From NCBI GenBank assembly GCA_964559265.1, contig CAZLHC010000006.1, positions 28,403 to 92,402 of the forward strand: a stretch of 64,000 bases of DNA. Reading direction: 5' to 3'. This DNA is from an uncultured Paludibacter sp. Its GTDB lineage: Bacteria; Bacteroidota; Bacteroidia; Bacteroidales; Paludibacteraceae. The position numbers and the translations under genes were made by a program. Positions 1 through 64,000 of the stretch are shown here, one piece after another. Positions within the stretch are counted from its first letter, which is position 1. Each line of letters starts with the position of its first letter. A model generated the notes under the pieces. It was given only the letters and a program-made list of their open reading frames with translations, was not told the origin of the DNA and searched no databases.

Positions 1-345
1 CGGGAAACAGGTAAAAATCAACAACTTATTCCATATTTTATCTCCAGTCACCCCAATTGCGGTCCCGAAGATATGGCCGATTTGGCTATCCGTACTAAAA
101 ACCTGGACTTCAAGCTCGAACAAGTACAGGATTTTACACCAACTCCCATGACCGTGGCTACCGAAATTTATTATTCGGGATTTCATCCCTATACCCTGGA
201 GCCAATGTATACGCCGCGCACCAAACAGGAAAAACTCGAACAACGGCAGTTCTTTTTCTGGTATAAACCAGAGTACAAAAAAGATATTTACCGGACCCTG
301 CAAAAAATCAACCGACCGGATTTGATTCAGAAGTTGTTGAAGTAG
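1..345 (+). CDS. ygiQ: YgiQ/UPF0313 family radical SAM protein, 3' part (5' truncated by window edge)
   Basis: Frame 1 is open from base 1: RETGKNQQLIPYFISSHPNC...EQVQDFTPTPMTVATEIYYSG, matching the YgiQ C-terminal region; stop TAG at 343-345. Confidence 0.85.
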   Translation, partial: RETGKNQQLIPYFISSHPNCGPEDMADLAIRTKNLDFKLEQVQDFTPTPMTVATEIYYSGFHPYTLEPMYTPRTKQEKLEQRQFFFWYKPEYKKDIYRTLQKINRPDLIQKLLK

Positions 346-530
346 TTTGATAAATTGAAAGTATAATACCTGCTTTTTGCGATGTTTTGTAAGTATTAGA
401 GCGGATAATAATTGAATTTATTAAGTTGTTGAGCTTGAAAAAATCATTTTTCACCAAACGATACGTGCAAACTGCTGCATTTTGTTATTTTTGCAGTCCG
501 AAACAGGAAACAATATAAACTAAAAGATAA

Positions 531-1433
531 ATGAAGAAAATTCGTGCTGCCATCGTTGGATATGGCAATATTGGTAAAGCTGTACTCGAAGCTTTACATG
601 CAGCTCCCGATTTTGAAGTAGCGGGTGTGGTTCGACGTGCCGGTTCAATTGGAAACAATCCGCTGGAACTTACTGGTATACCGGTAGTTGACGATATTAA
701 AAAACTGGATGATGTTCAGGTGGCTGTTCTTTGTTCTCCTACCCGCAGTGTACCTGCACAGGCTGCCGAAATTCTGGCCTCAGGTATCAATACAGTCGAT
801 AGTTACGATATTCACAGCTCCATTTGGGATCTGCGTCAGCAGCTCGAGCCGGTTGCTCAATCCAACAATGCCGTAGCCATCGTTTCTGCCGGATGGGATC
901 CGGGAAGCGACTCGGTAGTTCGTGCCCTGCTCGAAGCAATGGCTCCTAAAGGTATTACGTACACCAATTTCGGTCCGGGTATGAGCATGGGACATACAGT
1001 GGCCGTAAAGGCAATTGCGGGCGTAAAAAAAGCTTTGTCGATGACTATCCCTACAGGTACCGGAATTCATCGTCGTATGGTGTATATCGAAGTGGAAGAT
1101 GGCTACAAATTCGACGAAGTGGCAACTGCAATAAAGACTGATGCGTATTTTGCTTACGACGAAACACATGTGAAACAAGTGGCCGATGTTGATAATCTGA
1201 TTGATATGGGACATGGTGTAAACCTGGTTCGCAAAGGGGTTTCAGGTACCACTTACAACCAGTTGTTCGAATTTAACATGAAAATAAATAATCCCGCACT
1301 TACCGGTCAAATTCTGGTTTCATGTGCCCGCGCTACCATGAAAGCTCGTCCGGGTGCATACACCATGATCGAAATTCCGATGATTGATATGCTGTACGGC
1401 GAAAAAGAAGAATTAATCAAACGATTGGTATAG
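531..1433 (+). CDS. ddh: meso-diaminopimelate D-dehydrogenase
   Basis: Rossmann GYGNIG, NTVDSYDIH, SAGWDPGSDS, TNFGPGMSMGH motifs. Confidence 0.95.
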   Translation: MKKIRAAIVGYGNIGKAVLEALHAAPDFEVAGVVRRAGSIGNNPLELTGIPVVDDIKKLDDVQVAVLCSPTRSVPAQAAEILASGINTVDSYDIHSSIWDLRQQLEPVAQSNNAVAIVSAGWDPGSDSVVRALLEAMAPKGITYTNFGPGMSMGHTVAVKAIAGVKKALSMTIPTGTGIHRRMVYIEVEDGYKFDEVATAIKTDAYFAYDETHVKQVADVDNLIDMGHGVNLVRKGVSGTTYNQLFEFNMKINNPALTGQILVSCARATMKARPGAYTMIEIPMIDMLYGEKEELIKRLV

Positions 1434-1470
1434 GGTGCTCACAGGATCATTAATGCTTTAAATACCCAGT

Positions 1471-1552
1471 CCTTCCACTCACTTATATGACATATATGGT
1501 AAAAAATGACAAATCATAATTTACCATATAAGTCATATCTGAGAGTAGAAGG
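1471..1552. repeat. Long imperfect inverted repeat (33-bp arms, 28/33 match) between convergent ddh and flippase
   Basis: Arms 1471-1503 and 1520-1552; 16-nt loop containing an atga/tcat mini-stem; no clear U-tract. Confidence 0.85.
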
Positions 1553-1560
1553 TTAAATTC

Positions 1561-2847
1561 TTATTCCTCCTCCCATTTTTTTGAATTTACAGCCTTACTG
1601 AAATAGTAACCCGCACTCAAATTGATTACTATCCCACTTAGTATAGTGGCAAAGGCAGCTCCCATCAATCCCCAAAAATGAATAAATACAGGGAAACTTA
1701 CCAGATTAAATCCCAGTGTAATAAGCGAAATATAACCATTGTATTCAATTTTTCCGAGTCCAAACAATGCGCTGCTTCGCAATTGCACCAGGCTTCGAAT
1801 ACTCCAGCCAATTCCTAAAAGATACAAATAGGGCACTGATGACGCATATTTATCAGCAAAAACCAACTCTAAAACAAGGGGCATGAGTGCCGTAAACGCA
1901 AGTAAACTAATTGCTACAACTCCATACAACAACCGGTTGTACCTGCTGAATAATGCTGAAAATTCAGCTCTGCTTTTACTTTTTTCCGAAAAATAAGGTA
2001 AAGTGATTTGATGAACGGTGGAAGGGAAAATGCGTAATGCAACTGTAAGTGTCAACGCAAAGCTGTAATAGCCAAGTTCCTGCATGTCGCTTATTAAAAA
2101 AGAAAGCAGTAAAATATCCACATAGGCCGATGCTTCGGAAGCAATATTCGAAAGTACCGATGATCGGGAATATTGGTGGTGATGTTTCAGAATCGTACGT
2201 TCCGGTTGAATCAATTTCTTGCTGAACAATCCTCCCGAAACTGCCATTGCTACCACTATCATTACTGCAAAGCTAAGGTTATAAGCTATATAATAACCTT
2301 TTATACCCATGTACCAGGTTAAGAGCACAATGCCTGCAATAGATAGAAACTTGTTTATCATCGTCAGGGTTGAAAACAGGCGGATGTTCTTATTTGCCTG
2401 AAAATAAGCCATCAGTAACATAAATAGAGAATTACTTATGAGCGGAAATAAGCCCAGTGGTAGTAGCGCTTTTATTAATTGATCCTTCGTGAACAATCCA
2501 AGGTAGTTGAGTAGAAGCAAAAGCAGATAAACCGTAACCGAACTCAAAAGTGTGAAGAAAAAGGCAGTGTTGAAGTAGCGCCGGTTTTCCTCAATCGACC
2601 TGCCTTCCGAGCATATTTTTAAGGTCGATGAATTGAGCCCCATTCCTGCTATAATGGAAAACAGCGATAAGTAAGTTTGAATAATTTTTATGCGGGCTAA
2701 ATCGTCGGGCGAAAGTATACCTGCAACAAACAACTGAGAGGCAAATGCCACCACTTGTATCAATACATTAGCCGAAAGCAGGTGAAAGAAGCCTTTCATT
2801 CGGATTTGATGCAGAAACTGACGTATATCAATGGCCTTCCTACTCAT
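1561..2847 (-). CDS. wzx: Polysaccharide/oligosaccharide flippase (Wzx-like, MOP superfamily)
   Basis: 428 aa, many hydrophobic TM segments, N-terminal LLSANVLIQVVAF, GYYSFA and WGLMGAAFAT motifs; next to a glycosyltransferase. Confidence 0.8.
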   Translation of the reverse strand: MSRKAIDIRQFLHQIRMKGFFHLLSANVLIQVVAFASQLFVAGILSPDDLARIKIIQTYLSLFSIIAGMGLNSSTLKICSEGRSIEENRRYFNTAFFFTLLSSVTVYLLLLLLNYLGLFTKDQLIKALLPLGLFPLISNSLFMLLMAYFQANKNIRLFSTLTMINKFLSIAGIVLLTWYMGIKGYYIAYNLSFAVMIVVAMAVSGGLFSKKLIQPERTILKHHHQYSRSSVLSNIASEASAYVDILLLSFLISDMQELGYYSFALTLTVALRIFPSTVHQITLPYFSEKSKSRAEFSALFSRYNRLLYGVVAISLLAFTALMPLVLELVFADKYASSVPYLYLLGIGWSIRSLVQLRSSALFGLGKIEYNGYISLITLGFNLVSFPVFIHFWGLMGAAFATILSGIVINLSAGYYFSKAVNSKKWEEE

Positions 2848-2852
2848 GGGTG

Positions 2853-3587
2853 CTAAAAGTGAGAAATTGCAATTAGTGTAGCAAAGTATTTTGTTGAATA
2901 TTGGCTGTTAATACCAAATATCTTTTTAAAACGGTTGGTAAGTTTCATAGGGTAGGGAAGTGCAACCCGGTCGGCTACAAGTAGTTCTAACGATGTGAAA
3001 CCACTTTTATACATCACCCTTCCCAATGTGTAAGGTGTGAAATGATACATATGATCGGAATTAATATCTTCGGTATTGCGCTGGATATCGTTTTTAAAAA
3101 GTCGATTAAAGCTATTGGGGACCGTAATTATCAATTCTGTTGCTTGTGGTTGAAGCTGATGTTTCAGTTGCTGAAGAAAATGTACCGGATTGTCGATATG
3201 TTCCAGAATTTCACCCATAACAACCACATCCCACTGCCGGTCGCTTAGTTTTTCTGGCAGAGCTTGTGTAATGTCGGCATGATAAACATCCTTCAACTTC
3301 AGTTCCCGGGTCATGAACTCAACAGCTTCTGTATTGATGTCTATTCCGGTACATTCAGTAGCCACCTCACACAATAATGCATGTAGCCATTTGCCTTGCT
3401 CTATTTTTTTATTGATAAGTGGAAGATGATCGGCACAGCCGATGTGTAATACCCGTTTATCTCTGCAAAGTTCCACAAGTATTTCAAGTCGGTTTTTCTC
3501 CTCGTAAACTTCTTTATATGGAATTTGCAAGGCATTCGAAAACTTATTACCATTTAAATAGGAAACAATTAAGGGCGAAAATTTCAT
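2853..3587 (-). CDS. Class I SAM-dependent methyltransferase
   Basis: VLHIGC, GIDIN and DVVVMGEILEHIDNP motifs typical of glycan-locus methyltransferases. Confidence 0.85.
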   Translation of the reverse strand: MKFSPLIVSYLNGNKFSNALQIPYKEVYEEKNRLEILVELCRDKRVLHIGCADHLPLINKKIEQGKWLHALLCEVATECTGIDINTEAVEFMTRELKLKDVYHADITQALPEKLSDRQWDVVVMGEILEHIDNPVHFLQQLKHQLQPQATELIITVPNSFNRLFKNDIQRNTEDINSDHMYHFTPYTLGRVMYKSGFTSLELLVADRVALPYPMKLTNRFKKIFGINSQYSTKYFATLIAISHF

Positions 3588-4774
3588 GAGAGTATCGTTT
3601 TGTAGAGATGAAAAATCGTTTGCCCCACACTTTGGTAGGAATATTTAGTCCGGGCAGCTTCCTGTAATTGAGGTGTATTATATTCCTGAAAATGATCCAA
3701 CATCTGAATTAGCGTTTGTTTTAACGTAGCCTCATCGCCTTTATTTAGTAAAATTCCATTCGAATCATCAATCATTTCAGGTATTCCGCCTACACGGGTA
3801 GCTATCACCGGCTTTCCACAGGCCAGGCTTTCGCTGATTACCACCGGTGCATTTTCATGATTGGAGAACAATACCATAAAATCGGATTCTTTTAACTGTT
3901 CCGAAATGGCTACCGGAGGCAGCTCGCCGGTGAATATCAAGCGATGCTCCGGGATGTGTAACCGGAGGGCCAACTCTTTCATTTTCTGAAAGTCTTTTCC
4001 AGTTCCAACAAGTATCAACCGAAAATCAGTTCTCTCTGTCATCAGTTGGGCTGTTACCCGTAAGATGCCGGAAATGTTTTTTTGTTCGTCGTCGAAACAT
4101 GAAACATGTATTAATTGAAGTTCGTCTGATTTACTGTTGGTCGAAACTTCAGCTTCGAAAAAATGATCCTCAACTACATTATTAACCACCTGGTAATTGT
4201 TGTTCTTTAATCCATGTCCTTGCATTGCTTTCCTTAAATCGTCGGATACAGGAAGTATACTGCTGGCATTCGCTACTGCAATTTTAGTGATTATTTTCCG
4301 GAAGAAGCCTTTGTACGACGATCGGGAAGGTAAATAACGCGTCCAATGCTCCGTAACCACAAAGGGAATTCGACGGGTGAGCTTAAGGTATAATGCAGGT
4401 AATGCAGTTCGTGTAAGTACATTTACATGTACAATATCAGGCCTTCCATAGCGCGAAAACACTTTCCGGATTCCGACAATGTAAGCTGCAACAAATTGAA
4501 TGGGTTTAATTATTTTTCGAAGAAAACCTGTTCCCGAAGGATAATATACAACTACTTCGTGTACCGCGTTAAAATTTTCGTACTTAATTTCTCTTTTTCT
4601 AATTCGTTCGTCGGCATGTACATAGAGTACAGTCACTTTGCAAAACCGGCTCACCGCATCGGCATGCTTACGAACAAAAAGTCCCGACATGGCATCATCG
4701 CGATTGGGGTACCAGGCCGAAAAAAATAAACTATGTAGTTTGTGTGTGGGCATGTTGATGTTAAATTTTTCCAA
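3584..4774 (-). CDS. GT4 (GT-B) glycosyltransferase
   Basis: ENAPVVISESLACGKPVIATRVGGIPEMI (EX7E-like), DIVHVN, TEHW. Confidence 0.9.
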   Translation of the reverse strand: MEKFNINMPTHKLHSLFFSAWYPNRDDAMSGLFVRKHADAVSRFCKVTVLYVHADERIRKREIKYENFNAVHEVVVYYPSGTGFLRKIIKPIQFVAAYIVGIRKVFSRYGRPDIVHVNVLTRTALPALYLKLTRRIPFVVTEHWTRYLPSRSSYKGFFRKIITKIAVANASSILPVSDDLRKAMQGHGLKNNNYQVVNNVVEDHFFEAEVSTNSKSDELQLIHVSCFDDEQKNISGILRVTAQLMTERTDFRLILVGTGKDFQKMKELALRLHIPEHRLIFTGELPPVAISEQLKESDFMVLFSNHENAPVVISESLACGKPVIATRVGGIPEMIDDSNGILLNKGDEATLKQTLIQMLDHFQEYNTPQLQEAARTKYSYQSVGQTIFHLYKTILS

Positions 4775-5639
4775 TTAAAAACGAGGGGCGTAATTGCTTA
4801 ATGATCCGGTAAGGCTGTTCGTTGGCACCAAAACCCCGGTAGAAGCGGGCTATGCCTTCAATCATCGAACCTTCAAAGTCGAAAATATTGTTCGTACCTG
4901 CATATTTTTTAATCAATTCGTCAACCAGCATAAACATTGCTGATTGCTGTTTACCTTGTTCCGAAGATACCGGAAATAAATAACTAATCCGTTGATTAAA
5001 AACACCATATGCTAACAATGCGTCGTAAGTTCCATCAGGGGCAACTACTGCACTACACCGTATATACCCCCGATCAAATCCTTCTTTTACGACTTTACCA
5101 ATTAACGATTGATTTACTTTTTTGTCGCGGTGTTCGCTCATATGGTATTTTTTTAAAAATAAATCACTATCGATTTCGACATAACTGTACACGTATTGAT
5201 GAGCTTTGGCGATATTTCGCCGGGTATTTTTCGAGTAGGTATTTCGTATTGATTCGTAATTCTTGCTAATATCCAGAATCAAATTGGGCATAGCAAGTCC
5301 TTCAGGTAAAGGATTGTTGTAATTCAAATTGATCTCATAACTAAAAGAGGGTAGTTTGGCAATAAACTTACGAAGAACAGATTCGGAAATTTTTTTGGCA
5401 GAAAATAAACCAAGTTGTTGTGCCAAAAATGGTTGAACGATGTAGGGTAATTTGTATTTATGCTTTACAGTAACAGGAAAAACATATTCATAATCGTTGG
5501 CTACGAGTGCATCCCAATCGGGAGCGATGCAGTCGAGGTACCACGAACAGGCATACAATAATCCATTTCCGGCTGCCAGGATCGCCTGATCCCATTTGTT
5601 CTTGTCGATCGACGAATGTTGTATGTAGTCAATTTGCAT
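4761..5639 (-). CDS. GNAT/FemAB-like fold protein of Bacteroidota glycan loci
   Basis: C-terminal FDFEGSMIEGIARFYRGFGA; start placed at MQIDY (5639), ORF extends to 5693. Confidence 0.65.
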   Translation of the reverse strand: MQIDYIQHSSIDKNKWDQAILAAGNGLLYACSWYLDCIAPDWDALVANDYEYVFPVTVKHKYKLPYIVQPFLAQQLGLFSAKKISESVLRKFIAKLPSFSYEINLNYNNPLPEGLAMPNLILDISKNYESIRNTYSKNTRRNIAKAHQYVYSYVEIDSDLFLKKYHMSEHRDKKVNQSLIGKVVKEGFDRGYIRCSAVVAPDGTYDALLAYGVFNQRISYLFPVSSEQGKQQSAMFMLVDELIKKYAGTNNIFDFEGSMIEGIARFYRGFGANEQPYRIIKQLRPSFLIGKI

Positions 5640-5776
5640 GAATAGGAGCTTGTTTTGGCTCAACAAAAGTACATTAATTAGCGTTAATTTCATAATTAAG
5701 AAAATAATTTTTTGTTTTTAAAAAAAAGGATGTAATTTTGGGGGCTGTTTCAACAGTATTGTAAACACATGCGAAT

Positions 5777-6142
5777 ATGCCTAAAGAAGTTTTAACAACG
5801 ACAGGTTCACTCTACAATGCACTTACCAATGGTAGTCGCATAGTTGGGAACATAGTTGCCGATCGTGATTTTCGAATCGATGGTGAGGTCCAGGGAGATG
5901 TACAATGTAACGGTAAAGTCGTGGTAGGCCAATCGGGAGTGTTAAGAGGGAAAATTACCTGCATAAATGCCGAAATAGGGGGTAAAGTGACGGGCGATAT
6001 TTCGGTAGTCGAATCGTTGACACTTCGTTCCACAGCTAACATTGAGGGTGATGTGAAAACAAAAACACTTGTTGTTGAACCAGCTGCAGTTTTTAATGGC
6101 ACCTGCAGCATGAAAGCGGCGCCGGATACTACAGTCGCATAG
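5777..6142 (+). CDS. Bactofilin (polymer-forming cytoskeletal protein, DUF583)
   Basis: Beta-helix repeats RIDGEVQGDV, GVLRGKITC, AEIGGKVTGDI, LVVEPAAVFNGTCSM. Confidence 0.92.
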   Translation: MPKEVLTTTGSLYNALTNGSRIVGNIVADRDFRIDGEVQGDVQCNGKVVVGQSGVLRGKITCINAEIGGKVTGDISVVESLTLRSTANIEGDVKTKTLVVEPAAVFNGTCSMKAAPDTTVA

Positions 6143-6216
6143 CGTTGAATAGATATCAACGCTTTTTTTTTTTAATGGATAGCGAAGAAAATAATTTTAT
6201 TCTGAAATTTAAATTA

Positions 6217-7209
6217 ATGGAATACAAAGCTTTAGTTGTTGAAGAGCTTAACGGCTCGTTCAAATCGTCGTTACAAATTACAGATAGTGAATCCTTTTTA
6301 CCTGCCGGGGAAGTATTGATAAGAGTGCATTTTTCGTCGTTAAATTACAAAGATGCACTTTCGGCAACCGGAAACAAGGGGGTTACCCGAAATTATCCAC
6401 ACACACCGGGAATTGATGCTGCAGGTGTTGTTCTGCAATCGTCGACCTGCAATTTTACACCTGGCGAAGAGGTTATTGTAACTGGTTTCGATTTGGGAAT
6501 GAATACTCCCGGAGGAATGGGGCAGCTGATAAGGGTCCCTGCTTCGTGGGTAGTAAAGCTTCCGGTTGGTTTGAGTCTGAAGGAAAGTATGATTTTCGGT
6601 ACTGCCGGATTTACAGCTGCTATATCGGTACTTCGGCTCACTGAAAAAGTAAAACCTGAACAAGGACCAGTGTTGGTTTCGGGAGCAACAGGAGGCGTAG
6701 GATCGATGGCTGTGGCCATGTTGTCGAAACTGGGCTATAACGTACACACCATCTCCGGAAAAGAATCCGAACACGAATTTCTATATTCATTAGGGGCAAC
6801 TTCCGTTTATCCCCGTTCCGAATTTCAGGAAGTTTCGCCAAAACCCTTACTCCCGGGTCGGTTTGCCGGAGGTGTTGATACAGTTGGAGGCGAAATTTTG
6901 GTAAATATGATTAAATCGATTCAACAGGACGGAGTGGTTACCACTTGCGGCAGTGTTTCGTCGGCTGTTCTCAATCTGAATGTTTTTCCTTTTATTCTCC
7001 GTGCAGTATCGTTAGTGGGTATTTCGGCCCAAAATTACCCGGCTCATCTTCGACCTGAACTTTGGAATTTGTTGGCCGGCGAATTCAAACCGGCGAATTT
7101 GATCGCGATGATGACGGAAATAAAACTTCAGGAAATCGAATATGCCGTACAGCAAATTCTGAAGGGCCAGCTGAAAGGACGTACCGTCATCAACCTTCTT
7201 GAAGAATAA
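6217..7209 (+). CDS. acuI: YhdH/AcuI family MDR oxidoreductase (putative acryloyl-CoA reductase)
   Basis: SSLNYKDAL, PGIDAAG, GTAGFTAA, VLVSGATGGVGS; start MEYKAL at 6217. Confidence 0.85.
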   Translation: MEYKALVVEELNGSFKSSLQITDSESFLPAGEVLIRVHFSSLNYKDALSATGNKGVTRNYPHTPGIDAAGVVLQSSTCNFTPGEEVIVTGFDLGMNTPGGMGQLIRVPASWVVKLPVGLSLKESMIFGTAGFTAAISVLRLTEKVKPEQGPVLVSGATGGVGSMAVAMLSKLGYNVHTISGKESEHEFLYSLGATSVYPRSEFQEVSPKPLLPGRFAGGVDTVGGEILVNMIKSIQQDGVVTTCGSVSSAVLNLNVFPFILRAVSLVGISAQNYPAHLRPELWNLLAGEFKPANLIAMMTEIKLQEIEYAVQQILKGQLKGRTVINLLEE

Positions 7210-7290
7210 AATTTTCATAATCCGGAAAAAAGTGCACTTTTGCATTCTGATTTCTTTAGTTAGTTAATTGTATCTTTTTATCAAATTCCG

Positions 7291-8517
7291 ATGGCATTAG
7301 CAAACGAAAATTATCTTAAAACTCCCGAAATCTATTGTTTCGACGATATAGATAAGCGTGTAAATGCCTACAAATTACTTCATCCCTCTACCAATATTAT
7401 CCGCCTGGGAGTAGGCGATGTAACCCGTCCTTTACCAGCTGAAGTGGTAAAAGCCATGCACAAATCGATCGACGAACTCAGTGTGGCCGAAACATTTCGT
7501 GGATATAGTCCTCCTCAGGGATACGATTTTTTAATCGATAAAATTCTGAAAGACTACCGAACGAGAGGGATTAGCTTAACTAAAGATTCGATTTTTGTTA
7601 GCGACGGTGCCAAATCGGATATTGGAAATATCGGTCATGTGCTGGGACGCGATAATATTATTGCTATTGCCGATCCGGTATATCCGGTCTACGAAAACGC
7701 AACGATAATGAGTGGCAGAGCAGGAATGCTTACTGATGAACAAAAATGGAGTAATATTGTGTACCTTCGATGTAGCGAAGAAACGAATTTCATTCCCGAA
7801 TTGCCCGAAGAAAGAGTGGATGTCATTTATTTATGTAGTCCGAATAATCCTACAGGGACTTCTCTGACAAAATCTGATTTAAAAAAATGGGTTGATTACG
7901 CTATTGAGCATCAGAGTATTATCCTGTTTGATGCTGCTTATCAGGCTTTTGTAACTCAGGGTGATGTTCCACGAAGTATATACGAAATTAAAGGAGCCCG
8001 TAAAGTGGCTATCGAAATACAAAGTTTTTCTAAGAGTCATGGATTTACCGGTTTGAGATGTGGTTACTCCGTTTTTCCGGAAGAATTGACTGTTTTTTCA
8101 CAGTCGGGCGAAGAAATCCCACTTATAAAACTCTGGAGCCGACGTAATGCAAATTATACCAACGGGGTTTCGTATCTCGTTCAACGTGCTGCCGAAGCAA
8201 CCTATACCCGTAAAGGAAAAGTTGAAATGCAGGATTTGGTAGCGTATTATCGTCGTAATACGGCCTTAATTCGAAGCCAGTTGCTTTCTGAAGGTTATAA
8301 AGTGTATGGCGGAGTTGATTCGCCTTATGTTTGGTTCCGAACTCCTGACGGATCGACCTCCTGGAAGTTTTTTCAGACACTGCTCTACGATTTCCAGATT
8401 GTGGCTACCCCCGGAGTAGTATTCGGACAAGCAGGGGAGGGCTACATGCGTTTTACGGGCTTCAGTAGTTATGAAGATACGCTGACTGCTCTTGAAAGAA
8501 TAAAAAACCAGTTTTAA
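7291..8517 (+). CDS. dapL: LL-diaminopimelate aminotransferase family (PLP)
   Basis: IIRLGVGDVTRPL, SDGAKSD, CSPNNPTG, SFSK (PLP lysine), GFTGLRCGY. Confidence 0.8.
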   Translation: MALANENYLKTPEIYCFDDIDKRVNAYKLLHPSTNIIRLGVGDVTRPLPAEVVKAMHKSIDELSVAETFRGYSPPQGYDFLIDKILKDYRTRGISLTKDSIFVSDGAKSDIGNIGHVLGRDNIIAIADPVYPVYENATIMSGRAGMLTDEQKWSNIVYLRCSEETNFIPELPEERVDVIYLCSPNNPTGTSLTKSDLKKWVDYAIEHQSIILFDAAYQAFVTQGDVPRSIYEIKGARKVAIEIQSFSKSHGFTGLRCGYSVFPEELTVFSQSGEEIPLIKLWSRRNANYTNGVSYLVQRAAEATYTRKGKVEMQDLVAYYRRNTALIRSQLLSEGYKVYGGVDSPYVWFRTPDGSTSWKFFQTLLYDFQIVATPGVVFGQAGEGYMRFTGFSSYEDTLTALERIKNQF

Positions 8518-8550
8518 ACCAATAATAGTAACTTAACCAAAATTAACAAG

Positions 8551-10392
8551 ATGTGTGGTATTGTAGGGTATATAGGTCATAGAGAGGCCTATCCGATTTT
8601 AATTAAAGGATTACAGCGCCTGGAATACAGGGGCTACGACAGTGCAGGAATTGCACTAATCAGCGAAGGTAACCTAAACGTATACAAAGCCAAGGGGAAA
8701 GTGGCCGAATTGGTCGACTTCGCAAAACAGAAAGATATTACAGGTACCATCGGTATTGCTCACACACGGTGGGCAACGCATGGTGAACCGAATACAGTGA
8801 ATGCACATCCGCACTATTCGCAGTCGGAAGAATTAGCAATCATTCACAACGGCATTATCGAGAATTATGCAGTGCTTAAGCAAGGCTTAATCGAAAATGG
8901 ATTTACTTTTCAAAGTGAAACAGATACCGAAGTGTTGATTCAGTTGATAGAGTTTGTTAAAAAAACGAACGATATTGATTTGACAACTGCGGTTCAACTT
9001 GCTTTAAACCAGGTTGTTGGTGCATATGCAATTGCTGTTTTGGAAAAATCTCGTCCCGATACCCTGGTAGCTGCCCGTAAGGGTTCTCCATTGGTAGTCG
9101 GTTTGGGAGAAGATGAGTTTTTTCTTGCTTCCGATGCTACTCCGATAATTGAATATACCAATCAGGTAGTGTATGTGGGCGAAGAAGAAATTGTTACCTT
9201 GTGTCGTGGTAAAGAACTGAAAATAAAGACGATTTCGAATGTGGCAAAAACTCCGGAAATCAAAAAGCTTGAAATGACGCTGAGTCAGCTCGAAAAAGGG
9301 GGCTATCCGCATTTTATGATTAAGGAGATTTTCGAACAACCTCACACTTTAGCCGATTCGATGCGGGGTCGTGTGAATGTCGACGAAAATAATGTAATTC
9401 TTTCAGGATTTATCGATAACAAAGATAAGTTTTTAAATGCGGGTAGAATAATTATAACTGCCTGTGGAACTTCATGGCATGCCGGCCTTATAGGAATGTA
9501 TGTAATTGAGGAATTTGCACGAATTCCGGTAGAAGTGGAGTACTCGTCGGAATTTCGTTACCGCAAACCGGTAATTTTCCCTAACGATATTGTTATTGCT
9601 ATCTCTCAGTCGGGCGAAACTGCTGATACACTGGCTGCTGTTGAACTCGCCCGGTCGCAGGGGGCTTTTATTTTTGGTATCTGTAATGTGGTGGGATCGT
9701 CGATTCCCCGTAATTCACATTCGGGGGCTTACACACACGTGGGTCCGGAAATTGGTGTGGCTTCTACAAAGGCATTTACAGCTCAGGTAACTGTACTTAC
9801 CATGCTTGCCCTGATGATAGGTCGTGAAAAAGGTACTATGCCTCAGGAGAAATACCTGCAGATTGTACGTGAGCTGGGACGTATTCCTGATAAGATGAAA
9901 ATATTGTTGAATCAAAACGAACGTATTGCACAATTTGCTAAAACGTTTACGTATGCTCAAAACTTTATTTATCTCGGTCGGGGGTATAATTTCCCCGTAG
10001 CACTCGAAGGTGCACTCAAATTGAAAGAAATATCGTATATTCATGCCGAAGGTTATCCGGCAGCCGAAATGAAACATGGCCCGATAGCCCTGATTAGTCA
10101 GGAAATGCCGGTGGTGGCCATTGCGCCCAATACCGGAATGTACGAAAAAGTAGTAAGTAATATCCAGGAAATAAAGGCCCGAAAGGGAAAAATAATTGCT
10201 ATTGTCACTGAAGGCGACGAAGTAGTGAAAAACCTGGCCGATTACTGCATCGAAATCCCGGATACCGAAGAATGTCTGGTGCCTTTGCTGGCCACCATAC
10301 CTCTTCAGTTGATGGCTTATCACATTGCGGTTGTGAAAGGCTGCGATGTCGATCAGCCCCGAAATCTGGCGAAATCGGTTACTGTGGAGTAA
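8551..10392 (+). CDS. glmS: Glutamine--fructose-6-phosphate transaminase (isomerizing)
   Basis: MCGIVGY, LEYRGYDSAG, HTRWATHG, SQSGETADT, QPRNLAKSVTVE. Confidence 0.98.
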   Translation: MCGIVGYIGHREAYPILIKGLQRLEYRGYDSAGIALISEGNLNVYKAKGKVAELVDFAKQKDITGTIGIAHTRWATHGEPNTVNAHPHYSQSEELAIIHNGIIENYAVLKQGLIENGFTFQSETDTEVLIQLIEFVKKTNDIDLTTAVQLALNQVVGAYAIAVLEKSRPDTLVAARKGSPLVVGLGEDEFFLASDATPIIEYTNQVVYVGEEEIVTLCRGKELKIKTISNVAKTPEIKKLEMTLSQLEKGGYPHFMIKEIFEQPHTLADSMRGRVNVDENNVILSGFIDNKDKFLNAGRIIITACGTSWHAGLIGMYVIEEFARIPVEVEYSSEFRYRKPVIFPNDIVIAISQSGETADTLAAVELARSQGAFIFGICNVVGSSIPRNSHSGAYTHVGPEIGVASTKAFTAQVTVLTMLALMIGREKGTMPQEKYLQIVRELGRIPDKMKILLNQNERIAQFAKTFTYAQNFIYLGRGYNFPVALEGALKLKEISYIHAEGYPAAEMKHGPIALISQEMPVVAIAPNTGMYEKVVSNIQEIKARKGKIIAIVTEGDEVVKNLADYCIEIPDTEECLVPLLATIPLQLMAYHIAVVKGCDVDQPRNLAKSVTVE

Positions 10393-10426
10393 ATCAGTCA
10401 TTAATTTTAAATATTAGAAAAGAAAA

Positions 10427-12229
10427 ATGTGCGGAATCGCGATGGTACGGTTGTTAAAACCGTTGGAGTACTATCATCAAAAGTATGGTACCTGGCAATA
10501 TGGATTGCAAAAAATGTATCTTTTGATGGAAAAACAACACAACAGAGGCCAGGAAGGTGCTGGTATTGCAGGAGTTAAATTGGATATGCCCCCGGGCGAA
10601 GAATACATCTGGAGAGATCGTATCGAAGGGAAAAATGCTATTCAGGAGATTTTTGCAAATGTGAATGCTACATTGAGTACCTTGTCTGACCAAGAATTCA
10701 ATGATGTGGCCAACATCAAATCACGGGTTCCTTTTGCAGCCGAATTGTATCTTGGTCATTTGCGTTATAGTACTACTAACCACAAATCGGGGGTTACGCA
10801 CATTCATCCTTTTCTTCGCAGGCATAACTGGAAAAATCGTACATTGGTATTGGCAGGTAATTTTAATCTTACTAATGTGGATGAGTTGTTCGACTATCTG
10901 ACGTTAAAAGGTCAACATCCGCGCGATACCAGTGATACTTTTTTGATGCTCGAGCAACTTGGTTTTAAGCTCGATATGGAGGTGCAAAAAGAGTATGATC
11001 TGATAAAACAGCGCTATACGAATGATCTGAAAATTACGCAAAAAATTGAGGAACAACTGGATATTGCATCTGTTATTCGCCAATCGGAACATATGTGGGA
11101 TGGAGGCTACGTCATTGCCGGTATGCTCGGCCATGGCGATGCCTTCGCCTTCAGAGATCCTAAAGGTATACGTCCTGCGTTTTATTATAAAGATGATGAA
11201 ATTGTGGTTGTGGCTTCCGAACGACCTGTAATTCAAACTTGTTTGAATGTGAAGGAATCTCAGGTTGTTGAGTTGGATCCGGGACAGGCAATGATAATAA
11301 AGAAAAATGGATCTGTTCATTTCGAAACTATTCAGGAACCAGCTAAAGAACTGAAAAAATGTTCGTTTGAACGGATTTACTTCTCACGGGGGAGCGACTA
11401 TGATATTTATCGTGAACGAAAAAAGCTGGGAGAATCGCTTGCGACTACTATTCTTGATACAGTGAATCATGATGTTGAAAATACTGTCTTTTCGTTTATT
11501 CCAAATACGGCAGAGGTGGCTTTTTATGGAATGGTGAATGGTATTAAAAAGAAGGTGAATCAACCGTTGCGTACCGAAAAAGTTCTGATAAAAGACATTA
11601 AACTACGGACGTTTATTTCGCAAAATAAAGAACGCGACGACCTGGCTACTCACGTTTATGATGTTACTTATGGATCTACCCGACGAGGCCGTGTGGATAA
11701 TTTGGTGGCTATCGACGATTCTATCGTTCGTGGTACTACCTTAAAACAAAGTTTGTTAAAAATAATGAATCGACTGGAGCCGAAAAAAATTGTTATTGTA
11801 TCTTCGTCGCCCCAGGTTCGTTACCCCGATTATTATGGCATCGATATGTCGAAAATGTCGGAGTTTTGTGCGTTTAGGGCAGCTATCCGGTTGTTGAAGG
11901 ACAAAGGTATGCAATCGGTTATCGATGAGGTTTATCGTAAGTCTAAGTCACAACAAGGTTTACCGAAAGAACAGGTGGTTAATTTTGTGAAAGAAATTTA
12001 TGCTCCTTTTACTCAGGAAGTAGTTTCGGAACAAATTGCCAAAATGCTTACTCCCGACGATGTGGACTGTCCGGTCGAATTGGTGTATCAAACTGTTGAA
12101 GGGCTCCATAAGGCTTGTCCAAATCATACCGGAGACTGGTATTTTACTGGTGATTATCCAACACCCGGAGGAAATCGATTAGTGAATCAGGCGTTTATAA
12201 ACTATTACGAAGGTAAAGAAAAACTATAA
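10427..12229 (+). CDS. purF: Amidophosphoribosyltransferase (Bacteroidota type)
   Basis: MCGIAM Ntn cysteine, HNRGQEGAG, GHLRYST, VAIDDSIVRGTT PRT motif. Confidence 0.9.
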   Translation: MCGIAMVRLLKPLEYYHQKYGTWQYGLQKMYLLMEKQHNRGQEGAGIAGVKLDMPPGEEYIWRDRIEGKNAIQEIFANVNATLSTLSDQEFNDVANIKSRVPFAAELYLGHLRYSTTNHKSGVTHIHPFLRRHNWKNRTLVLAGNFNLTNVDELFDYLTLKGQHPRDTSDTFLMLEQLGFKLDMEVQKEYDLIKQRYTNDLKITQKIEEQLDIASVIRQSEHMWDGGYVIAGMLGHGDAFAFRDPKGIRPAFYYKDDEIVVVASERPVIQTCLNVKESQVVELDPGQAMIIKKNGSVHFETIQEPAKELKKCSFERIYFSRGSDYDIYRERKKLGESLATTILDTVNHDVENTVFSFIPNTAEVAFYGMVNGIKKKVNQPLRTEKVLIKDIKLRTFISQNKERDDLATHVYDVTYGSTRRGRVDNLVAIDDSIVRGTTLKQSLLKIMNRLEPKKIVIVSSSPQVRYPDYYGIDMSKMSEFCAFRAAIRLLKDKGMQSVIDEVYRKSKSQQGLPKEQVVNFVKEIYAPFTQEVVSEQIAKMLTPDDVDCPVELVYQTVEGLHKACPNHTGDWYFTGDYPTPGGNRLVNQAFINYYEGKEKL

Positions 12230-12243
12230 TTTTTTAAATTACT

Positions 12244-12669
12244 ATGTTGAAAGAAATTCTATCCATCTCGGGCAAACCGGGGCTTTACAAATTGGTGTCG
12301 CAAGGTAAAAATATGTTGATTGTTGAATCCTTGCTGGATGGGAAACGTATTCCCAGCTATTCAAAAGATAAAGTAGTTTCTTTAGGCGATATCGCTATGT
12401 TTACTGAAACCGAGGAAGTACCTCTTCGTCAGGTTCTTACAAACATCAAAACAAAGGAAAACGGAGGTTTGTGTCCTATCGACCCTAAAGCCGATAACGC
12501 TGCTTTAAAACAATACATGAGTGAAGTTTTACCCGACTACGATCGCGATAGGGTATACCCCAGCGATATGCGCAAGTTATTTTCATGGTACAATATCCTC
12601 ATTAATAGTGGTATCACCGCGTTTGAAGAAGTAAAACAAGAAGATCAGACAGCCGTTGCTGCACAGTAA
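12244..12669 (+). CDS. DUF5606 family protein
   Basis: MLKEILSISGKPGLYKL...YPSDMRKLFSWYN, a conserved Bacteroidota protein. Confidence 0.8.
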   Translation: MLKEILSISGKPGLYKLVSQGKNMLIVESLLDGKRIPSYSKDKVVSLGDIAMFTETEEVPLRQVLTNIKTKENGGLCPIDPKADNAALKQYMSEVLPDYDRDRVYPSDMRKLFSWYNILINSGITAFEEVKQEDQTAVAAQ

Positions 12670-12673
12670 GATA

Positions 12674-13768
12674 ATGACTATTCGTAATCTGACGGATACA
12701 CTTGAACAACTGGCACCTTTGTCGCTTCAGGAAAAATACGACAATGCCGGTTTACTGGTAGGAGAGCCTTTGACACCTGTCAGAGGCGCTCTTATCTGTT
12801 TAGATGTAACCGAAAGTGTTATTGATGAGGCTATTGCCTTGGGATGTAATCTTATAATTGCTCATCATCCGCTTATTTTTACCGGATTAAAACGATTGAC
12901 TGCTCAAAATGAGGTACAGCGGTGTGTTGTAAAGGCTATTCGTAATGATATTGCCATCTATGCTGCTCATACAAATCTGGATAATATTGAACAGGGAGTT
13001 AATGGTAAAATAGCTGAAAAGTTAGGGCTCATCGATTGTAAGGTCTTATCTCCGGTTTCTGATGCATTAGTGAAATTGGTAACCTACGTACCTAAACTGA
13101 TGGTACATAAGGTTCGTGAGGCTTTGTTTTCGGCGGGAGCCGGAACTATCGGCAATTACGATTCATGTAGCTATAATTCAGAGGGTTATGGGAGTTTCAG
13201 GGCAGGGGAGAATGCACATCCTTTTGTTGGATTGAAAAATTCTATTCACTACGAACCTGAGGTCAAAGTAGAAGTTATACTTCCAAAATTCCGGTTGGCA
13301 GCGGTATTGAATGCTTTGGTCGAAGCACATCCCTACGAAGAACCAGCTTATGATGTTATTCCTCTGCTAAATCAATGGGCGCAAACCGGAGCCGGATTTG
13401 TAGGTAATCTACCTGCCGAACTTCCTCTGAACGACTTTCTTCATAGCATTAAGGACGTTTTTCAAATTCCAACCATTCGATATACTTCTCCTGTAAAGGA
13501 TAATATTCGTCGGGTTGCTGTGTGTGGAGGTTCCGGAAGTTTTCTCATTAAAGACGCCTTGCAAGCTCAGGCCGATGTTTTTATAACGGCCGATGTAAAG
13601 TACCACGAATTCATGGAAGCAGACGGCCGTATTGTTATTGTTGATGCCGGCCATTATGAAACCGAACAGTATACAAAAGAGTTGATGTATGAGATTATTT
13701 CGAAAAAATTTCCTACCTTTGTACTCCATATTTCAAAAGTAACTACGAATCCCATTCTATATTTGTAA
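12674..13768 (+). CDS. Nif3-like dinuclear metal centre protein (with PII-like insert)
   Basis: YDNAGL, IAHHPLIF, YAAHTNLD, AHPYEEPAYD, GHYETEQ; start MTIRN at 12674. Confidence 0.92.
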   Translation: MTIRNLTDTLEQLAPLSLQEKYDNAGLLVGEPLTPVRGALICLDVTESVIDEAIALGCNLIIAHHPLIFTGLKRLTAQNEVQRCVVKAIRNDIAIYAAHTNLDNIEQGVNGKIAEKLGLIDCKVLSPVSDALVKLVTYVPKLMVHKVREALFSAGAGTIGNYDSCSYNSEGYGSFRAGENAHPFVGLKNSIHYEPEVKVEVILPKFRLAAVLNALVEAHPYEEPAYDVIPLLNQWAQTGAGFVGNLPAELPLNDFLHSIKDVFQIPTIRYTSPVKDNIRRVAVCGGSGSFLIKDALQAQADVFITADVKYHEFMEADGRIVIVDAGHYETEQYTKELMYEIISKKFPTFVLHISKVTTNPILYL

Positions 13769-13772
13769 CAAA

Positions 13773-14543
13773 ATGACAACGGAAAACAAGATTGAAAAGG
13801 AAATAACGGTAGAAGAAAAGCTCATCGCACTGTATGATCTTCAAAAAGCAGTTTCCAAAATCGACGAAATTAAAACATTACGTGGAGAATTACCCCTCGA
13901 AGTTCAGGATCTTGAAGACGAGATCATTGGATTGAATACACGTATAGAGCACTTTGAACGGGAAATAAGCGAATTTACTTCGATGATTGCCGGTAAAAAA
14001 ATCTCTATCGAAGAATCACGCATTAAAATTGAACGTTACCAGGAACAACAAAATAACGTTCGAAATAACCGCGAACACGAAAACCTGGAAAAGGAAATCG
14101 AATATCAAACTCTCGAAATAGAACTCTGCGAAAAACATATCCGGGAGTTTAAAGCTGCTAAGGAACAAAAATCGGTTGAACAAAAAGTCACTATGGCTCA
14201 ATTAACCGAACGTAAACTGGACCTGGATCAGAAAAAAAGTGAACTCGACGAAATTATCGCTGAAACCAAACAGGAAGAGGAGAAGATTCGTGAACACGCT
14301 AAAGAAATTGAATCGCGTATTGAACCACGTTTATTATCGGCATTCAAACGGATACGAAAAAATGCCCGGAATGGTCTTGCGGTTGTTTACGTAACTCGTG
14401 ATGCTTGTGGAGGTTGCTTCAATAAAATTCCAGCACAGAAACAGTTAGATATTCGTCAACGTAAAAAAATTATTGTTTGCGAATACTGTGGCCGTATTTT
14501 GGTCGACCAACAGTTGGCAGGTGGCGATCAGATCGCTGAATAG
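13773..14543 (+). CDS. C4-type zinc ribbon domain coiled-coil protein (DUF164)
   Basis: Long coiled coil followed by CGGC...CEYCGRIL; usual partner of Nif3. Confidence 0.9.
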   Translation: MTTENKIEKEITVEEKLIALYDLQKAVSKIDEIKTLRGELPLEVQDLEDEIIGLNTRIEHFEREISEFTSMIAGKKISIEESRIKIERYQEQQNNVRNNREHENLEKEIEYQTLEIELCEKHIREFKAAKEQKSVEQKVTMAQLTERKLDLDQKKSELDEIIAETKQEEEKIREHAKEIESRIEPRLLSAFKRIRKNARNGLAVVYVTRDACGGCFNKIPAQKQLDIRQRKKIIVCEYCGRILVDQQLAGGDQIAE

Positions 14544-14574
14544 ACCAGTATTCATAAAATCTATTAGCTTAAGT

Positions 14575-14604
14575 AAAGGTTCGAATTTTTCGAACCTTTT
14601 TTTT
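14575..14604 (+). terminator. Intrinsic terminator after the zinc-ribbon gene
   Basis: AAAGGTTCGAA-tttt-TTCGAACCTTT followed by a T-run. Confidence 0.85.
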
Positions 14605-14925
14605 ATTCTAGCTGCTGTATTTCCTAACGAACTTCCGGATAAGCGATAATATCAAATTCTCAGCGTGTTTTATTTCACGTAATTGTCTATATTTCAGATA
14701 GTTTTAGTCTATTTTTCAGAAGTAAAAATTCAATAATTCAGCTATTTTCTACAATTTCGAATTTTATATATAGATTTGTCTTCTAACCGGGTGCTTTTCA
14801 ATAAGCTAGTTTTCTGATTGCCTTGATCCGTAACTTATTTACTTACAATCCCGGCTTTTTTTTATCTGGATATTTTTCATAAGGGTACCCTCTACAAAAA
14901 ATCATACTTTTTTCTTGTTACTTGT

Positions 14926-15062
14926 AACAAATGTATCGTATTTACAAGAGTGAAGCAATCAATTAATATGCATAATTGTGAATTTCTTCGTGTATACATT
15001 TGTAAATAAATAGATAATCACATATGTACATTGTTCAAATTCCGATTATTCTTACAACTGTA
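14926..15062. promoter_or_regulatory. Left cluster of TACA-N2-TGTA palindromic boxes
   Basis: Perfect at 14995 (TACATTTGTA) and 15053 (TACAACTGTA); one mismatch at 14926 and 15019. Confidence 0.7.
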
Positions 15063-15570
15063 ACCAATAAACAAACATAAGTAATGATGTGAAAATTCAT
15101 AGCTGATATATACAGTAAATCAGATGTTTAACTATTAAATTTAAATTATCACTTTAGAAATTAGATAGTATATTCTATCAATCATAGTATTTTTGTGAAT
15201 ATATAGGTATAGTTAATACTTAACTAACTAATAATCAATGATAATGACTACTATTATATAAACAATTACTTTAAATATAGTGCAAGCTTGGTTTTTCGTT
15301 AAAAACTATTCCACATTTAATTGCAAACCAGTATTCAGCATGTTGTACTCTTTATGCTACTTATGGTACTACTTCTTTCCCCTCCTACCAGATTAAAATT
15401 AAGCAGTTGTTATTTATGGTAAATATAACCCACTATATAGCAAATAATTAATGATTATAAACCTTAACTAAATCAAGCTGGGGATTGATCAATAGACTTT
15501 AGTGATATTCATATTATCAGAGTTCATGTAAGAATATTTTTACTATGGTTCCAGCTTATTTACTTCATTA

Positions 15571-15720
15571 AACAGATGTACTTTTTATTCGATGCTTGTA
15601 CTTATGTATTTTAATTACCTTTACAATAGTGAAATTACAATTGTACAGACGTATACACATGTAAATACATTTGTATACTTATGGTATTTGCATTTGTGAA
15701 TTAATTGTTTTACATTTGTA
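15571..15720. promoter_or_regulatory. Right cluster of TACA-N2-TGTA boxes, putative operators upstream of the XRE gene
   Basis: Perfect at 15636, 15654, 15666, 15711; one mismatch at 15571, 15599, 15644. Confidence 0.8.
15687..15718 (+). promoter_or_regulatory. Bacteroidota housekeeping promoter of the XRE gene
   Basis: TTTG (15687-15690), N20, TACATTTG (15711-15718) matches the -33/-7 consensus TTTG...TAnnTTTG, 45 nt before the ATG. Confidence 0.75.
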
Positions 15721-15762
15721 GCCAATTGTTTATACAGTTCTAAACTATAAAATCACTGTATT

Positions 15763-16341
15763 ATGAGTGAAAAAAATCGAATCGAAAAAGTAATTCTTTT
15801 CCAAAACATGACATCCGGTCAGTTTGCTGCCGAAATTGGAATTCAGAATTCTACCCTTTCTCATATTTTGAACAATAGGAATAATCCCAGTCTCGATGTG
15901 CTAAAAAAAATTCTTAGCCGATTTCCTGAGATTAGTACAGACTGGCTTATTTTAGGACAAGGTTCTATGTTACGTCAGGAAAAGCAATCTAAAGAGCCCA
16001 CATTATTCGATTCTTTTGATGAAACTTCTTCATCCTCAGAAAGTTTAGTGGCTGAAAACGTAGTAAAAACTACTCAGCCAAATGCAGAAGTCCAGAAAGA
16101 AATGTTAAAAAGTGATTTCAATCCTGTACAGGAACGACAGAAACCACCCTTGAACGAATCCCGGTCAACAGAAATTAATAATTCAACGCCTCAGCAACGA
16201 AACGATAGTGAAATTTCCCCACAAGTACGAACATTATCAACGGAATTTCCGGTTCGAACTACATCAGAACCTGCACGAAAAGTTACAAAGGTCATATTAT
16301 ATTTTACCGATAATACATACCAGGAATTTGAATCAAAATAA
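15763..16341 (+). CDS. XRE/Cro-CI family HTH transcriptional regulator
   Basis: FAAEIGIQNSTLSHILNNRNNPSLDVL HTH, DWLILGQGSM, low-complexity linker, C-terminal KVTKVILYFTDNTYQEF. Confidence 0.9.
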   Translation: MSEKNRIEKVILFQNMTSGQFAAEIGIQNSTLSHILNNRNNPSLDVLKKILSRFPEISTDWLILGQGSMLRQEKQSKEPTLFDSFDETSSSSESLVAENVVKTTQPNAEVQKEMLKSDFNPVQERQKPPLNESRSTEINNSTPQQRNDSEISPQVRTLSTEFPVRTTSEPARKVTKVILYFTDNTYQEFESK

Positions 16342-16383
16342 TTATCGTATTTTTGCAGTCTGAACATCAAATTTCAAACTTGA

Positions 16384-17151
16384 ATGAAGAAATTCATGAA
16401 CGATCTGGTCGTTGCAGAGAATATTACGCTTAATGACCAGTATTTTTTACTTAAATTAACAGCTGATACACTGCTGCCCGACATGTATCCCGGTCAATTT
16501 GCCGAAGTAAAGGTTGAAGATTCACCCTCTACTTTTCTACGACGCCCTATTTCGATAAATTGGGTCGATCGTCAACGTAATGAGCTGTGGTTACTGATTC
16601 AAATTGTAGGTCAGGGCACCCGTAAACTTAGTATGTTAATCCCGGGTGATACTTTAAACTTAATTTACCCTCTTGGAAACCAATTTTCGTACCCTCCGCA
16701 AAAGAACGCACGAATCCTGTTGGTGGGCGGAGGTGTCGGAATTGCACCTATGCTTTTTTGGGGCTCGCAATTAGCTGCCGAAGGGTATATGCCCAACTTC
16801 CTGATCGGAGGTCGCTCTGCGGCTAATTTGTTGCTTTTAGACGAATTCAACAAGTATGGCAATGTATACGTGACTACTGAAGATGGTTCGGCCGGAGAAA
16901 AAGGGTTTGTTACTAATCATTCTGTATTATCACAATCGTTCGATGCAATTTATACATGCGGGCCAACTCCAATGATGAAAGCAGTGGCTGCTTACGCTAC
17001 TAAAGAAGGTGTTTTCTGCGAAGTTTCACTCGAGAATACGATGGCTTGTGGTTTCGGTGCTTGTCTGTGTTGTGTAACCGATACTGTGGATGGGCATCTG
17101 TGTGTTTGTACTGAAGGTCCGGTCTTTAACATTACAAAATTAAAATGGTAG
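16384..17151 (+). CDS. pyrK: Dihydroorotate dehydrogenase electron transfer subunit
   Basis: [33 protein letters not shown] [2Fe-2S] motif. Confidence 0.95.
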
Positions 17152-18056
17152 ATTTAAGCGTCAAACTTGGAACAATACAATTGAAAAACCCGGTAATGAC
17201 TGCTTCGGGCACATTCGGGTATGGTACAGAGTATTATGATTTTTTTGATGTTTCACGAATAGGAGGTATAGTTGTAAAGGGAACTACTCTTCGCGACCGT
17301 CAGGGTAATAAATATCCTCGTATGGCTGAAACGCCATCGGGCATGTTAAACGCTGTGGGACTGCAAAATAAGGGTGTTAACTACTTCAAAGATCATATTT
17401 ATCCAACACTTTTAGACTTGGATACAAGTATATTTGTGAACGTATCAGGATCAACGGTTGAGGAATATGTTGAAACAGCAGAGTTAATCAACGAATTGAA
17501 CCATATTCCGGGCATTGAGCTCAACATTTCGTGTCCGAATGTGAAAGAAGGTGGAATGACATTTGGAACCAGCTGTCCTTCTGCTGCTCAGGTAGTTAAG
17601 GAGGTGCGAAGGGTGTATAAAAAAGAATTGATGGTTAAGCTTTCGCCAAATGTAACCTCCATTTCAGATATTGCTCTTGCTGTGGAAGCTGAGGGAGCCG
17701 ATTCGGTGTCGTTAATTAACACTTTATTGGGGATGGCCATTAATGCTGAAACACGAAAACCGGTTTTATCGACTGTTACAGGAGGTTTATCGGGACCTGC
17801 TGTTAAGCCCATTGCTTTACGAATGGTGTGGCAGGTTGCTCAGGCTGTGAAGATTCCTGTAATTGGGATGGGAGGAATTATGAATGAGTCAGATGCTATT
17901 GAATTTTTATTGGCTGGTGCATCGGCAATTCAAATTGGTACTGCCAATTTTATTGATCCTACTACTCCGGTTAAAGTATTGGAAGGTATCGAAAACTATA
18001 TGATAAGGCATCGGATTGAAAAAATAACCGATTTGATTGGTGCTTTAGAAATATAA
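17145..18056 (+). CDS. pyrD: Dihydroorotate dehydrogenase 1B catalytic subunit
   Basis: [33 protein letters not shown]. Confidence 0.97.
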
Positions 18057-18082
18057 CTCCTTAGAAGCAGAAATTATTTCAA

Positions 18083-18556
18083 TTACCGGCTTTTTCCTAT
18101 CATTTCGCTGAACATTAAATAATCAGGAAGTGAATTAGTTATTCGATAGTTTTTTTCTATGGGGTCAACTTCTGCAAAAAAATGATCGATACCATTGCTT
18201 ACAAAAAAATATTTTAACTGTAAGCTTGAATTATAAACTGCTGCCTGGTCGAAAGTATGCTGACTGATGGGAACATGAGGTGCCTTAAATTCGAAAATGG
18301 CAACAGGATTCATCGTCGTGTCGTATAAAACGGCATCACAACGCTTCGACTGACCATTTACAATAATTTGTTGCTCAACGGCAATTAATGCTGATGGATA
18401 GTTCTTTACATTTATAAGGTAATGAAGGTAATGTTGACGTACCCATTCCTCGGGTGTCAGAGTTACAAATTTTCGTCGCAACGAATCAAAAATCATCCAC
18501 CTGTTCCCTGTTTTTTTAACATTGTATGGATAGGTAGGAAGAGCTAATTGCCACAT
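18083..18556 (-). CDS. Stand-alone type I restriction enzyme HsdR N-terminal-like domain protein
   Basis: LTPEEWVRQH, KRCDAVLY, FEFKAP, QAAVYN (PD-(D/E)xK with QxxxY); no hsdM/hsdS nearby. Confidence 0.85.
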   Translation of the reverse strand: MWQLALPTYPYNVKKTGNRWMIFDSLRRKFVTLTPEEWVRQHYLHYLINVKNYPSALIAVEQQIIVNGQSKRCDAVLYDTTMNPVAIFEFKAPHVPISQHTFDQAAVYNSSLQLKYFFVSNGIDHFFAEVDPIEKNYRITNSLPDYLMFSEMIGKSR

Positions 18557-18654
18557 ATTTTTAGTATATTTGCCAGAATTTTATCGAACTGATCAGTGTC
18601 GTTTAACCTGTTTTGAGCGACGAAAGTATAAAAAACTATTTAAATTGTACTACA

Positions 18655-19431
18655 ATGATGAGAACAAAACGTGAAATTGTTGAAAACTGGTTGCCCAGGT
18701 ATACAAAAAGGCCTCTGGGAGATTTTTCAAAATACATTTTGCTCACGAATTTCAATAATTATGTCGAAAAGTTTGCAGAATGGTTCAATGTTCCGGTTCT
18801 GGGCAGGGATGCTAATATGATCAATGCATCGGCCAATGGCATAACAATTATCAATTTTGGAATGGGTAGCCCTAATGCTGCTCTTATAATGGATATTCTA
18901 TCGGCCGTTCAGCCAAAGGCAGTTCTTTTTCTGGGTAAATGCGGAGGTTTGAAAGATAAAAATAAAATCGGCGATTATATTTTACCAAGTGCTGCTATTC
19001 GGGGCGAAGGAACTTCCAACGATTATTTCCCTCCCGAAATACCTGCAATGCCAGCATTTAACCTGCAACGTGCAGTTTCGTCGAATATCCGCGATTTCGA
19101 TAAAGATTATTGGACTGGTACAGTATATACTACCAATCGCCGGGTGTGGGAATGGGACGATGATTTTAAGAAATACCTGAAATTAACCAGGGCTATGGCT
19201 ATCGACATGGAAACAGCTACCTTGTTTTCGGTTGGTTTTCATAATGGTATTCCAACCGGTGCTTTGTTGTTGATTTCGGACATGCCCATGCGTGAAGATG
19301 GAATAAAAACTATCGACAGCGATAGAAAAGTAACACACAGTTATGTGGATGAACACATACAAATCGGAGTTAAGGCATTAAGCTCACTCATCAACAACAG
19401 TAAAACCATCAAGCACCTGCGCTTCGAATAG
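18655..19431 (+). CDS. amn: AMP nucleosidase (Bacteroidota short type)
   Basis: IVENWLPRYT, NFGMGSPNAA, FLGKCGG, DMETAT; start at 18655 or 18658. Confidence 0.9.
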   Translation: MMRTKREIVENWLPRYTKRPLGDFSKYILLTNFNNYVEKFAEWFNVPVLGRDANMINASANGITIINFGMGSPNAALIMDILSAVQPKAVLFLGKCGGLKDKNKIGDYILPSAAIRGEGTSNDYFPPEIPAMPAFNLQRAVSSNIRDFDKDYWTGTVYTTNRRVWEWDDDFKKYLKLTRAMAIDMETATLFSVGFHNGIPTGALLLISDMPMREDGIKTIDSDRKVTHSYVDEHIQIGVKALSSLINNSKTIKHLRFE

Positions 19432-19433
19432 TA

Positions 19434-20450
19434 ATGGCAAAAAACGATCTGTCGCACGAACAAATTCTCCGCGATATTCAGCATCGCAACATTGCACCCA
19501 TCTATTTTTTAATGGGTGAAGAGCCTTATTATATTGATCAGATTTCTGATGTAATTCAGTATCAGCTGCTTGATGAGAGCCAGCGTGAATTTGATTTAAC
19601 GGTGCTGTATGGAAAAGATTCCGATATTTCTACGGTTATCAATGCTGCTAAGCGTTTCCCGATGATTTCACCTTTTCAGGTTGTAATACTCAAAGAAGCC
19701 CAAAACATCAAAGATATCGATAAACTTCAATTCTATCTTAATAATGTATCGGCCCAAACTGTTTTGGTAATTTGTTATAAATACGGTACGGTAGATGGAC
19801 GCAAAAAGTGGGTATCCGATTTGCGTCAAAAGGCTGTCGTGTTTGAGTCGCCTAAATTACGCGATTATGAAATGCCGGCCTGGATCGGAAAGTACGCGAA
19901 AAGTAAAAACCTTCAATTAGACGAGAAATCTATACTAATGCTTACCGATTTCCTCGGTACCGACCTCAGTAAAGTAGCCAATGAAATTGATAAGTTGCGT
20001 ATTACGATGCCGGTAGGATCGAACAGGATAAGCCCTGAAATGATTGAACGTAATATTGGTATCAGTAAAGATTATAACGTATTTGAACTCCAGGATGCAC
20101 TTATTAATCGGGATGTTGTAAAAGCGAACCGGATCGTTCAGTATTTTGCCGACAATAAAAAGGCAAATCCAATGCAGATGGTTCTTCCAAATCTATTTAG
20201 CTTTTTCAGTAACTTAATGCTATTTCATTACTTACCTCAGAAAACAGCCGAAGCTGCTGCTTCCGAATTTAAAATTCATCCGTTTATTGCCAAAAACTAT
20301 GTGAAAGCCGCTCAGACGTTCAATGCCTGGAAAACTATTTATATTATTGGTTATTTACGGGAGGCTGATGCCCGAAGTAAAGGCTTTCAGTCGGCAGGTA
20401 TCGACGACAAAGATTTATACAAAGAACTTATATTTAAAATTTTACATTAA
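19434..20450 (+). CDS. holA: DNA polymerase III delta subunit
   Basis: PIYFLMGEEPYYID, AKRFPM, VVILKEAQ, ISKDYNVFEL. Confidence 0.92.
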   Translation: MAKNDLSHEQILRDIQHRNIAPIYFLMGEEPYYIDQISDVIQYQLLDESQREFDLTVLYGKDSDISTVINAAKRFPMISPFQVVILKEAQNIKDIDKLQFYLNNVSAQTVLVICYKYGTVDGRKKWVSDLRQKAVVFESPKLRDYEMPAWIGKYAKSKNLQLDEKSILMLTDFLGTDLSKVANEIDKLRITMPVGSNRISPEMIERNIGISKDYNVFELQDALINRDVVKANRIVQYFADNKKANPMQMVLPNLFSFFSNLMLFHYLPQKTAEAAASEFKIHPFIAKNYVKAAQTFNAWKTIYIIGYLREADARSKGFQSAGIDDKDLYKELIFKILH

Positions 20451-20458
20451 TTTTTTTC

Positions 20459-22597
20459 ATGTCGAAGGATAATTTTCCCGCTATTTTTATTTCGCTCATT
20501 GCTCAATTGTTGCAACTTAGCGAAAAAAACGTACATCACACGCTGCAATTGCTCGTCGAAGGTTCCACCATACCCTTTATAAGCCGTTACCGGAAAGAAA
20601 TGACAGGCGGACTTGATGAAGTGCAGATTGCAGCAATAGACGATCAGTTTGAAAAATTGAAAGAGATCGCCAAACGAAAAGAAACCATCCTTAAAACCAT
20701 TGAGGAGCAGGAAAAATTAACTCCCGAATTGAAAAAAAGGATTGATACCTGCTGGAATCTGACCGAATTGGAAGATTTGTATCTACCGTATAAACCTAAA
20801 AGAAGAACCAGAGCCGAGATTGCCAGAGAAAATGGTTTAGAACCACTGGCAAAAATGATAATGAAACAAAATGTAAGTCAGCTTGAGCACCTGGCTTCTC
20901 CCTACCTTACCGACAAGGTTAAAACCACCCAGGAGGCCCTGGCTGGTGCATCGGATATAATTGCCGAGTGGGTAAACGAAAATGAAACGGCTCGGAATGC
21001 AGTGCGCCGAATTTTTAGTTATGAAGCTGTAATCAGCTCTAAAGTGGTGAAAGGTAAAGAAGAAGAAGGACAAAAATACCGTGACTACTTCGATATGACT
21101 GAAAAATTAAGTAAATGTAGTTCCCATCGCTTACTGGCTATGCGCCGGGGAGAGGCAGAAGGAGTGCTACGTATAGCTATTGCGCCCGACGAGGAAAAAT
21201 GCCTCGAAAAGCTGGATCGGTTGTTTGTAAAATCAGATAATGAGGCAGGCGACTTTGTTTTTGGTGCGGCGAAAGATGCCTACAAGAGATTATTAAAGCC
21301 TGCTATCGAAAATGAATTTGCAGCAGAAAGCAAGCATAAAGCTGACAATGAAGCTATTAAAGTATTTGCAGAGAACCTTCGCCAATTACTTCTTGCTGCA
21401 CCTTTAGGCGAAAAAAGAGTATTAGGTATAGACCCCGGATTCCGTACCGGTTGTAAAATAGTTTGCCTCGATGCGCAGGGAAATTTACTCCATAACGAAA
21501 CTATTTATCCGCATCCTCCTCAGAACGACTTTTCCCAGGCAAGCCGAAAACTGCAAAAGATGGTGGAAGCCTATCAGGTGGAAGCAATTGCCATTGGAAA
21601 TGGAACAGCAGGTAGAGAAACGGAACAATTGGTGCAAAATACTCGTTTCGACCGTAAAGTACAGGTATTTGTAGTTAGCGAAAACGGAGCTTCAATTTAT
21701 TCGGCTTCTAAAATTGCCCGTGATGAATTCCCCGATTACGATGTGACGGTTCGCGGTGCCGTGTCGATTGGTCGCCGCTTAATGGATCCATTGGCCGAAC
21801 TGGTGAAAATTGATGCTAAATCGATTGGAGTAGGGCAGTATCAACACGATGTGGATCAGGGACTTCTGAAAAAATCGTTGGATCAGACGGTCGAAAATGC
21901 TGTTAATAAGGTTGGGGTTAATGTAAACACTGCTTCAAAGCATTTGTTGACATACATTTCGGGACTTGGTCCTCAACTGGCTTCCAATATTGTTGAATAT
22001 CGTGCGATAAACGGTCCCTTTAAAAGCAGAAAAGAACTTATGAAAGTACCCAAAATGGGTGCTAAAACCTTTGAACAATGTGCTGGTTTTCTTCGTATTC
22101 CCGAAAGTGTTCATCCACTCGATAATTCAGCTGTACACCCCGAAAGTTATCCTATTGTCGAGAAAATGGCTAAAAATCTGAATGTTAAGGTTGATCAACT
22201 GATTCGTAATCAGGAATTGATTAAAACTATCGACCCCAAACCTTACGTTACAGAAACAATCGGGCTACCTACGCTGACCGACATTCTTGCTGAACTCGAA
22301 AAGCCGGGGCGTGATCCACGTAGCACAGTGAAAGTGTTTGAATTTGATCCTACCATCAAGAAAATCGACGATTTGAAACCAGGAATGGAATTACCCGGTA
22401 TCATAACCAATATTACTAATTTTGGTGCATTTGTCGATATTGGAATCAAAGAAAACGGGCTTATTCACATCTCACAATTGGCCGATCGGTATGTGTCAAA
22501 CCCTGCCGAAATTGTTTCCTTACATCAGCATGTTCGGGTACAAATATTAGAAGCCGATCTATTGCGAAAGAGAGTTCAGCTAAAGTTAATTAATTAA
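20459..22597 (+). CDS. tex: Tex family RNA-binding transcriptional accessory protein
   Basis: TIPFISRYRKE, GIDPGFRTGCK, SIGVGQYQHDV, C-terminal S1 domain. Confidence 0.96.
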   Translation: MSKDNFPAIFISLIAQLLQLSEKNVHHTLQLLVEGSTIPFISRYRKEMTGGLDEVQIAAIDDQFEKLKEIAKRKETILKTIEEQEKLTPELKKRIDTCWNLTELEDLYLPYKPKRRTRAEIARENGLEPLAKMIMKQNVSQLEHLASPYLTDKVKTTQEALAGASDIIAEWVNENETARNAVRRIFSYEAVISSKVVKGKEEEGQKYRDYFDMTEKLSKCSSHRLLAMRRGEAEGVLRIAIAPDEEKCLEKLDRLFVKSDNEAGDFVFGAAKDAYKRLLKPAIENEFAAESKHKADNEAIKVFAENLRQLLLAAPLGEKRVLGIDPGFRTGCKIVCLDAQGNLLHNETIYPHPPQNDFSQASRKLQKMVEAYQVEAIAIGNGTAGRETEQLVQNTRFDRKVQVFVVSENGASIYSASKIARDEFPDYDVTVRGAVSIGRRLMDPLAELVKIDAKSIGVGQYQHDVDQGLLKKSLDQTVENAVNKVGVNVNTASKHLLTYISGLGPQLASNIVEYRAINGPFKSRKELMKVPKMGAKTFEQCAGFLRIPESVHPLDNSAVHPESYPIVEKMAKNLNVKVDQLIRNQELIKTIDPKPYVTETIGLPTLTDILAELEKPGRDPRSTVKVFEFDPTIKKIDDLKPGMELPGIITNITNFGAFVDIGIKENGLIHISQLADRYVSNPAEIVSLHQHVRVQILEADLLRKRVQLKLIN

Positions 22598-22621
22598 ATT
22601 GCAAAATATTACAGGTGTTAT

Positions 22622-23314
22622 TTAACGTAAAGGTTCAAGTAACTCCTGTAGTATTCTTACTCCTTCTGTGGCCCCTTTTTTTAGATGCTTTACACGATGA
22701 GAGCTTATCGATACATCATTAGGATCAATTAAAAACAACGGAATATTGTTGCTGGCATAGTGGATTAAACTTGCTGCAGGATATACCTGCATGGATGTGC
22801 CAATTATGACCACTATATCAGCCTTTTTAACTATGTTAACAGCAAGTTCTATCATTGGTACCTGTTCGCCAAACCAAACAATATGCGGACGTAACGGATA
22901 ACCCTTTGGACAGAAATCGGAAGGAGTATACTCAAATTTATTGGAATCTACGTCATACACAGTGGCTTCAGGTCCGGTTGAACGCATTTTCATTAATTCG
23001 CCGTGTAAGTGAAGAACATTCAGACTCCCTGCTCGTTCGTGTAGATTATCGACATTTTGCGTAATAATTTGCACATTGAAATTTTGCTCCAGCTGCACTA
23101 AACTATAATGTCCTGGATTTGGAGTTGCATTAACCAGTTGCTTGCGTCGCAGATTGTAAAAATGATGAACCAGAACAGGATTTCGTTCAAACGCTTCCGG
23201 AGTTGCTACATCTTCTATATTGTATTGCTCCCATAATCCTCCACTGTCACGAAATGTTGAAATACCACTCTCGGCCGACATACCGGCACCTGTAAGTACT
23301 ACCAGATTTTTCAT
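22622..23314 (-). CDS. cobB: NAD-dependent protein deacylase (class III sirtuin)
   Basis: LTGAGMSAESG, FYNLRR (Y..R acyl-specificity motif), TQNVDNLHE, HLHGE, IGTS. Confidence 0.93.
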   Translation of the reverse strand: MKNLVVLTGAGMSAESGISTFRDSGGLWEQYNIEDVATPEAFERNPVLVHHFYNLRRKQLVNATPNPGHYSLVQLEQNFNVQIITQNVDNLHERAGSLNVLHLHGELMKMRSTGPEATVYDVDSNKFEYTPSDFCPKGYPLRPHIVWFGEQVPMIELAVNIVKKADIVVIIGTSMQVYPAASLIHYASNNIPLFLIDPNDVSISSHRVKHLKKGATEGVRILQELLEPLR

Positions 23315-23402
23315 ACGGTAATTATAGTTTTTTCAACGGTCGTATGGAACTCGCATGCCAACATTACCATAACCTTGGATGTTAAGTATTTACATGCTTG
23401 TT

Positions 23403-24578
23403 TCATACTTTCCGACTTATTGTTATAATGTTTTGATTCTCAATATTTTTAAACGCAAAAATACTCCACTCTCCTCCATCTTTCAACTTAGTCTTTTTCC
23501 GCAACTCGTCACTACTTAATGGAAAATTCCGTACACTAATATTGGCCGATTTGTAAGTAATGTTAAGGTACGAGAATGTTTCTTTTGAACTTACTCTATA
23601 TTCAGTAAGCTTAAATACACGCCCCGGAAATTCGTTAAAGTAGTGCGACGAAGTATATAAATGGGTGTTCGGATGAAATTTCAATAAATCGAATTGTTTA
23701 GCAATTCGATTATAAGCACCTGATTTTAATACAGATACATTCGGCTCGTAAATATATTCCAGAGGATAGCTGGCATAACTAACCGGAACTGTATCATCGA
23801 GTCCTTTCAGATCAAATTGCTGAACAGGTTTATTTTTGTGATAATTAAAACACCGAATTTTAACGTTTTCCCGGCTTGTGGATTTATCCAGTAAAAAAAG
23901 TAACTCTTTACACTCATTTTCAACAGCAATTATATCAATTTGTTGAGTATAGGGCAAATCGATTAATGCACGTTGCAGGTCGAGCATGGGCGATAATTTA
24001 ATGAGAATTTTCTTGCTTTTTTCAAACATCTCAGGAAGAAGTTGCCTCAAATCGGGTTCGCAGTCGCTGATTAAAACCGTTTTACGTCCTGAAGTGTCGC
24101 GCCGGTGTGGATCCAGGTAAATACAATCTACATTCTTCATCAACCTGAGATAATTTTCAGCAGAGCTATTACTTATTGTAAAGCCTTTTAAACCAAGTAG
24201 TTTGAAATTAAATTCTGCAATTTCACATAATTCAGCTTGTCGTTCAACATAGAAACTTTCAACCCTTTCTTTCGCCATATAATAAAAATCAATTCCAAAT
24301 CCACCAGTCAGATCAACCAATGTTTGACCAGTAACTAACCCCGCTTTATGCCTGGCTGTTTGTTCCGACGAACATTGTTCTAACGAAAGCTGTTGAGGAT
24401 ACTGTATTTCAGTATGGGAATAAAACTCCGGCAATTTATACCGAATGCGTTGACGCGCTGCTATTTGCCTCACTGCCCATTGCATATCAACTTCCGGATA
24501 CCGATGGGCCGTAAGCATTAATTGAAGCGGATCGTCGTTGGTATGTTCTGTTATAAACCTTGTTGTAGCACTATTCAT
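23403..24578 (-). CDS. Class I SAM-dependent methyltransferase with THUMP-like C-terminus
   Basis: SLEQCSSE, VDLTGGFGID, YLDPHRR, KLSPMLD, YEPNVSVLKSG; start uncertain (24578 or 24599). Confidence 0.8.
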   Translation of the reverse strand: MNSATTRFITEHTNDDPLQLMLTAHRYPEVDMQWAVRQIAARQRIRYKLPEFYSHTEIQYPQQLSLEQCSSEQTARHKAGLVTGQTLVDLTGGFGIDFYYMAKERVESFYVERQAELCEIAEFNFKLLGLKGFTISNSSAENYLRLMKNVDCIYLDPHRRDTSGRKTVLISDCEPDLRQLLPEMFEKSKKILIKLSPMLDLQRALIDLPYTQQIDIIAVENECKELLFLLDKSTSRENVKIRCFNYHKNKPVQQFDLKGLDDTVPVSYASYPLEYIYEPNVSVLKSGAYNRIAKQFDLLKFHPNTHLYTSSHYFNEFPGRVFKLTEYRVSSKETFSYLNITYKSANISVRNFPLSSDELRKKTKLKDGGEWSIFAFKNIENQNIITISRKV

Positions 24579-24714
24579 ACGTTCTGTAAATGTCGACAAA
24601 GATAAAATTTAAAAATGTTTCTATCAAAAAAAATAAATTCAATACATGATTTGTCGTAATTAAATATTATTTTTACACTTTATTTTTCAACGGTTTCACA
24701 AATATTTTAGTTAT

Positions 24715-25899
24715 ATGAAAATCAAGATATTACTGATTTTATGTTGGGGCATATTGTCGACTATTCCAGTAAAAGCGCAGTTAGATGCTCACTTACTTAA
24801 CTATGTCGATTCGACCGAAATCGTACTTAATAACGGACGGCGTCTGGTTTATCAATCTCTTGCTGAAGGAGATATGAATAAGGCAAAGGAGGTTTACGAT
24901 TACCTGAAACTGCAAGCCGACCTGCGCCATTGCTTTGCGTTTAATTTAAACGAAGACTTGTATATCAATTTGTTACTCGCCGATTGGAACAACTGGTTTG
25001 AAATTGCCCGTAGTTATAACGAACATATTTCAAAATCGGCCTGTTATAATTTTTCAGAAAATTATATTGAACGTTTGTACAAGCTTACTCAACGAAACAA
25101 ACAACGAATTCAGGATGACTTAAACCAGCAAACTTTACTGGTAGACGAGGCTGAATTAAGTAAATTGTTTCTTGAAATTTTAGATTCTGACGAGTTGAGC
25201 TCAACTTATATTGCAAGTTATAAAAAATTTAAAAAGAACTATCCAACTTCCGACTATATCGATTTTTTCGAAGGTTACCTGCCAAAACCTCCTGTAAAAG
25301 GAGCATTTTCAATGAGTGTTGGCCCAACATTCATTCAGCCAACGGGTAAGCTGAGTGATGTTTTTCAACCCGGAGTTATGTTCAATATGACGATAGACTG
25401 GAATTTCGGAAGGGTTTATAGTGGTTTGCATGTGGATGCCGGAACCATGGATTTGAAAGTTCCAATTGAATTCAGAAACAATATGGGGCAACTGGTTCAG
25501 TCATTTAACACCGGTGAATCGTTTTCAATTATTGGAGGGGGTATTTACGCCGGATATTTTCTGGTTCGTTCCAATCGTTTTCAATTGGCACCCTACCTCA
25601 ATATTGGGGGTTATACCTTCGAAAGTATGTTGTACAATGACTATGATGAATATGAAAATTCAGAATTTCAGATATTCGACTCTTTTGTTTTCGGACCTGG
25701 TATTCATACCGAACTCCGACTTACCGAGTTTACACTCGATCCCTACAATGGAGTGATGCCGGGTATGGAAGCAAAAAGCTATCTTAGTTTGAAATTAGAT
25801 GTTGGATATGATATTGTAACACAAAAAGTGAGTCCCGATTTTAAAGGCAATTTACCTTATTTTAGGTTGGGGCTGGTCTGGGGAATAGGTAATTTTTAA
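24715..25899 (+). CDS. Secreted hypothetical protein, probable C-terminal outer-membrane beta-barrel
   Basis: Signal peptide (..PVKA), alternating hydrophobic strands in the C-terminal half, terminal Phe. Confidence 0.6.
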   Translation: MKIKILLILCWGILSTIPVKAQLDAHLLNYVDSTEIVLNNGRRLVYQSLAEGDMNKAKEVYDYLKLQADLRHCFAFNLNEDLYINLLLADWNNWFEIARSYNEHISKSACYNFSENYIERLYKLTQRNKQRIQDDLNQQTLLVDEAELSKLFLEILDSDELSSTYIASYKKFKKNYPTSDYIDFFEGYLPKPPVKGAFSMSVGPTFIQPTGKLSDVFQPGVMFNMTIDWNFGRVYSGLHVDAGTMDLKVPIEFRNNMGQLVQSFNTGESFSIIGGGIYAGYFLVRSNRFQLAPYLNIGGYTFESMLYNDYDEYENSEFQIFDSFVFGPGIHTELRLTEFTLDPYNGVMPGMEAKSYLSLKLDVGYDIVTQKVSPDFKGNLPYFRLGLVWGIGNF

Positions 25900-25914
25900 A
25901 AAAAAATAGATAAG

Positions 25915-26370
25915 ATGCACAATTGGTTTGAGTGTAAAGTGAAGCTGGAAAAAACAGTGGATGATGGTAAAATTGTAAAAGTAGGTGAGTCGTATCTGGT
26001 GGATGCGCTTTCGTTTACCGAAGCTGAGGAACGTATGGTTGAAGAAATGAAACCTTTTATTAGTGGTGATTTTCAGATTGCTAACATTAGAAGAGTAAAA
26101 ATAAGCGAACTGTTTTTCAACGAAAACGGCGATAAGTGGTACCGCTGTAAAGTCAATTTTGTTACTTTCGACGAAGAAAAAGGCATCGAAAAAAGAAGTC
26201 CGGTACAGATGATGGTTCAATCGGCCGACTTCAGAGGAGCCCTCGACGGTTTGACAGAAGGAATGAAAGGCACAATGGCCGATTGGGAGGTTGCTAATAT
26301 TACCGAAACAACTATAATGGATGTTTTTCGTTTTGATTCCGAATTTAAAAAATCAACTCAGGAGTCATGA
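25915..26370 (+). CDS. DUF4494 family protein
   Basis: MHNWFECKV...YLVDALSFTEAE...KWYRCKV. Confidence 0.88.
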   Translation: MHNWFECKVKLEKTVDDGKIVKVGESYLVDALSFTEAEERMVEEMKPFISGDFQIANIRRVKISELFFNENGDKWYRCKVNFVTFDEEKGIEKRSPVQMMVQSADFRGALDGLTEGMKGTMADWEVANITETTIMDVFRFDSEFKKSTQES

Positions 26371-27035
26371 TTAAACAAAACCTACTATCCGTTCGCACCA
26401 CAATTCCGGACCAGGTAAAACTGGTTTGCGTTTCAAAATTTCATCCTGAAGAATCCATTTTGGAGGCATATCAGGCAGGCGAACGAATTTTCGGTGAAAG
26501 TAAAGTTCAGGAACTTTGTTCCAAAAAGGAAAAGTTGCCAGCCGATATTCAATGGCACTTTATTGGCCATTTACAAACCAATAAAGTGAAGTTTATTGTG
26601 CCTTTTGTTAGTTTGATTCATGGTGTTGATTCCATTCGATTGTTGCAAGAAATAAATAAGCAAGCAAATAAGAATCAGTTAGTTGTAAATTGTCTGCTAC
26701 AGGTACATATTGCAACTGAAGAAACTAAATTTGGTTTTTCAGCCTCTGAAGTACTTGAACTTCTTCAAACCGGTACCTTGCAAGAGTTCAATAATGTGTC
26801 GATACGGGGACTCATGGGGATGGCAACTTTTACCGACAACACACAACAAGTTCGGACGGAGTTCAGTCATCTCCGACAGTTATTTGATTCCATCCAAAAA
26901 ATGAAGTCGCCACTTCTTCCTGAATTTGATACCCTTTCGATGGGAATGTCGGATGATTATCCGATAGCCATTGAAGAAGGTAGTACTATGGTACGTATCG
27001 GAAGCAGAATATTTGGTCAACGAATTTATTCATAA
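26367..27035 (+). CDS. yggS: PLP homeostasis protein (YggS/PLPBP)
   Basis: VCVSKFHP, FGESKVQE, WHFIGHLQTNK, SMGMSDDY, MVRIGS. Confidence 0.95.
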   Translation: MIKQNLLSVRTTIPDQVKLVCVSKFHPEESILEAYQAGERIFGESKVQELCSKKEKLPADIQWHFIGHLQTNKVKFIVPFVSLIHGVDSIRLLQEINKQANKNQLVVNCLLQVHIATEETKFGFSASEVLELLQTGTLQEFNNVSIRGLMGMATFTDNTQQVRTEFSHLRQLFDSIQKMKSPLLPEFDTLSMGMSDDYPIAIEEGSTMVRIGSRIFGQRIYS

Positions 27036-27049
27036 CCAGTTGTAAGAAA

Positions 27050-28327
27050 ATGAATTATAAGCAATCGCTCGACTATTTATATAACCGTTTACCTGTATTT
27101 CATTTAACGGGTGGTGCGGCTTATAAACCAGGGTTAGCCAACACCACACTCTTACTCGAAGCGCTTGGAAATCCGCATCATAAGTTCAAATCCATTCATG
27201 TGGCCGGAACCAACGGCAAAGGTTCAGTGTCGCATATGTTAGCTGCCATCTTATATCAGGCGGGCTATAAAACGGCTTTATATACATCACCCCATTTGGT
27301 CGATTTTAGTGAACGAATTCGTATTGATGGTGCACCGGTTGATCCGGATTTTGTTATTCAGTTTGTTGAGAATCATCGCAACTTAGTGGAAGAAATTCAG
27401 CCTTCGTTCTTTGAGCTCACCATGGCAATGGCTTTCGATTATTTCGCTAAAAGCCAGATTGATATCGCTGTTATTGAAACAGGGTTAGGAGGAAGGCTTG
27501 ATAGTACCAACATTCTATCTCCTGTTTTAAGCATAATTACCAATATTGGTTACGATCATACTGAATTTCTGGGCGACACACTCGAAAAAATTGCATCTGA
27601 AAAGGCAGGGATTATAAAGAAGGGAGTTCCGGTAGTAATAGGGGAGTATCTAACTGAAACTAAATCAATATTTCAGAATAAAGCGAATGAAACAAACAGT
27701 AAATTAATATTTGCCCAGGAAACAAATCCGGTTCAGCAAGTTGAATCAGCTTCTAACCGACTGTTGTTTCAATCTCATTCCACACTGTACGAATCAGGTT
27801 TAACAGGACACTATCAACTTAAAAACTGTTCCACGGTGTTGGCTGCTATAGATGAATTAAATCGGTTGGACTTTTTTATTTCAGCGCAGGCTGTCCAAAA
27901 CGGAATTAGTAAAGTGACACAACTTACAGGATTGAGGGGGCGCTGGGAAATAATTTCAAATTCACCTTTTATGGTGGCCGACACCGCCCATAATGTTCAG
28001 GGAATGACTGCTGTGGCAGAACAACTGAAGCTCTATCAGGGCGGATTGATACATATAGTACTAGGGATGGTAAATGATAAAGACAGTAACGGGGTTCTCC
28101 GATTATTACCCACGAATGCCAGCTATTACTTTACAAATGCACAGGTGAAACGTGCTTTACCTGCTGCCGAATTACATCGGCAAGCTCAACAATATGGTCT
28201 GACCGGCAATAGTTACGAAACTATCGAATCAGCTATTCTTGCAGCTAAACAACAGGCCAAAACCTCAGATTTAATTCTGATTACAGGTAGCAACTTTGTT
28301 GTTGGCGAAGCACTTACGATTATTTAA
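27050..28327 (+). CDS. folC: Folylpolyglutamate synthase/dihydrofolate synthase
   Basis: HVAGTNGKGS, YTSPHL, IETGLGGRLDSTN, DTAHN. Confidence 0.96.
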   Translation: MNYKQSLDYLYNRLPVFHLTGGAAYKPGLANTTLLLEALGNPHHKFKSIHVAGTNGKGSVSHMLAAILYQAGYKTALYTSPHLVDFSERIRIDGAPVDPDFVIQFVENHRNLVEEIQPSFFELTMAMAFDYFAKSQIDIAVIETGLGGRLDSTNILSPVLSIITNIGYDHTEFLGDTLEKIASEKAGIIKKGVPVVIGEYLTETKSIFQNKANETNSKLIFAQETNPVQQVESASNRLLFQSHSTLYESGLTGHYQLKNCSTVLAAIDELNRLDFFISAQAVQNGISKVTQLTGLRGRWEIISNSPFMVADTAHNVQGMTAVAEQLKLYQGGLIHIVLGMVNDKDSNGVLRLLPTNASYYFTNAQVKRALPAAELHRQAQQYGLTGNSYETIESAILAAKQQAKTSDLILITGSNFVVGEALTII

Positions 28328-30362
28328 ATCGCTGAATCAGATTATAAGCTCCGTAAATTCCCAATTCACCAGCCTTACTTAAATCCGATAATCCTTTTGC
28401 ATCTTCGCCGGTATACAGATAAGTCAATCCACGATTGAAATAGGCTTCCGCAAAATTTCGATCTTGTTCAATCGCTTTCGAATACAACTGAATAGCCGTT
28501 TTGAAATCTTTTTGAGCACTTAAAATATTAGCCTTATTGTAATAGGCAAATGAAAAGTCAGGCTGAAGTTCATTCACTTTATCCAGATCCCGCAATACCA
28601 TTTCAATATCTAATTTATACTCATTGTCGGGAGCAACTGTTTCGCGGATATCTCCAAACGTAGCCGATTGATTTTCGCGTGCTGAATTTTTTCGATAATC
28701 AGAATATTTATATCGAATGTTGGCACGCATAAAATAGGCTAATGTAAAATCGCCCCGTAAAAGAATAGCATGATTCAAATCTTCGATGGCGTTGGTAAAA
28801 TCCTGAACTAAAGCGTATTCAAGTGCACGATAAAAATATAAATCCGCGTTGGGTTCCTGTTCTTTTAATTGCGAAGTTATAGCATTTATTTGATCAAAAT
28901 GTTGCTGAATTAATTCATTTGTCAAAGGAAGTTCTTGTGAGGTAACTTTTACTGCTGCGGGAAGAACCCGTTTACGGTTGTATTCAACAATAAGCGGATG
29001 ATACAGAGTGGTACGACGAATCTGATCTTCTTTGGAATAATAACTGATAACAAAATTTCGTTCGTTAACAACATCTACAAAACGCCGTTGCACCTGTCCT
29101 CTTCGGGTGTCGCTATACTTTGACTCATAAGCATTTTCATCAATATTTTGAGTAGCATAGCGATTGAAAATGGCTGTTTTTCGAGTACTTCTTTCACCAG
29201 GTTGTTCGTTTGCAATAGTAGCTTTAGCTTCGAGATTTTCTTTCTGTTTTTCGCGGATCCTATCTTTATTTCGATCTAATTCATATGCTTTTTGTCGATA
29301 TCTGTAGGCCTCTTTTACATTATTGAGTCCGTCGTAAGCCTGTGCAATTCCCCAGTATGCAGGTAAAAAGTACTCATGCTGTTTCAAAATAATCTGATAA
29401 TCGCATATAGCTTCGCGGTAGTTACGTAGTTTAAGTTCAAGAACTGCCTTGCTGTATCGTGCTTCCATCCTACTACTATCCATTTTAAGCACTTGTTTAA
29501 AATCGATTAGTGCATTATTGTCGTCGCCTAAATCGGCACGAAGAATTGCCCTGTTCATATACGTAATCATACTCTTAGGTTCAAGCTTTATTGCCTGGTC
29601 ATAGTCGCTGAGAGCTTCCATGAACCTGCGTTGCTGTACGTTGATAATACCACGATTCATGTAATCGCCAAAATGAGGCGATTTTAAAGCAATCGACCTG
29701 GAATAATCGGCATAGGCTTCTTTCAGATTGTTTTTTTGATGATGAAGCAGGGCGCGAGCACTCCATCCAACAAACGAACTACTATCGGCCTGTATAAGTT
29801 TTGTAAAACTAGCTTCGGCACTTACTGTATCTTTCAATGCCAGCTGAATCCTTCCTTTGTCGTAGAATAGCTGGAAATTTCGCGGTTGCAGGTTCATCAG
29901 CTTTTCAACGACCTTCAACGCAGCATCGTGATTACCCATCCGTTCGCGTGCATCCATCAGACTTAATTGTAAATGCTGACTGGTAGGACTAAACTCAATG
30001 GCTTTTTCAAAATCGCCCGCTGCACCTTCGAAGTTTCCTAATTTCATGCGTGTAAACCCACGGGCATAATATGCTTCTGGTAAAAAAGGGTTACGATTGA
30101 TAGCTTCCGTCCCATCCAACTCGGCTCCTTCATAATCGCCCAGTTGAATTTTAGCAATACTTCGAAACATATAAGGTTCAGCAAGAAAAGGCTTTATGTC
30201 AATAACCTGATTGAAATACTGTATCGATAGCACATAATCCTCGAAGTATAAAGCATTACGGCCGATTGTTAAAATACGATCGGTGTTTAATTGAGCATGC
30301 AGTTGAATCACTGCCATACTCACTAGTGTGATTAGTATGCTTAGTTTTCGAAATCTATTCAT
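28320..30362 (-). CDS. Secreted TPR-repeat protein
   Basis: Signal peptide followed by many TPRs (EAYYARG, AYFNRG); start MNRF at 30362, ORF extends to GTG at 30380. Confidence 0.88.
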   Translation of the reverse strand: MNRFRKLSILITLVSMAVIQLHAQLNTDRILTIGRNALYFEDYVLSIQYFNQVIDIKPFLAEPYMFRSIAKIQLGDYEGAELDGTEAINRNPFLPEAYYARGFTRMKLGNFEGAAGDFEKAIEFSPTSQHLQLSLMDARERMGNHDAALKVVEKLMNLQPRNFQLFYDKGRIQLALKDTVSAEASFTKLIQADSSSFVGWSARALLHHQKNNLKEAYADYSRSIALKSPHFGDYMNRGIINVQQRRFMEALSDYDQAIKLEPKSMITYMNRAILRADLGDDNNALIDFKQVLKMDSSRMEARYSKAVLELKLRNYREAICDYQIILKQHEYFLPAYWGIAQAYDGLNNVKEAYRYRQKAYELDRNKDRIREKQKENLEAKATIANEQPGERSTRKTAIFNRYATQNIDENAYESKYSDTRRGQVQRRFVDVVNERNFVISYYSKEDQIRRTTLYHPLIVEYNRKRVLPAAVKVTSQELPLTNELIQQHFDQINAITSQLKEQEPNADLYFYRALEYALVQDFTNAIEDLNHAILLRGDFTLAYFMRANIRYKYSDYRKNSARENQSATFGDIRETVAPDNEYKLDIEMVLRDLDKVNELQPDFSFAYYNKANILSAQKDFKTAIQLYSKAIEQDRNFAEAYFNRGLTYLYTGEDAKGLSDLSKAGELGIYGAYNLIQRFK

Positions 30363-32670
30363 CAAACATATTTTCTTCACAGCCTTCGTTGGCGTTAAAC
30401 GACTCGGGAATATTAAATCCTTCGGTAGATGAATAACCTAAAGAAGAATCAGACATCACTTTCTTCATGTAAAGTGCCCATATAGGTAAAGCCATGCTAG
30501 CGCCCTGACCTTCGGCTATTCCGTCGAAATGAATCGAACGGTCTTCACCACCTACCCAAACACCTGAGACCAGCGATGGAGTAAAGCCCATAAACCATCC
30601 ATCCGAATTATTTTGCGTTGTGCCTGTTTTACCACCCATTGGCATAGTTAAGCCAAATCGGCTTCGAATCCGACCTCCTGTTCCTCCATCAACCACACTT
30701 CGCAGCATATAGATCATTTTATGTGCAGTCGACTCACTGAAAATCTCATGCATCTGCGGATTAAATGTAGCAATAGCATTCCCGTTGGCATCTTCAATTC
30801 GGGTAACATAAAGCGGATCAACCCTGATTCCCTTATTGGGAAATGCAGTGTAGGCATCGACCATTTCGGCCACCGAAATATCGGCCGGTCCCAGACAAAG
30901 TGAAACTACCGCATCGAGATGGCTGCGTATGCCAAACGAATGCATTAATTTTACTAATGCTTCGGGTGTAAACATATTCATCAGGTATGCCGATATCCAG
31001 TTGTTTGAATTGGCTAATGCCCAGCGTAGAGTTACTTCTTGTCCAATGCGGGTACGTCCCGAATTGCGGGGGGTCCAATCACGACCATTTCCATCTTTTA
31101 TCGTTATAGGTTGATTTATCACTTTATCGCAAGGCCATAAGCCTTCTTCCATGGCTAGAGTATATAAATAGGGCTTAATTGTTGAACCAACCTGGCGTTT
31201 ACCTTTCGATGCCATGTCGTACTGAAAATGAGTGTAATCGGGGCCACCGATGTATGCTTTAACATGTCCTGTTTTTGGATCCATCGACATAAATCCGGTT
31301 CGTAAAAAATGCTTGATATAGCGGATCGAATCCATGGGAGTTAATAAGGTATCGACCATACCATTATACGAAAACACCTGCATTTCGGTTTTGGTAGCAA
31401 ACGATCGCTTGATTTCTGAATCCGATGCTCCGGCATTTTTTAATTTCCGGTAACGTTCCGAATCCTTCATAGCTCTGTTGAGCGAAGTTTGAATTTCTTC
31501 AGGCGATACATGCTTCGAAAATGGGGCATAGGAACGACCTTTTTTCTCCCGGAAAAATGATTTTTGAAGCTCTTTCAGATGTTCATTGACAGCCTCTTCG
31601 GCATATTTTTGCATTCTTGAATCGATGGTGGTATAAATTTTCAACCCATCGGTGTAAATATTATACGGTGTTCCATCCGATTTTGTATTCTTATTACAGA
31701 ATCCATACAATGGATTATTCTCCCATTGCCAGCTATCTTCCAGGTATTGTTGCTCTTGCCAACTCGCATAATTCGAACGGACCGGCTTTTTGGCTGTCAA
31801 CGTCAACCGTAAAAATTGACGATAATAAGTAGCTATCCCTTCATTGTGGTCGGCACGTTGAAACTCTAAAACTAAGGGCAATTGTTGCAAAGAATCACGT
31901 TGGGTTTCCGAAAGTTGTTCGGATTTCCGCATTTGTTCCAACACCACATTTCTACGCTCACGAGCTCGTTCAGGATATCTTTTAGGATTATAATACGAAG
32001 GATTTTTACACATCCCTATCAATGTCGCTGCTTGTTCCACAGTTAACTGGTCGGGCGAGGTGTTGAAATATACTTTCGAAGCCGACTTAATTCCAACAGC
32101 ATTGTATAAAAAGTCGAACTGATTAAGATACAGCGTAATAATTTCTTCTTTGGTATAAATACGCTCCAATTGAACAGCAATAACCCATTCAATCGGTTTT
32201 TGTAATGCCCGCTGAATTACATTGTCGGCATCGGGCGAATAAAGCTGTTTAGCCAGCTGCTGAGTAATAGTACTACCACCACCGGCATTTTTTTGAAGCA
32301 AAATCACTCGTTTAACCAATACACGTGCTAATGCCCTACCGTCAATTCCCGAATGATCGTAAAATCGTTCATCCTCTGTGGCTACAAGTGCATCAATAAC
32401 GTGCGGCGATATCTGACTGTAATTGGTTTTAATCCGGTTGTCGGTACCTCCCGAAAAACTACCAATCAATTTCAGATCCGACGAATACAACTCTGTTGCG
32501 TACTTGTTGATCGGATTCTGTAACTGATCAATGGCCGGTAAATATCCTAACCAACCAATACTAATGAAAAAAAATAATGCTACTACAAATAAAAGTATAC
32601 TCCCGAAACCCCACCAGAATATCCGGTTGAATTTCGACCTGAAATCGCTTGCCTGTTTTATTGCAGCCAT
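30355..32670 (-). CDS. Class A penicillin-binding protein (PBP1A; transglycosylase and transpeptidase)
   Basis: EDERFYDH, GGSTITQQLAK, GSTIKP (SxxK), SNN, KTG. Confidence 0.95.
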   Translation of the reverse strand: MAAIKQASDFRSKFNRIFWWGFGSILLFVVALFFFISIGWLGYLPAIDQLQNPINKYATELYSSDLKLIGSFSGGTDNRIKTNYSQISPHVIDALVATEDERFYDHSGIDGRALARVLVKRVILLQKNAGGGSTITQQLAKQLYSPDADNVIQRALQKPIEWVIAVQLERIYTKEEIITLYLNQFDFLYNAVGIKSASKVYFNTSPDQLTVEQAATLIGMCKNPSYYNPKRYPERARERRNVVLEQMRKSEQLSETQRDSLQQLPLVLEFQRADHNEGIATYYRQFLRLTLTAKKPVRSNYASWQEQQYLEDSWQWENNPLYGFCNKNTKSDGTPYNIYTDGLKIYTTIDSRMQKYAEEAVNEHLKELQKSFFREKKGRSYAPFSKHVSPEEIQTSLNRAMKDSERYRKLKNAGASDSEIKRSFATKTEMQVFSYNGMVDTLLTPMDSIRYIKHFLRTGFMSMDPKTGHVKAYIGGPDYTHFQYDMASKGKRQVGSTIKPYLYTLAMEEGLWPCDKVINQPITIKDGNGRDWTPRNSGRTRIGQEVTLRWALANSNNWISAYLMNMFTPEALVKLMHSFGIRSHLDAVVSLCLGPADISVAEMVDAYTAFPNKGIRVDPLYVTRIEDANGNAIATFNPQMHEIFSESTAHKMIYMLRSVVDGGTGGRIRSRFGLTMPMGGKTGTTQNNSDGWFMGFTPSLVSGVWVGGEDRSIHFDGIAEGQGASMALPIWALYMKKVMSDSSLGYSSTEGFNIPESFNANEGCEENMFDE

Positions 32671-32766
32671 AAATTAATCATTTAATCGGCAAATGTACAA
32701 TTTTTTGCCGTACATTGTGAATTTGAAAAAAGCAAATGGAGATGCATTAACACTGATTAATGAAAA

Positions 32767-33897
32767 TTAGTCTGTTTTCATCAGATCTGCAATAATTGTA
32801 TTTGAAATCTCAATCCCATCAAGGGTCAATCGTATATATTGTTCCAGGATCTGTACGTGTCCGCTTAGCTGATAGTTAGTTGCTTGTGCGAGTAGCCGGT
32901 CTTTTGTGGATGTTCCAAATCGATGCTCCACTTCCTGCAATCCAATTCCTTCTGAAGTACGAAGTTTTACCATCACAAAGTCGTTGTAGGCATCGTGTGG
33001 TGTCAGTACTTCTCGTTCGAACACCGGACGGGAATTTTCCAACCCTTCCATGTAGTTGATCAGATGGGCTACATTCCATTGCCGACTTACACCATCGTAT
33101 GAATGGGCCGAAGGACCTGCCCCCAGGTAGGGAGTCAGTTGCCAGTACGAACTATTGTGTTGCGAACGAAAACCTGGTTTCGAGAAGTTGGAGATTTCAT
33201 AGGCTTCGTAACCTTTAGCGTTCATTTGTAACAACATATGCCGATACATCTGAAGCATAACTTCATCCGAAACTTCTACCACTTTTCCCCGGGCACGTTG
33301 TTTCCACAGTCCTGTACCTTCTTCGTAAGTGAGCCCATATGCCGATAGGTGTTCGGGATGTAATTCTAAAGCCTGTTGCAGGTTATGCTGCCATTGTTCC
33401 ATCGTCTGTCCGGGCAAGCCATATATCAAGTCGACACTAATGTTGCTGAATCCAGCTGCACGTGCATCACCCACCGCCTGTATAGCCTGCTGTGCTGTAT
33501 GCCTGCGGTTAACTGCCCGCAACTCTTTATCGCTAAACGACTGAATTCCCATACTCAGTCGGTTGAATGGTAAATGTTGGAGCATGGCTAAATATTCCGG
33601 ATTTAAATCATCCGGATTGGCTTCCAGCGTAATTTCAGCATCGGTATCGATTAAATAACAGGAGTAAAGGCAATCAAAAATACCTTTAAACTGATCGTAA
33701 GTCAATACGCTTGGTGTACCTCCACCAAAATAAATAGTACGAACAGAGGCACTGTTCAGGTAGCTTACGCGCGAACGCAATTCTGTTATCAGTGCCTCTG
33801 TAAATCGATCTGTGTGTTGTAAAGAAATCTCTTTGTAGAAATCGCAGTAGTTACACTTTTGCTTACAAAACGGAATATGAATATAAATTCCAGCCAA
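32767..33897 (-). CDS. hemW: Radical SAM heme chaperone HemW
   Basis: YIHIPFCKQKCNYCDF, YFGGGTPS, YEISNF, HNSSYW; TTG start. Confidence 0.93.
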   Translation of the reverse strand: MAGIYIHIPFCKQKCNYCDFYKEISLQHTDRFTEALITELRSRVSYLNSASVRTIYFGGGTPSVLTYDQFKGIFDCLYSCYLIDTDAEITLEANPDDLNPEYLAMLQHLPFNRLSMGIQSFSDKELRAVNRRHTAQQAIQAVGDARAAGFSNISVDLIYGLPGQTMEQWQHNLQQALELHPEHLSAYGLTYEEGTGLWKQRARGKVVEVSDEVMLQMYRHMLLQMNAKGYEAYEISNFSKPGFRSQHNSSYWQLTPYLGAGPSAHSYDGVSRQWNVAHLINYMEGLENSRPVFEREVLTPHDAYNDFVMVKLRTSEGIGLQEVEHRFGTSTKDRLLAQATNYQLSGHVQILEQYIRLTLDGIEISNTIIADLMKTD

Positions 33898-33903
33898 AAT
33901 AGA

Positions 33904-34776
33904 TTATCCTACGGTTACGTCCGGATTAACTTTCTTAACCAGACCTTTTAATACATCGCCTGGTCCTAATTCGATAAACTCGGTAGCTCCGTCGGTAATC
34001 ATATTCTTAACGGTTTGTGTCCAACGTACCGGTGCGGTTAATTGCGCAATCAAATTTGCTTTAATCGACGAAGGATCGGTCTGAGGATATGCATTAACAT
34101 TTTGGTATACCGGACAAACGGGTATCGATACTGTGGTAGCATCAATAGCAGCTTTCAATTCTTCGGCAGCAGGCTGCATTAAAGGTGAGTGAAATGCACC
34201 GCCGACAGGTAATTTGAGCGCACGTTTTGCACCTTTTGCTTTTAAGGCTTCACAGGCTTTATCAATTCCGGCAATCGACCCTGAAATAACCAGCTGACCC
34301 GGGCAATTGTAATTAGCCGGAACAACCACCTCGTCTTTTATCGAATCGCATACTTCTTCTACATCCTCATCACTTAGGCCCAGAACAGCAGCCATTGTCG
34401 ATGGTTCTGATTCACAGGCTTTCTGCATGGCCATTGCGCGTTTCGACACTAATATCAATCCGTCTTCAAACGAAAGGGCACCGGCAGCCACCAACGCCGA
34501 AAACTCACCCAACGAGTGACCTGCAACCATCTCAGGCTGGAAGTCCTGGCCTGATACTATCGCGCTAATTACTGAATGTAGAAAAATAGCCGGTTGCGTT
34601 ACTTTGGTTTGTTTTAAATCTTCCGCCGTTCCTTCAAACATTAAATCGGTAATACGGAAACCAAGAATTTCGTTGGCCTTTTCAAAATACTCTTTTGCCA
34701 ATGCTGAATTGTCGTACAGGTCTTTTCCCATTCCTACAAACTGGGCTCCCTGTCCGGGAAATACATAAGCTCTCAT
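33904..34776 (-). CDS. fabD: Malonyl-CoA:ACP transacylase
   Basis: FPGQGAQ, AGHSLGE, GAFHS. Confidence 0.97.
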   Translation of the reverse strand: MRAYVFPGQGAQFVGMGKDLYDNSALAKEYFEKANEILGFRITDLMFEGTAEDLKQTKVTQPAIFLHSVISAIVSGQDFQPEMVAGHSLGEFSALVAAGALSFEDGLILVSKRAMAMQKACESEPSTMAAVLGLSDEDVEEVCDSIKDEVVVPANYNCPGQLVISGSIAGIDKACEALKAKGAKRALKLPVGGAFHSPLMQPAAEELKAAIDATTVSIPVCPVYQNVNAYPQTDPSSIKANLIAQLTAPVRWTQTVKNMITDGATEFIELGPGDVLKGLVKKVNPDVTVG

Positions 34777-34913
34777 TTTCTTTTAATATTGTAAGTTTTT
34801 TTATTTCGGGTTACAAAGATACTACATTATTGCAACTTTAGAAAAAATTGCTTTTTCTTTATTTATTTTTCAGGTAAAATTCAGGTTGAAGTAATGTGCC
34901 ACTTCCTTCCGGC

Positions 34914-34957
34914 AAAAAAAAGTCAACCAGTCACATTACTGTAACTGGTTGACTTTT
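34914..34957 (-). terminator. Intrinsic terminator downstream of tRNA-Pro
   Basis: 14-bp stem AAAAGTCAACCAGT/ACTGGTTGACTTTT, extended by a G-U pair on the minus strand, followed by a U-run. Confidence 0.85.
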
Positions 34958-34960
34958 GTG

Positions 34961-35035
34961 TCGGGGTAGCGGGATTCGAACCCACGACCCCCTGCTCCCA
35001 AAGCAGGTGCGCTAACCGGACTGCGCTACACCCCG
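34961..35035 (-). tRNA. tRNA-Pro(TGG)
   Basis: CGGGGTG acceptor arm, anticodon arm cctgc-TTTGGGA-gcagg, GGTTCGAATC T-loop; CCA not encoded. Confidence 0.97.
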
Positions 35036-35053
35036 TAATTGCCTAAGCGGCTG

Positions 35054-35085
35054 CAAAGGTAAATTATTTTTTTCGATCTCACAAA
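35054..35085 (-). promoter_or_regulatory. Promoter of tRNA-Pro
   Basis: On the minus strand TTTG (35085-35082), N20, TACCTTTG (35061-35054). Confidence 0.75.
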
Positions 35086-35135
35086 TAAATTATGCCTAAG
35101 TTTTTTGTACTTTTGCAGAAATAAAACTACACTTT

Positions 35136-35756
35136 ATGGAAGCTATCCTGAATTATTTTCCCGAATTAACTGATCATCAGCGTTCTCAGCTCGAAAAACT
35201 TTATGATCTCTATTTCGAATGGAATTCAAAAATAAATGTAATCTCCCGAAAAGATATTGAAAATTTATACCTTCACCATGTTCTTCACTCACTTGCCATC
35301 GGAAAAATAATTCAATTTAAAAAGAATTCTTCGATTCTGGATGTGGGAACCGGTGGTGGCTTCCCGGGCGTTCCGTTGGCAATATTATTTCCGGAATGCG
35401 ATTTCACTCTTATTGATTCTATCGGAAAGAAAATTAAAGTAGGGCAGGAGGTAGCCTCGTCCATCGGTTTACAAAACACAACTTTCAAACACCTCAGGGT
35501 GCAGGAAGAGAAACAAAAATTCGACTTTGTGGTGAGTCGGGCTGTAATGCCCCTGGCCGATCTGGTGAGCCTGGTTCGTAAAAACATGGCAACTAAACAA
35601 AAAAACGCAATGCCTAACGGACTGATTTGTCTGAAAGGGGGAGAGTTGGAACACGAAATTCTTCCATTTAAAAACGTGGCTGAACGTTTTGAGATTAATG
35701 AGTTTTTTAAAGAAGACTATTTTAACACTAAAAAAGTAGTGTATGTGCCACTTTGA
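35136..35756 (+). CDS. rsmG: 16S rRNA m7G527 methyltransferase
   Basis: WNSKINVIS, HVLHSL, LDVGTGGGFPG, VVSRAV, LKG. Confidence 0.96.
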   Translation: MEAILNYFPELTDHQRSQLEKLYDLYFEWNSKINVISRKDIENLYLHHVLHSLAIGKIIQFKKNSSILDVGTGGGFPGVPLAILFPECDFTLIDSIGKKIKVGQEVASSIGLQNTTFKHLRVQEEKQKFDFVVSRAVMPLADLVSLVRKNMATKQKNAMPNGLICLKGGELEHEILPFKNVAERFEINEFFKEDYFNTKKVVYVPL

Positions 35757-35831
35757 GTCCGTCGGACATGTATTTTAATTCGTAAAAATTACTACTTTTG
35801 CATTCAATTTATATTATCAAACACAGGAAAA

Positions 35832-37595
35832 ATGTACAGAACGAAAACGTGTGGAGAACTCCGCATAACAAATAGTGGTGAAACAGTTACCCTGGCAGGC
35901 TGGGTACAGCGTACCCGTAAAATGGGTGGGATGACCTTTGTGGATGTTCGTGATCGTTATGGTATCACTCAATTGGTATTTAACCAGGAAGTTAACGCCG
36001 AACTATGCGATAAGGCTAACCGGTTAGGACGTGAATTTGTAATTCAGGTAAGTGGAACTGTTGCTGAAAGAAGTAGTAAAAACCCGAATATCGAAACCGG
36101 AGATATTGAACTACTCGTAAATGAACTCAGCATTTTAAATGAATCGCTTACTCCTCCTTTTACTATCGACGATAATACCGATGGGGGAGATGATATCCGA
36201 ATGAAATACCGCTACCTCGATTTACGTCGTAACTCAGTGAGGTCCAATATGATGTTGCGTCACCAAATTGCATTCGAAACTCGTCGTTTTCTTGATCAGC
36301 AAAATTTCCTGGAAGTTGAAACACCAATATTAATAGGCTCTACCCCCGAAGGTGCCCGCGATTTCGTGGTTCCATCCCGAATGAACCTTGGTCAGTTTTA
36401 TGCCTTGCCTCAGTCGCCTCAATTGTTTAAACAGTTGTTGATGGTTTCGGGGTTCGATCGTTATTTCCAGATTGCCAAATGCTTCCGCGACGAAGATTTG
36501 CGAGCCGACCGTCAGCCCGAATTTACACAAATCGACTGTGAAATGTCGTTTGTTGAACAGGAAGATGTGTTACAAACCTTTGAAGGACTTATCCGTCATT
36601 TGTTCAACTATGTAAAAGGCATATCGTTCGAGGGTGAATTCCCCCGTATGACATATGCCGATGCCATGAAATATTACGGATCAGATAAACCGGATATTCG
36701 TTTCGGAATGAAATTCGTTGAATTGAAAGAGGCTGTTGCCGGCAAGGATTTTCCGGTTTTTGATTCAGCTGCTTATGTTGGCGGAATTTGTGCTGAAGGG
36801 TGCGCTTCGTATTCCCGTAAACAAATCGACGAATTGACCGATTTTGTTAAGCGTCCTCAAATAGGTGCTAAGGGGCTTGTATATATAAGGTATGAAGCTG
36901 ATGGTACGGTAAAATCATCCATCGATAAATTTTATTCTGCCGATGAATTAAAAACGATTGCTAACTTGTTTGAAGCTAAACCAGGTGACCTGATTTTAAT
37001 TCTGGCAGGTGATACTACTAAAACGCAGAAAGCATTGAACGAACTTCGGTTGGAAATGGGTAACCGGCTGGGGTTAAGAGACAAAAACGTATTCAAACCC
37101 TTGTGGGTAATCGACTTTCCGCTTTTTGAATGGGATGGGGATACTCAGCGTTACTATGCTATGCACCATCCATTCACTTCTCCAAAGCCCGAAGATATTT
37201 CCTACCTGGATACCGATCCCGGCAAAGTAAGGGCTAATGCTTATGATATGGTTGTTAATGGGGTGGAGCTTGGTGGAGGATCAATCCGTATCCACGATAG
37301 TAAATTGCAAAACCGAATGTTTGAATTACTTGGCTTTACACCCGAAAAAGCTGAAGCTCAATTTGGATTTTTGATGAGTGCATTCAAATATGGTGCACCT
37401 CCACATGGTGGATTGGCTTTTGGACTGGATCGGCTGGTGTCGCTTTTTGCCGGTCTCGACTCCATCCGCGATTGCATTGCTTTCCCAAAAAACAACTCCG
37501 GACGTGATGTAATGATTGATGCTCCATCGGTGATTGATCTGTCTCAGCTGGAGGAATTACATTTGAAATTAGTACCTCCTGTGAGTGGTAATTAA
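35832..37595 (+). CDS. aspS: Aspartate--tRNA ligase
   Basis: [48 protein letters not shown]. Confidence 0.98.
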
Positions 37596-37610
37596 TCCTA
37601 ATTATTTTAT

Positions 37611-37647
37611 AAAAAAAAGGTGTGAAATATTTTTCACACTTTTTTTT
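37611..37647. terminator. Intrinsic terminator after aspS (bidirectional form)
   Basis: A-run, GGTGTGAAA...TTTCACAC, T-run. Confidence 0.85.
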
Positions 37648-37764
37648 ATAAAATGCTCCGCGTTCTAATTAAATTATTATATTTGCCGCAGTTTCTAATT
37701 ATAAATAAATTATTAATTAGGAGCATTAATTATCAAACAAGTTATTAACTAAAAGGGTATTTTT

Positions 37765-40074
37765 ATGAAAAAATCTACTTTCTTTTCCGTATTGTTGGTG
37801 AGTTTTACCATTTTCAGCAGTTTACTCACTGCTCAGGTAAACGGAACCGCCATTGCTCCAATTACATCAACATTGGAGGATCCCATTTATTTCTATATTG
37901 AATCGGCTTCCGATGGCTCGGTTAAATATGGTGGAGTACAATTTACAGGCGATTTTCGGGGTGAAGTAATTATTTCGCCTGAAAACAGAGGTACAAAATT
38001 GATTCATAACACCCTGGCCTCGGCACCTAATCCGGATTATGCCTTGTGGGCACTTGTTTCTATCAATGGTAAAATTTACCTGAAAAACAAAGCTACCGGT
38101 TTTTACATGGTAGGAAGTCATTCTGTCGACACTATAGCGAAAACAAATGAATTTAAAACCCAAACACTGGGACAAAACCAATTTCTGATTCGCTCTGCTG
38201 ATGTGGGAAGTTATACCAACGCATGGCAAAATAATTTGTGCGACCGATGGAGTAATTCTTTAATGGTAGCTAATGGCTTAGTGGCCTGGTATTTTATCAT
38301 TGCAGAGCCCGAAAAACTTCAAACGGCTTTGAAACTGGTACTTAACAACAAAATTCAGGAAGCAACAACCTTACTGTCAGCCACTAAAGAAGGGGAGGAT
38401 TTTGGTCAGTATCCCGCTGAAAGTCGCACGCAGCTTAGCGAAGAATTGGTCAACGCTCAGGCGGTTTACGACTATCCGGAAAGTACGATAAACGATATTA
38501 ATGTTACGATTGAATTTACAACCCAGGCAATTGAGGCTTATAAAGCAACAATAAACATGCAACTTGCTGTTTTTCAATCGTCTAATCCCGATAACTATCG
38601 TTGGTACCGAATCCGTAATTATGGATACGATACTCCCATATGTTTCAATAAAGTAATATCTTCAACAGGTAAAAACGTAGGTGAAAAATATATTTACGAA
38701 GAACCTTCTGATTCATTGTATAATAATCAGATTTTCCGGTTTGAACTAAACGAAGATAAATCCCGCATTATTCACATTATCGACCGGCAGGGAAATTACA
38801 TGTCGTCTACGGGTGGTATCAGTACTTCTTCGACAGAAGGTAACGATTTTGAGATTACTCCGCTTACCGATGGAATTGCATTTTACATTAAACCAACTTC
38901 CAATGCTCCACTGCGTGCCGATGATAATGGAACCATCTCCAATTGGTTGTATATGGCCGGGGGCGCTTCTTCGTGGGTGTTCGATTTTGTAAATGAACTG
39001 CCAAAAATTCCGAGATTTGAAAATTCACGTACCATTGCAGTAAGTTCTTCCAACGCGTCACAGGGCGTTGCCTACATCACTGAAACACGCGAAGCTTCGA
39101 TTGTTACTGATATCGAGAGTGTTTCAGTTACCGCTGAGCCGGTTTCGGGTTATTTCTTTGTAAAATGGACCAACGAAACGGGCGATAGTTTAAGCAACAA
39201 ATTGACATATGTTTACAAAGGTGCTGCTGACATTCTATTAATTGCTCACTTTGAGCCGGGCTACTATCGTCAAATGTCGCGCTTCTACACCGGTGCAAGT
39301 CCTGCAATACAATCGGCTGATCGCTATCTCACTCATTTAGTGGTAAAAGTTGAAGAGAATGAACAAATTGTTATAAATAATGCAACTTCCAATCCGGCTC
39401 CTATCGATACGTCTGTAGTGCGAAATCAGATCATTTACGATGCTGTGGTCGATTTCACCTCAACCCCTTTGCTTATTCCTCTCCAGACCGATTCTTTTGA
39501 ACTTATAGCAGTGGGAAGTAATCTTTCGATCGAAAACTTCCAGTGGACGCAACAAAATGCGTTTGTTGACTGGAACAAGGATTATGATTTCCTCGACGAG
39601 AACGAAGCAGGAATCCGGAGTTCGGGCAATTATACCGATCAACGACTGATTGATTCGTTAGGTTATAGTCGAAAAGTCGGTATTCCTCAACAACTGCCCG
39701 AAGGTAACTATCGTCTACGGTTGATTTATCACGAGCCAGCAGCAGCTGCAACCGATTGGGCAAGCTCTATCTGGAGCACCAATACAATTCGGAATGGTAT
39801 TGCTTACGACTTTACTGTTCGTTACGGTAGCCCCACGGCTGTCGCTGATCAAAAAATCAATAAAATTAGTATATACCATAATAACAACGAATTGCATATT
39901 CGAAATGCGGAAAATTCGAACATAAAAATCTACGATTTATCAGGTAAAATCCAACAATCCGAGCAGGTAAAAACTGAGCATGATGTATTTACATTGAATC
40001 TTGAAAAAGGAATTTATATTATTTACATTGATTCAAATTCAGGTAACAGAACTACTATCAAATTAAGAATCTAG
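37765..40074 (+). CDS. T9SS type A sorting domain protein (multi-domain; GEVED-like module)
   Basis: Signal peptide; VDWNKDYDFLDENE...GNYRLR (GEVED-like); CTD IKIYDLSGK...LEKGIYII. Confidence 0.8.
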   Translation: MKKSTFFSVLLVSFTIFSSLLTAQVNGTAIAPITSTLEDPIYFYIESASDGSVKYGGVQFTGDFRGEVIISPENRGTKLIHNTLASAPNPDYALWALVSINGKIYLKNKATGFYMVGSHSVDTIAKTNEFKTQTLGQNQFLIRSADVGSYTNAWQNNLCDRWSNSLMVANGLVAWYFIIAEPEKLQTALKLVLNNKIQEATTLLSATKEGEDFGQYPAESRTQLSEELVNAQAVYDYPESTINDINVTIEFTTQAIEAYKATINMQLAVFQSSNPDNYRWYRIRNYGYDTPICFNKVISSTGKNVGEKYIYEEPSDSLYNNQIFRFELNEDKSRIIHIIDRQGNYMSSTGGISTSSTEGNDFEITPLTDGIAFYIKPTSNAPLRADDNGTISNWLYMAGGASSWVFDFVNELPKIPRFENSRTIAVSSSNASQGVAYITETREASIVTDIESVSVTAEPVSGYFFVKWTNETGDSLSNKLTYVYKGAADILLIAHFEPGYYRQMSRFYTGASPAIQSADRYLTHLVVKVEENEQIVINNATSNPAPIDTSVVRNQIIYDAVVDFTSTPLLIPLQTDSFELIAVGSNLSIENFQWTQQNAFVDWNKDYDFLDENEAGIRSSGNYTDQRLIDSLGYSRKVGIPQQLPEGNYRLRLIYHEPAAAATDWASSIWSTNTIRNGIAYDFTVRYGSPTAVADQKINKISIYHNNNELHIRNAENSNIKIYDLSGKIQQSEQVKTEHDVFTLNLEKGIYIIYIDSNSGNRTTIKLRI

Positions 40075-40094
40075 TATCATTTCAAATTATGAGG

Positions 40095-40135
40095 AGGGGT
40101 TACTGAAATTAATTTTCAGTAACCCCTTATTTTTT
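40095..40135 (+). terminator. Intrinsic terminator
   Basis: AGGGGTTACTGAAA/TTTCAGTAACCCCT stem followed by a T-run. Confidence 0.88.
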
Positions 40136-40225
40136 AACATGATATGTAGTGATATAATGAAAAAAATAACTAATTTTGTCCACAATTAGGATTGTATTCA
40201 ACTATCAAATTAACCTTTTTAAAAA

Positions 40226-42688
40226 ATGAAACTATTCAAGAGTTGGGCACTGATGCTTTTCGGGCTATCAATTATTTCGTTATCGATGCAAAGTTGCGAC
40301 GATGAACCCGGAACTTCTTATACTGAAAACGGTATCCCAAAAGACTTTAATTACTTAACAGTGAGATCAATAGATGTGCAGGTAGATGTGAATGACCAGT
40401 TTTCCGGTCAGTATCTGTACAAAGTAGAAGTATTCGATCAGAATCCGTTGACTACCGATACTGTCGTAAATCTTCTGGCTGCTGGTGTTGCAAATCAATC
40501 CAGAAGCTATGCCACTCGTGTGGTGATTCCACAGTATGTAACCACTTTGTTTGTTCGCCAGACCGATCCGACTAAAAAATCGGTAGTAAAGGCAATTAAC
40601 ATTCAACAAATGGGTGCCACAGCAGTTGCAAAATGCGATTTTAAACCAATAATTAGCAGTTCGCCGGTTAAACAGAAAGCGGCTCCGGTGTATACCGATA
40701 AAGCCAGTGATTATGCCTTACCTGCAAGTGGTGTAACCACCATCAATTCGGCTATCACTCTTATGGGAAGCAAGTACCACATTGCATCGGGTACTACTAT
40801 CACCAATGTGGTTTTAGGATGGCTGGGAAACTCTGAGCTTTATGTAGCAGGTAACCTGATTATTAACGCCAATGGAAACCCCTATATGCCTCCCCAGTTA
40901 AAACTCGTTGTTTTGCCTGGTGGAAATGTAAGTATTTCAGGTTTCGAACAAATTAATTTCGAACAAGCAGGTATTATTGTGGCAGTTCACGAAGGAGGTA
41001 CTTTAGAAATTGATGCGAACGTTGGCCTTGGAAATACGGCTAAATTAATCAACGATGGAACTGTTTTGATAGAAAAACAATTTCAGGTTCGTACCATTGG
41101 AGCTTATGTAGTAAACAACGGTTCGTTTACTGCAGAAATTCTAGACATAACAAATAATGGTCGGTTCATCAACCAGAACCAGTTGTTGCTCAACGATAAA
41201 GTAGTACTGAATTCCAATACCTTGCTGGTTAATAATGGAACACTGGAGGCAAAGAATCAATATATTTCAAACAACAACACCACCGTTACTTATAATAACG
41301 GTCTCCTGAAAACAACCTTCTTCAACTATAGTCAGGGTGGGGGGGTAGTGCATAATGCCTGCCGGATTGAAACCGAATTCCTCAGAGTTGAAGGTTCGAC
41401 TATTAATAACGGGGATGGTGCGCTTATTCTTTGTCAGGAAATATATGCCAATACGTCTACTTTTAATTTAACAGGAGGTTCTGTAATTAAATCGATGGAC
41501 ATGGGTTTAGATTTAGAATATTTAAAAGTTGATGACAAAGGTAAAGTTGACAAAAAAGTTGAAACAGGAGTAACCTTTGGTGCCAATAATACGATTAATG
41601 GCACTATGGTAGGAACTGCACAACCGTTATTTATCAGTTGGAAAATTGAAGACACTAAAACAGGCCACAATGTTGTGAATTTAAGAGGTGTTTTTGAATT
41701 TACAGTTAGTTCCGGAAGTATTCCTCCGACACGTTATTTCAAAACGGTAGATGCTGGTGTAACTATGTCGGTTGTTCCTGTCTCGGTTATTGCATCTACT
41801 TCGTGTAACCTGGGAGGTGTGAACAGTGGTAGTGGCGACGACGACGATGATGACGACACTGGTGGTGGTACCGGCGGAGATACAGGTGGAGGAACTGGTG
41901 GCGATGACACAGGCGGTGGTATTCCTCCAACCGATCCTACTTTCCCTATTGAAGTAGTTGAAGGTACCGATTATGTTTATTCAATGGAAGATCTTTGGCC
42001 GCACATGGGCGATTACGATATGAACGACTTTGTATTTAAGATTCATGCAATTACTAAATACGTAAATAGCAGCAACAAAGTTGAAAAAATGACCTTCCAA
42101 CTTACTCCGCTTGCTTCGGGTTCCACAAAAATGGTATCGGCGGCATTACAGTTTGATGGAGTAGCTGAAGGTGCTATCAGTGTTGTATCAACGCAAGATA
42201 TTGCCCGTATCGATCAGGGTCATACGCAGGCTAATGTAATCCTTTTTGAAAATGTTCATGCGTTATTTGGACTCTCAGGACATAATATCGTTAACACATT
42301 CAATAATATTGAAAAGGTGGCTACATCAACTTATACGTTTGAAATTACATTTACTACACCTGTTGATCAAGCATCGGTTAGTGTTGACAAATTAAATTTC
42401 TATTCCATTGTAGGTGATGTAAATTCTACCGACCGTCACGAAATTCACTTAGCTGGTTATCAGCCAAGCAGTAAAGTGTTGAAAACTTCGGTAAGCTACA
42501 AAGATGAGAATAATATGGTGTGGGCCCTTATGTTGCCAACTTCCAGTTATTCGTATCCAGCCGAAAACGTTAAAATTTTCAATGCTTATCCTAAATTCAA
42601 TGATTGGGCTAAATCGGGAGGTAAAGAATTTACCGATTGGTATCTGAACCCTTCAGATTCTGCGGGTTTAATTTACAATCGTAAGTAA
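40226..42688 (+). CDS. LruC/DUF4842 domain lipoprotein
   Basis: Lipobox SMQSC; MEDLWPHMGDYDMNDFV, EIHLAGY, YPKFNDWAKSGG. Confidence 0.88.
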   Translation: MKLFKSWALMLFGLSIISLSMQSCDDEPGTSYTENGIPKDFNYLTVRSIDVQVDVNDQFSGQYLYKVEVFDQNPLTTDTVVNLLAAGVANQSRSYATRVVIPQYVTTLFVRQTDPTKKSVVKAINIQQMGATAVAKCDFKPIISSSPVKQKAAPVYTDKASDYALPASGVTTINSAITLMGSKYHIASGTTITNVVLGWLGNSELYVAGNLIINANGNPYMPPQLKLVVLPGGNVSISGFEQINFEQAGIIVAVHEGGTLEIDANVGLGNTAKLINDGTVLIEKQFQVRTIGAYVVNNGSFTAEILDITNNGRFINQNQLLLNDKVVLNSNTLLVNNGTLEAKNQYISNNNTTVTYNNGLLKTTFFNYSQGGGVVHNACRIETEFLRVEGSTINNGDGALILCQEIYANTSTFNLTGGSVIKSMDMGLDLEYLKVDDKGKVDKKVETGVTFGANNTINGTMVGTAQPLFISWKIEDTKTGHNVVNLRGVFEFTVSSGSIPPTRYFKTVDAGVTMSVVPVSVIASTSCNLGGVNSGSGDDDDDDDTGGGTGGDTGGGTGGDDTGGGIPPTDPTFPIEVVEGTDYVYSMEDLWPHMGDYDMNDFVFKIHAITKYVNSSNKVEKMTFQLTPLASGSTKMVSAALQFDGVAEGAISVVSTQDIARIDQGHTQANVILFENVHALFGLSGHNIVNTFNNIEKVATSTYTFEITFTTPVDQASVSVDKLNFYSIVGDVNSTDRHEIHLAGYQPSSKVLKTSVSYKDENNMVWALMLPTSSYSYPAENVKIFNAYPKFNDWAKSGGKEFTDWYLNPSDSAGLIYNRK
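41837..41920 (+). repeat. Coding low-complexity repeat D7-(TGGGTGGD)n linker
   Basis: gac/gat run followed by TGGGTGGD units written with different synonymous codons. Confidence 0.9.
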
Positions 42689-42715
42689 AAGTAAATATCC
42701 CACGTGGATGTATAC

Positions 42716-42754
42716 AAAAAAGCTGCATGATTAATTATTTCATGCAGCTTTTTT
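42716..42754. terminator. Intrinsic terminator after the LruC gene
   Basis: AAAAAAGCTGCATGA...TCATGCAGCTTTTTT. Confidence 0.88.
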
Positions 42755-42946
42755 ATATGATTTAAATGTGTATTCTTTGTATTGAATTCATCCACACTAT
42801 AACATTCACTTCAATCAATATCTGTTGATTACACCATTTATTTATTAATTCTCATTAGTACGCTATATCACGATCCATTGTGTAGGCGAGTTCTTATCGA
42901 TCTATTCTATTTGACATAATATAAATTATAAGCTAAAAGTCTGATC

Positions 42947-43004
42947 AAAAAAATAACTACTACTGAAGGCTTATTTTAAAGATCACATCAGTAGTAGTTA
43001 TTTT
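42947..43004 (-). terminator. Probable terminator of the 43024-44478 gene (17-bp stem, 21-nt loop)
   Basis: AAAATAACTACTACTGA (42950-42966) / TCAGTAGTAGTTATTTT (42988-43004), with a U-run on the minus strand. Confidence 0.7.
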
Positions 43005-43023
43005 AAAGAAGTAAGTAAGCTGA

Positions 43024-44478
43024 TTAATGAATCAGTAATTTTTGTCGACTCCCTGAAAGATCAATTATATAAACACCCTTGGGTAAATGATTTAAATCAA
43101 TCTGCGCTGGTTGTTGCATTTCTAATACTTGAACACCTGACAACGAATAAATTCTTACAAGCTGAACCGGTTCGGTAAATTCAATCCAATTTCCACGTTG
43201 AATAAACCGGGGTTTCCTTTGCATGTTTTCGACAGCAGTATAATCAATTACACGGCCTTTCAATAGCACATTATCAAAACGAATAGGTCCTGTTGGTGCA
43301 TAGATTTTTTTTAAGCCGCTAGCCTGATACGAAAATCCGACCATGGTGGTAACCAGTCGTAATCCAAACAGAGCATTATTAAATGATTGAGGAACAGTAG
43401 CAAAATCAAATGTACGCAGGTACCAGGTATCTCCAGAATTGGCTGAATAGCTTGTTGCATCAATCCAATTGGTACCATCTATTGTATATTGTAAAGTCAT
43501 CTTATTGGCTGATGTCCCTCCATGTCGTATGTCGGCTGTAAAGAATAAATCCTTGTAGTTGGTCGTATTGATATTCATTTTTATACCTGCCGATTTATCA
43601 TTTCCTACTGCAGGATAGTTAACTGTTTGTAGTCCGAAGCTATCTTTAACGGAAGCATAATCGTACACCCCCTGGTCAAAGATCGTTTGGTTTTTAAATA
43701 TTCCGGATCTTGACCAATCAGTATCGTAATTAACACCCCCGATAAGTTCCAGACTTCCCTGCCCTATCGATGGCGTAACTTGTTGATTATTAAAGTTCCA
43801 TTCGACAACCGTCCGTCGATCATCTTCAACCACGTTCAATTTGTCGCCACGGATTACAATATTATCGAAGCGAATAGAGCCATTAGGCGAATAAACATTG
43901 GATGCCGACACAGGAACATATACGGTTTGACCAATCACATCATCATCAAAATTGGTTACAAAGCGAATAGCGAAATTTGGATTATTTGCGACAGCAGGTA
44001 TATTTTTGAAATTATAATTCCGAAGGTACCAGGTGTCGTTATCATCGGTAGTATAGGTATTTGCCTTCTCCCAGTTAACTCCATCCACAGTATATTGAAG
44101 CATCAGTTTATTAGCTGATGTTCCACCTTGTCGCACATCGGCACTTACCAGAATGTTTTTATACCCCGACGTACTTACTTTTAGTTGTATGCCAGCCGAT
44201 TTTGCATTTGTACCCTGTGCCGGATAATTATAGGTGTTACAAGATTTTCCAATTTTTAATTCATTGGTTTCCTCCAAACCTGCTGGTAAAGCTTGTCCCG
44301 GATTTATGCCTGTTTTAGTAAAATCGACTAAAATAGATCCTGCAAGGGATAAAGTGCCCGAACCAACGGCTGGAAAATGAAGTCCGTTGTCGAAATTCCA
44401 GGAAGTAATTACTTCCTGAGAGTGAATAGCACCCGAAAAAAGAATAAATGCACAAAAAAAAGAGAACTGTTTCTTCAT
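43024..44478 (-). CDS. T9SS type A sorting domain protein with an internal tandem domain duplication
   Basis: Signal peptide; two copies of ...AD(V/I)R.GGTSANK..LQYT.DG.NW...DTWYLR...; CTD VRIYSLSG...LPKGVYII. Confidence 0.8.
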   Translation of the reverse strand: MKKQFSFFCAFILFSGAIHSQEVITSWNFDNGLHFPAVGSGTLSLAGSILVDFTKTGINPGQALPAGLEETNELKIGKSCNTYNYPAQGTNAKSAGIQLKVSTSGYKNILVSADVRQGGTSANKLMLQYTVDGVNWEKANTYTTDDNDTWYLRNYNFKNIPAVANNPNFAIRFVTNFDDDVIGQTVYVPVSASNVYSPNGSIRFDNIVIRGDKLNVVEDDRRTVVEWNFNNQQVTPSIGQGSLELIGGVNYDTDWSRSGIFKNQTIFDQGVYDYASVKDSFGLQTVNYPAVGNDKSAGIKMNINTTNYKDLFFTADIRHGGTSANKMTLQYTIDGTNWIDATSYSANSGDTWYLRTFDFATVPQSFNNALFGLRLVTTMVGFSYQASGLKKIYAPTGPIRFDNVLLKGRVIDYTAVENMQRKPRFIQRGNWIEFTEPVQLVRIYSLSGVQVLEMQQPAQIDLNHLPKGVYIIDLSGSRQKLLIH

Positions 44479-44633
44479 TGATATGTAGTATTAACTGTAT
44501 ATGGTTTGCGTATAGCAGTAAAACTGCAAATTTACGTATTTAGTTTGACTTTTAGACTTCTTATATCAAAAAAAAAAATAGTATCTTTGCAGGTCTTATT
44601 CTGAAATTTATAGTAAACTCAAAATATTAAACA

Positions 44634-47600
44634 ATGGGATTTAACGATCTTCTGAAAAAAGTCTTTGGCAACAAAGCACAACGCGATTTAAAAGAAATTG
44701 AGCCATATGTTGCAAAAATACGAGCAGCTTACGAAGAAATCAAAAAACTAACCAACGACGAACTTCGACAGCTTACTGAAACTCTCAAACAACAAATTCA
44801 GGAGTATGTAGGTCAGGAAACGAATCGGGTGATAGAATTAAAAGCTTCGGTAGAGTCAACTGAACTTGAACAACGCGAAAAAATCTACACCGAGATAGAT
44901 AAGCTCGAAAAAGATATTTCTTCGAAATTGGAAGAAGTGTTGGAACAAATACTACCACAAGCGTTTTCGATTGTGAAGGAGACTGCCCGTCGTTTTACAG
45001 AAAATTCGGAAACGGTGGTTACAGCTACACAATTTGACAGGGAATTGGCAGTAAAATACGATTTTGTACGAATTGAAGGCGACAAGGCCATCTATAAAAA
45101 CGAATGGCAGGCCGGTGGAAACCTTATCAAATGGGATATGGTTCATTACGACGTGCAGTTGTTTGGTGGGTCGGTGTTGCACAAAGGGAAGATAGCTGAA
45201 ATGGCCACAGGTGAAGGAAAAACGCTGGTGGCTACCCTACCCGTTTTTCTGAATGCACTCACGCGCAGGGGTGTACACTTAGTTACAGTGAACGATTACC
45301 TGTCGAAACGTGACTCGGAATGGATGGGCCCCTTGTATATGTTCCACGGTTTATCGGTAGATTGTATCGACCGTCACCGACCTAATTCAGAAGAACGTCG
45401 TCAGGCTTATCTGGCCGATATCACTTTTGGAACCAATAATGAATTTGGTTTTGATTATTTGCGCGATAATATGGCCACGCACCCTGAAGATCTGGTACAG
45501 CGTAAACATAATTATGCTATTGTGGATGAGGTTGACTCGGTTTTAATTGATGATGCACGTACTCCATTAATTATATCGGGACCGGTGCCAAAGGGCGACG
45601 ATCAGTTGTTTGAAGAAATGCGTCCAAAAGTCGAAAAGCTGGTAAATACTCAAAAAGTATTGGTAACCAAGTATTTGTCGGAAGCACGTGAATTATTGAA
45701 GTCGGACGACGAAAAGAAGCGTGAAGAAGGAGCCCTCTCCTTATTTCGCTCCTAGAAAGGGATGCCTAAAAATAAGCCTTTAATTAAATTTTTGAGCGAA
45801 CAGGGAATTAAAGCGCAATTACTGAAAACGGAAGAGTTTTATATGCAGGAAAACAACAAAAACATGCATATTGCTACGGATCCGTTGTATTTTGTAATCG
45901 ACGAAAAAAACAAAGGGATTAATCTTACCGATAAAGGAATTGACTTAATTACCGGTAATACTGAAGACCCGAAATTTTTCGTTTTGCCGGATGTGGGAAG
46001 TGAAATTGCGGAACTGGAGCGCAATAAAGAACTATCGGCAGAAGATAAGCAAAACCAAAAAGATGAAATCAACCAGAATTATGCAATAAAATCGGAGCGG
46101 GTTCATACGATCAACCAATTATTGAAAGCCTATACCTTGTTTGAGAAAGACATTGAATATGTGGTACTCGACAATAAAGTGAAGATTGTAGATGAGCAGA
46201 CGGGCCGTATTATGGAAGGACGTCGGTATTCGGATGGGTTGCATCAGGCAATTGAAGCCAAAGAAAATGTAAAGATCGAAGCAGCTACTCAGACTTTTGC
46301 TACGATCACGCTTCAGAACTATTTCCGTATGTACAGTAAATTGGCGGGTATGACGGGAACTGCTGAAACAGAAGCAGGTGAATTATGGGACATTTACAAA
46401 TTGGATGTGGTAGTAATTCCTACCAACCGTCCGATTTCACGAAATGACATGGAAGACCGCGTATATAAAACAAAACGCGAAAAATATACAGCTGTAATTG
46501 AGGAAATTGAAGTATTGGTGACAGCTGGTCGTCCGGTATTGGTGGGTACAACTTCAGTTGAAATATCGGAATTATTAAGCAGGATGCTTACTTCCCGTAA
46601 AATTAAGCATAATGTGTTGAATGCTAAGTTGCACCAACGCGAAGCCGATATTGTTGCCGAGGCTGGTCGGAAAGGAACAGTAACTATTGCAACCAATATG
46701 GCTGGTCGTGGAACCGACATTAAGCTCACTCAGGAAGTTAAAGATGCAGGAGGTTTGGCCATTATTGGTACCGAACGTCACGAAAGCCGTCGTGTCGACC
46801 GTCAGTTGCGTGGACGTGCAGGCCGACAGGGGGATCCCGGATCGTCGATATTTTATGTTTCGCTTGAAGATGATTTGATGCGATTGTTTGGTTCGGAACG
46901 AATTTCGTCGGTGATGGACCGCTTAGGATTTAAAGAAGGCGAAATGATTGAGCACTCGATGATCTCCAAATCGATTGAACGTGCACAGAAAAAAGTAGAA
47001 GAAAACAACTTTGGTATTCGTAAACGCTTATTGGAATACGATGATGTGATGAATTCGCAGCGTGAGGTTATCTATTCGCGTCGCCGGCACGCCCTTATGG
47101 GTGAACGGATTGGGATGGATATAACCAACATGATTTACGAAGTATCCGATGGAGTGGTTGAAACTGCCAGAAACGACAACGACTATGCGATGTTGGAAGA
47201 TGAGGTATTGAAGTTATTTGCAATCGATGTTCCGTTTACTGAAGAGCAGTTTTTAGCAGGAAAACAAAACGACTTGTCGACCAGACTTATCACTGAAGTT
47301 ATGGCTGCCTTCAAGCGTAAAATGGACAAATTGGCTTCTATCGCTTACCCGGTGATTAAACAAGTATATGAAAACCAGGGTAAACAATACGAGAATATTC
47401 TGGTGCCCATTACCGATGGAAAACGAATGTTCAATGTTTCAACTCATCTGGCCACAGCCTATGAGACCGGAGCTAAAGAAGTTGTAAAATCATTTGAGAA
47501 ACAAACGCTTTTGTATATTATCGATGACGAATGGAAAGAGCATCTTCGTCAGCTGGATGAATTACGCAATTCGGTTCAAAATGCTTCGTACGAACAAAAA

Positions 47601-47936
47601 GATCCGTTGTTGATCTATAAGCTTGAATCCTACGGATTGTTCAAGGAAATGATCGACAGTATCAACCGAAAGGTAATTGCAATTCTTATGCGTGGTCAGA
47701 TTCCGATGCGTGAACCCGAGCAGGTAAAGGAAGCACGTCCTGTACAACGTATGGATATGAGTAGGTATCGTACTCAAAAAGAAGAAGCATCTACCGGTAA
47801 TCAGTCGGATCCAACTAAACAGGATACTCGTGAAAATCAACGAGTTGAACCAATACATGCAGAAAAGAGACCTGGTCGAAATGAACCCTGTTTCTGTGGA
47901 AGCGGTAAGAAATACAAACATTGTCACGGAGCGTAA
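44634..47936 (+). CDS. secA: Protein translocase SecA, interrupted by one in-frame TAG at 45753-45755
   Basis: ORF1 has GEGKT and DEVD; after TAG AAA GGG the same frame continues (ORF2 from 45762) with NBD2 motifs [21 protein letters not shown] and the SEC-C motif [13 protein letters not shown]. Confidence 0.95.
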
Positions 47937-47965
47937 GTAGCTGTTGACCAATAATATAATAAAGT

Positions 47966-48790
47966 ATGCTTAATTATATCACCTGGGACGTAGATCCCGA
48001 AATATTTAGTATTGGTGGCCTTCATGTGCGCTGGTATGGTCTGCTTTGGGCAATAGGCATCTGGATTACTCTGGTTATTACTCAAAAAATTTTCAAGCAC
48101 GAAAGACATCCTGATGCATGGGTCGATAAACTATTTATATACACCGTAGTAGGGGCAATTATTGGCGCTCGATTAGGACATTGTCTGTTCTATAATCCGG
48201 CCTATTATCTGGCACGTCCCTGGGAAATGTTGTTCGTATGGCAGGGAGGACTTGCCAGTCATGGGGGGGCCATTGGTATATTAATTTCAACCTGGCTCTT
48301 TCATAAAAATGTATCGAAAAAAGGTCTCATCTGGGTATTGGATCGACTGGTCATTGGAGTATCACTTACCGGGATGTTGATTCGTTTTGGAAATTTGATG
48401 AATTCTGAAATTTACGGAGGTCCCACTTCCCTACCCTGGGGATTTATATTTGTTCGCGATGGGCAAACTGAGCCCATGCATCCAACACAGATTTATGAGA
48501 TGTTGTATGGAATTATTACTTTTAGTATTACCTATTGGTTGTATTGGAAAAAAGATGCCGGAAAAAAGAACGGACTCATTTTTGGAATATTCCTGATTGG
48601 TACTTTTCTTACACGTTTCCTAATCGAGTTTATAAAAAACGATCAGGAGGCATTTGAAGCAGGAATGGCAATCAATATGGGACAAATTCTGAGTATACCT
48701 TTTGTAATATGGGGTATATATCTGATTTTTAACAGCAACAAACAATCAGCAACGGTTCTGAATGGAAAACAGGGAAGTTATAAACGATAG
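47966..48790 (+). CDS. lgt: Prolipoprotein diacylglyceryl transferase
   Basis: RWYG, GARLGHC, GLASHG, RFGNLMNSE, HPTQIYE. Confidence 0.96.
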   Translation: MLNYITWDVDPEIFSIGGLHVRWYGLLWAIGIWITLVITQKIFKHERHPDAWVDKLFIYTVVGAIIGARLGHCLFYNPAYYLARPWEMLFVWQGGLASHGGAIGILISTWLFHKNVSKKGLIWVLDRLVIGVSLTGMLIRFGNLMNSEIYGGPTSLPWGFIFVRDGQTEPMHPTQIYEMLYGIITFSITYWLYWKKDAGKKNGLIFGIFLIGTFLTRFLIEFIKNDQEAFEAGMAINMGQILSIPFVIWGIYLIFNSNKQSATVLNGKQGSYKR

Positions 48791-49514
48791 AGTTAAGCCC
48801 TACAACGATCAGGAAAACAAAACCCGGCAACTCCGGACGATGTTCAATACCATATCGAGGGATTATGATTTTTTCAACAATCTTATGTCGTGGGGATTAG
48901 CTCATGTATGGAGACGTACTGCCATGAAATGGCTTAAGCCCTACGGATCTGATTCGTTACTCGACATCGCAACCGGTACTGCCGACATGCTGGTGTTAGC
49001 TGATAAAGTATTGCAACCTTCAAAAATGAAAGGAATTGATATTTCGGAGGGAATGATGAAGTTCGGACGAGAGAAATTAATCCAACATTCTCTGGATCAT
49101 AAATCAGAACTGATAGTAATGGATTGTGCCGAACTAAACTTTGAAAATGAAATGTTCGACACTGTCACCATTGCGTTTGGAATTCGAAATCTTGAAAAGT
49201 TATCTCAATCGTTGCATCAAATCAACAGGGTGTTGAAGCCCAACGGACGTTTTCTTATTGTAGAGATGAACGAACCACAAAAAGGGATATTGGCGTTGTT
49301 GTACAAATTATACATTAAATTGTATGTTCAAATGACAACACGTTTGCTTTCCAACGATAAAGAAGCGTATGGCTATTTAACTAAATCGATGCACTACTTT
49401 CCACAAGGAAAAGCTCTTATTGAAATTCTGACAGCCTCTAATTTCAGGCTGTTAAAATACAAGAGCTTTACCTTTGGAGTTAGCAGTGCCTATTTACTTC
49501 AAAAAACGGACTAA
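48762..49514 (+). CDS. menG: Demethylmenaquinone methyltransferase (UbiE/MenG)
   Basis: MFNTISRDYD, LLDIATGTAD, TIAFGIRN. Confidence 0.9.
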   Translation: MENREVINDRVKPYNDQENKTRQLRTMFNTISRDYDFFNNLMSWGLAHVWRRTAMKWLKPYGSDSLLDIATGTADMLVLADKVLQPSKMKGIDISEGMMKFGREKLIQHSLDHKSELIVMDCAELNFENEMFDTVTIAFGIRNLEKLSQSLHQINRVLKPNGRFLIVEMNEPQKGILALLYKLYIKLYVQMTTRLLSNDKEAYGYLTKSMHYFPQGKALIEILTASNFRLLKYKSFTFGVSSAYLLQKTD

Positions 49515-50059
49515 ACATCGATTGACTGAATTTCAACAAGTAGTTCATCTTTCATAACCGACTGTCCTTTGTTGACTCGGATTTTACGAATTACACCATT
49601 ACAGTCGGCCGTAATTTCGTTTTGCATTTTCATTGCCTCCAGGGCCAGAACCGGCTCACCTACGTTTACTAAGTCGCCCTCACTGAGAAATAAATCAACA
49701 ATTTTACCCGGCATAGGTGCTTTAATGTTGTTATCGATAACCTTATCGGCTCCCCCGGAAATCATTCCCCGGCGAACATAGGAGAAAATGGATTCCAGAC
49801 TGAATTTATACTCAACACCATTTACCTTTATAATAGCTTTATTCTGGTCGCGAGATACTAATTCACACTGAAATTTTTTACCTTTCCATTCAAAATCATA
49901 ATGTAAATCCCCTTGTTCTACAAAATCAATAGCAAGCTCATTACCATTGATTACCGGATTGCTATCCCCCGGCAGGTATATTTTGTAGCGTTTCCCGTTT
50001 TCACGTACAGCAATAAACAAACGCGAAGCATCCCGCTTATATTTATATGAAGTTCCCAT
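49511..50059 (-). CDS. Biotin carboxyl carrier protein with N-terminal extension
   Basis: IKAPMPG, LEAMKMQ biotinylation motif. Confidence 0.92.
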   Translation of the reverse strand: MGTSYKYKRDASRLFIAVRENGKRYKIYLPGDSNPVINGNELAIDFVEQGDLHYDFEWKGKKFQCELVSRDQNKAIIKVNGVEYKFSLESIFSYVRRGMISGGADKVIDNNIKAPMPGKIVDLFLSEGDLVNVGEPVLALEAMKMQNEITADCNGVIRKIRVNKGQSVMKDELLVEIQSIDV

Positions 50060-50063
50060 TTTG

Positions 50064-51560
50064 TTAGTAATTTAATCGTTTATTTAATACCCACACATTT
50101 AACGAATCATTGTCGTAGGCTGGAATATCACCCTGCAACTGAAGATATTCGGAAGCATACATAATGGTAGCTGCTAACGCACCAATCATTTCATCGTCTT
50201 CATTTTCAAGCATTTCGGGCACATATACCTGATCAACCCAACGAGTGGTATAACTGGCATCCACAAAATCGGGATGTTGCAGTACTACTTTGCAAAAAGG
50301 AACAGTAGATTTTAAACCAATGAGACTAAACTCGTTGAGAGCTGTTAACGTTTTATTTATTACATCATTACGGGAACTACCGTGTACAATAATTTTAGCA
50401 ATCATCGAATCAAAATAGGGAGTTACAACCGAACCACTTACAACACCTGTTTCAATACGGATAGAAGGATCCTGAGGAAAATAAATCACATCGATGTAAC
50501 CGGTTTGTGGACTAAACCGATTCTGAGGATCTTCGGTATTGACCCGGCATTCAATGGCCCAACCGTTAATTTTCACCTCTTCCTGACGAATGGTTAATTT
50601 CTCGCCCAGTGCAACTTTTATTTGCCAGTCGACAAGATCAATACCGGTAATCATTTCAGTAACCGGATGTTCAACCTGAATACGGGTATTCATTTCCATG
50701 AAGTAGTAGGAGCCATCCTCATCCATTATGTATTCGATGGTACCAGCCGAATAGTATCCGATTTTCTTTGCGAATTTCACTGCAAGATCCCCCATTTCCT
50801 CACGCAAGGTATCGCTTACTGAAGCTGAAGGAGCTTCTTCCACAATTTTTTGGTGTTTGCGCTGTAACGAACATTCACGTTCTCCAAGATGAATTACGTT
50901 GCCGTGCTTATCTCCTAAAATCTGAAATTCCAGATGCTTGGGGTTCTGAAGGTATTTTTCGACAAAAATATCACCATTACCAAATGCAGCCAACGCTTCA
51001 TCGTATGCCGATTTAAAATGTCGTTCGAGTGTTTCTTGTTTATCAACGATACGCATTCCACGACCGCCACCACCGGCCGATGCCTTTAGAATTACCGGAT
51101 AACCAATAGTATCGGCATATTCGCGAGCAGCCTGAGCATCTTTTACCGGACCGTTGGACCCGGGCACCAGCGGCAATCCTGCTTCGATAGCCATACTTTT
51201 TGCAACGGTTTTTAATCCCATATCGCGAATTAACTCCGGCGACGGTCCTATAAAATTAATACCTTTAGAAATGCAAAGTGCCGCAAAATCGGGATTTTCC
51301 GACAAAAATCCATAACCGGGATGGAGCAATTCGATTTCGTGTTGAATGGCTAATTCTACAATTTTTACAGGATTCAGAAATATCGGCTTCTCGTCGTTTG
51401 CATCTTCGGCACTAATAATTTCGTCAGCAAACTGAAGATAAAGCGCATCCGGTTCACGGTCGCTTTGGAATACAACCGCTATAAGCCCCGATTTGTGCGC
51501 CGCGCGAATTATTCGGATGGCTATTTCTCCCCGGTTCGAAATTAATATTTTATTCTTCAT
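50064..51560 (-). CDS. Biotin carboxylase subunit of an acyl-CoA carboxylase
   Basis: ISNRGEIAIR, HPGYGFLSEN, GGGGRGMR, EMNTRIQVEH. Confidence 0.95.
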   Translation of the reverse strand: MKNKILISNRGEIAIRIIRAAHKSGLIAVVFQSDREPDALYLQFADEIISAEDANDEKPIFLNPVKIVELAIQHEIELLHPGYGFLSENPDFAALCISKGINFIGPSPELIRDMGLKTVAKSMAIEAGLPLVPGSNGPVKDAQAAREYADTIGYPVILKASAGGGGRGMRIVDKQETLERHFKSAYDEALAAFGNGDIFVEKYLQNPKHLEFQILGDKHGNVIHLGERECSLQRKHQKIVEEAPSASVSDTLREEMGDLAVKFAKKIGYYSAGTIEYIMDEDGSYYFMEMNTRIQVEHPVTEMITGIDLVDWQIKVALGEKLTIRQEEVKINGWAIECRVNTEDPQNRFSPQTGYIDVIYFPQDPSIRIETGVVSGSVVTPYFDSMIAKIIVHGSSRNDVINKTLTALNEFSLIGLKSTVPFCKVVLQHPDFVDASYTTRWVDQVYVPEMLENEDDEMIGALAATIMYASEYLQLQGDIPAYDNDSLNVWVLNKRLNY

Positions 51561-51667
51561 ACGATAGTATTTTATTTATCATCGGTTGTGTGTAACCTGC
51601 ATGTAACTCATTAAAACATTCAGCTACATGTTTAATTAATACTTTTTAAAAAATTCACTACTAAGCC

Positions 51668-53203
51668 TTACAGTGGAATACTTCCATGTTTGCGTTCCGG
51701 CTTGCTGTATTGTTTATTGGACAGTACTTCAAAAGCTGTAATCAAAATCTCACGCGTCCGCGACGGTTCAATTACTTCATCAATCAATCCAATTTCTTCG
51801 GCTCGGTATGGATTAGCAATCTCATTTTTGTATTTTTCGGTGAGCAAGCGTTCCATCTCGGCCCTGTCTTCAGCTTGTGCCAGTTCTTTTTTGTTCACAA
51901 TTTTTATGGCGCCAGCTGGTCCCATCACCGCAATTTCGGCTGTTGGCCATGCAAAATTAAAATCACCCCCCGTATTTTTACTACTCATTACAATATAAGC
52001 TCCCCCATACGCTTTGCGGGTAATTACTGTAATTTTAGGAACAGTAGCTTCACAGAAAGCATAAAGTAATTTGGCTCCGTTACGTATTATACCGTTGTGT
52101 TCCTGTTCGATGCCGGGTAAGAATCCAGGCACATCTTCTAAAATGAGTAGCGGAATATTAAACGCATCGCAAAACCTTACGAATCGGGCACCTTTTACAC
52201 TGGCATTTATGTCGAGCGTACCCGCCATCACCTTGGGCTGATTCGCTACAATTCCGATCGTTTTACCATTCAAACGGGCAAAACCAACAAGGATATTCTG
52301 AGCAAAACCTTCGTGAACTTCAAAAAAAGTATCCTTATCGACCAGAATTTTAATAATATCCTTCATATCGTATGGTCGATTCGGATCGTCGGGAATTATC
52401 TTATTAAGGAATTTCTGACGCGATTCGTAGGACTTTACTAAATGTGATACAGGTAATGATTCGAAATTATTGGAGGGTATGTACGATAATAATTTACGTA
52501 CCAACAATAAGGTATGTTCTTCGTCATCGGAAAGAAAATGAGCTACTCCGCTTTTGTTGGCGTGTACATCTCCTCCACCCAAACCATCCATATCAATATC
52601 TTCATTTAAAACTTCTTTCACCACATCCGGTCCGGTTACAAACATATAGGATGTTTTTTTGGTCATAAAGATAAAGTCGGTCAACGCCGGCGAGTATACA
52701 GCTCCTCCGGCAGCCGGACCCAGTATTACCGATATCTGTGGCACAATCCCCGATGAGCGAACGTTGTTTTTAAAAATCCGGGCGTAAGCAGCAAGGCTTT
52801 TAACTCCTTCCTGTATGCGGGCTCCTCCCGAATCCATCAATCCAACTATTGGTGCACCTAATTTTAAAGCCATCTCCTGTACTTTAGCAATCTTAGTCCC
52901 GTGAGAAAATCCCAGTGATCCCCCCAGCACCGTAAAATCCTGTGCATAAGCAAATACACTTCGTCCCTGTACCAATCCCCGGCCAACTACAACTCCGTCG
53001 CCAAAATTAACCTGGCGGCTGCTTAAGGGCGATTGACTGGGCGAAACAAATGCATCCAGTTCGAAAAAAGTTCCTTCATCAAATAATACATGGAGCCGCT
53101 CCCGTGCGGTGAGCTTTCCTTTGAGGTGCTGCTTGTTGACTGCATTATCCTCCATCTCCTGCAACGCCTTCAGACGCTTCTCAAAGATATCGTTTTTGTT
53201 CAT
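51668..53203 (-). CDS. pccB: Acyl-CoA carboxylase carboxyltransferase (PCC beta/MmdA type)
   Basis: TARER, DSGGARIQEG, DVPGFLPG, RKAYGGAY, RKHGSIPL. Confidence 0.9.
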   Translation of the reverse strand: MNKNDIFEKRLKALQEMEDNAVNKQHLKGKLTARERLHVLFDEGTFFELDAFVSPSQSPLSSRQVNFGDGVVVGRGLVQGRSVFAYAQDFTVLGGSLGFSHGTKIAKVQEMALKLGAPIVGLMDSGGARIQEGVKSLAAYARIFKNNVRSSGIVPQISVILGPAAGGAVYSPALTDFIFMTKKTSYMFVTGPDVVKEVLNEDIDMDGLGGGDVHANKSGVAHFLSDDEEHTLLLVRKLLSYIPSNNFESLPVSHLVKSYESRQKFLNKIIPDDPNRPYDMKDIIKILVDKDTFFEVHEGFAQNILVGFARLNGKTIGIVANQPKVMAGTLDINASVKGARFVRFCDAFNIPLLILEDVPGFLPGIEQEHNGIIRNGAKLLYAFCEATVPKITVITRKAYGGAYIVMSSKNTGGDFNFAWPTAEIAVMGPAGAIKIVNKKELAQAEDRAEMERLLTEKYKNEIANPYRAEEIGLIDEVIEPSRTREILITAFEVLSNKQYSKPERKHGSIPL

Positions 53204-53289
53204 GTTTGTACAATCTTTTTTTTAAAGTTGTATTCTTTGTTTCTTTAGTTGAAAGAAAAATCGCACAAAATTAGTCATTTTGTGCAGAA

Positions 53290-53967
53290 TTATGCAACAA
53301 TCCAAATTAAAATTACTACAAATACTAAAGACGGCAACATGTTCATTATTCTTATCCGTTTCATCTCCAGTATGTTAATTGCTAATCCTAATAATAATAT
53401 ACCTCCTGTATTTGTTAAACCTTTTATAATATCAGGTGTAAAAAACTGGCTTGCATACATCGAAAGCAAGGTGATGGAGCCTTGAAACAATAAAAGAGGA
53501 ACAGCCGAAAATACGACTCCTGATCCCAGCGCCGATGCCAGCAACATGGCCGAAAAGAAATCCATCAACGATTTGGTAAGTAGCAAATCCGACGATTCGC
53601 CGGTTCCTTCCTGAATGGCACCCACAATAGTCATCGAACCTACACAAAACAGTAAGAAAGCTGTTACCAGTCCTTCAGAGAATCGTTCGTTTCCAAGTTT
53701 TAATTTCCTGCGCAAAAGTTCACTTAGTTTATCGGTTCGCTTCTCCAACTGTAACCATTCACCACTCAACGCTCCAAGTGCCAGACTTCCTACAACAATT
53801 AAAATATGATTTAGTTCCCACACCATCGAAATTCCAATGGCCAGAGTAAATAATCCTATTGCCTGAAAGTAAATTGTAGTATATCGTTCAGGAAGGTTCT
53901 TCTTGAGTATCAAACCCAGGCTTCCCCCAACTACTACTGCTGCCGTATTTACAAGAGTTCCTATCAT
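53290..53967 (-). CDS. DUF554 family membrane protein
   Basis: GTLVNTAAV, LLFCVGSMTIVG, KSLMDF. Confidence 0.9.
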   Translation of the reverse strand: MIGTLVNTAAVVVGGSLGLILKKNLPERYTTIYFQAIGLFTLAIGISMVWELNHILIVVGSLALGALSGEWLQLEKRTDKLSELLRRKLKLGNERFSEGLVTAFLLFCVGSMTIVGAIQEGTGESSDLLLTKSLMDFFSAMLLASALGSGVVFSAVPLLLFQGSITLLSMYASQFFTPDIIKGLTNTGGILLLGLAINILEMKRIRIMNMLPSLVFVVILIWIVA

Positions 53968-54079
53968 TCGTATTGCGTAAAAAAATTGACTGCTAAGATA
54001 GAGATTTTAATTTTAAAATGATTTGCAGACGTAAAAATTCATTATATTTGCAAGAAAATTCAATTGTTGCTGTTGAGGG

Positions 54080-56950
54080 ATGAAACATTTTTTACAACGG
54101 GTTGCCGATACCTATTTCCGATACCATTCACACGAAATTAACCGTTTTACGTTTGTATTCCCAAATCGTAGAGCAGGTATTTTCTTTCAACAGTATTTAG
54201 CCGATGTGGCTGCACGCCCTTTCTTTTCTCCATCCATTATTACCATTGAACAGTGGTTCGAACAAGCTTCCGGTTTTGTAAGTGCCGATAAACTCTATCT
54301 TCTGTTCCGATTATACGAACTGTATCGAAAAATATCGGGTTCAGACGAAACTTTTGATACCTTTTCGTTTTGGGGCGAAATTATCCTGAACGACTTCAAC
54401 GAAGTGGATAAGTATAAAGTCGACGCTCAACAATTATTTCAGAATATTTCTGATTTGAAGAGTATTGATGAAAAGTTTACGTATCTCTCGATCGAACAGA
54501 TAGAAGCAATACGCTCATTTTGGAAAAATTTCGATCCGCTTACCGACAAACAGAGCCAACAAAACTTCTTAGAAACCTGGAAAATTCTTCATCAATTATA
54601 TCAGGATTTTCGGAAATTGCTCGCCGAAGAGTCGGTGGCATACGAAGGAATGATGATGAGGGAGGTTGTTGATCGATTGAATGAAAAAAATTCATCAAAA
54701 TGGATCGACGATAAGCAATTTGTATTTATAGGTTTTAATGCACTTAATCCCTGCGAAAAAGGAATCATGTCGATACTTCAAAAACGTAGTCAAGCCGATT
54801 TTTACTGGGATTATGATGCTGATACTGTTAGGGACCCTGATAATCCTGCATCCCGTTTTTTCAGAGAAAATACGCTGGTATTCCCTTCGCGATATCAAAT
54901 CAGCCGCGAAACCAGAGAGTTGGTAGAGAAAAAAATTCAATTGATTAATGTCCCGTCGGGAGTTGGACAGGCAAAAGAAGTACATGCAATTCTTCAACAC
55001 TTGTATCCTCAAACTGTCAAAGAAGAATCGTTTTTACAAACTGCCGTAGTCTTACCCGATGAGCAGTTATTGATGCCGGTTCTTTATTCTGTACCCGATC
55101 ATATCCGGAAGATTAACGTTACTATGGGATATCCTTTGAATCTTACTCCCGTAGCTGGTTTAATGGATCACATTTTTGAATTGCACCGTAAAAAGAGGTA
55201 TCGTGGAGTGAATCCACAATTCTATCATCAAAATGTAACTAATATTCTAAATCATCAATTTATTGCCGAAATTGAACCTGTAAAATCAAAAGAGCTGCTT
55301 CACAGAATCACTTCCGAAAATTTAATCTATGTTGATCAACAGGTGCTGGCTGAGGGCGAATTACTTAGCCTGCTGTTTAAAGCGGAAGTTGAAACCGGAA
55401 ATTTTTTATTCTATCTGAAAGAGTTGCTTTTTTCGCTGTATAAAAGCTGGAAACAAACCAAAAAAGAAGCAGCAAATTCGTTGGAAGCTGGCTTTTTGTT
55501 CCAATATTTCAGTGCGGTGAATCGATTGCAGCAATTGTTAGTCTCCAATAGCATTGATCCAGAGCTCACTCTCGACACGCTGATGAGAATTATTAAAGAA
55601 TTAACTTCCACTATCTCAGTACCATTTGTTGGCGAACCCCTGGATGGACTTCAAATAATGGGTGTGCTGGAAACCAGAGGACTTGATTTTAAAAATATTA
55701 TTTTATGTTCTTTCAATGAAGGCATATATCCCAGGAAAAGCTTTTCAAACAGCTTCATCCCATATCAGCTTAGGCGTGGATTTGAATTGCCCACTTACGA
55801 ACAGCTGGATGCAGTTACTGCTTACAATTTTTACCGATTGATTCATCACGCTGAGAACATCTATTTTATAACAGATTCGCGCACCGAGGGAGGCAGCACC
55901 GGTGAAGTAAGTCGGTTTTTCTATCAGTTGAAGTATTACTATCAGCTCGACATGCACGAGTATTCACCGGTTGTGAATGTTTCGTTTGAAACGCCTCAAT
56001 CAATTTCTATCTTTAAAAACGAACGTCTTCAACAGATGCTCAACGAATACTGTTCAGGCACCCGGGCATTTTCGGCAAGTGGAATTAACACCTACATACG
56101 TTGTCCACTGGCTTTTTATTTATCGGTACTCGAACAAGTAGATAAGCCGGATGAAATTACTGAGACTGTCGAAAACGATACTTTTGGAAATATTTTTCAC
56201 TATGTGATGGCCGAAATATATGCACCCTTCACGGGTCGCATGGTCGATGCATCAGTAATAAAACAGATGCTGGAGGATAGTTCATCTATCGATCGGTTAT
56301 TATCTCAGGCTTTTGGGTATTATTTCTTCAAGAAACCCAAAGGAACTGCTGTTGAACTGGAAGGAAATAATTTACTGATTGCCACAGTGATACGAAAATA
56401 TGTGATAGGTGTTTTACAACAGGACATGAAATATGCCCCCTTTACCTATATAGGAGGTGAGAAAGCGGTAAAGTCGAAACTTCCAACCCGATTTGGTGAA
56501 GTTAATTTAAAAGGATTTATCGATCGGATTGATGCCAGGGAGTCAGTCGTTCGTATATTGGACTATAAAACAGGTAGTGGAGGACTCGACTTTCCCAACT
56601 GGGATTCGATGTTCGATCGTACACTTCCCCCCAACAATCGGCCTAAACATATTCTTCAAACCTTGCTTTATGGGTATCTTTACAAGGCTGAATCCTATCA
56701 TAATGTAATCATGCCTGGCTTATTTTACACGAGAAAGGTATTTAATGAACATTTTACAACCGAATTAAGTTATAAAAATGAGCAAAATGAAAGTATCGTC
56801 CTCGCCAATTATTACGATGTCGAAGATGAATTTATACCCCTCCTGACCCACTGTGTTGAAGAGTTGCTGGATACGGAAATTCCGTTTTTTCAAACAGAGA
56901 TTAAAGAGGCCTGTACCTACTGCGACTTCAAAACCATATGCAAAAGGTAG
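54080..56950 (+). CDS. AddB-like PD-(D/E)XK nuclease family protein
   Basis: FVFPNRRAG, QIMGVLETRGLD, SASGINTYIRCP, KGFIDRID, DYKTG, CTYCDFKTIC Fe-S cysteines. Confidence 0.85.
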   Translation: MKHFLQRVADTYFRYHSHEINRFTFVFPNRRAGIFFQQYLADVAARPFFSPSIITIEQWFEQASGFVSADKLYLLFRLYELYRKISGSDETFDTFSFWGEIILNDFNEVDKYKVDAQQLFQNISDLKSIDEKFTYLSIEQIEAIRSFWKNFDPLTDKQSQQNFLETWKILHQLYQDFRKLLAEESVAYEGMMMREVVDRLNEKNSSKWIDDKQFVFIGFNALNPCEKGIMSILQKRSQADFYWDYDADTVRDPDNPASRFFRENTLVFPSRYQISRETRELVEKKIQLINVPSGVGQAKEVHAILQHLYPQTVKEESFLQTAVVLPDEQLLMPVLYSVPDHIRKINVTMGYPLNLTPVAGLMDHIFELHRKKRYRGVNPQFYHQNVTNILNHQFIAEIEPVKSKELLHRITSENLIYVDQQVLAEGELLSLLFKAEVETGNFLFYLKELLFSLYKSWKQTKKEAANSLEAGFLFQYFSAVNRLQQLLVSNSIDPELTLDTLMRIIKELTSTISVPFVGEPLDGLQIMGVLETRGLDFKNIILCSFNEGIYPRKSFSNSFIPYQLRRGFELPTYEQLDAVTAYNFYRLIHHAENIYFITDSRTEGGSTGEVSRFFYQLKYYYQLDMHEYSPVVNVSFETPQSISIFKNERLQQMLNEYCSGTRAFSASGINTYIRCPLAFYLSVLEQVDKPDEITETVENDTFGNIFHYVMAEIYAPFTGRMVDASVIKQMLEDSSSIDRLLSQAFGYYFFKKPKGTAVELEGNNLLIATVIRKYVIGVLQQDMKYAPFTYIGGEKAVKSKLPTRFGEVNLKGFIDRIDARESVVRILDYKTGSGGLDFPNWDSMFDRTLPPNNRPKHILQTLLYGYLYKAESYHNVIMPGLFYTRKVFNEHFTTELSYKNEQNESIVLANYYDVEDEFIPLLTHCVEELLDTEIPFFQTEIKEACTYCDFKTICKR

Positions 56951-57123
56951 TAAAATCGGCGGATTTTTACCCCCTATTTGTTTTTTTCACCCCGGATGAT
57001 CTGTTTTAAACCCTAAATGCTGAAAAGTTTCCCCGATTTATAAGCAGATTAACTAAAATTCGATTACTTTGCGTTAACTTTAATAATAAATAAAAAACCG
57101 TCATAAAAAGACGTTCAATTATC

Positions 57124-57348
57124 ATGGCAAAATTTAAAGGAGCTATAGTCGTAAATACGGAAAGGTGTAAAGGCTGCGACCTGTGTGTGGTTGCCTGTCC
57201 GACCGAAACCCTGGCATTGTCGAACGATGCCAACAGTAAGGGTTACAACTTTTCGTTCATGGATAAGGAAGAGAATTGTACGGGATGTGCCGCTTGTGCG
57301 CATGTGTGTCCCGATGCGTGTATAACTGTTTACCGAATAAAAATATGA
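57124..57348 (+). CDS. 2x[4Fe-4S] ferredoxin (delta subunit of a 2-oxoacid:ferredoxin oxidoreductase)
   Basis: CKGCDLCVVAC and CTGCAACAHVCP. Confidence 0.95.
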   Translation: MAKFKGAIVVNTERCKGCDLCVVACPTETLALSNDANSKGYNFSFMDKEENCTGCAACAHVCPDACITVYRIKI

Positions 57349-58433
57349 CAAAACCTACCGAAGAAGTAACCCTCATGAAGGGAAATGAAGCAGTAGCTCA
57401 TGCTGCTGTGCGTTGTGGATGCGATGGCTATTTCGGATACCCCATAACTCCGCAATCGGAGATTTTGGAAACTCTGATGGAAATTGAACCGTGGAAAACC
57501 ACCGGTATGGTTGTGTTGCAAGCCGAAAGTGAAGTTGCTTCCATTAATATGGTTTATGGTGGAGCCGGATGTGGAAAAAAAGTAATGACAACTTCATCCA
57601 GTCCGGGAGTTAGTTTGATGCAGGAGGGCGTATCGTATATGGCCGGTGCCGAATTACCCGGCGTAATTGTCAATGTAATGCGTGGAGGTCCGGGATTAGG
57701 CACCATTCAACCTAGTCAGGCCGACTATTTTCAGGCTGTAAAAGGCGGAGGACATGGCGACTATCGTATGCCGGTACTGGCACCAGCTTCGGTACAGGAA
57801 ATGGCTGATTTTACAGTACTTGCTTTTGATTTAGCATTTAAATACCTGACTCCATCCATGATTTTAGCCGATGGTATTATCGGCCAGATGATGGAAAAGG
57901 TAGTATTGCCGCCTTTTCAACCCCGCAGAACGGAGGATGAAATTCGGGAACAATGTCCCTGGGCTACTTTAGGAAAAACACCCGATCGGGATCCGAATTA
58001 TATTTCGTCGCTTGAACTTCGCTCCGAGGAGATGGAAAAGATCAATCTCCGACTACAGGCACGGTACCGTGAAATTGAAAAAAATGAGGTCCGGTATGAG
58101 GAAACGCAATGCGAAGATGCTGATTTTGTGTTTGTCGCTTTTGGAACAATGGCAAGGGTTTGCCAGAAAGCGGTAGAATTGGCACGGGCCGAAGGAATAA
58201 AAGCAGGATTATTACGACCGATTACCCTGTTCCCCTATCCATCACAGCGGGTTAATGAACTGGCCCAACGGGTAAAAGGATTTTTGACGGTTGAAATGAG
58301 CGCGGGCCAGATGGTAGAAGATGTTCGCCTCGCTGTATCCGGCAAAGTTCCGGTTGAATTTTATGGTCGTATGGGTGGAATTGTTCCCTCACCGGGCGAA
58401 GTGTTGAATGCATTAAAATCAAAATTCGTATGA
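57345..58433 (+). CDS. vorB: 3-methyl-2-oxobutanoate dehydrogenase-type (Vor) alpha-like subunit
   Basis: FGYPITPQSE, QAESE, TSSSPG; start MTKP at 57345 overlapping the ferredoxin stop (ATGA). Confidence 0.88.
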   Translation: MTKPTEEVTLMKGNEAVAHAAVRCGCDGYFGYPITPQSEILETLMEIEPWKTTGMVVLQAESEVASINMVYGGAGCGKKVMTTSSSPGVSLMQEGVSYMAGAELPGVIVNVMRGGPGLGTIQPSQADYFQAVKGGGHGDYRMPVLAPASVQEMADFTVLAFDLAFKYLTPSMILADGIIGQMMEKVVLPPFQPRRTEDEIREQCPWATLGKTPDRDPNYISSLELRSEEMEKINLRLQARYREIEKNEVRYEETQCEDADFVFVAFGTMARVCQKAVELARAEGIKAGLLRPITLFPYPSQRVNELAQRVKGFLTVEMSAGQMVEDVRLAVSGKVPVEFYGRMGGIVPSPGEVLNALKSKFV

Positions 58434-59191
58434 GTATCAAAGATATTATAAATCCGGCCAACCTGGTATACGAAAAAACCACGGTGATGAACGACACTCC
58501 CATGCACTATTGTCCGGGTTGTAGTCATGGAGTTGTACATAAAATTTTAGGTGAGATTATACAGGAAATGGGAATACAGGAAAAAACCATAGGCGTAGCG
58601 CCGGTAGGTTGTGCTGTGTTTGCCTACAAATACCTCGATATCGATTGGCAACAGGCAGCCCATGGCCGTGCTCCGGCAGTAGCCACTGCTGTTAAACGGT
58701 TACTTCCCGACCGATATGTATTCACTTATCAGGGCGATGGAGACCTTGCAGCTATTGGAACTGCCGAAACCATTCATGCCTGTAGTCGGGGCGAAAACAT
58801 TGCCATCATCTATATTAACAATGGAATTTATGGAATGACGGGAGGGCAAATGGCGCCCACAACCTTGCCGGGTATGAAGTCGACAACTTCACCCAATGGT
58901 CGCGACCAACAATTAGGAGGACATGCACTCGACATGTCTAAGCTACTGATGCAACTGGATGGGGTGTGCTACGTTACGCGCCAAAGTGTACATACGGTGG
59001 GGGCTGTACGTAAAACCAAAAAAGCAATTCGTAAAGCATTGGAAAATTCAATGTTAAACAAAGGTACTTCAATAGTCGAAGTTGTATCGACCTGTAATTC
59101 GGGCTGGAGAATGTCGCCGGCTGATTCTAATACCTGGATGGAAGAAAATATGTTCCCGGTGTATGGTTTGGGCGATTTAAAAGATATTTAA
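58430..59191 (+). CDS. 2-oxoacid:ferredoxin oxidoreductase TPP-binding beta subunit
   Basis: YCPGCSHG, HGRAPA, QGDGDLAAIG...NNGIYGMTGGQ. Confidence 0.92.
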   Translation: MSIKDIINPANLVYEKTTVMNDTPMHYCPGCSHGVVHKILGEIIQEMGIQEKTIGVAPVGCAVFAYKYLDIDWQQAAHGRAPAVATAVKRLLPDRYVFTYQGDGDLAAIGTAETIHACSRGENIAIIYINNGIYGMTGGQMAPTTLPGMKSTTSPNGRDQQLGGHALDMSKLLMQLDGVCYVTRQSVHTVGAVRKTKKAIRKALENSMLNKGTSIVEVVSTCNSGWRMSPADSNTWMEENMFPVYGLGDLKDI

Positions 59192-59194
59192 ATT

Positions 59195-59746
59195 ATGACA
59201 GAAGAAATTATTATATCAGGGTTCGGCGGACAAGGCGTGCTGTCGATGGGTAAAATCCTGGCTTATTCAGGATTAGTACAAGGTCAGGAAGTGAGTTGGA
59301 TGCCTTCCTACGGTCCGGAACAACGGGGGGGGACTGCCAACGTTACTGTAATATTAAGCAACGAACGTATCAGTTCTCCTGTATTGAATGCATATGATAC
59401 AGCAATTGTGCTTAATCAGCCTTCGCTCGAAAAATTTGAAGCTATGGTTAAACCAGGTGGAACATTAATTTTTGATGGCAACGGGATGCATAAGTTACCA
59501 ACACGAAAAGACATTAATGTATTCCGGATTAATGCAACAGAATACGCCTACGCCAATAACTCGTCGAAAACAATTAACATGATCATATTGGGAGGTTTAT
59601 TAAGAGTACGTCCCATTGTTGAAATCGAAAATGTGTTGAAGGGGTTGAAGAAAACTCTCCCACCCCGCCATCATCATTTATTGCCGTTGAACGAAAAAGC
59701 CATTCATACAGGAATGGATTTGATTCAACCCTTTACTGTTTACTAG
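59195..59746 (+). CDS. 2-oxoacid:ferredoxin oxidoreductase gamma subunit
   Basis: GFGGQGV, PSYGPEQRGG. Confidence 0.93.
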   Translation: MTEEIIISGFGGQGVLSMGKILAYSGLVQGQEVSWMPSYGPEQRGGTANVTVILSNERISSPVLNAYDTAIVLNQPSLEKFEAMVKPGGTLIFDGNGMHKLPTRKDINVFRINATEYAYANNSSKTINMIILGGLLRVRPIVEIENVLKGLKKTLPPRHHHLLPLNEKAIHTGMDLIQPFTVY

Positions 59747-60572
59747 TTTTTACCACTGCCCAGTTGTTTTTCTCCCGGGAGGAAGCAAGCTTTAATCCGT
59801 TGCGATTCATTTCTTCTTCCAACACCGGAATATCAGTAGTATAAAATCCACTCATGTATAATACTCCGCCCTCCTTGAGGCTTGCGGAGTATTTTTTCAT
59901 GTCGTCGAGTAATATATTTCTGTTAATATTCGCAAAAATAACATCTACTGTAACATGCTCAAGTCGCTCGGCTCCACCTAATTCTATCTGTATCCACTCC
60001 ACACCGTTGGTCTGTATATTTTCAGCCGAATTTTCGGTACACCAGGGATCAATATCAATCGCTAAAACAGGTTTTGCACCTCTCATGGCAGCAAGTATAG
60101 CCAAAACTGCAGTCCCACAACCCATATCCAAAACCGATTTTCCTTTTAAATCGACCGAAAGTATTTCTTCAATCATCAAACTGGTGGTTTCGTGATGCCC
60201 GGTGCCAAACGACATTTTCGGATCGATAATAATATCGTATTCTGCAGTTGGAATATTAGTATGGAAAGAGCTGTGAATAACACACTTATCACCTATTACG
60301 ATAGGTTCAAAATAGTGTTTTTCCCATTCTTCGTTCCAGTTAATCTGATCGACATTCATAATTTCGTAGCTAATGTCGGTAGTGTAAGGGAAATTTGCCA
60401 GTAAATGCTTTACGGCATCTTCGTCAAATTCTTCTTGTTGAACATAGGCTATCATACCATCCACCTCTTCTTCGAAACTCTCAAAGCCGATTTCACCAAG
60501 GTAGGAAGCCAATAAATCGACAATATATTCTTCGTTGGGTTGAATAGTTAATTTAAGTTCAATGTAGCGCAT
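59733..60572 (-). CDS. prmA: 50S ribosomal protein L11 methyltransferase
   Basis: IDPKMSFGTGHHETT, LDMGCGTAVL, ANINRN. Confidence 0.95.
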   Translation of the reverse strand: MRYIELKLTIQPNEEYIVDLLASYLGEIGFESFEEEVDGMIAYVQQEEFDEDAVKHLLANFPYTTDISYEIMNVDQINWNEEWEKHYFEPIVIGDKCVIHSSFHTNIPTAEYDIIIDPKMSFGTGHHETTSLMIEEILSVDLKGKSVLDMGCGTAVLAILAAMRGAKPVLAIDIDPWCTENSAENIQTNGVEWIQIELGGAERLEHVTVDVIFANINRNILLDDMKKYSASLKEGGVLYMSGFYTTDIPVLEEEMNRNGLKLASSREKNNWAVVKTSKQ

Positions 60573-60723
60573 ACTTCAGAATTTTGAGTAAATTTGAATG
60601 CAAAGATACTGATTTTTTTTGATCCTCTAAGTCCGCATTTTAACGTTAGATGGTATAATTATTGCTAAACTGTGTCCGTTTGAGAAGTAAAAATTTGAAA
60701 CTGCAATTTAAACAAATAGAGTC

Positions 60724-62154
60724 ATGAAACCACTTAGTACAACAATTCTGCTGCTGGCACTGATCCTGAACGGATTACAAGCTCAGCAAGTGTACGATGA
60801 TGTTTATTTTACACCGTCGGAAGCTAAAAAAGAAAAATTGGTTGCCAAACCAAAAGTACAGAAAAAGCCAACGTATAAAAACGGAGCCAAAGAAATAATC
60901 TTCATTCAGTCGGACGATGAAAACCGAATAATCAGTAAAGGAGATACAATTTTTGTTCTTTCGGAAATGAATGATAGCATTGCCAGCCTTCAGGACAGCC
61001 TTCAGATGGAAGAGGAAGGCTCATATCTGAATGACTTTAATGGTAGTGAAAATGATTATGAATATGCCGAGCGCATCCGGAAGTTTCATAATCCCAAATA
61101 CACCATCCATATTTCCGATCCTCAATATACCGATATTTATTTTTTAAATTCGAGCGACTGGAATGTGTATTCCGACGGGTCGTATGCATGGATCACTCCC
61201 ACCTGGACTAATCCTTTTTGGTTTGATTATCAATACAGGCCGTATAGTTACAGTAGTTGGTACTGGCGAAATACTATCTGGGGACCAGCTTCGTTATACG
61301 GCAACTGGTATAATCCCTGGCATCATGGTATGGGTGGTTATTATGGCCATCACTATGGAGGATATTACGACAGTTGGTATTACGGAGGCGGTTATTACGG
61401 AGGTGGTTACTTCGGAGGATATAACAACTGGTACAATCCTTACTATGGTGGTGGATATCCCTATTGGGGCTCGACTCAGGTAACATACCGTGAACCAAGG
61501 AATAAAAACTACAACGAAGCCACCCGAAGAGAACACTTATACAGCGGTTCAACCCGTCAGACTATTTCGGGAGGTTCAGCCCGGGTTGGCGGAACAGGAT
61601 CCAGTCGTACGGTAACCCGAAACTCAGTGGTTTCGACCGATCGTACAGTGCGTGTGGTAAACGGCAACACATCGCCTGCAGTTCGGGGTGCTTCATCTGT
61701 TCGATCTCAATCAGAATCCGGATTACGTAACGAAACGTCCTTCCGGTCGACAGGAACACGTACCACCACACGAACTTCTGAAGCTATCAACACTCGTCCG
61801 AGAACTACTGAAGTCAATACAGTTAACAGACGAAATGAAACCGTAACAGTTGCCACGCCACGAACTTCAACTGCGACTTCGCGCTCTACTATTACCACTA
61901 CTAACCGAAGCAGTAGTTCTCCGGCAGTGCGAAGCAGTAGCTCTTCCGGAACCACCATCCGGAGTAGTAGTTCCAGCGAAAGCAGCAGAAGCACCTATAC
62001 ACCTTCGAGTAGCAGCAACAGCAGTTCATCTACTTACACTCCATCATCGTCGTCATCATCTTCTTCTTCGAGGAGCTCTGGTTCGTCATACTCCGGAGGA
62101 AGTTCTTCATCAGGAGGCTCCAGAAGTTCAGGTAGTTCGGGTGGACGTCGATAA
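60724..62154 (+). CDS. Secreted hypothetical protein with Y/W/G-rich and S/R/T-rich low-complexity regions
   Basis: Signal peptide, YDDVYF, EYAERIRKFHNP, GY-rich middle, Ser-rich tail ending GGRR. Confidence 0.85.
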   Translation: MKPLSTTILLLALILNGLQAQQVYDDVYFTPSEAKKEKLVAKPKVQKKPTYKNGAKEIIFIQSDDENRIISKGDTIFVLSEMNDSIASLQDSLQMEEEGSYLNDFNGSENDYEYAERIRKFHNPKYTIHISDPQYTDIYFLNSSDWNVYSDGSYAWITPTWTNPFWFDYQYRPYSYSSWYWRNTIWGPASLYGNWYNPWHHGMGGYYGHHYGGYYDSWYYGGGYYGGGYFGGYNNWYNPYYGGGYPYWGSTQVTYREPRNKNYNEATRREHLYSGSTRQTISGGSARVGGTGSSRTVTRNSVVSTDRTVRVVNGNTSPAVRGASSVRSQSESGLRNETSFRSTGTRTTTRTSEAINTRPRTTEVNTVNRRNETVTVATPRTSTATSRSTITTTNRSSSSPAVRSSSSSGTTIRSSSSSESSRSTYTPSSSSNSSSSTYTPSSSSSSSSSRSSGSSYSGGSSSSGGSRSSGSSGGRR

Positions 62155-62191
62155 TCCTTTTACAAATACGTTTTAAACACCATACAATTAT

Positions 62192-63757
62192 ATGAAACGA
62201 TTTCAAACAGTACTAGCAGGAATATTAGCCACTTTAACGCTGGTGGCTCAAACAGAATTCGATGCATTGAGATACCTTCAGCCAGATCTTTCGGGCACTG
62301 CACGATACAGCGCAATGGGAGGAGCATTCGGAGCACTGGGTGCCGATGCATCAGCAATCAAGGATAATCCTGCAGGTTTAGGAATTTATCGAAGTAGCGA
62401 ATTGTCGGCAACGATGAATGTTTTATCACAATCAACTCAAGTGGAGTGGAACAGAAACCAGGTAACTGATGGGTTATTTAAGTTTGGATTTAATCAATTT
62501 TCTTTTGTAATTTCGAACGTACCCTCATCCCGCTTCAGTAAAAGCACTAACTTACAACAATCCAACTGGGCTTTTTCGTATCATAGAGTAAAAGATTTTA
62601 ACCGGCAATTGAGAGCAAACGGAGGATCCAATGTATCAGCTTCGGCTACTGACTATTTAGCCTACTTTACAGCCGACATACCAGGAACTGATCTTCAGGA
62701 ATCTACCTCCTACGACCCTTATAACAATGTTTCGTTACCCTGGATATCGGTAGCAGCCATGAATGCCGGCTTAATAAACGAATTTACTTACGACGACACC
62801 GGCGAAACAGCTTATTGGAGTTCATTGCTGGATGATCAGGAAACCGTTTCCCCAACCTATTACTTACGGGAATCAGGTCATATGGACGAATACTCTTTGA
62901 GTTGGTCGGGAAATTTCAATAACCGACTTTTTCTGGGGGTTTCAGCTACATTGACCGATATGAAGTATACGGTAAAAACGGATTATATGGAAGCTTTTTC
63001 GGTTGTAGGTAGCATGTCGTTGAACAATTATTTAACTTCTTCGTCGACAGGATTCGGTGTACGTATCGGAGCTATCTATATTCCCACCGACAATATACGG
63101 TTAGGGGCATCGCTTCGTACTCCGGTAGTTTACAAAACCAATGATATTAATTACCTGGACTTACATTATAATCACGGTGGAAGTGATTTTGGTACTATTT
63201 ATACTCCTGAAGGAGCTAATGAATATAAACTTCAAAGTCCGCTGGTATATAATCTAAGTGCTGCATATATTGCGGGTAAAAAGGGCTTACTAAGTGTTGA
63301 ATACAGCAATAGCAGTAATTACAGTACAAAATTGATGGATAACGACAATAACAGTTACAATTTCCGGTATGAGAACGATTCAATTGGCGTTTTATTTAAC
63401 TCACAGCACACTATTAAGTTGGGAGGAGAGTATAAACTAACCGGAAAATTTGCGCTAAGGGCTGGTTATGTGTTTTCAACAGCTGCTGTTAAGGACCGAA
63501 TCCAAAAGGAAATGAATTCGAATACCAACCGCACCGATATTGAATATTTTGTACCATCATCCACCAGGTATCTAACCGGAGGAATTGGTTACCGCGATGC
63601 CGATTGGTCATTCGATTTGGCAGTGATAAACAAAATGTATGATGAAACCTTTTATGCATACAACACAAACAAAGTGAATACATATTTCAGGATGCCGACA
63701 GCTAAAGTTTCGAACGCGAATTTATCAGTTGTAGCAACGGTTGGTTTACGATTTTAA
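62192..63757 (+). CDS. FadL/OmpP1-like outer membrane beta-barrel protein
   Basis: Signal peptide, GTARYSAMGGAFGALGAD...NPAGLG hatch motif, terminal GLRF. Confidence 0.82.
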   Translation: MKRFQTVLAGILATLTLVAQTEFDALRYLQPDLSGTARYSAMGGAFGALGADASAIKDNPAGLGIYRSSELSATMNVLSQSTQVEWNRNQVTDGLFKFGFNQFSFVISNVPSSRFSKSTNLQQSNWAFSYHRVKDFNRQLRANGGSNVSASATDYLAYFTADIPGTDLQESTSYDPYNNVSLPWISVAAMNAGLINEFTYDDTGETAYWSSLLDDQETVSPTYYLRESGHMDEYSLSWSGNFNNRLFLGVSATLTDMKYTVKTDYMEAFSVVGSMSLNNYLTSSSTGFGVRIGAIYIPTDNIRLGASLRTPVVYKTNDINYLDLHYNHGGSDFGTIYTPEGANEYKLQSPLVYNLSAAYIAGKKGLLSVEYSNSSNYSTKLMDNDNNSYNFRYENDSIGVLFNSQHTIKLGGEYKLTGKFALRAGYVFSTAAVKDRIQKEMNSNTNRTDIEYFVPSSTRYLTGGIGYRDADWSFDLAVINKMYDETFYAYNTNKVNTYFRMPTAKVSNANLSVVATVGLRF

Positions 63758-63770
63758 ACCTGTCTGATTA

Positions 63771-63816
63771 AAAAAAAGCTACTTCAATCAAATTTTGATT
63801 GAAGTAGCTTTTTTTT
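63771..63816. terminator. Bidirectional intrinsic terminator
   Basis: AAAAAAAGCTACTTCAATCAA...TTGATTGAAGTAGCTTTTTTT between convergent genes. Confidence 0.92.
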
Positions 63817-63830
63817 GAGTAAAATGATGT

Positions 63831-64000
63831 TTAGCCTTTAATCATGGTTAACAACATTTTCATTTGCTGTGTTGCCATCACAGCATGAGGAATCTGCGCA
63901 GGCATCAAAATACTTTCACCGGCCTGAATTATATGAGATATCCCGTTAATAATAATTTCAGCTTCTCCATCAAATATTTGTACTAAAGCATCATAAGGAG
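63831..64000 (-). CDS. Cupin domain protein, 3' end (truncated by window edge; not in the ORF track)
   Basis: Manual translation PYDALVQIFDGEAEIIINGISHIIQAGESILMPAQIPHAVMATQQMKMLLTMIKG*. Confidence 0.85.
   Translation of the reverse strand, partial: PYDALVQIFDGEAEIIINGISHIIQAGESILMPAQIPHAVMATQQMKMLLTMIKG

Follow-up and report, generated by a model that had tools for sequence, protein, structure and literature searches.

The AT-rich, gene-free region that precedes an XRE-family gene in the window, i.e., the whole 64 kb stretch of DNA analyzed here, contains two clusters of a 10-bp palindromic box, and this array is most likely an undescribed self-regulating switch rather than a product of chance, because distant Bacteroidia have an array of this layout beside dihydroorotate dehydrogenase genes as well. 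More specifically, we put at roughly 0.55 the probability that the XRE protein binds here in a multi-operator cis-regulatory region of its own gene; the pairing of this protein with the box is one that we infer from their co-localization and co-conservation only. The preliminary description of this DNA had proposed such a two-cluster, multi-operator autoregulatory switch, and its proposal has the best comparative support, coming from the joint travel of array and gene, the conserved boxes, the promoter, and an invariant recognition helix, with autoregulation and looping as its conjectural parts. From left to right, the features of the locus are the following.

14575..14607, + strand: intrinsic terminator with an 11-bp stem and a T run (terminator scan)
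14648..14663, + strand: left-edge block AATATCAAATTCTCAG, conserved (AAATATTnAATTCTCAG as consensus of the family)
14926..14935: distal cluster, box AACAAATGTA, one mismatch
14977..14983, + strand: distal cluster, TGTGAAT, a copy of a second motif
14995..15004: distal cluster, perfect box TACATTTGTA, kept as TACAATTGTA in the relatives L091 and L092
15019..15028: distal cluster, box CACATATGTA, one mismatch, conserved in L091 and L092
15053..15062: distal cluster, perfect box TACAACTGTA
15063..15570: inter-cluster AT-rich segment of 508 bp, without ORF or stable RNA fold
15571..15580: proximal cluster, box AACAGATGTA, one mismatch
15599..15608: proximal cluster, box TACTTATGTA, one mismatch
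15636..15645: proximal cluster, perfect box TACAATTGTA (TACAAATGTA in L091)
15644..15653: proximal cluster, box TACAGACGTA, one mismatch, overlapping the 15636 box by 2 nt and not conserved in L091
15654..15663: proximal cluster, perfect box TACACATGTA (TACATATGTA in L091)
15666..15675: proximal cluster, perfect box TACATTTGTA, its center about 54 nt before the transcription start predicted near 15723-15727
15687..15690, + strand: predicted -33 element TTTG of the XRE promoter (TTTG/TAnnTTTG scan)
15694..15700, + strand: TTGTGAA in the XRE promoter spacer, left half of a ATATGTGAA-N4-TTCACATAT palindrome
15711..15720, + strand: perfect box TACATTTGTA, doubling as the XRE promoter's predicted -7 element, TACATTTG
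15733..15742: box TACAGTTCTA, one mismatch, in the predicted 5' leader
15763..16341, + strand: XRE-family gene, 192 aa
16327..16355, + strand: predicted pyrK promoter TTTG-N17-TATTTTTG, overlapping the final codons of the XRE gene, its stop codon included
16384..18056, + strand: pyrK (16384-17151) and pyrD (17145-18056), a class-1B dihydroorotate dehydrogenase

Between 14926 and 15742, the box TACANNTGTA occurs in six perfect and six one-mismatch copies, which form a distal cluster (14926-15062) and a proximal one (15571-15742) with 508 bp between them, close to the distance of about 500 bp given in the preliminary description. All six perfect boxes listed there (14995, 15053, 15636, 15654, 15666, 15711) and all five one-mismatch boxes (14926, 15019, 15571, 15599, 15644) are in place; a sixth one-mismatch box was found at 15733-15742, and its status is doubtful because it is not conserved in L091. 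Measured against 2000 dinucleotide-preserving shuffles of the AT-rich region 14600-15762 (GC 0.27), the boxes are enriched, as that description had supposed, with six perfect copies where 0.078 are expected (shuffle maximum 2) and 12 copies with at most one mismatch where 1.69 are expected (shuffle maximum 7). Since the shuffles give 0.078, its hand estimate of about 0.05 perfect copies was about right. The entire 64 kb window contains seven perfect boxes vs 0.93 expected, and six of the seven lie inside the 14926-15742 region.

Regarding the motif itself, which had been written TACA-N2-TGTA, the palindromic arms stand but the center is not free: because 97 of the 142 boxes found family-wide have AA (59) or TT (38) at this place, the motif is TACA-WW-TGTA, with a weak preference for T before and A after it. 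The distances between neighboring boxes follow a lattice of ~15 bp, a sign that proteins may bind side by side. A repeat search of the region returned only short pairs, either derived from the boxes or due to chance, and no further repeat family.

The region of ~1.2 kb is indeed gene-free, as had been claimed, with no ORF longer than 38 aa and no small gene hidden in it. Its left edge is the terminator at 14575..14607, which closes the upstream DUF5606-NIF3-Zn-ribbon operon and is conserved in close relatives, a hairpin with a T run being present in most relatives. The left-edge block is found 50-60 nt past the terminator in most Paludibacteraceae loci, and in a second, Mariniphaga-like branch a related A(A/T)TCTCAG-GGAATA block directly follows a hairpin. 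Between the clusters, the sequence TATTTTTGTGAAT (15188-15200) and the small palindrome ATCAATGAT (15234-15242) each match a family-conserved block.

The presence of the same palindromic motif at both ends of a segment of ~500 bp, in an order such as the Bacteroidales where many invertible promoters are in use, is what would be expected if the clusters were recombination sites of an invertible (phase-variable) segment. Ten contigs of close relatives, from independent samples, are nevertheless all collinear with the window, for which reason this candidate was rejected, and the neighborhood has no recombinase gene. Equally rejected was a structured non-coding RNA, as the Rfam search of the region gave nothing better than E = 0.69, i.e., no match to a known family, and folding compared with shuffled sequence on both strands gave z-scores of 0.02, -0.86, 0.55, and 1.42, i.e., no excess stability on either. 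The probability left to these two readings is almost negligible.

The case for a switch draws on what happens to the boxes in other genomes. In 47 of 50 Paludibacteraceae loci, the orthologous XRE gene likewise has in front of it an AT-rich, ORF-free region of ~0.9-1.2 kb with boxes in a distal and a proximal cluster; the boxes sought upstream of orthologs are thus present, with 122 perfect copies in the 50 orthologous 1-kb upstream regions vs 3.5 expected and at least one box in 47 of them. In comparison, 483 kb of flanking DNA has only 20 boxes, several of which correspond to the codons of a conserved D-T-N-V stretch in pyrD. Across the family, the boxes cluster at -575 to -500 and at -150 to -75 from the ATG. 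When the window is compared with a relative whose XRE protein is 65% identical (that of L091/L092), conservation is 90% in the cores of the perfect boxes and 40% in the remaining spacer (Fisher p = 1.6e-10, computed without the promoter-proximal 80 nt), a contrast that shows purifying selection on the boxes. Moreover, the array persists despite a different upstream neighbor in three loci (L036, L063, and L079), and it is the XRE gene, not the upstream operon, that it follows.

The same box stands upstream of the XRE homologs of two other branches of the Bacteroidia, even though these proteins are only 24-32% identical. In the Mariniphaga-like branch, six regions contain 17 boxes vs 0.28 expected, and a tandem pair lies on the pyrD stop codon, 2.3 kb downstream, where the encoded residues vary (LQM, LHL, LQL) without loss of the box. 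In the third branch, which has a class-2 pyrD, the boxes are at -319/-297/-267 and -74/-61, and the whole region has shrunk to 463 nt.

Being long, AT-rich, ORF-free, of conserved length, and rich in repeated short motifs, with holA 3.7 kb downstream and a TTCACA motif similar to the 3' portion of a DnaA box, the region might be taken for a chromosomal replication origin. This reading is highly improbable, and it was rejected on the absence of DnaA boxes: perfect TTATCCACA occurs in none of the 50 regions, copies with no more than one mismatch are about as common as chance predicts (25 vs 21.9 expected), and TTWTNCACA is found 18 times vs 12.6 expected, never in the region of the window. In addition, the genes on both sides run in the same direction, into and out of the region, which in one branch measures only 463 nt. 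The GC skew has positive values to the left and to the right (0.118 and 0.094), but it cannot place an origin here because the third-position skew follows gene orientation in the window.

The proximal cluster is tied to the XRE promoter, which is of the Bacteroidetes type, with TTTG at 15687-15690, a 20-nt spacer, and TACATTTG at 15711-15718, all within a segment (15687-15724) that is almost invariant even in L091. The 15711 box does double as the predicted -7 element, as the preliminary description had it. Of 50 orthologous loci, 40 have a promoter of the form TTTG-N17-23-TAnnTTTG in the same place, ending 26-50 nt before the ATG. The boxes at 15636-15675 sit just upstream of the -33 element, a layout that is conserved in orthologs. 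A scan for sigma-70-type promoters stayed at chance level (12 vs 10.5), the model being unsuited to Bacteroidetes, and TTTG/TAnnTTTG was used instead.

The general -7 consensus of Bacteroidetes is TAnnTTTG, and part of the box signal overlaps promoter-like sequence because a box with a TT center contains it. One could therefore read the boxes as a cluster of -7-like elements on either strand that bind RNA polymerase at multiple weak or divergent promoters: TACATTTG fits the consensus, the 15711 box is a predicted -7 element, and -7-like matches are numerous on both strands in both clusters. We consider this very unlikely, given that a correctly spaced -33 TTTG exists at the XRE promoter and almost never elsewhere, that the centers occur in both orientations (AA 59, TT 38), and that the boxes fix nn as CA and require a trailing TA, the resulting dyad pointing to a dimeric protein and not to sigma.

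A second motif, TGTGAA/TTCACA, is also enriched and clusters where the boxes do, its density being 3.4 per kb inside vs 0.83 per kb outside. In 13 relatives it builds the complete ATATGTGAA-N4-TTCACATAT palindrome, with a perfect TGTGAA-N4-TTCACA core at -67, between the -33 and -7 elements; in the window its right arm is degenerate, and the window's own clade lacks the palindrome and retains the boxes. Having the canonical 10-bp spacing, this palindrome, rather than the box, could be the XRE operator. The palindrome of the 13 relatives has the same core as the Rex operator, TTGTGAANNNNTTCACAA (PMC5355995), a resemblance from which it follows that at least one other factor probably acts at the locus, and a further likeness to Rex is that the enzyme encoded downstream is an NAD-linked redox enzyme. 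However, this likeness concerns the second motif and not the TACAWWTGTA box, and the window has only the left half-site TTGTGAA (15694-15700) of the 18-bp palindrome TTGTGAA-N4-TTCACAA.

It is conceivable, if doubtful, that the boxes are operators of an unlinked factor, either global or nucleotide-responsive, and that the XRE gene is merely the first gene under its control, its product perhaps binding TGTGAA-N4-TTCACA. The co-clustering of the two motifs, the canonically spaced palindrome in the promoters of the 13 relatives with its likeness to a Rex operator, and a half-site spacing in the box of 6 bp, which is atypical of Cro/C1-type dimers, all agree with it. On the other side, the box tracks the XRE gene through three branches while the neighbors, the length of the spacer, and the type of dihydroorotate dehydrogenase vary, no other DNA-binding gene is conserved near the locus, and the window's clade has boxes without the palindrome.

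As the presumed binder, the XRE protein combines three parts. Residues 1-70 are a Cro/C1-type HTH (Pfam HTH_3, E = 5.7e-10, above cut-off), which AlphaFold2 models as a five-helix domain with pLDDT >90; beyond it no Pfam domain was detected. There follows a linker of ~100 residues (~80-170), predicted to be disordered, with pLDDT <50 for residues 83-168, and then a conserved C-terminal beta-hairpin of ~15 residues (176-190, RKVTKVILYFTDNTYQEFESK; pLDDT 81-91 in AlphaFold2). The top Foldseek matches of the HTH are 434 repressor/Cro, SinR, DdrO, P22 c2, and C.Esp1396I, and a PDB sequence search with the family profile returned only the designed HTH protein 8tac. The recognition helix (Q28, S30, S33, H34, N37, R39, N40) is invariant across the three branches while the rest of the protein is 24-32% identical, and because of this invariance the covariation of helix and box offers no test of their pairing. 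In the box, the half-sites TACA and TGTA are 6 bp apart, center to center. Since classical Cro/C1 dimers have ~10 bp between half-sites, as in the 434 and lambda operators, binding by the XRE protein would have to be unconventional, e.g., on opposite faces of the helix.

In the mechanism that we propose, TACA-WW-TGTA, on which selection is seen, would be a protein-binding site, and its binder would be the adjacent XRE protein, whose recognition helix is invariant where the box is kept. As the proximal boxes sit just upstream of the -33 element and, in the window's clade, one box covers the -7 element of the conserved promoter, their occupancy would tune XRE transcription, with repression at the -7 box. 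The distal cluster, 250-650 bp away, may act as an auxiliary operator set that could either raise the local concentration of the repressor or form a loop. The design of the protein would suit bridging, with no dimerization domain beside the HTH, a flexible linker of ~100 residues, and a short hairpin that could self-associate or dock a partner.

A bolder form of the proposal, tentative and rather unlikely, makes the XRE protein a new kind of bridging regulator, in which an HTH, a ~100-residue tether, and a hairpin would allow monomers to bind the close half-sites of TACA-WW-TGTA on opposite faces of the DNA, to polymerize every 15 bp, and to join the two arrays through their hairpins into a looped or condensed particle, the whole being an ancient, hitherto unknown, Bacteroidia-wide pyrimidine or redox switch tied to dihydroorotate dehydrogenase; such a particle might also be a fixed chromosomal landmark. 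Alternatively, the arrays could be first of all an architectural or centromere-like landmark, coated by XRE proteins whose tails recruit a partner or bridge DNA, with autoregulation as a secondary trait. A DNA-binding domain followed by a long disordered linker and a conserved C-terminal peptide is the design of a tethering hub, and the ~15 bp lattice and the conserved blocks between the clusters fit this as well, as does a region of ~1 kb that has a conserved length and is apparently unique in neighborhoods of 10-64 kb. We hold this alternative to be unlikely, as no gene for a ParA/ParM-type NTPase, an SMC-related protein, or a membrane anchor lies nearby, the proximal boxes are exactly at the promoter, the region is reduced to 463 nt in the third branch, and the conserved partner is a metabolic gene.

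This partner may connect the proposed self-regulating switch to pyrimidine synthesis. The neighbors of the locus comprise glmS, a purF-like gene, NIF3, a Zn-ribbon gene, pyrK, pyrD, an AMP nucleosidase gene, and holA, with synteny kept in 45-48 of 49 loci; pyrK-pyrD lies downstream of the XRE gene in 48 of 49 loci, and in all three branches a dihydroorotate dehydrogenase gene (pyrK-pyrD or class-2 pyrD) is directly 3' of it. Because no terminator was found between these genes in the three branches, read-through from the XRE gene could link the switch to pyrimidine synthesis. A -7 element precedes pyrK in 56 of 56 loci, and since pyrK has this promoter of its own, free of boxes, the link is only positional.

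Among known systems, the multi-operator repressors of the Cro/C1 type (lambda CI at OR/OL, phage 434 repressor, TP901-1 CI, and C proteins of restriction-modification systems, e.g., C.Esp1396I) share with the XRE locus the HTH fold and the clustering of palindromes at the regulator's own promoter, with a second cluster at a distance. The 434 operators have an ACAA half-site, which the ACA(A/T) half-site of the box resembles, and the position of one box on the -7 element with others upstream recalls lambda PRM, where some sites activate and another represses. The differences are that the XRE gene lies among housekeeping genes, with no prophage or restriction-modification system, that its product has a disordered linker and a hairpin in place of the S24/CI-type C-terminal oligomerization or peptidase domain of lambda CI, that the half-sites are 6 bp and not ~10 bp apart, that control resides in a spacer of ~1 kb which is conserved and has additional conserved blocks, and that the downstream partner is a dihydroorotate dehydrogenase. 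The comparison with lambda OL/OR made in the preliminary description therefore applies loosely, as there is neither a prophage context nor a CI-type C-terminal domain.

Looping repressors (lac O1/O2/O3, gal OE/OI, deo O1/O2/OE) offer a parallel in that one operator set lies at the promoter and auxiliary ones at distances of hundreds of bp, and the box pair at the pyrD end in the Mariniphaga-like branch recalls how lac and gal have operators within or behind genes; they differ in regulator family and architecture, and at the XRE locus the sites are more numerous and variable and looping is conjectural. Centromere-like arrays (R1 parC/ParR, omega-protein heptads, type Ib partition sites) likewise have two blocks of short repeats around or upstream of the promoter of the presumed binder, in a regular lattice. 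Unlike them, the XRE locus has no gene for a partner NTPase, its repeats are palindromes with a putative binder of the HTH and not the ribbon-helix-helix type, and it is chromosomal, with a conserved housekeeping synteny.

The earlier statement that no described system matches the array is consistent with our literature searches for the box sequence and for a link between XRE and pyrD, in which nothing relevant and no report of an XRE-pyrD module was found. To our knowledge, the control of pyrimidine synthesis in Bacteroidia is undescribed. A regulator, a 10-bp site, and a two-cluster layout next to dihydroorotate dehydrogenase in three branches yield a precise, testable prediction of a regulator and its operator, one that concerns a large group with gut as well as environmental anaerobes among its members. 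Judging from the HTH/tether/hairpin design and the closeness of the half-sites, the protein may bind DNA differently from textbook Cro/C1 repressors, and the conserved spacer of ~1 kb provides a natural system for long-range operator cooperation outside phages and enteric bacteria. Should the locus operate by ordinary autorepression, the annotation would still be useful for hundreds of genomes.

The XRE protein family comprises about 774 clusters at 50% identity. Finally, metagenome contigs were scanned for tandem boxes, and among the 80 loci listed almost all were ORF-poor, microsatellite-like DNA unrelated to XRE genes; the one exception, L124, gave access to the second branch.

The boxes of the window (10-bp palindromes, TACA-WW-TGTA) occupy a gene-free stretch with a GC content of 0.27, in which no ORF longer than 38 aa is present. 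This stretch and the neighboring features are as follows, in window positions.

14544–15762: gene-free stretch, bounded by the stop codon of a Zn-ribbon (DUF164-type) gene and by the XRE start
14575–14599: intrinsic terminator opening the gene-free stretch, from a terminator scan
15687–15690: predicted −33 element of the XRE promoter
15763–16341, + strand: XRE-family gene, encoding 192 aa
16327–16355: predicted pyrK promoter, TTTG-N17-TATTTTTG, overlapping the end of the XRE gene

Every box listed in the preliminary description was recovered at its position, and a further one-mismatch box occurs at 15733. The proposed enrichment over an AT-rich background also held, with six perfect boxes against 0.078 expected and 12 boxes with at most one mismatch against 1.69 expected; neither count was attained in any of 2000 shuffles of the AT-rich region itself. 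Elsewhere in the window, the sole perfect match, at 46487, has a GC center. A non-coding RNA was considered as the content of the gene-free stretch and rejected, given that an Rfam search returned no match better than E = 0.69 and that no excess of structure was found. Two one-mismatch boxes, TACCTTTGTA (13714–13723) and TATATTTGTA (13758–13767), directly precede the start of the Zn-ribbon gene and resemble ordinary −7 elements (TAnnTTTG), so that TT-centered one-mismatch matches overlap the general promoter consensus. The boxes are unlikely to be promoter-like elements alone, because their dyad and fixed CA/TG exceed the −7 consensus and because they occur without −33 partners.

Relatives of the XRE protein, many of them in Paludibacteraceae, were sampled through 80 genomic loci, and in almost all of these an ORF-free region of 0.85–1.05 kb, with a GC content of 0.17–0.30, lies 5′ of the XRE gene. 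As anticipated for orthologues, the box recurs there: 50 regions of 1 kb hold 122 perfect copies against 3.5 expected, with at least one box in 47 of them, and TACAAATGTA/TACATTTGTA ranked first in an unbiased k-mer count, about 70-fold enriched. The center is mostly AA/TT, and the flanks carry little information. Relative to the start codon the boxes cluster at −575 to −500 and at −150 to −75, while the clade of the window has a longer region and a distal cluster near −770 to −700. Neighboring perfect boxes, in 50 Paludibacteraceae regions and loci L215–L224 of further relatives, lie at distances that peak near 15, 30, 45, and 90 bp, with a vector strength of 0.52–0.62 at a period of 15–15.5 and a nominal p of ∼1e-6 that is overstated, the loci being related. 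This lattice of ∼15 bp, which is not the helical repeat, would be compatible with side-by-side binding.

Outside the upstream regions, 20 boxes occur in 483 kb, and six of these correspond to a single conserved stretch of pyrD that codes for D-T-N-V. At one locus, L015, two perfect boxes 14 nt apart (9960–9983) lie ∼5 kb downstream of XRE in AT-rich intergenic DNA, beside an HSDR_N-domain gene, and may serve as an additional target there.

Regarding gene order, 48 of the 49 loci keep XRE-pyrK-pyrD and 45 keep DUF5606-NIF3-Zn-ribbon; the AT-rich region and its boxes persist at loci with a different upstream neighbor, and the array belongs with the XRE side, not with the upstream operon. A replication origin was rejected for this region, as DnaA boxes, canonical and relaxed, are at chance level, with none in the region of the window; third-codon-position GC skew tracks gene orientation almost gene by gene over the whole window, and hence local GC skew cannot place an origin here at this scale. 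A partition site is unlikely, as no NTPase gene lies nearby.

Contigs of close relatives (XRE 95–99% identical) are collinear with the window and contain no orientation variants, which, together with the lack of a nearby recombinase gene, speaks against an inversion switch. In a relative with 65% XRE identity the spacer is strongly diverged; once the promoter-proximal 80 nt are excluded, identity is 90% at the core bases of perfect boxes and 40% over the remainder of the spacer (p = 1.6e-10), a sequence comparison according to which selection acts on the boxes. The promoter stretch 15687–15724 is almost invariant between the two.

This promoter is of the Bacteroidetes type, TTTG-(17–23 nt)-TAnnTTTG; in 40 of 50 loci it ends 26–50 nt 5′ of the ATG, its −7 element occurs in essentially all 50, and no other conserved full promoter was found in the region on either strand. 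In the window the predicted −7 element (15711–15718) is itself a perfect box, as had been noted, and the next boxes, at 15666, 15654, and 15636, lie just upstream of the −33 element. The comparisons establish a selectively conserved dyad, in two clusters, overlapping or adjoining a conserved promoter. Many relatives have TATCTTTGTA, two mismatches from the box, as their −7 element instead, and the promoter spacer then holds a palindrome, ATATGTGAA-N4-TTCACATAT, whose core agrees with the published Rex operator consensus (PMC5355995) and of which perfect copies occur in 13 loci:

∼−67 from the XRE start: L006, L011, L015, L018, L023, L033, L034, L037, L041–L043, L045, L062

The window retains just its left half (15694–15700). 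The half-motif of this palindrome, TGTGAA/TTCACA, shows enrichment at the two box clusters as well, and thus more than one factor may act there.

In each of three deeply diverged branches (15763–18056 in the window; L215–L223 in the others), XRE is immediately followed by a gene for dihydroorotate dehydrogenase, which suggests that the family is functionally tied to this step of pyrimidine synthesis. The dyad is established as tied to the one regulator gene and to dihydroorotate dehydrogenase genes; the tie between the array and pyrimidine synthesis is positional. In 55 of 56 loci the interval from XRE to pyrK is free of terminators, and pyrK has its own −7 element, with no boxes at its promoter, in all 56. 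The −33 TTTG of pyrK falls inside the conserved C-terminal E-F-E codons of XRE.

The second, Mariniphaga-like branch was reached through L124, a chance hit among the metagenome-scan matches listed. Its XRE is ∼24–30% identical, the upstream gene encodes a 959-aa protein, and a gene-free region of 0.9–1.2 kb again precedes pyrK-pyrD, followed by a beta-lactamase-family gene; six regions hold 17 boxes against 0.28 expected. Here two tandem boxes at a distance of 13 nt overlap the stop codon of pyrD, ahead of the beta-lactamase-family gene:

L215: 6285–6308
L216: 6286–6309
L221: 6213–6236
L124: 2605–2627

The box at the pyrD end is kept while the last three PyrD residues change (LQM, LHL, LQL), which indicates selection on the DNA, not on the protein. 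In the third branch the XRE is 32% identical, a 345-aa class-2 PyrD replaces pyrK-pyrD, and the region, of only 463 nt, has a distal cluster at −319, −297, and −267 and a proximal one at −74 and −61. Among the matches listed for exact tandem TACAWWTGTA pairs in metagenome contigs (L095–L174), most are ORF-poor, microsatellite-like (TACA/TGTA-rich), and probably eukaryotic DNA, so that scans of this kind call for filtering by taxonomy.

Pfam finds HTH_3 and nothing else in the XRE protein. AlphaFold2, run with the family alignment, predicts a five-helix domain (residues 1–70, pLDDT >90) whose nearest structures are ordinary Cro/C1 domains, a disordered stretch (83–168), and a C-terminal beta-hairpin (176–190, pLDDT 81–91). 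A helix-3 region, IG(I/V)Q-S--SH--N-RN-PS, a WL-G-G motif, and the hairpin core D-TF are invariant in all branches, and the linker varies freely among them. A conserved recognition helix and a conserved box would be the pattern expected of a cognate pair, although, as neither varies, their joint conservation is no proof of covariation. At E ≤ 1e-30, a search with the family profile gave 774 clusters (50% identity); some relatives of 349–546 aa (P0330, P0331, P0340, P0341) carry four to six tandem copies of the HTH domain.

The array is real and conserved and, as far as we can tell, apparently has no description in the literature. We give somewhat better than even odds, judging from sequence, that it represents the multiple operators of an autoregulated Cro/C1-type regulator. 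The XRE protein would then bind the boxes, and occupancy of the proximal ones would set the activity of its promoter; in the clade of the window a box on the −7 element should repress, and for boxes centered ∼54–84 nt upstream either repression or activation is conceivable. The two clusters may cooperate, perhaps through a loop formed via the flexible tether and the hairpin. Compared with other autoregulated Cro/C1-type regulators having multiple operators, it is unusual in that the half-sites are closely spaced, the protein bears a tethered hairpin, the association with dihydroorotate dehydrogenase is deep, and the conserved ∼1 kb spacer contains extra conserved blocks.

One such block, AAATATTnAATTCTCAG (14648–14663), lies at the left boundary of the gene-free stretch, right after the terminator-like hairpin; its form in the second branch is A(A/T)TCTCAG-GGAATA (∼−1012 from the XRE start in L215, ∼−880 in L219), and it is retained even with a different upstream gene. 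Between the clusters, the family alignment has recurring blocks, AAATCAG and TAATCAATGATAAT, the latter with the small palindrome ATCAATGAT, at 15110–15125 and 15225–15245 in the window; the corresponding block in L216 is ATCATTGAT.
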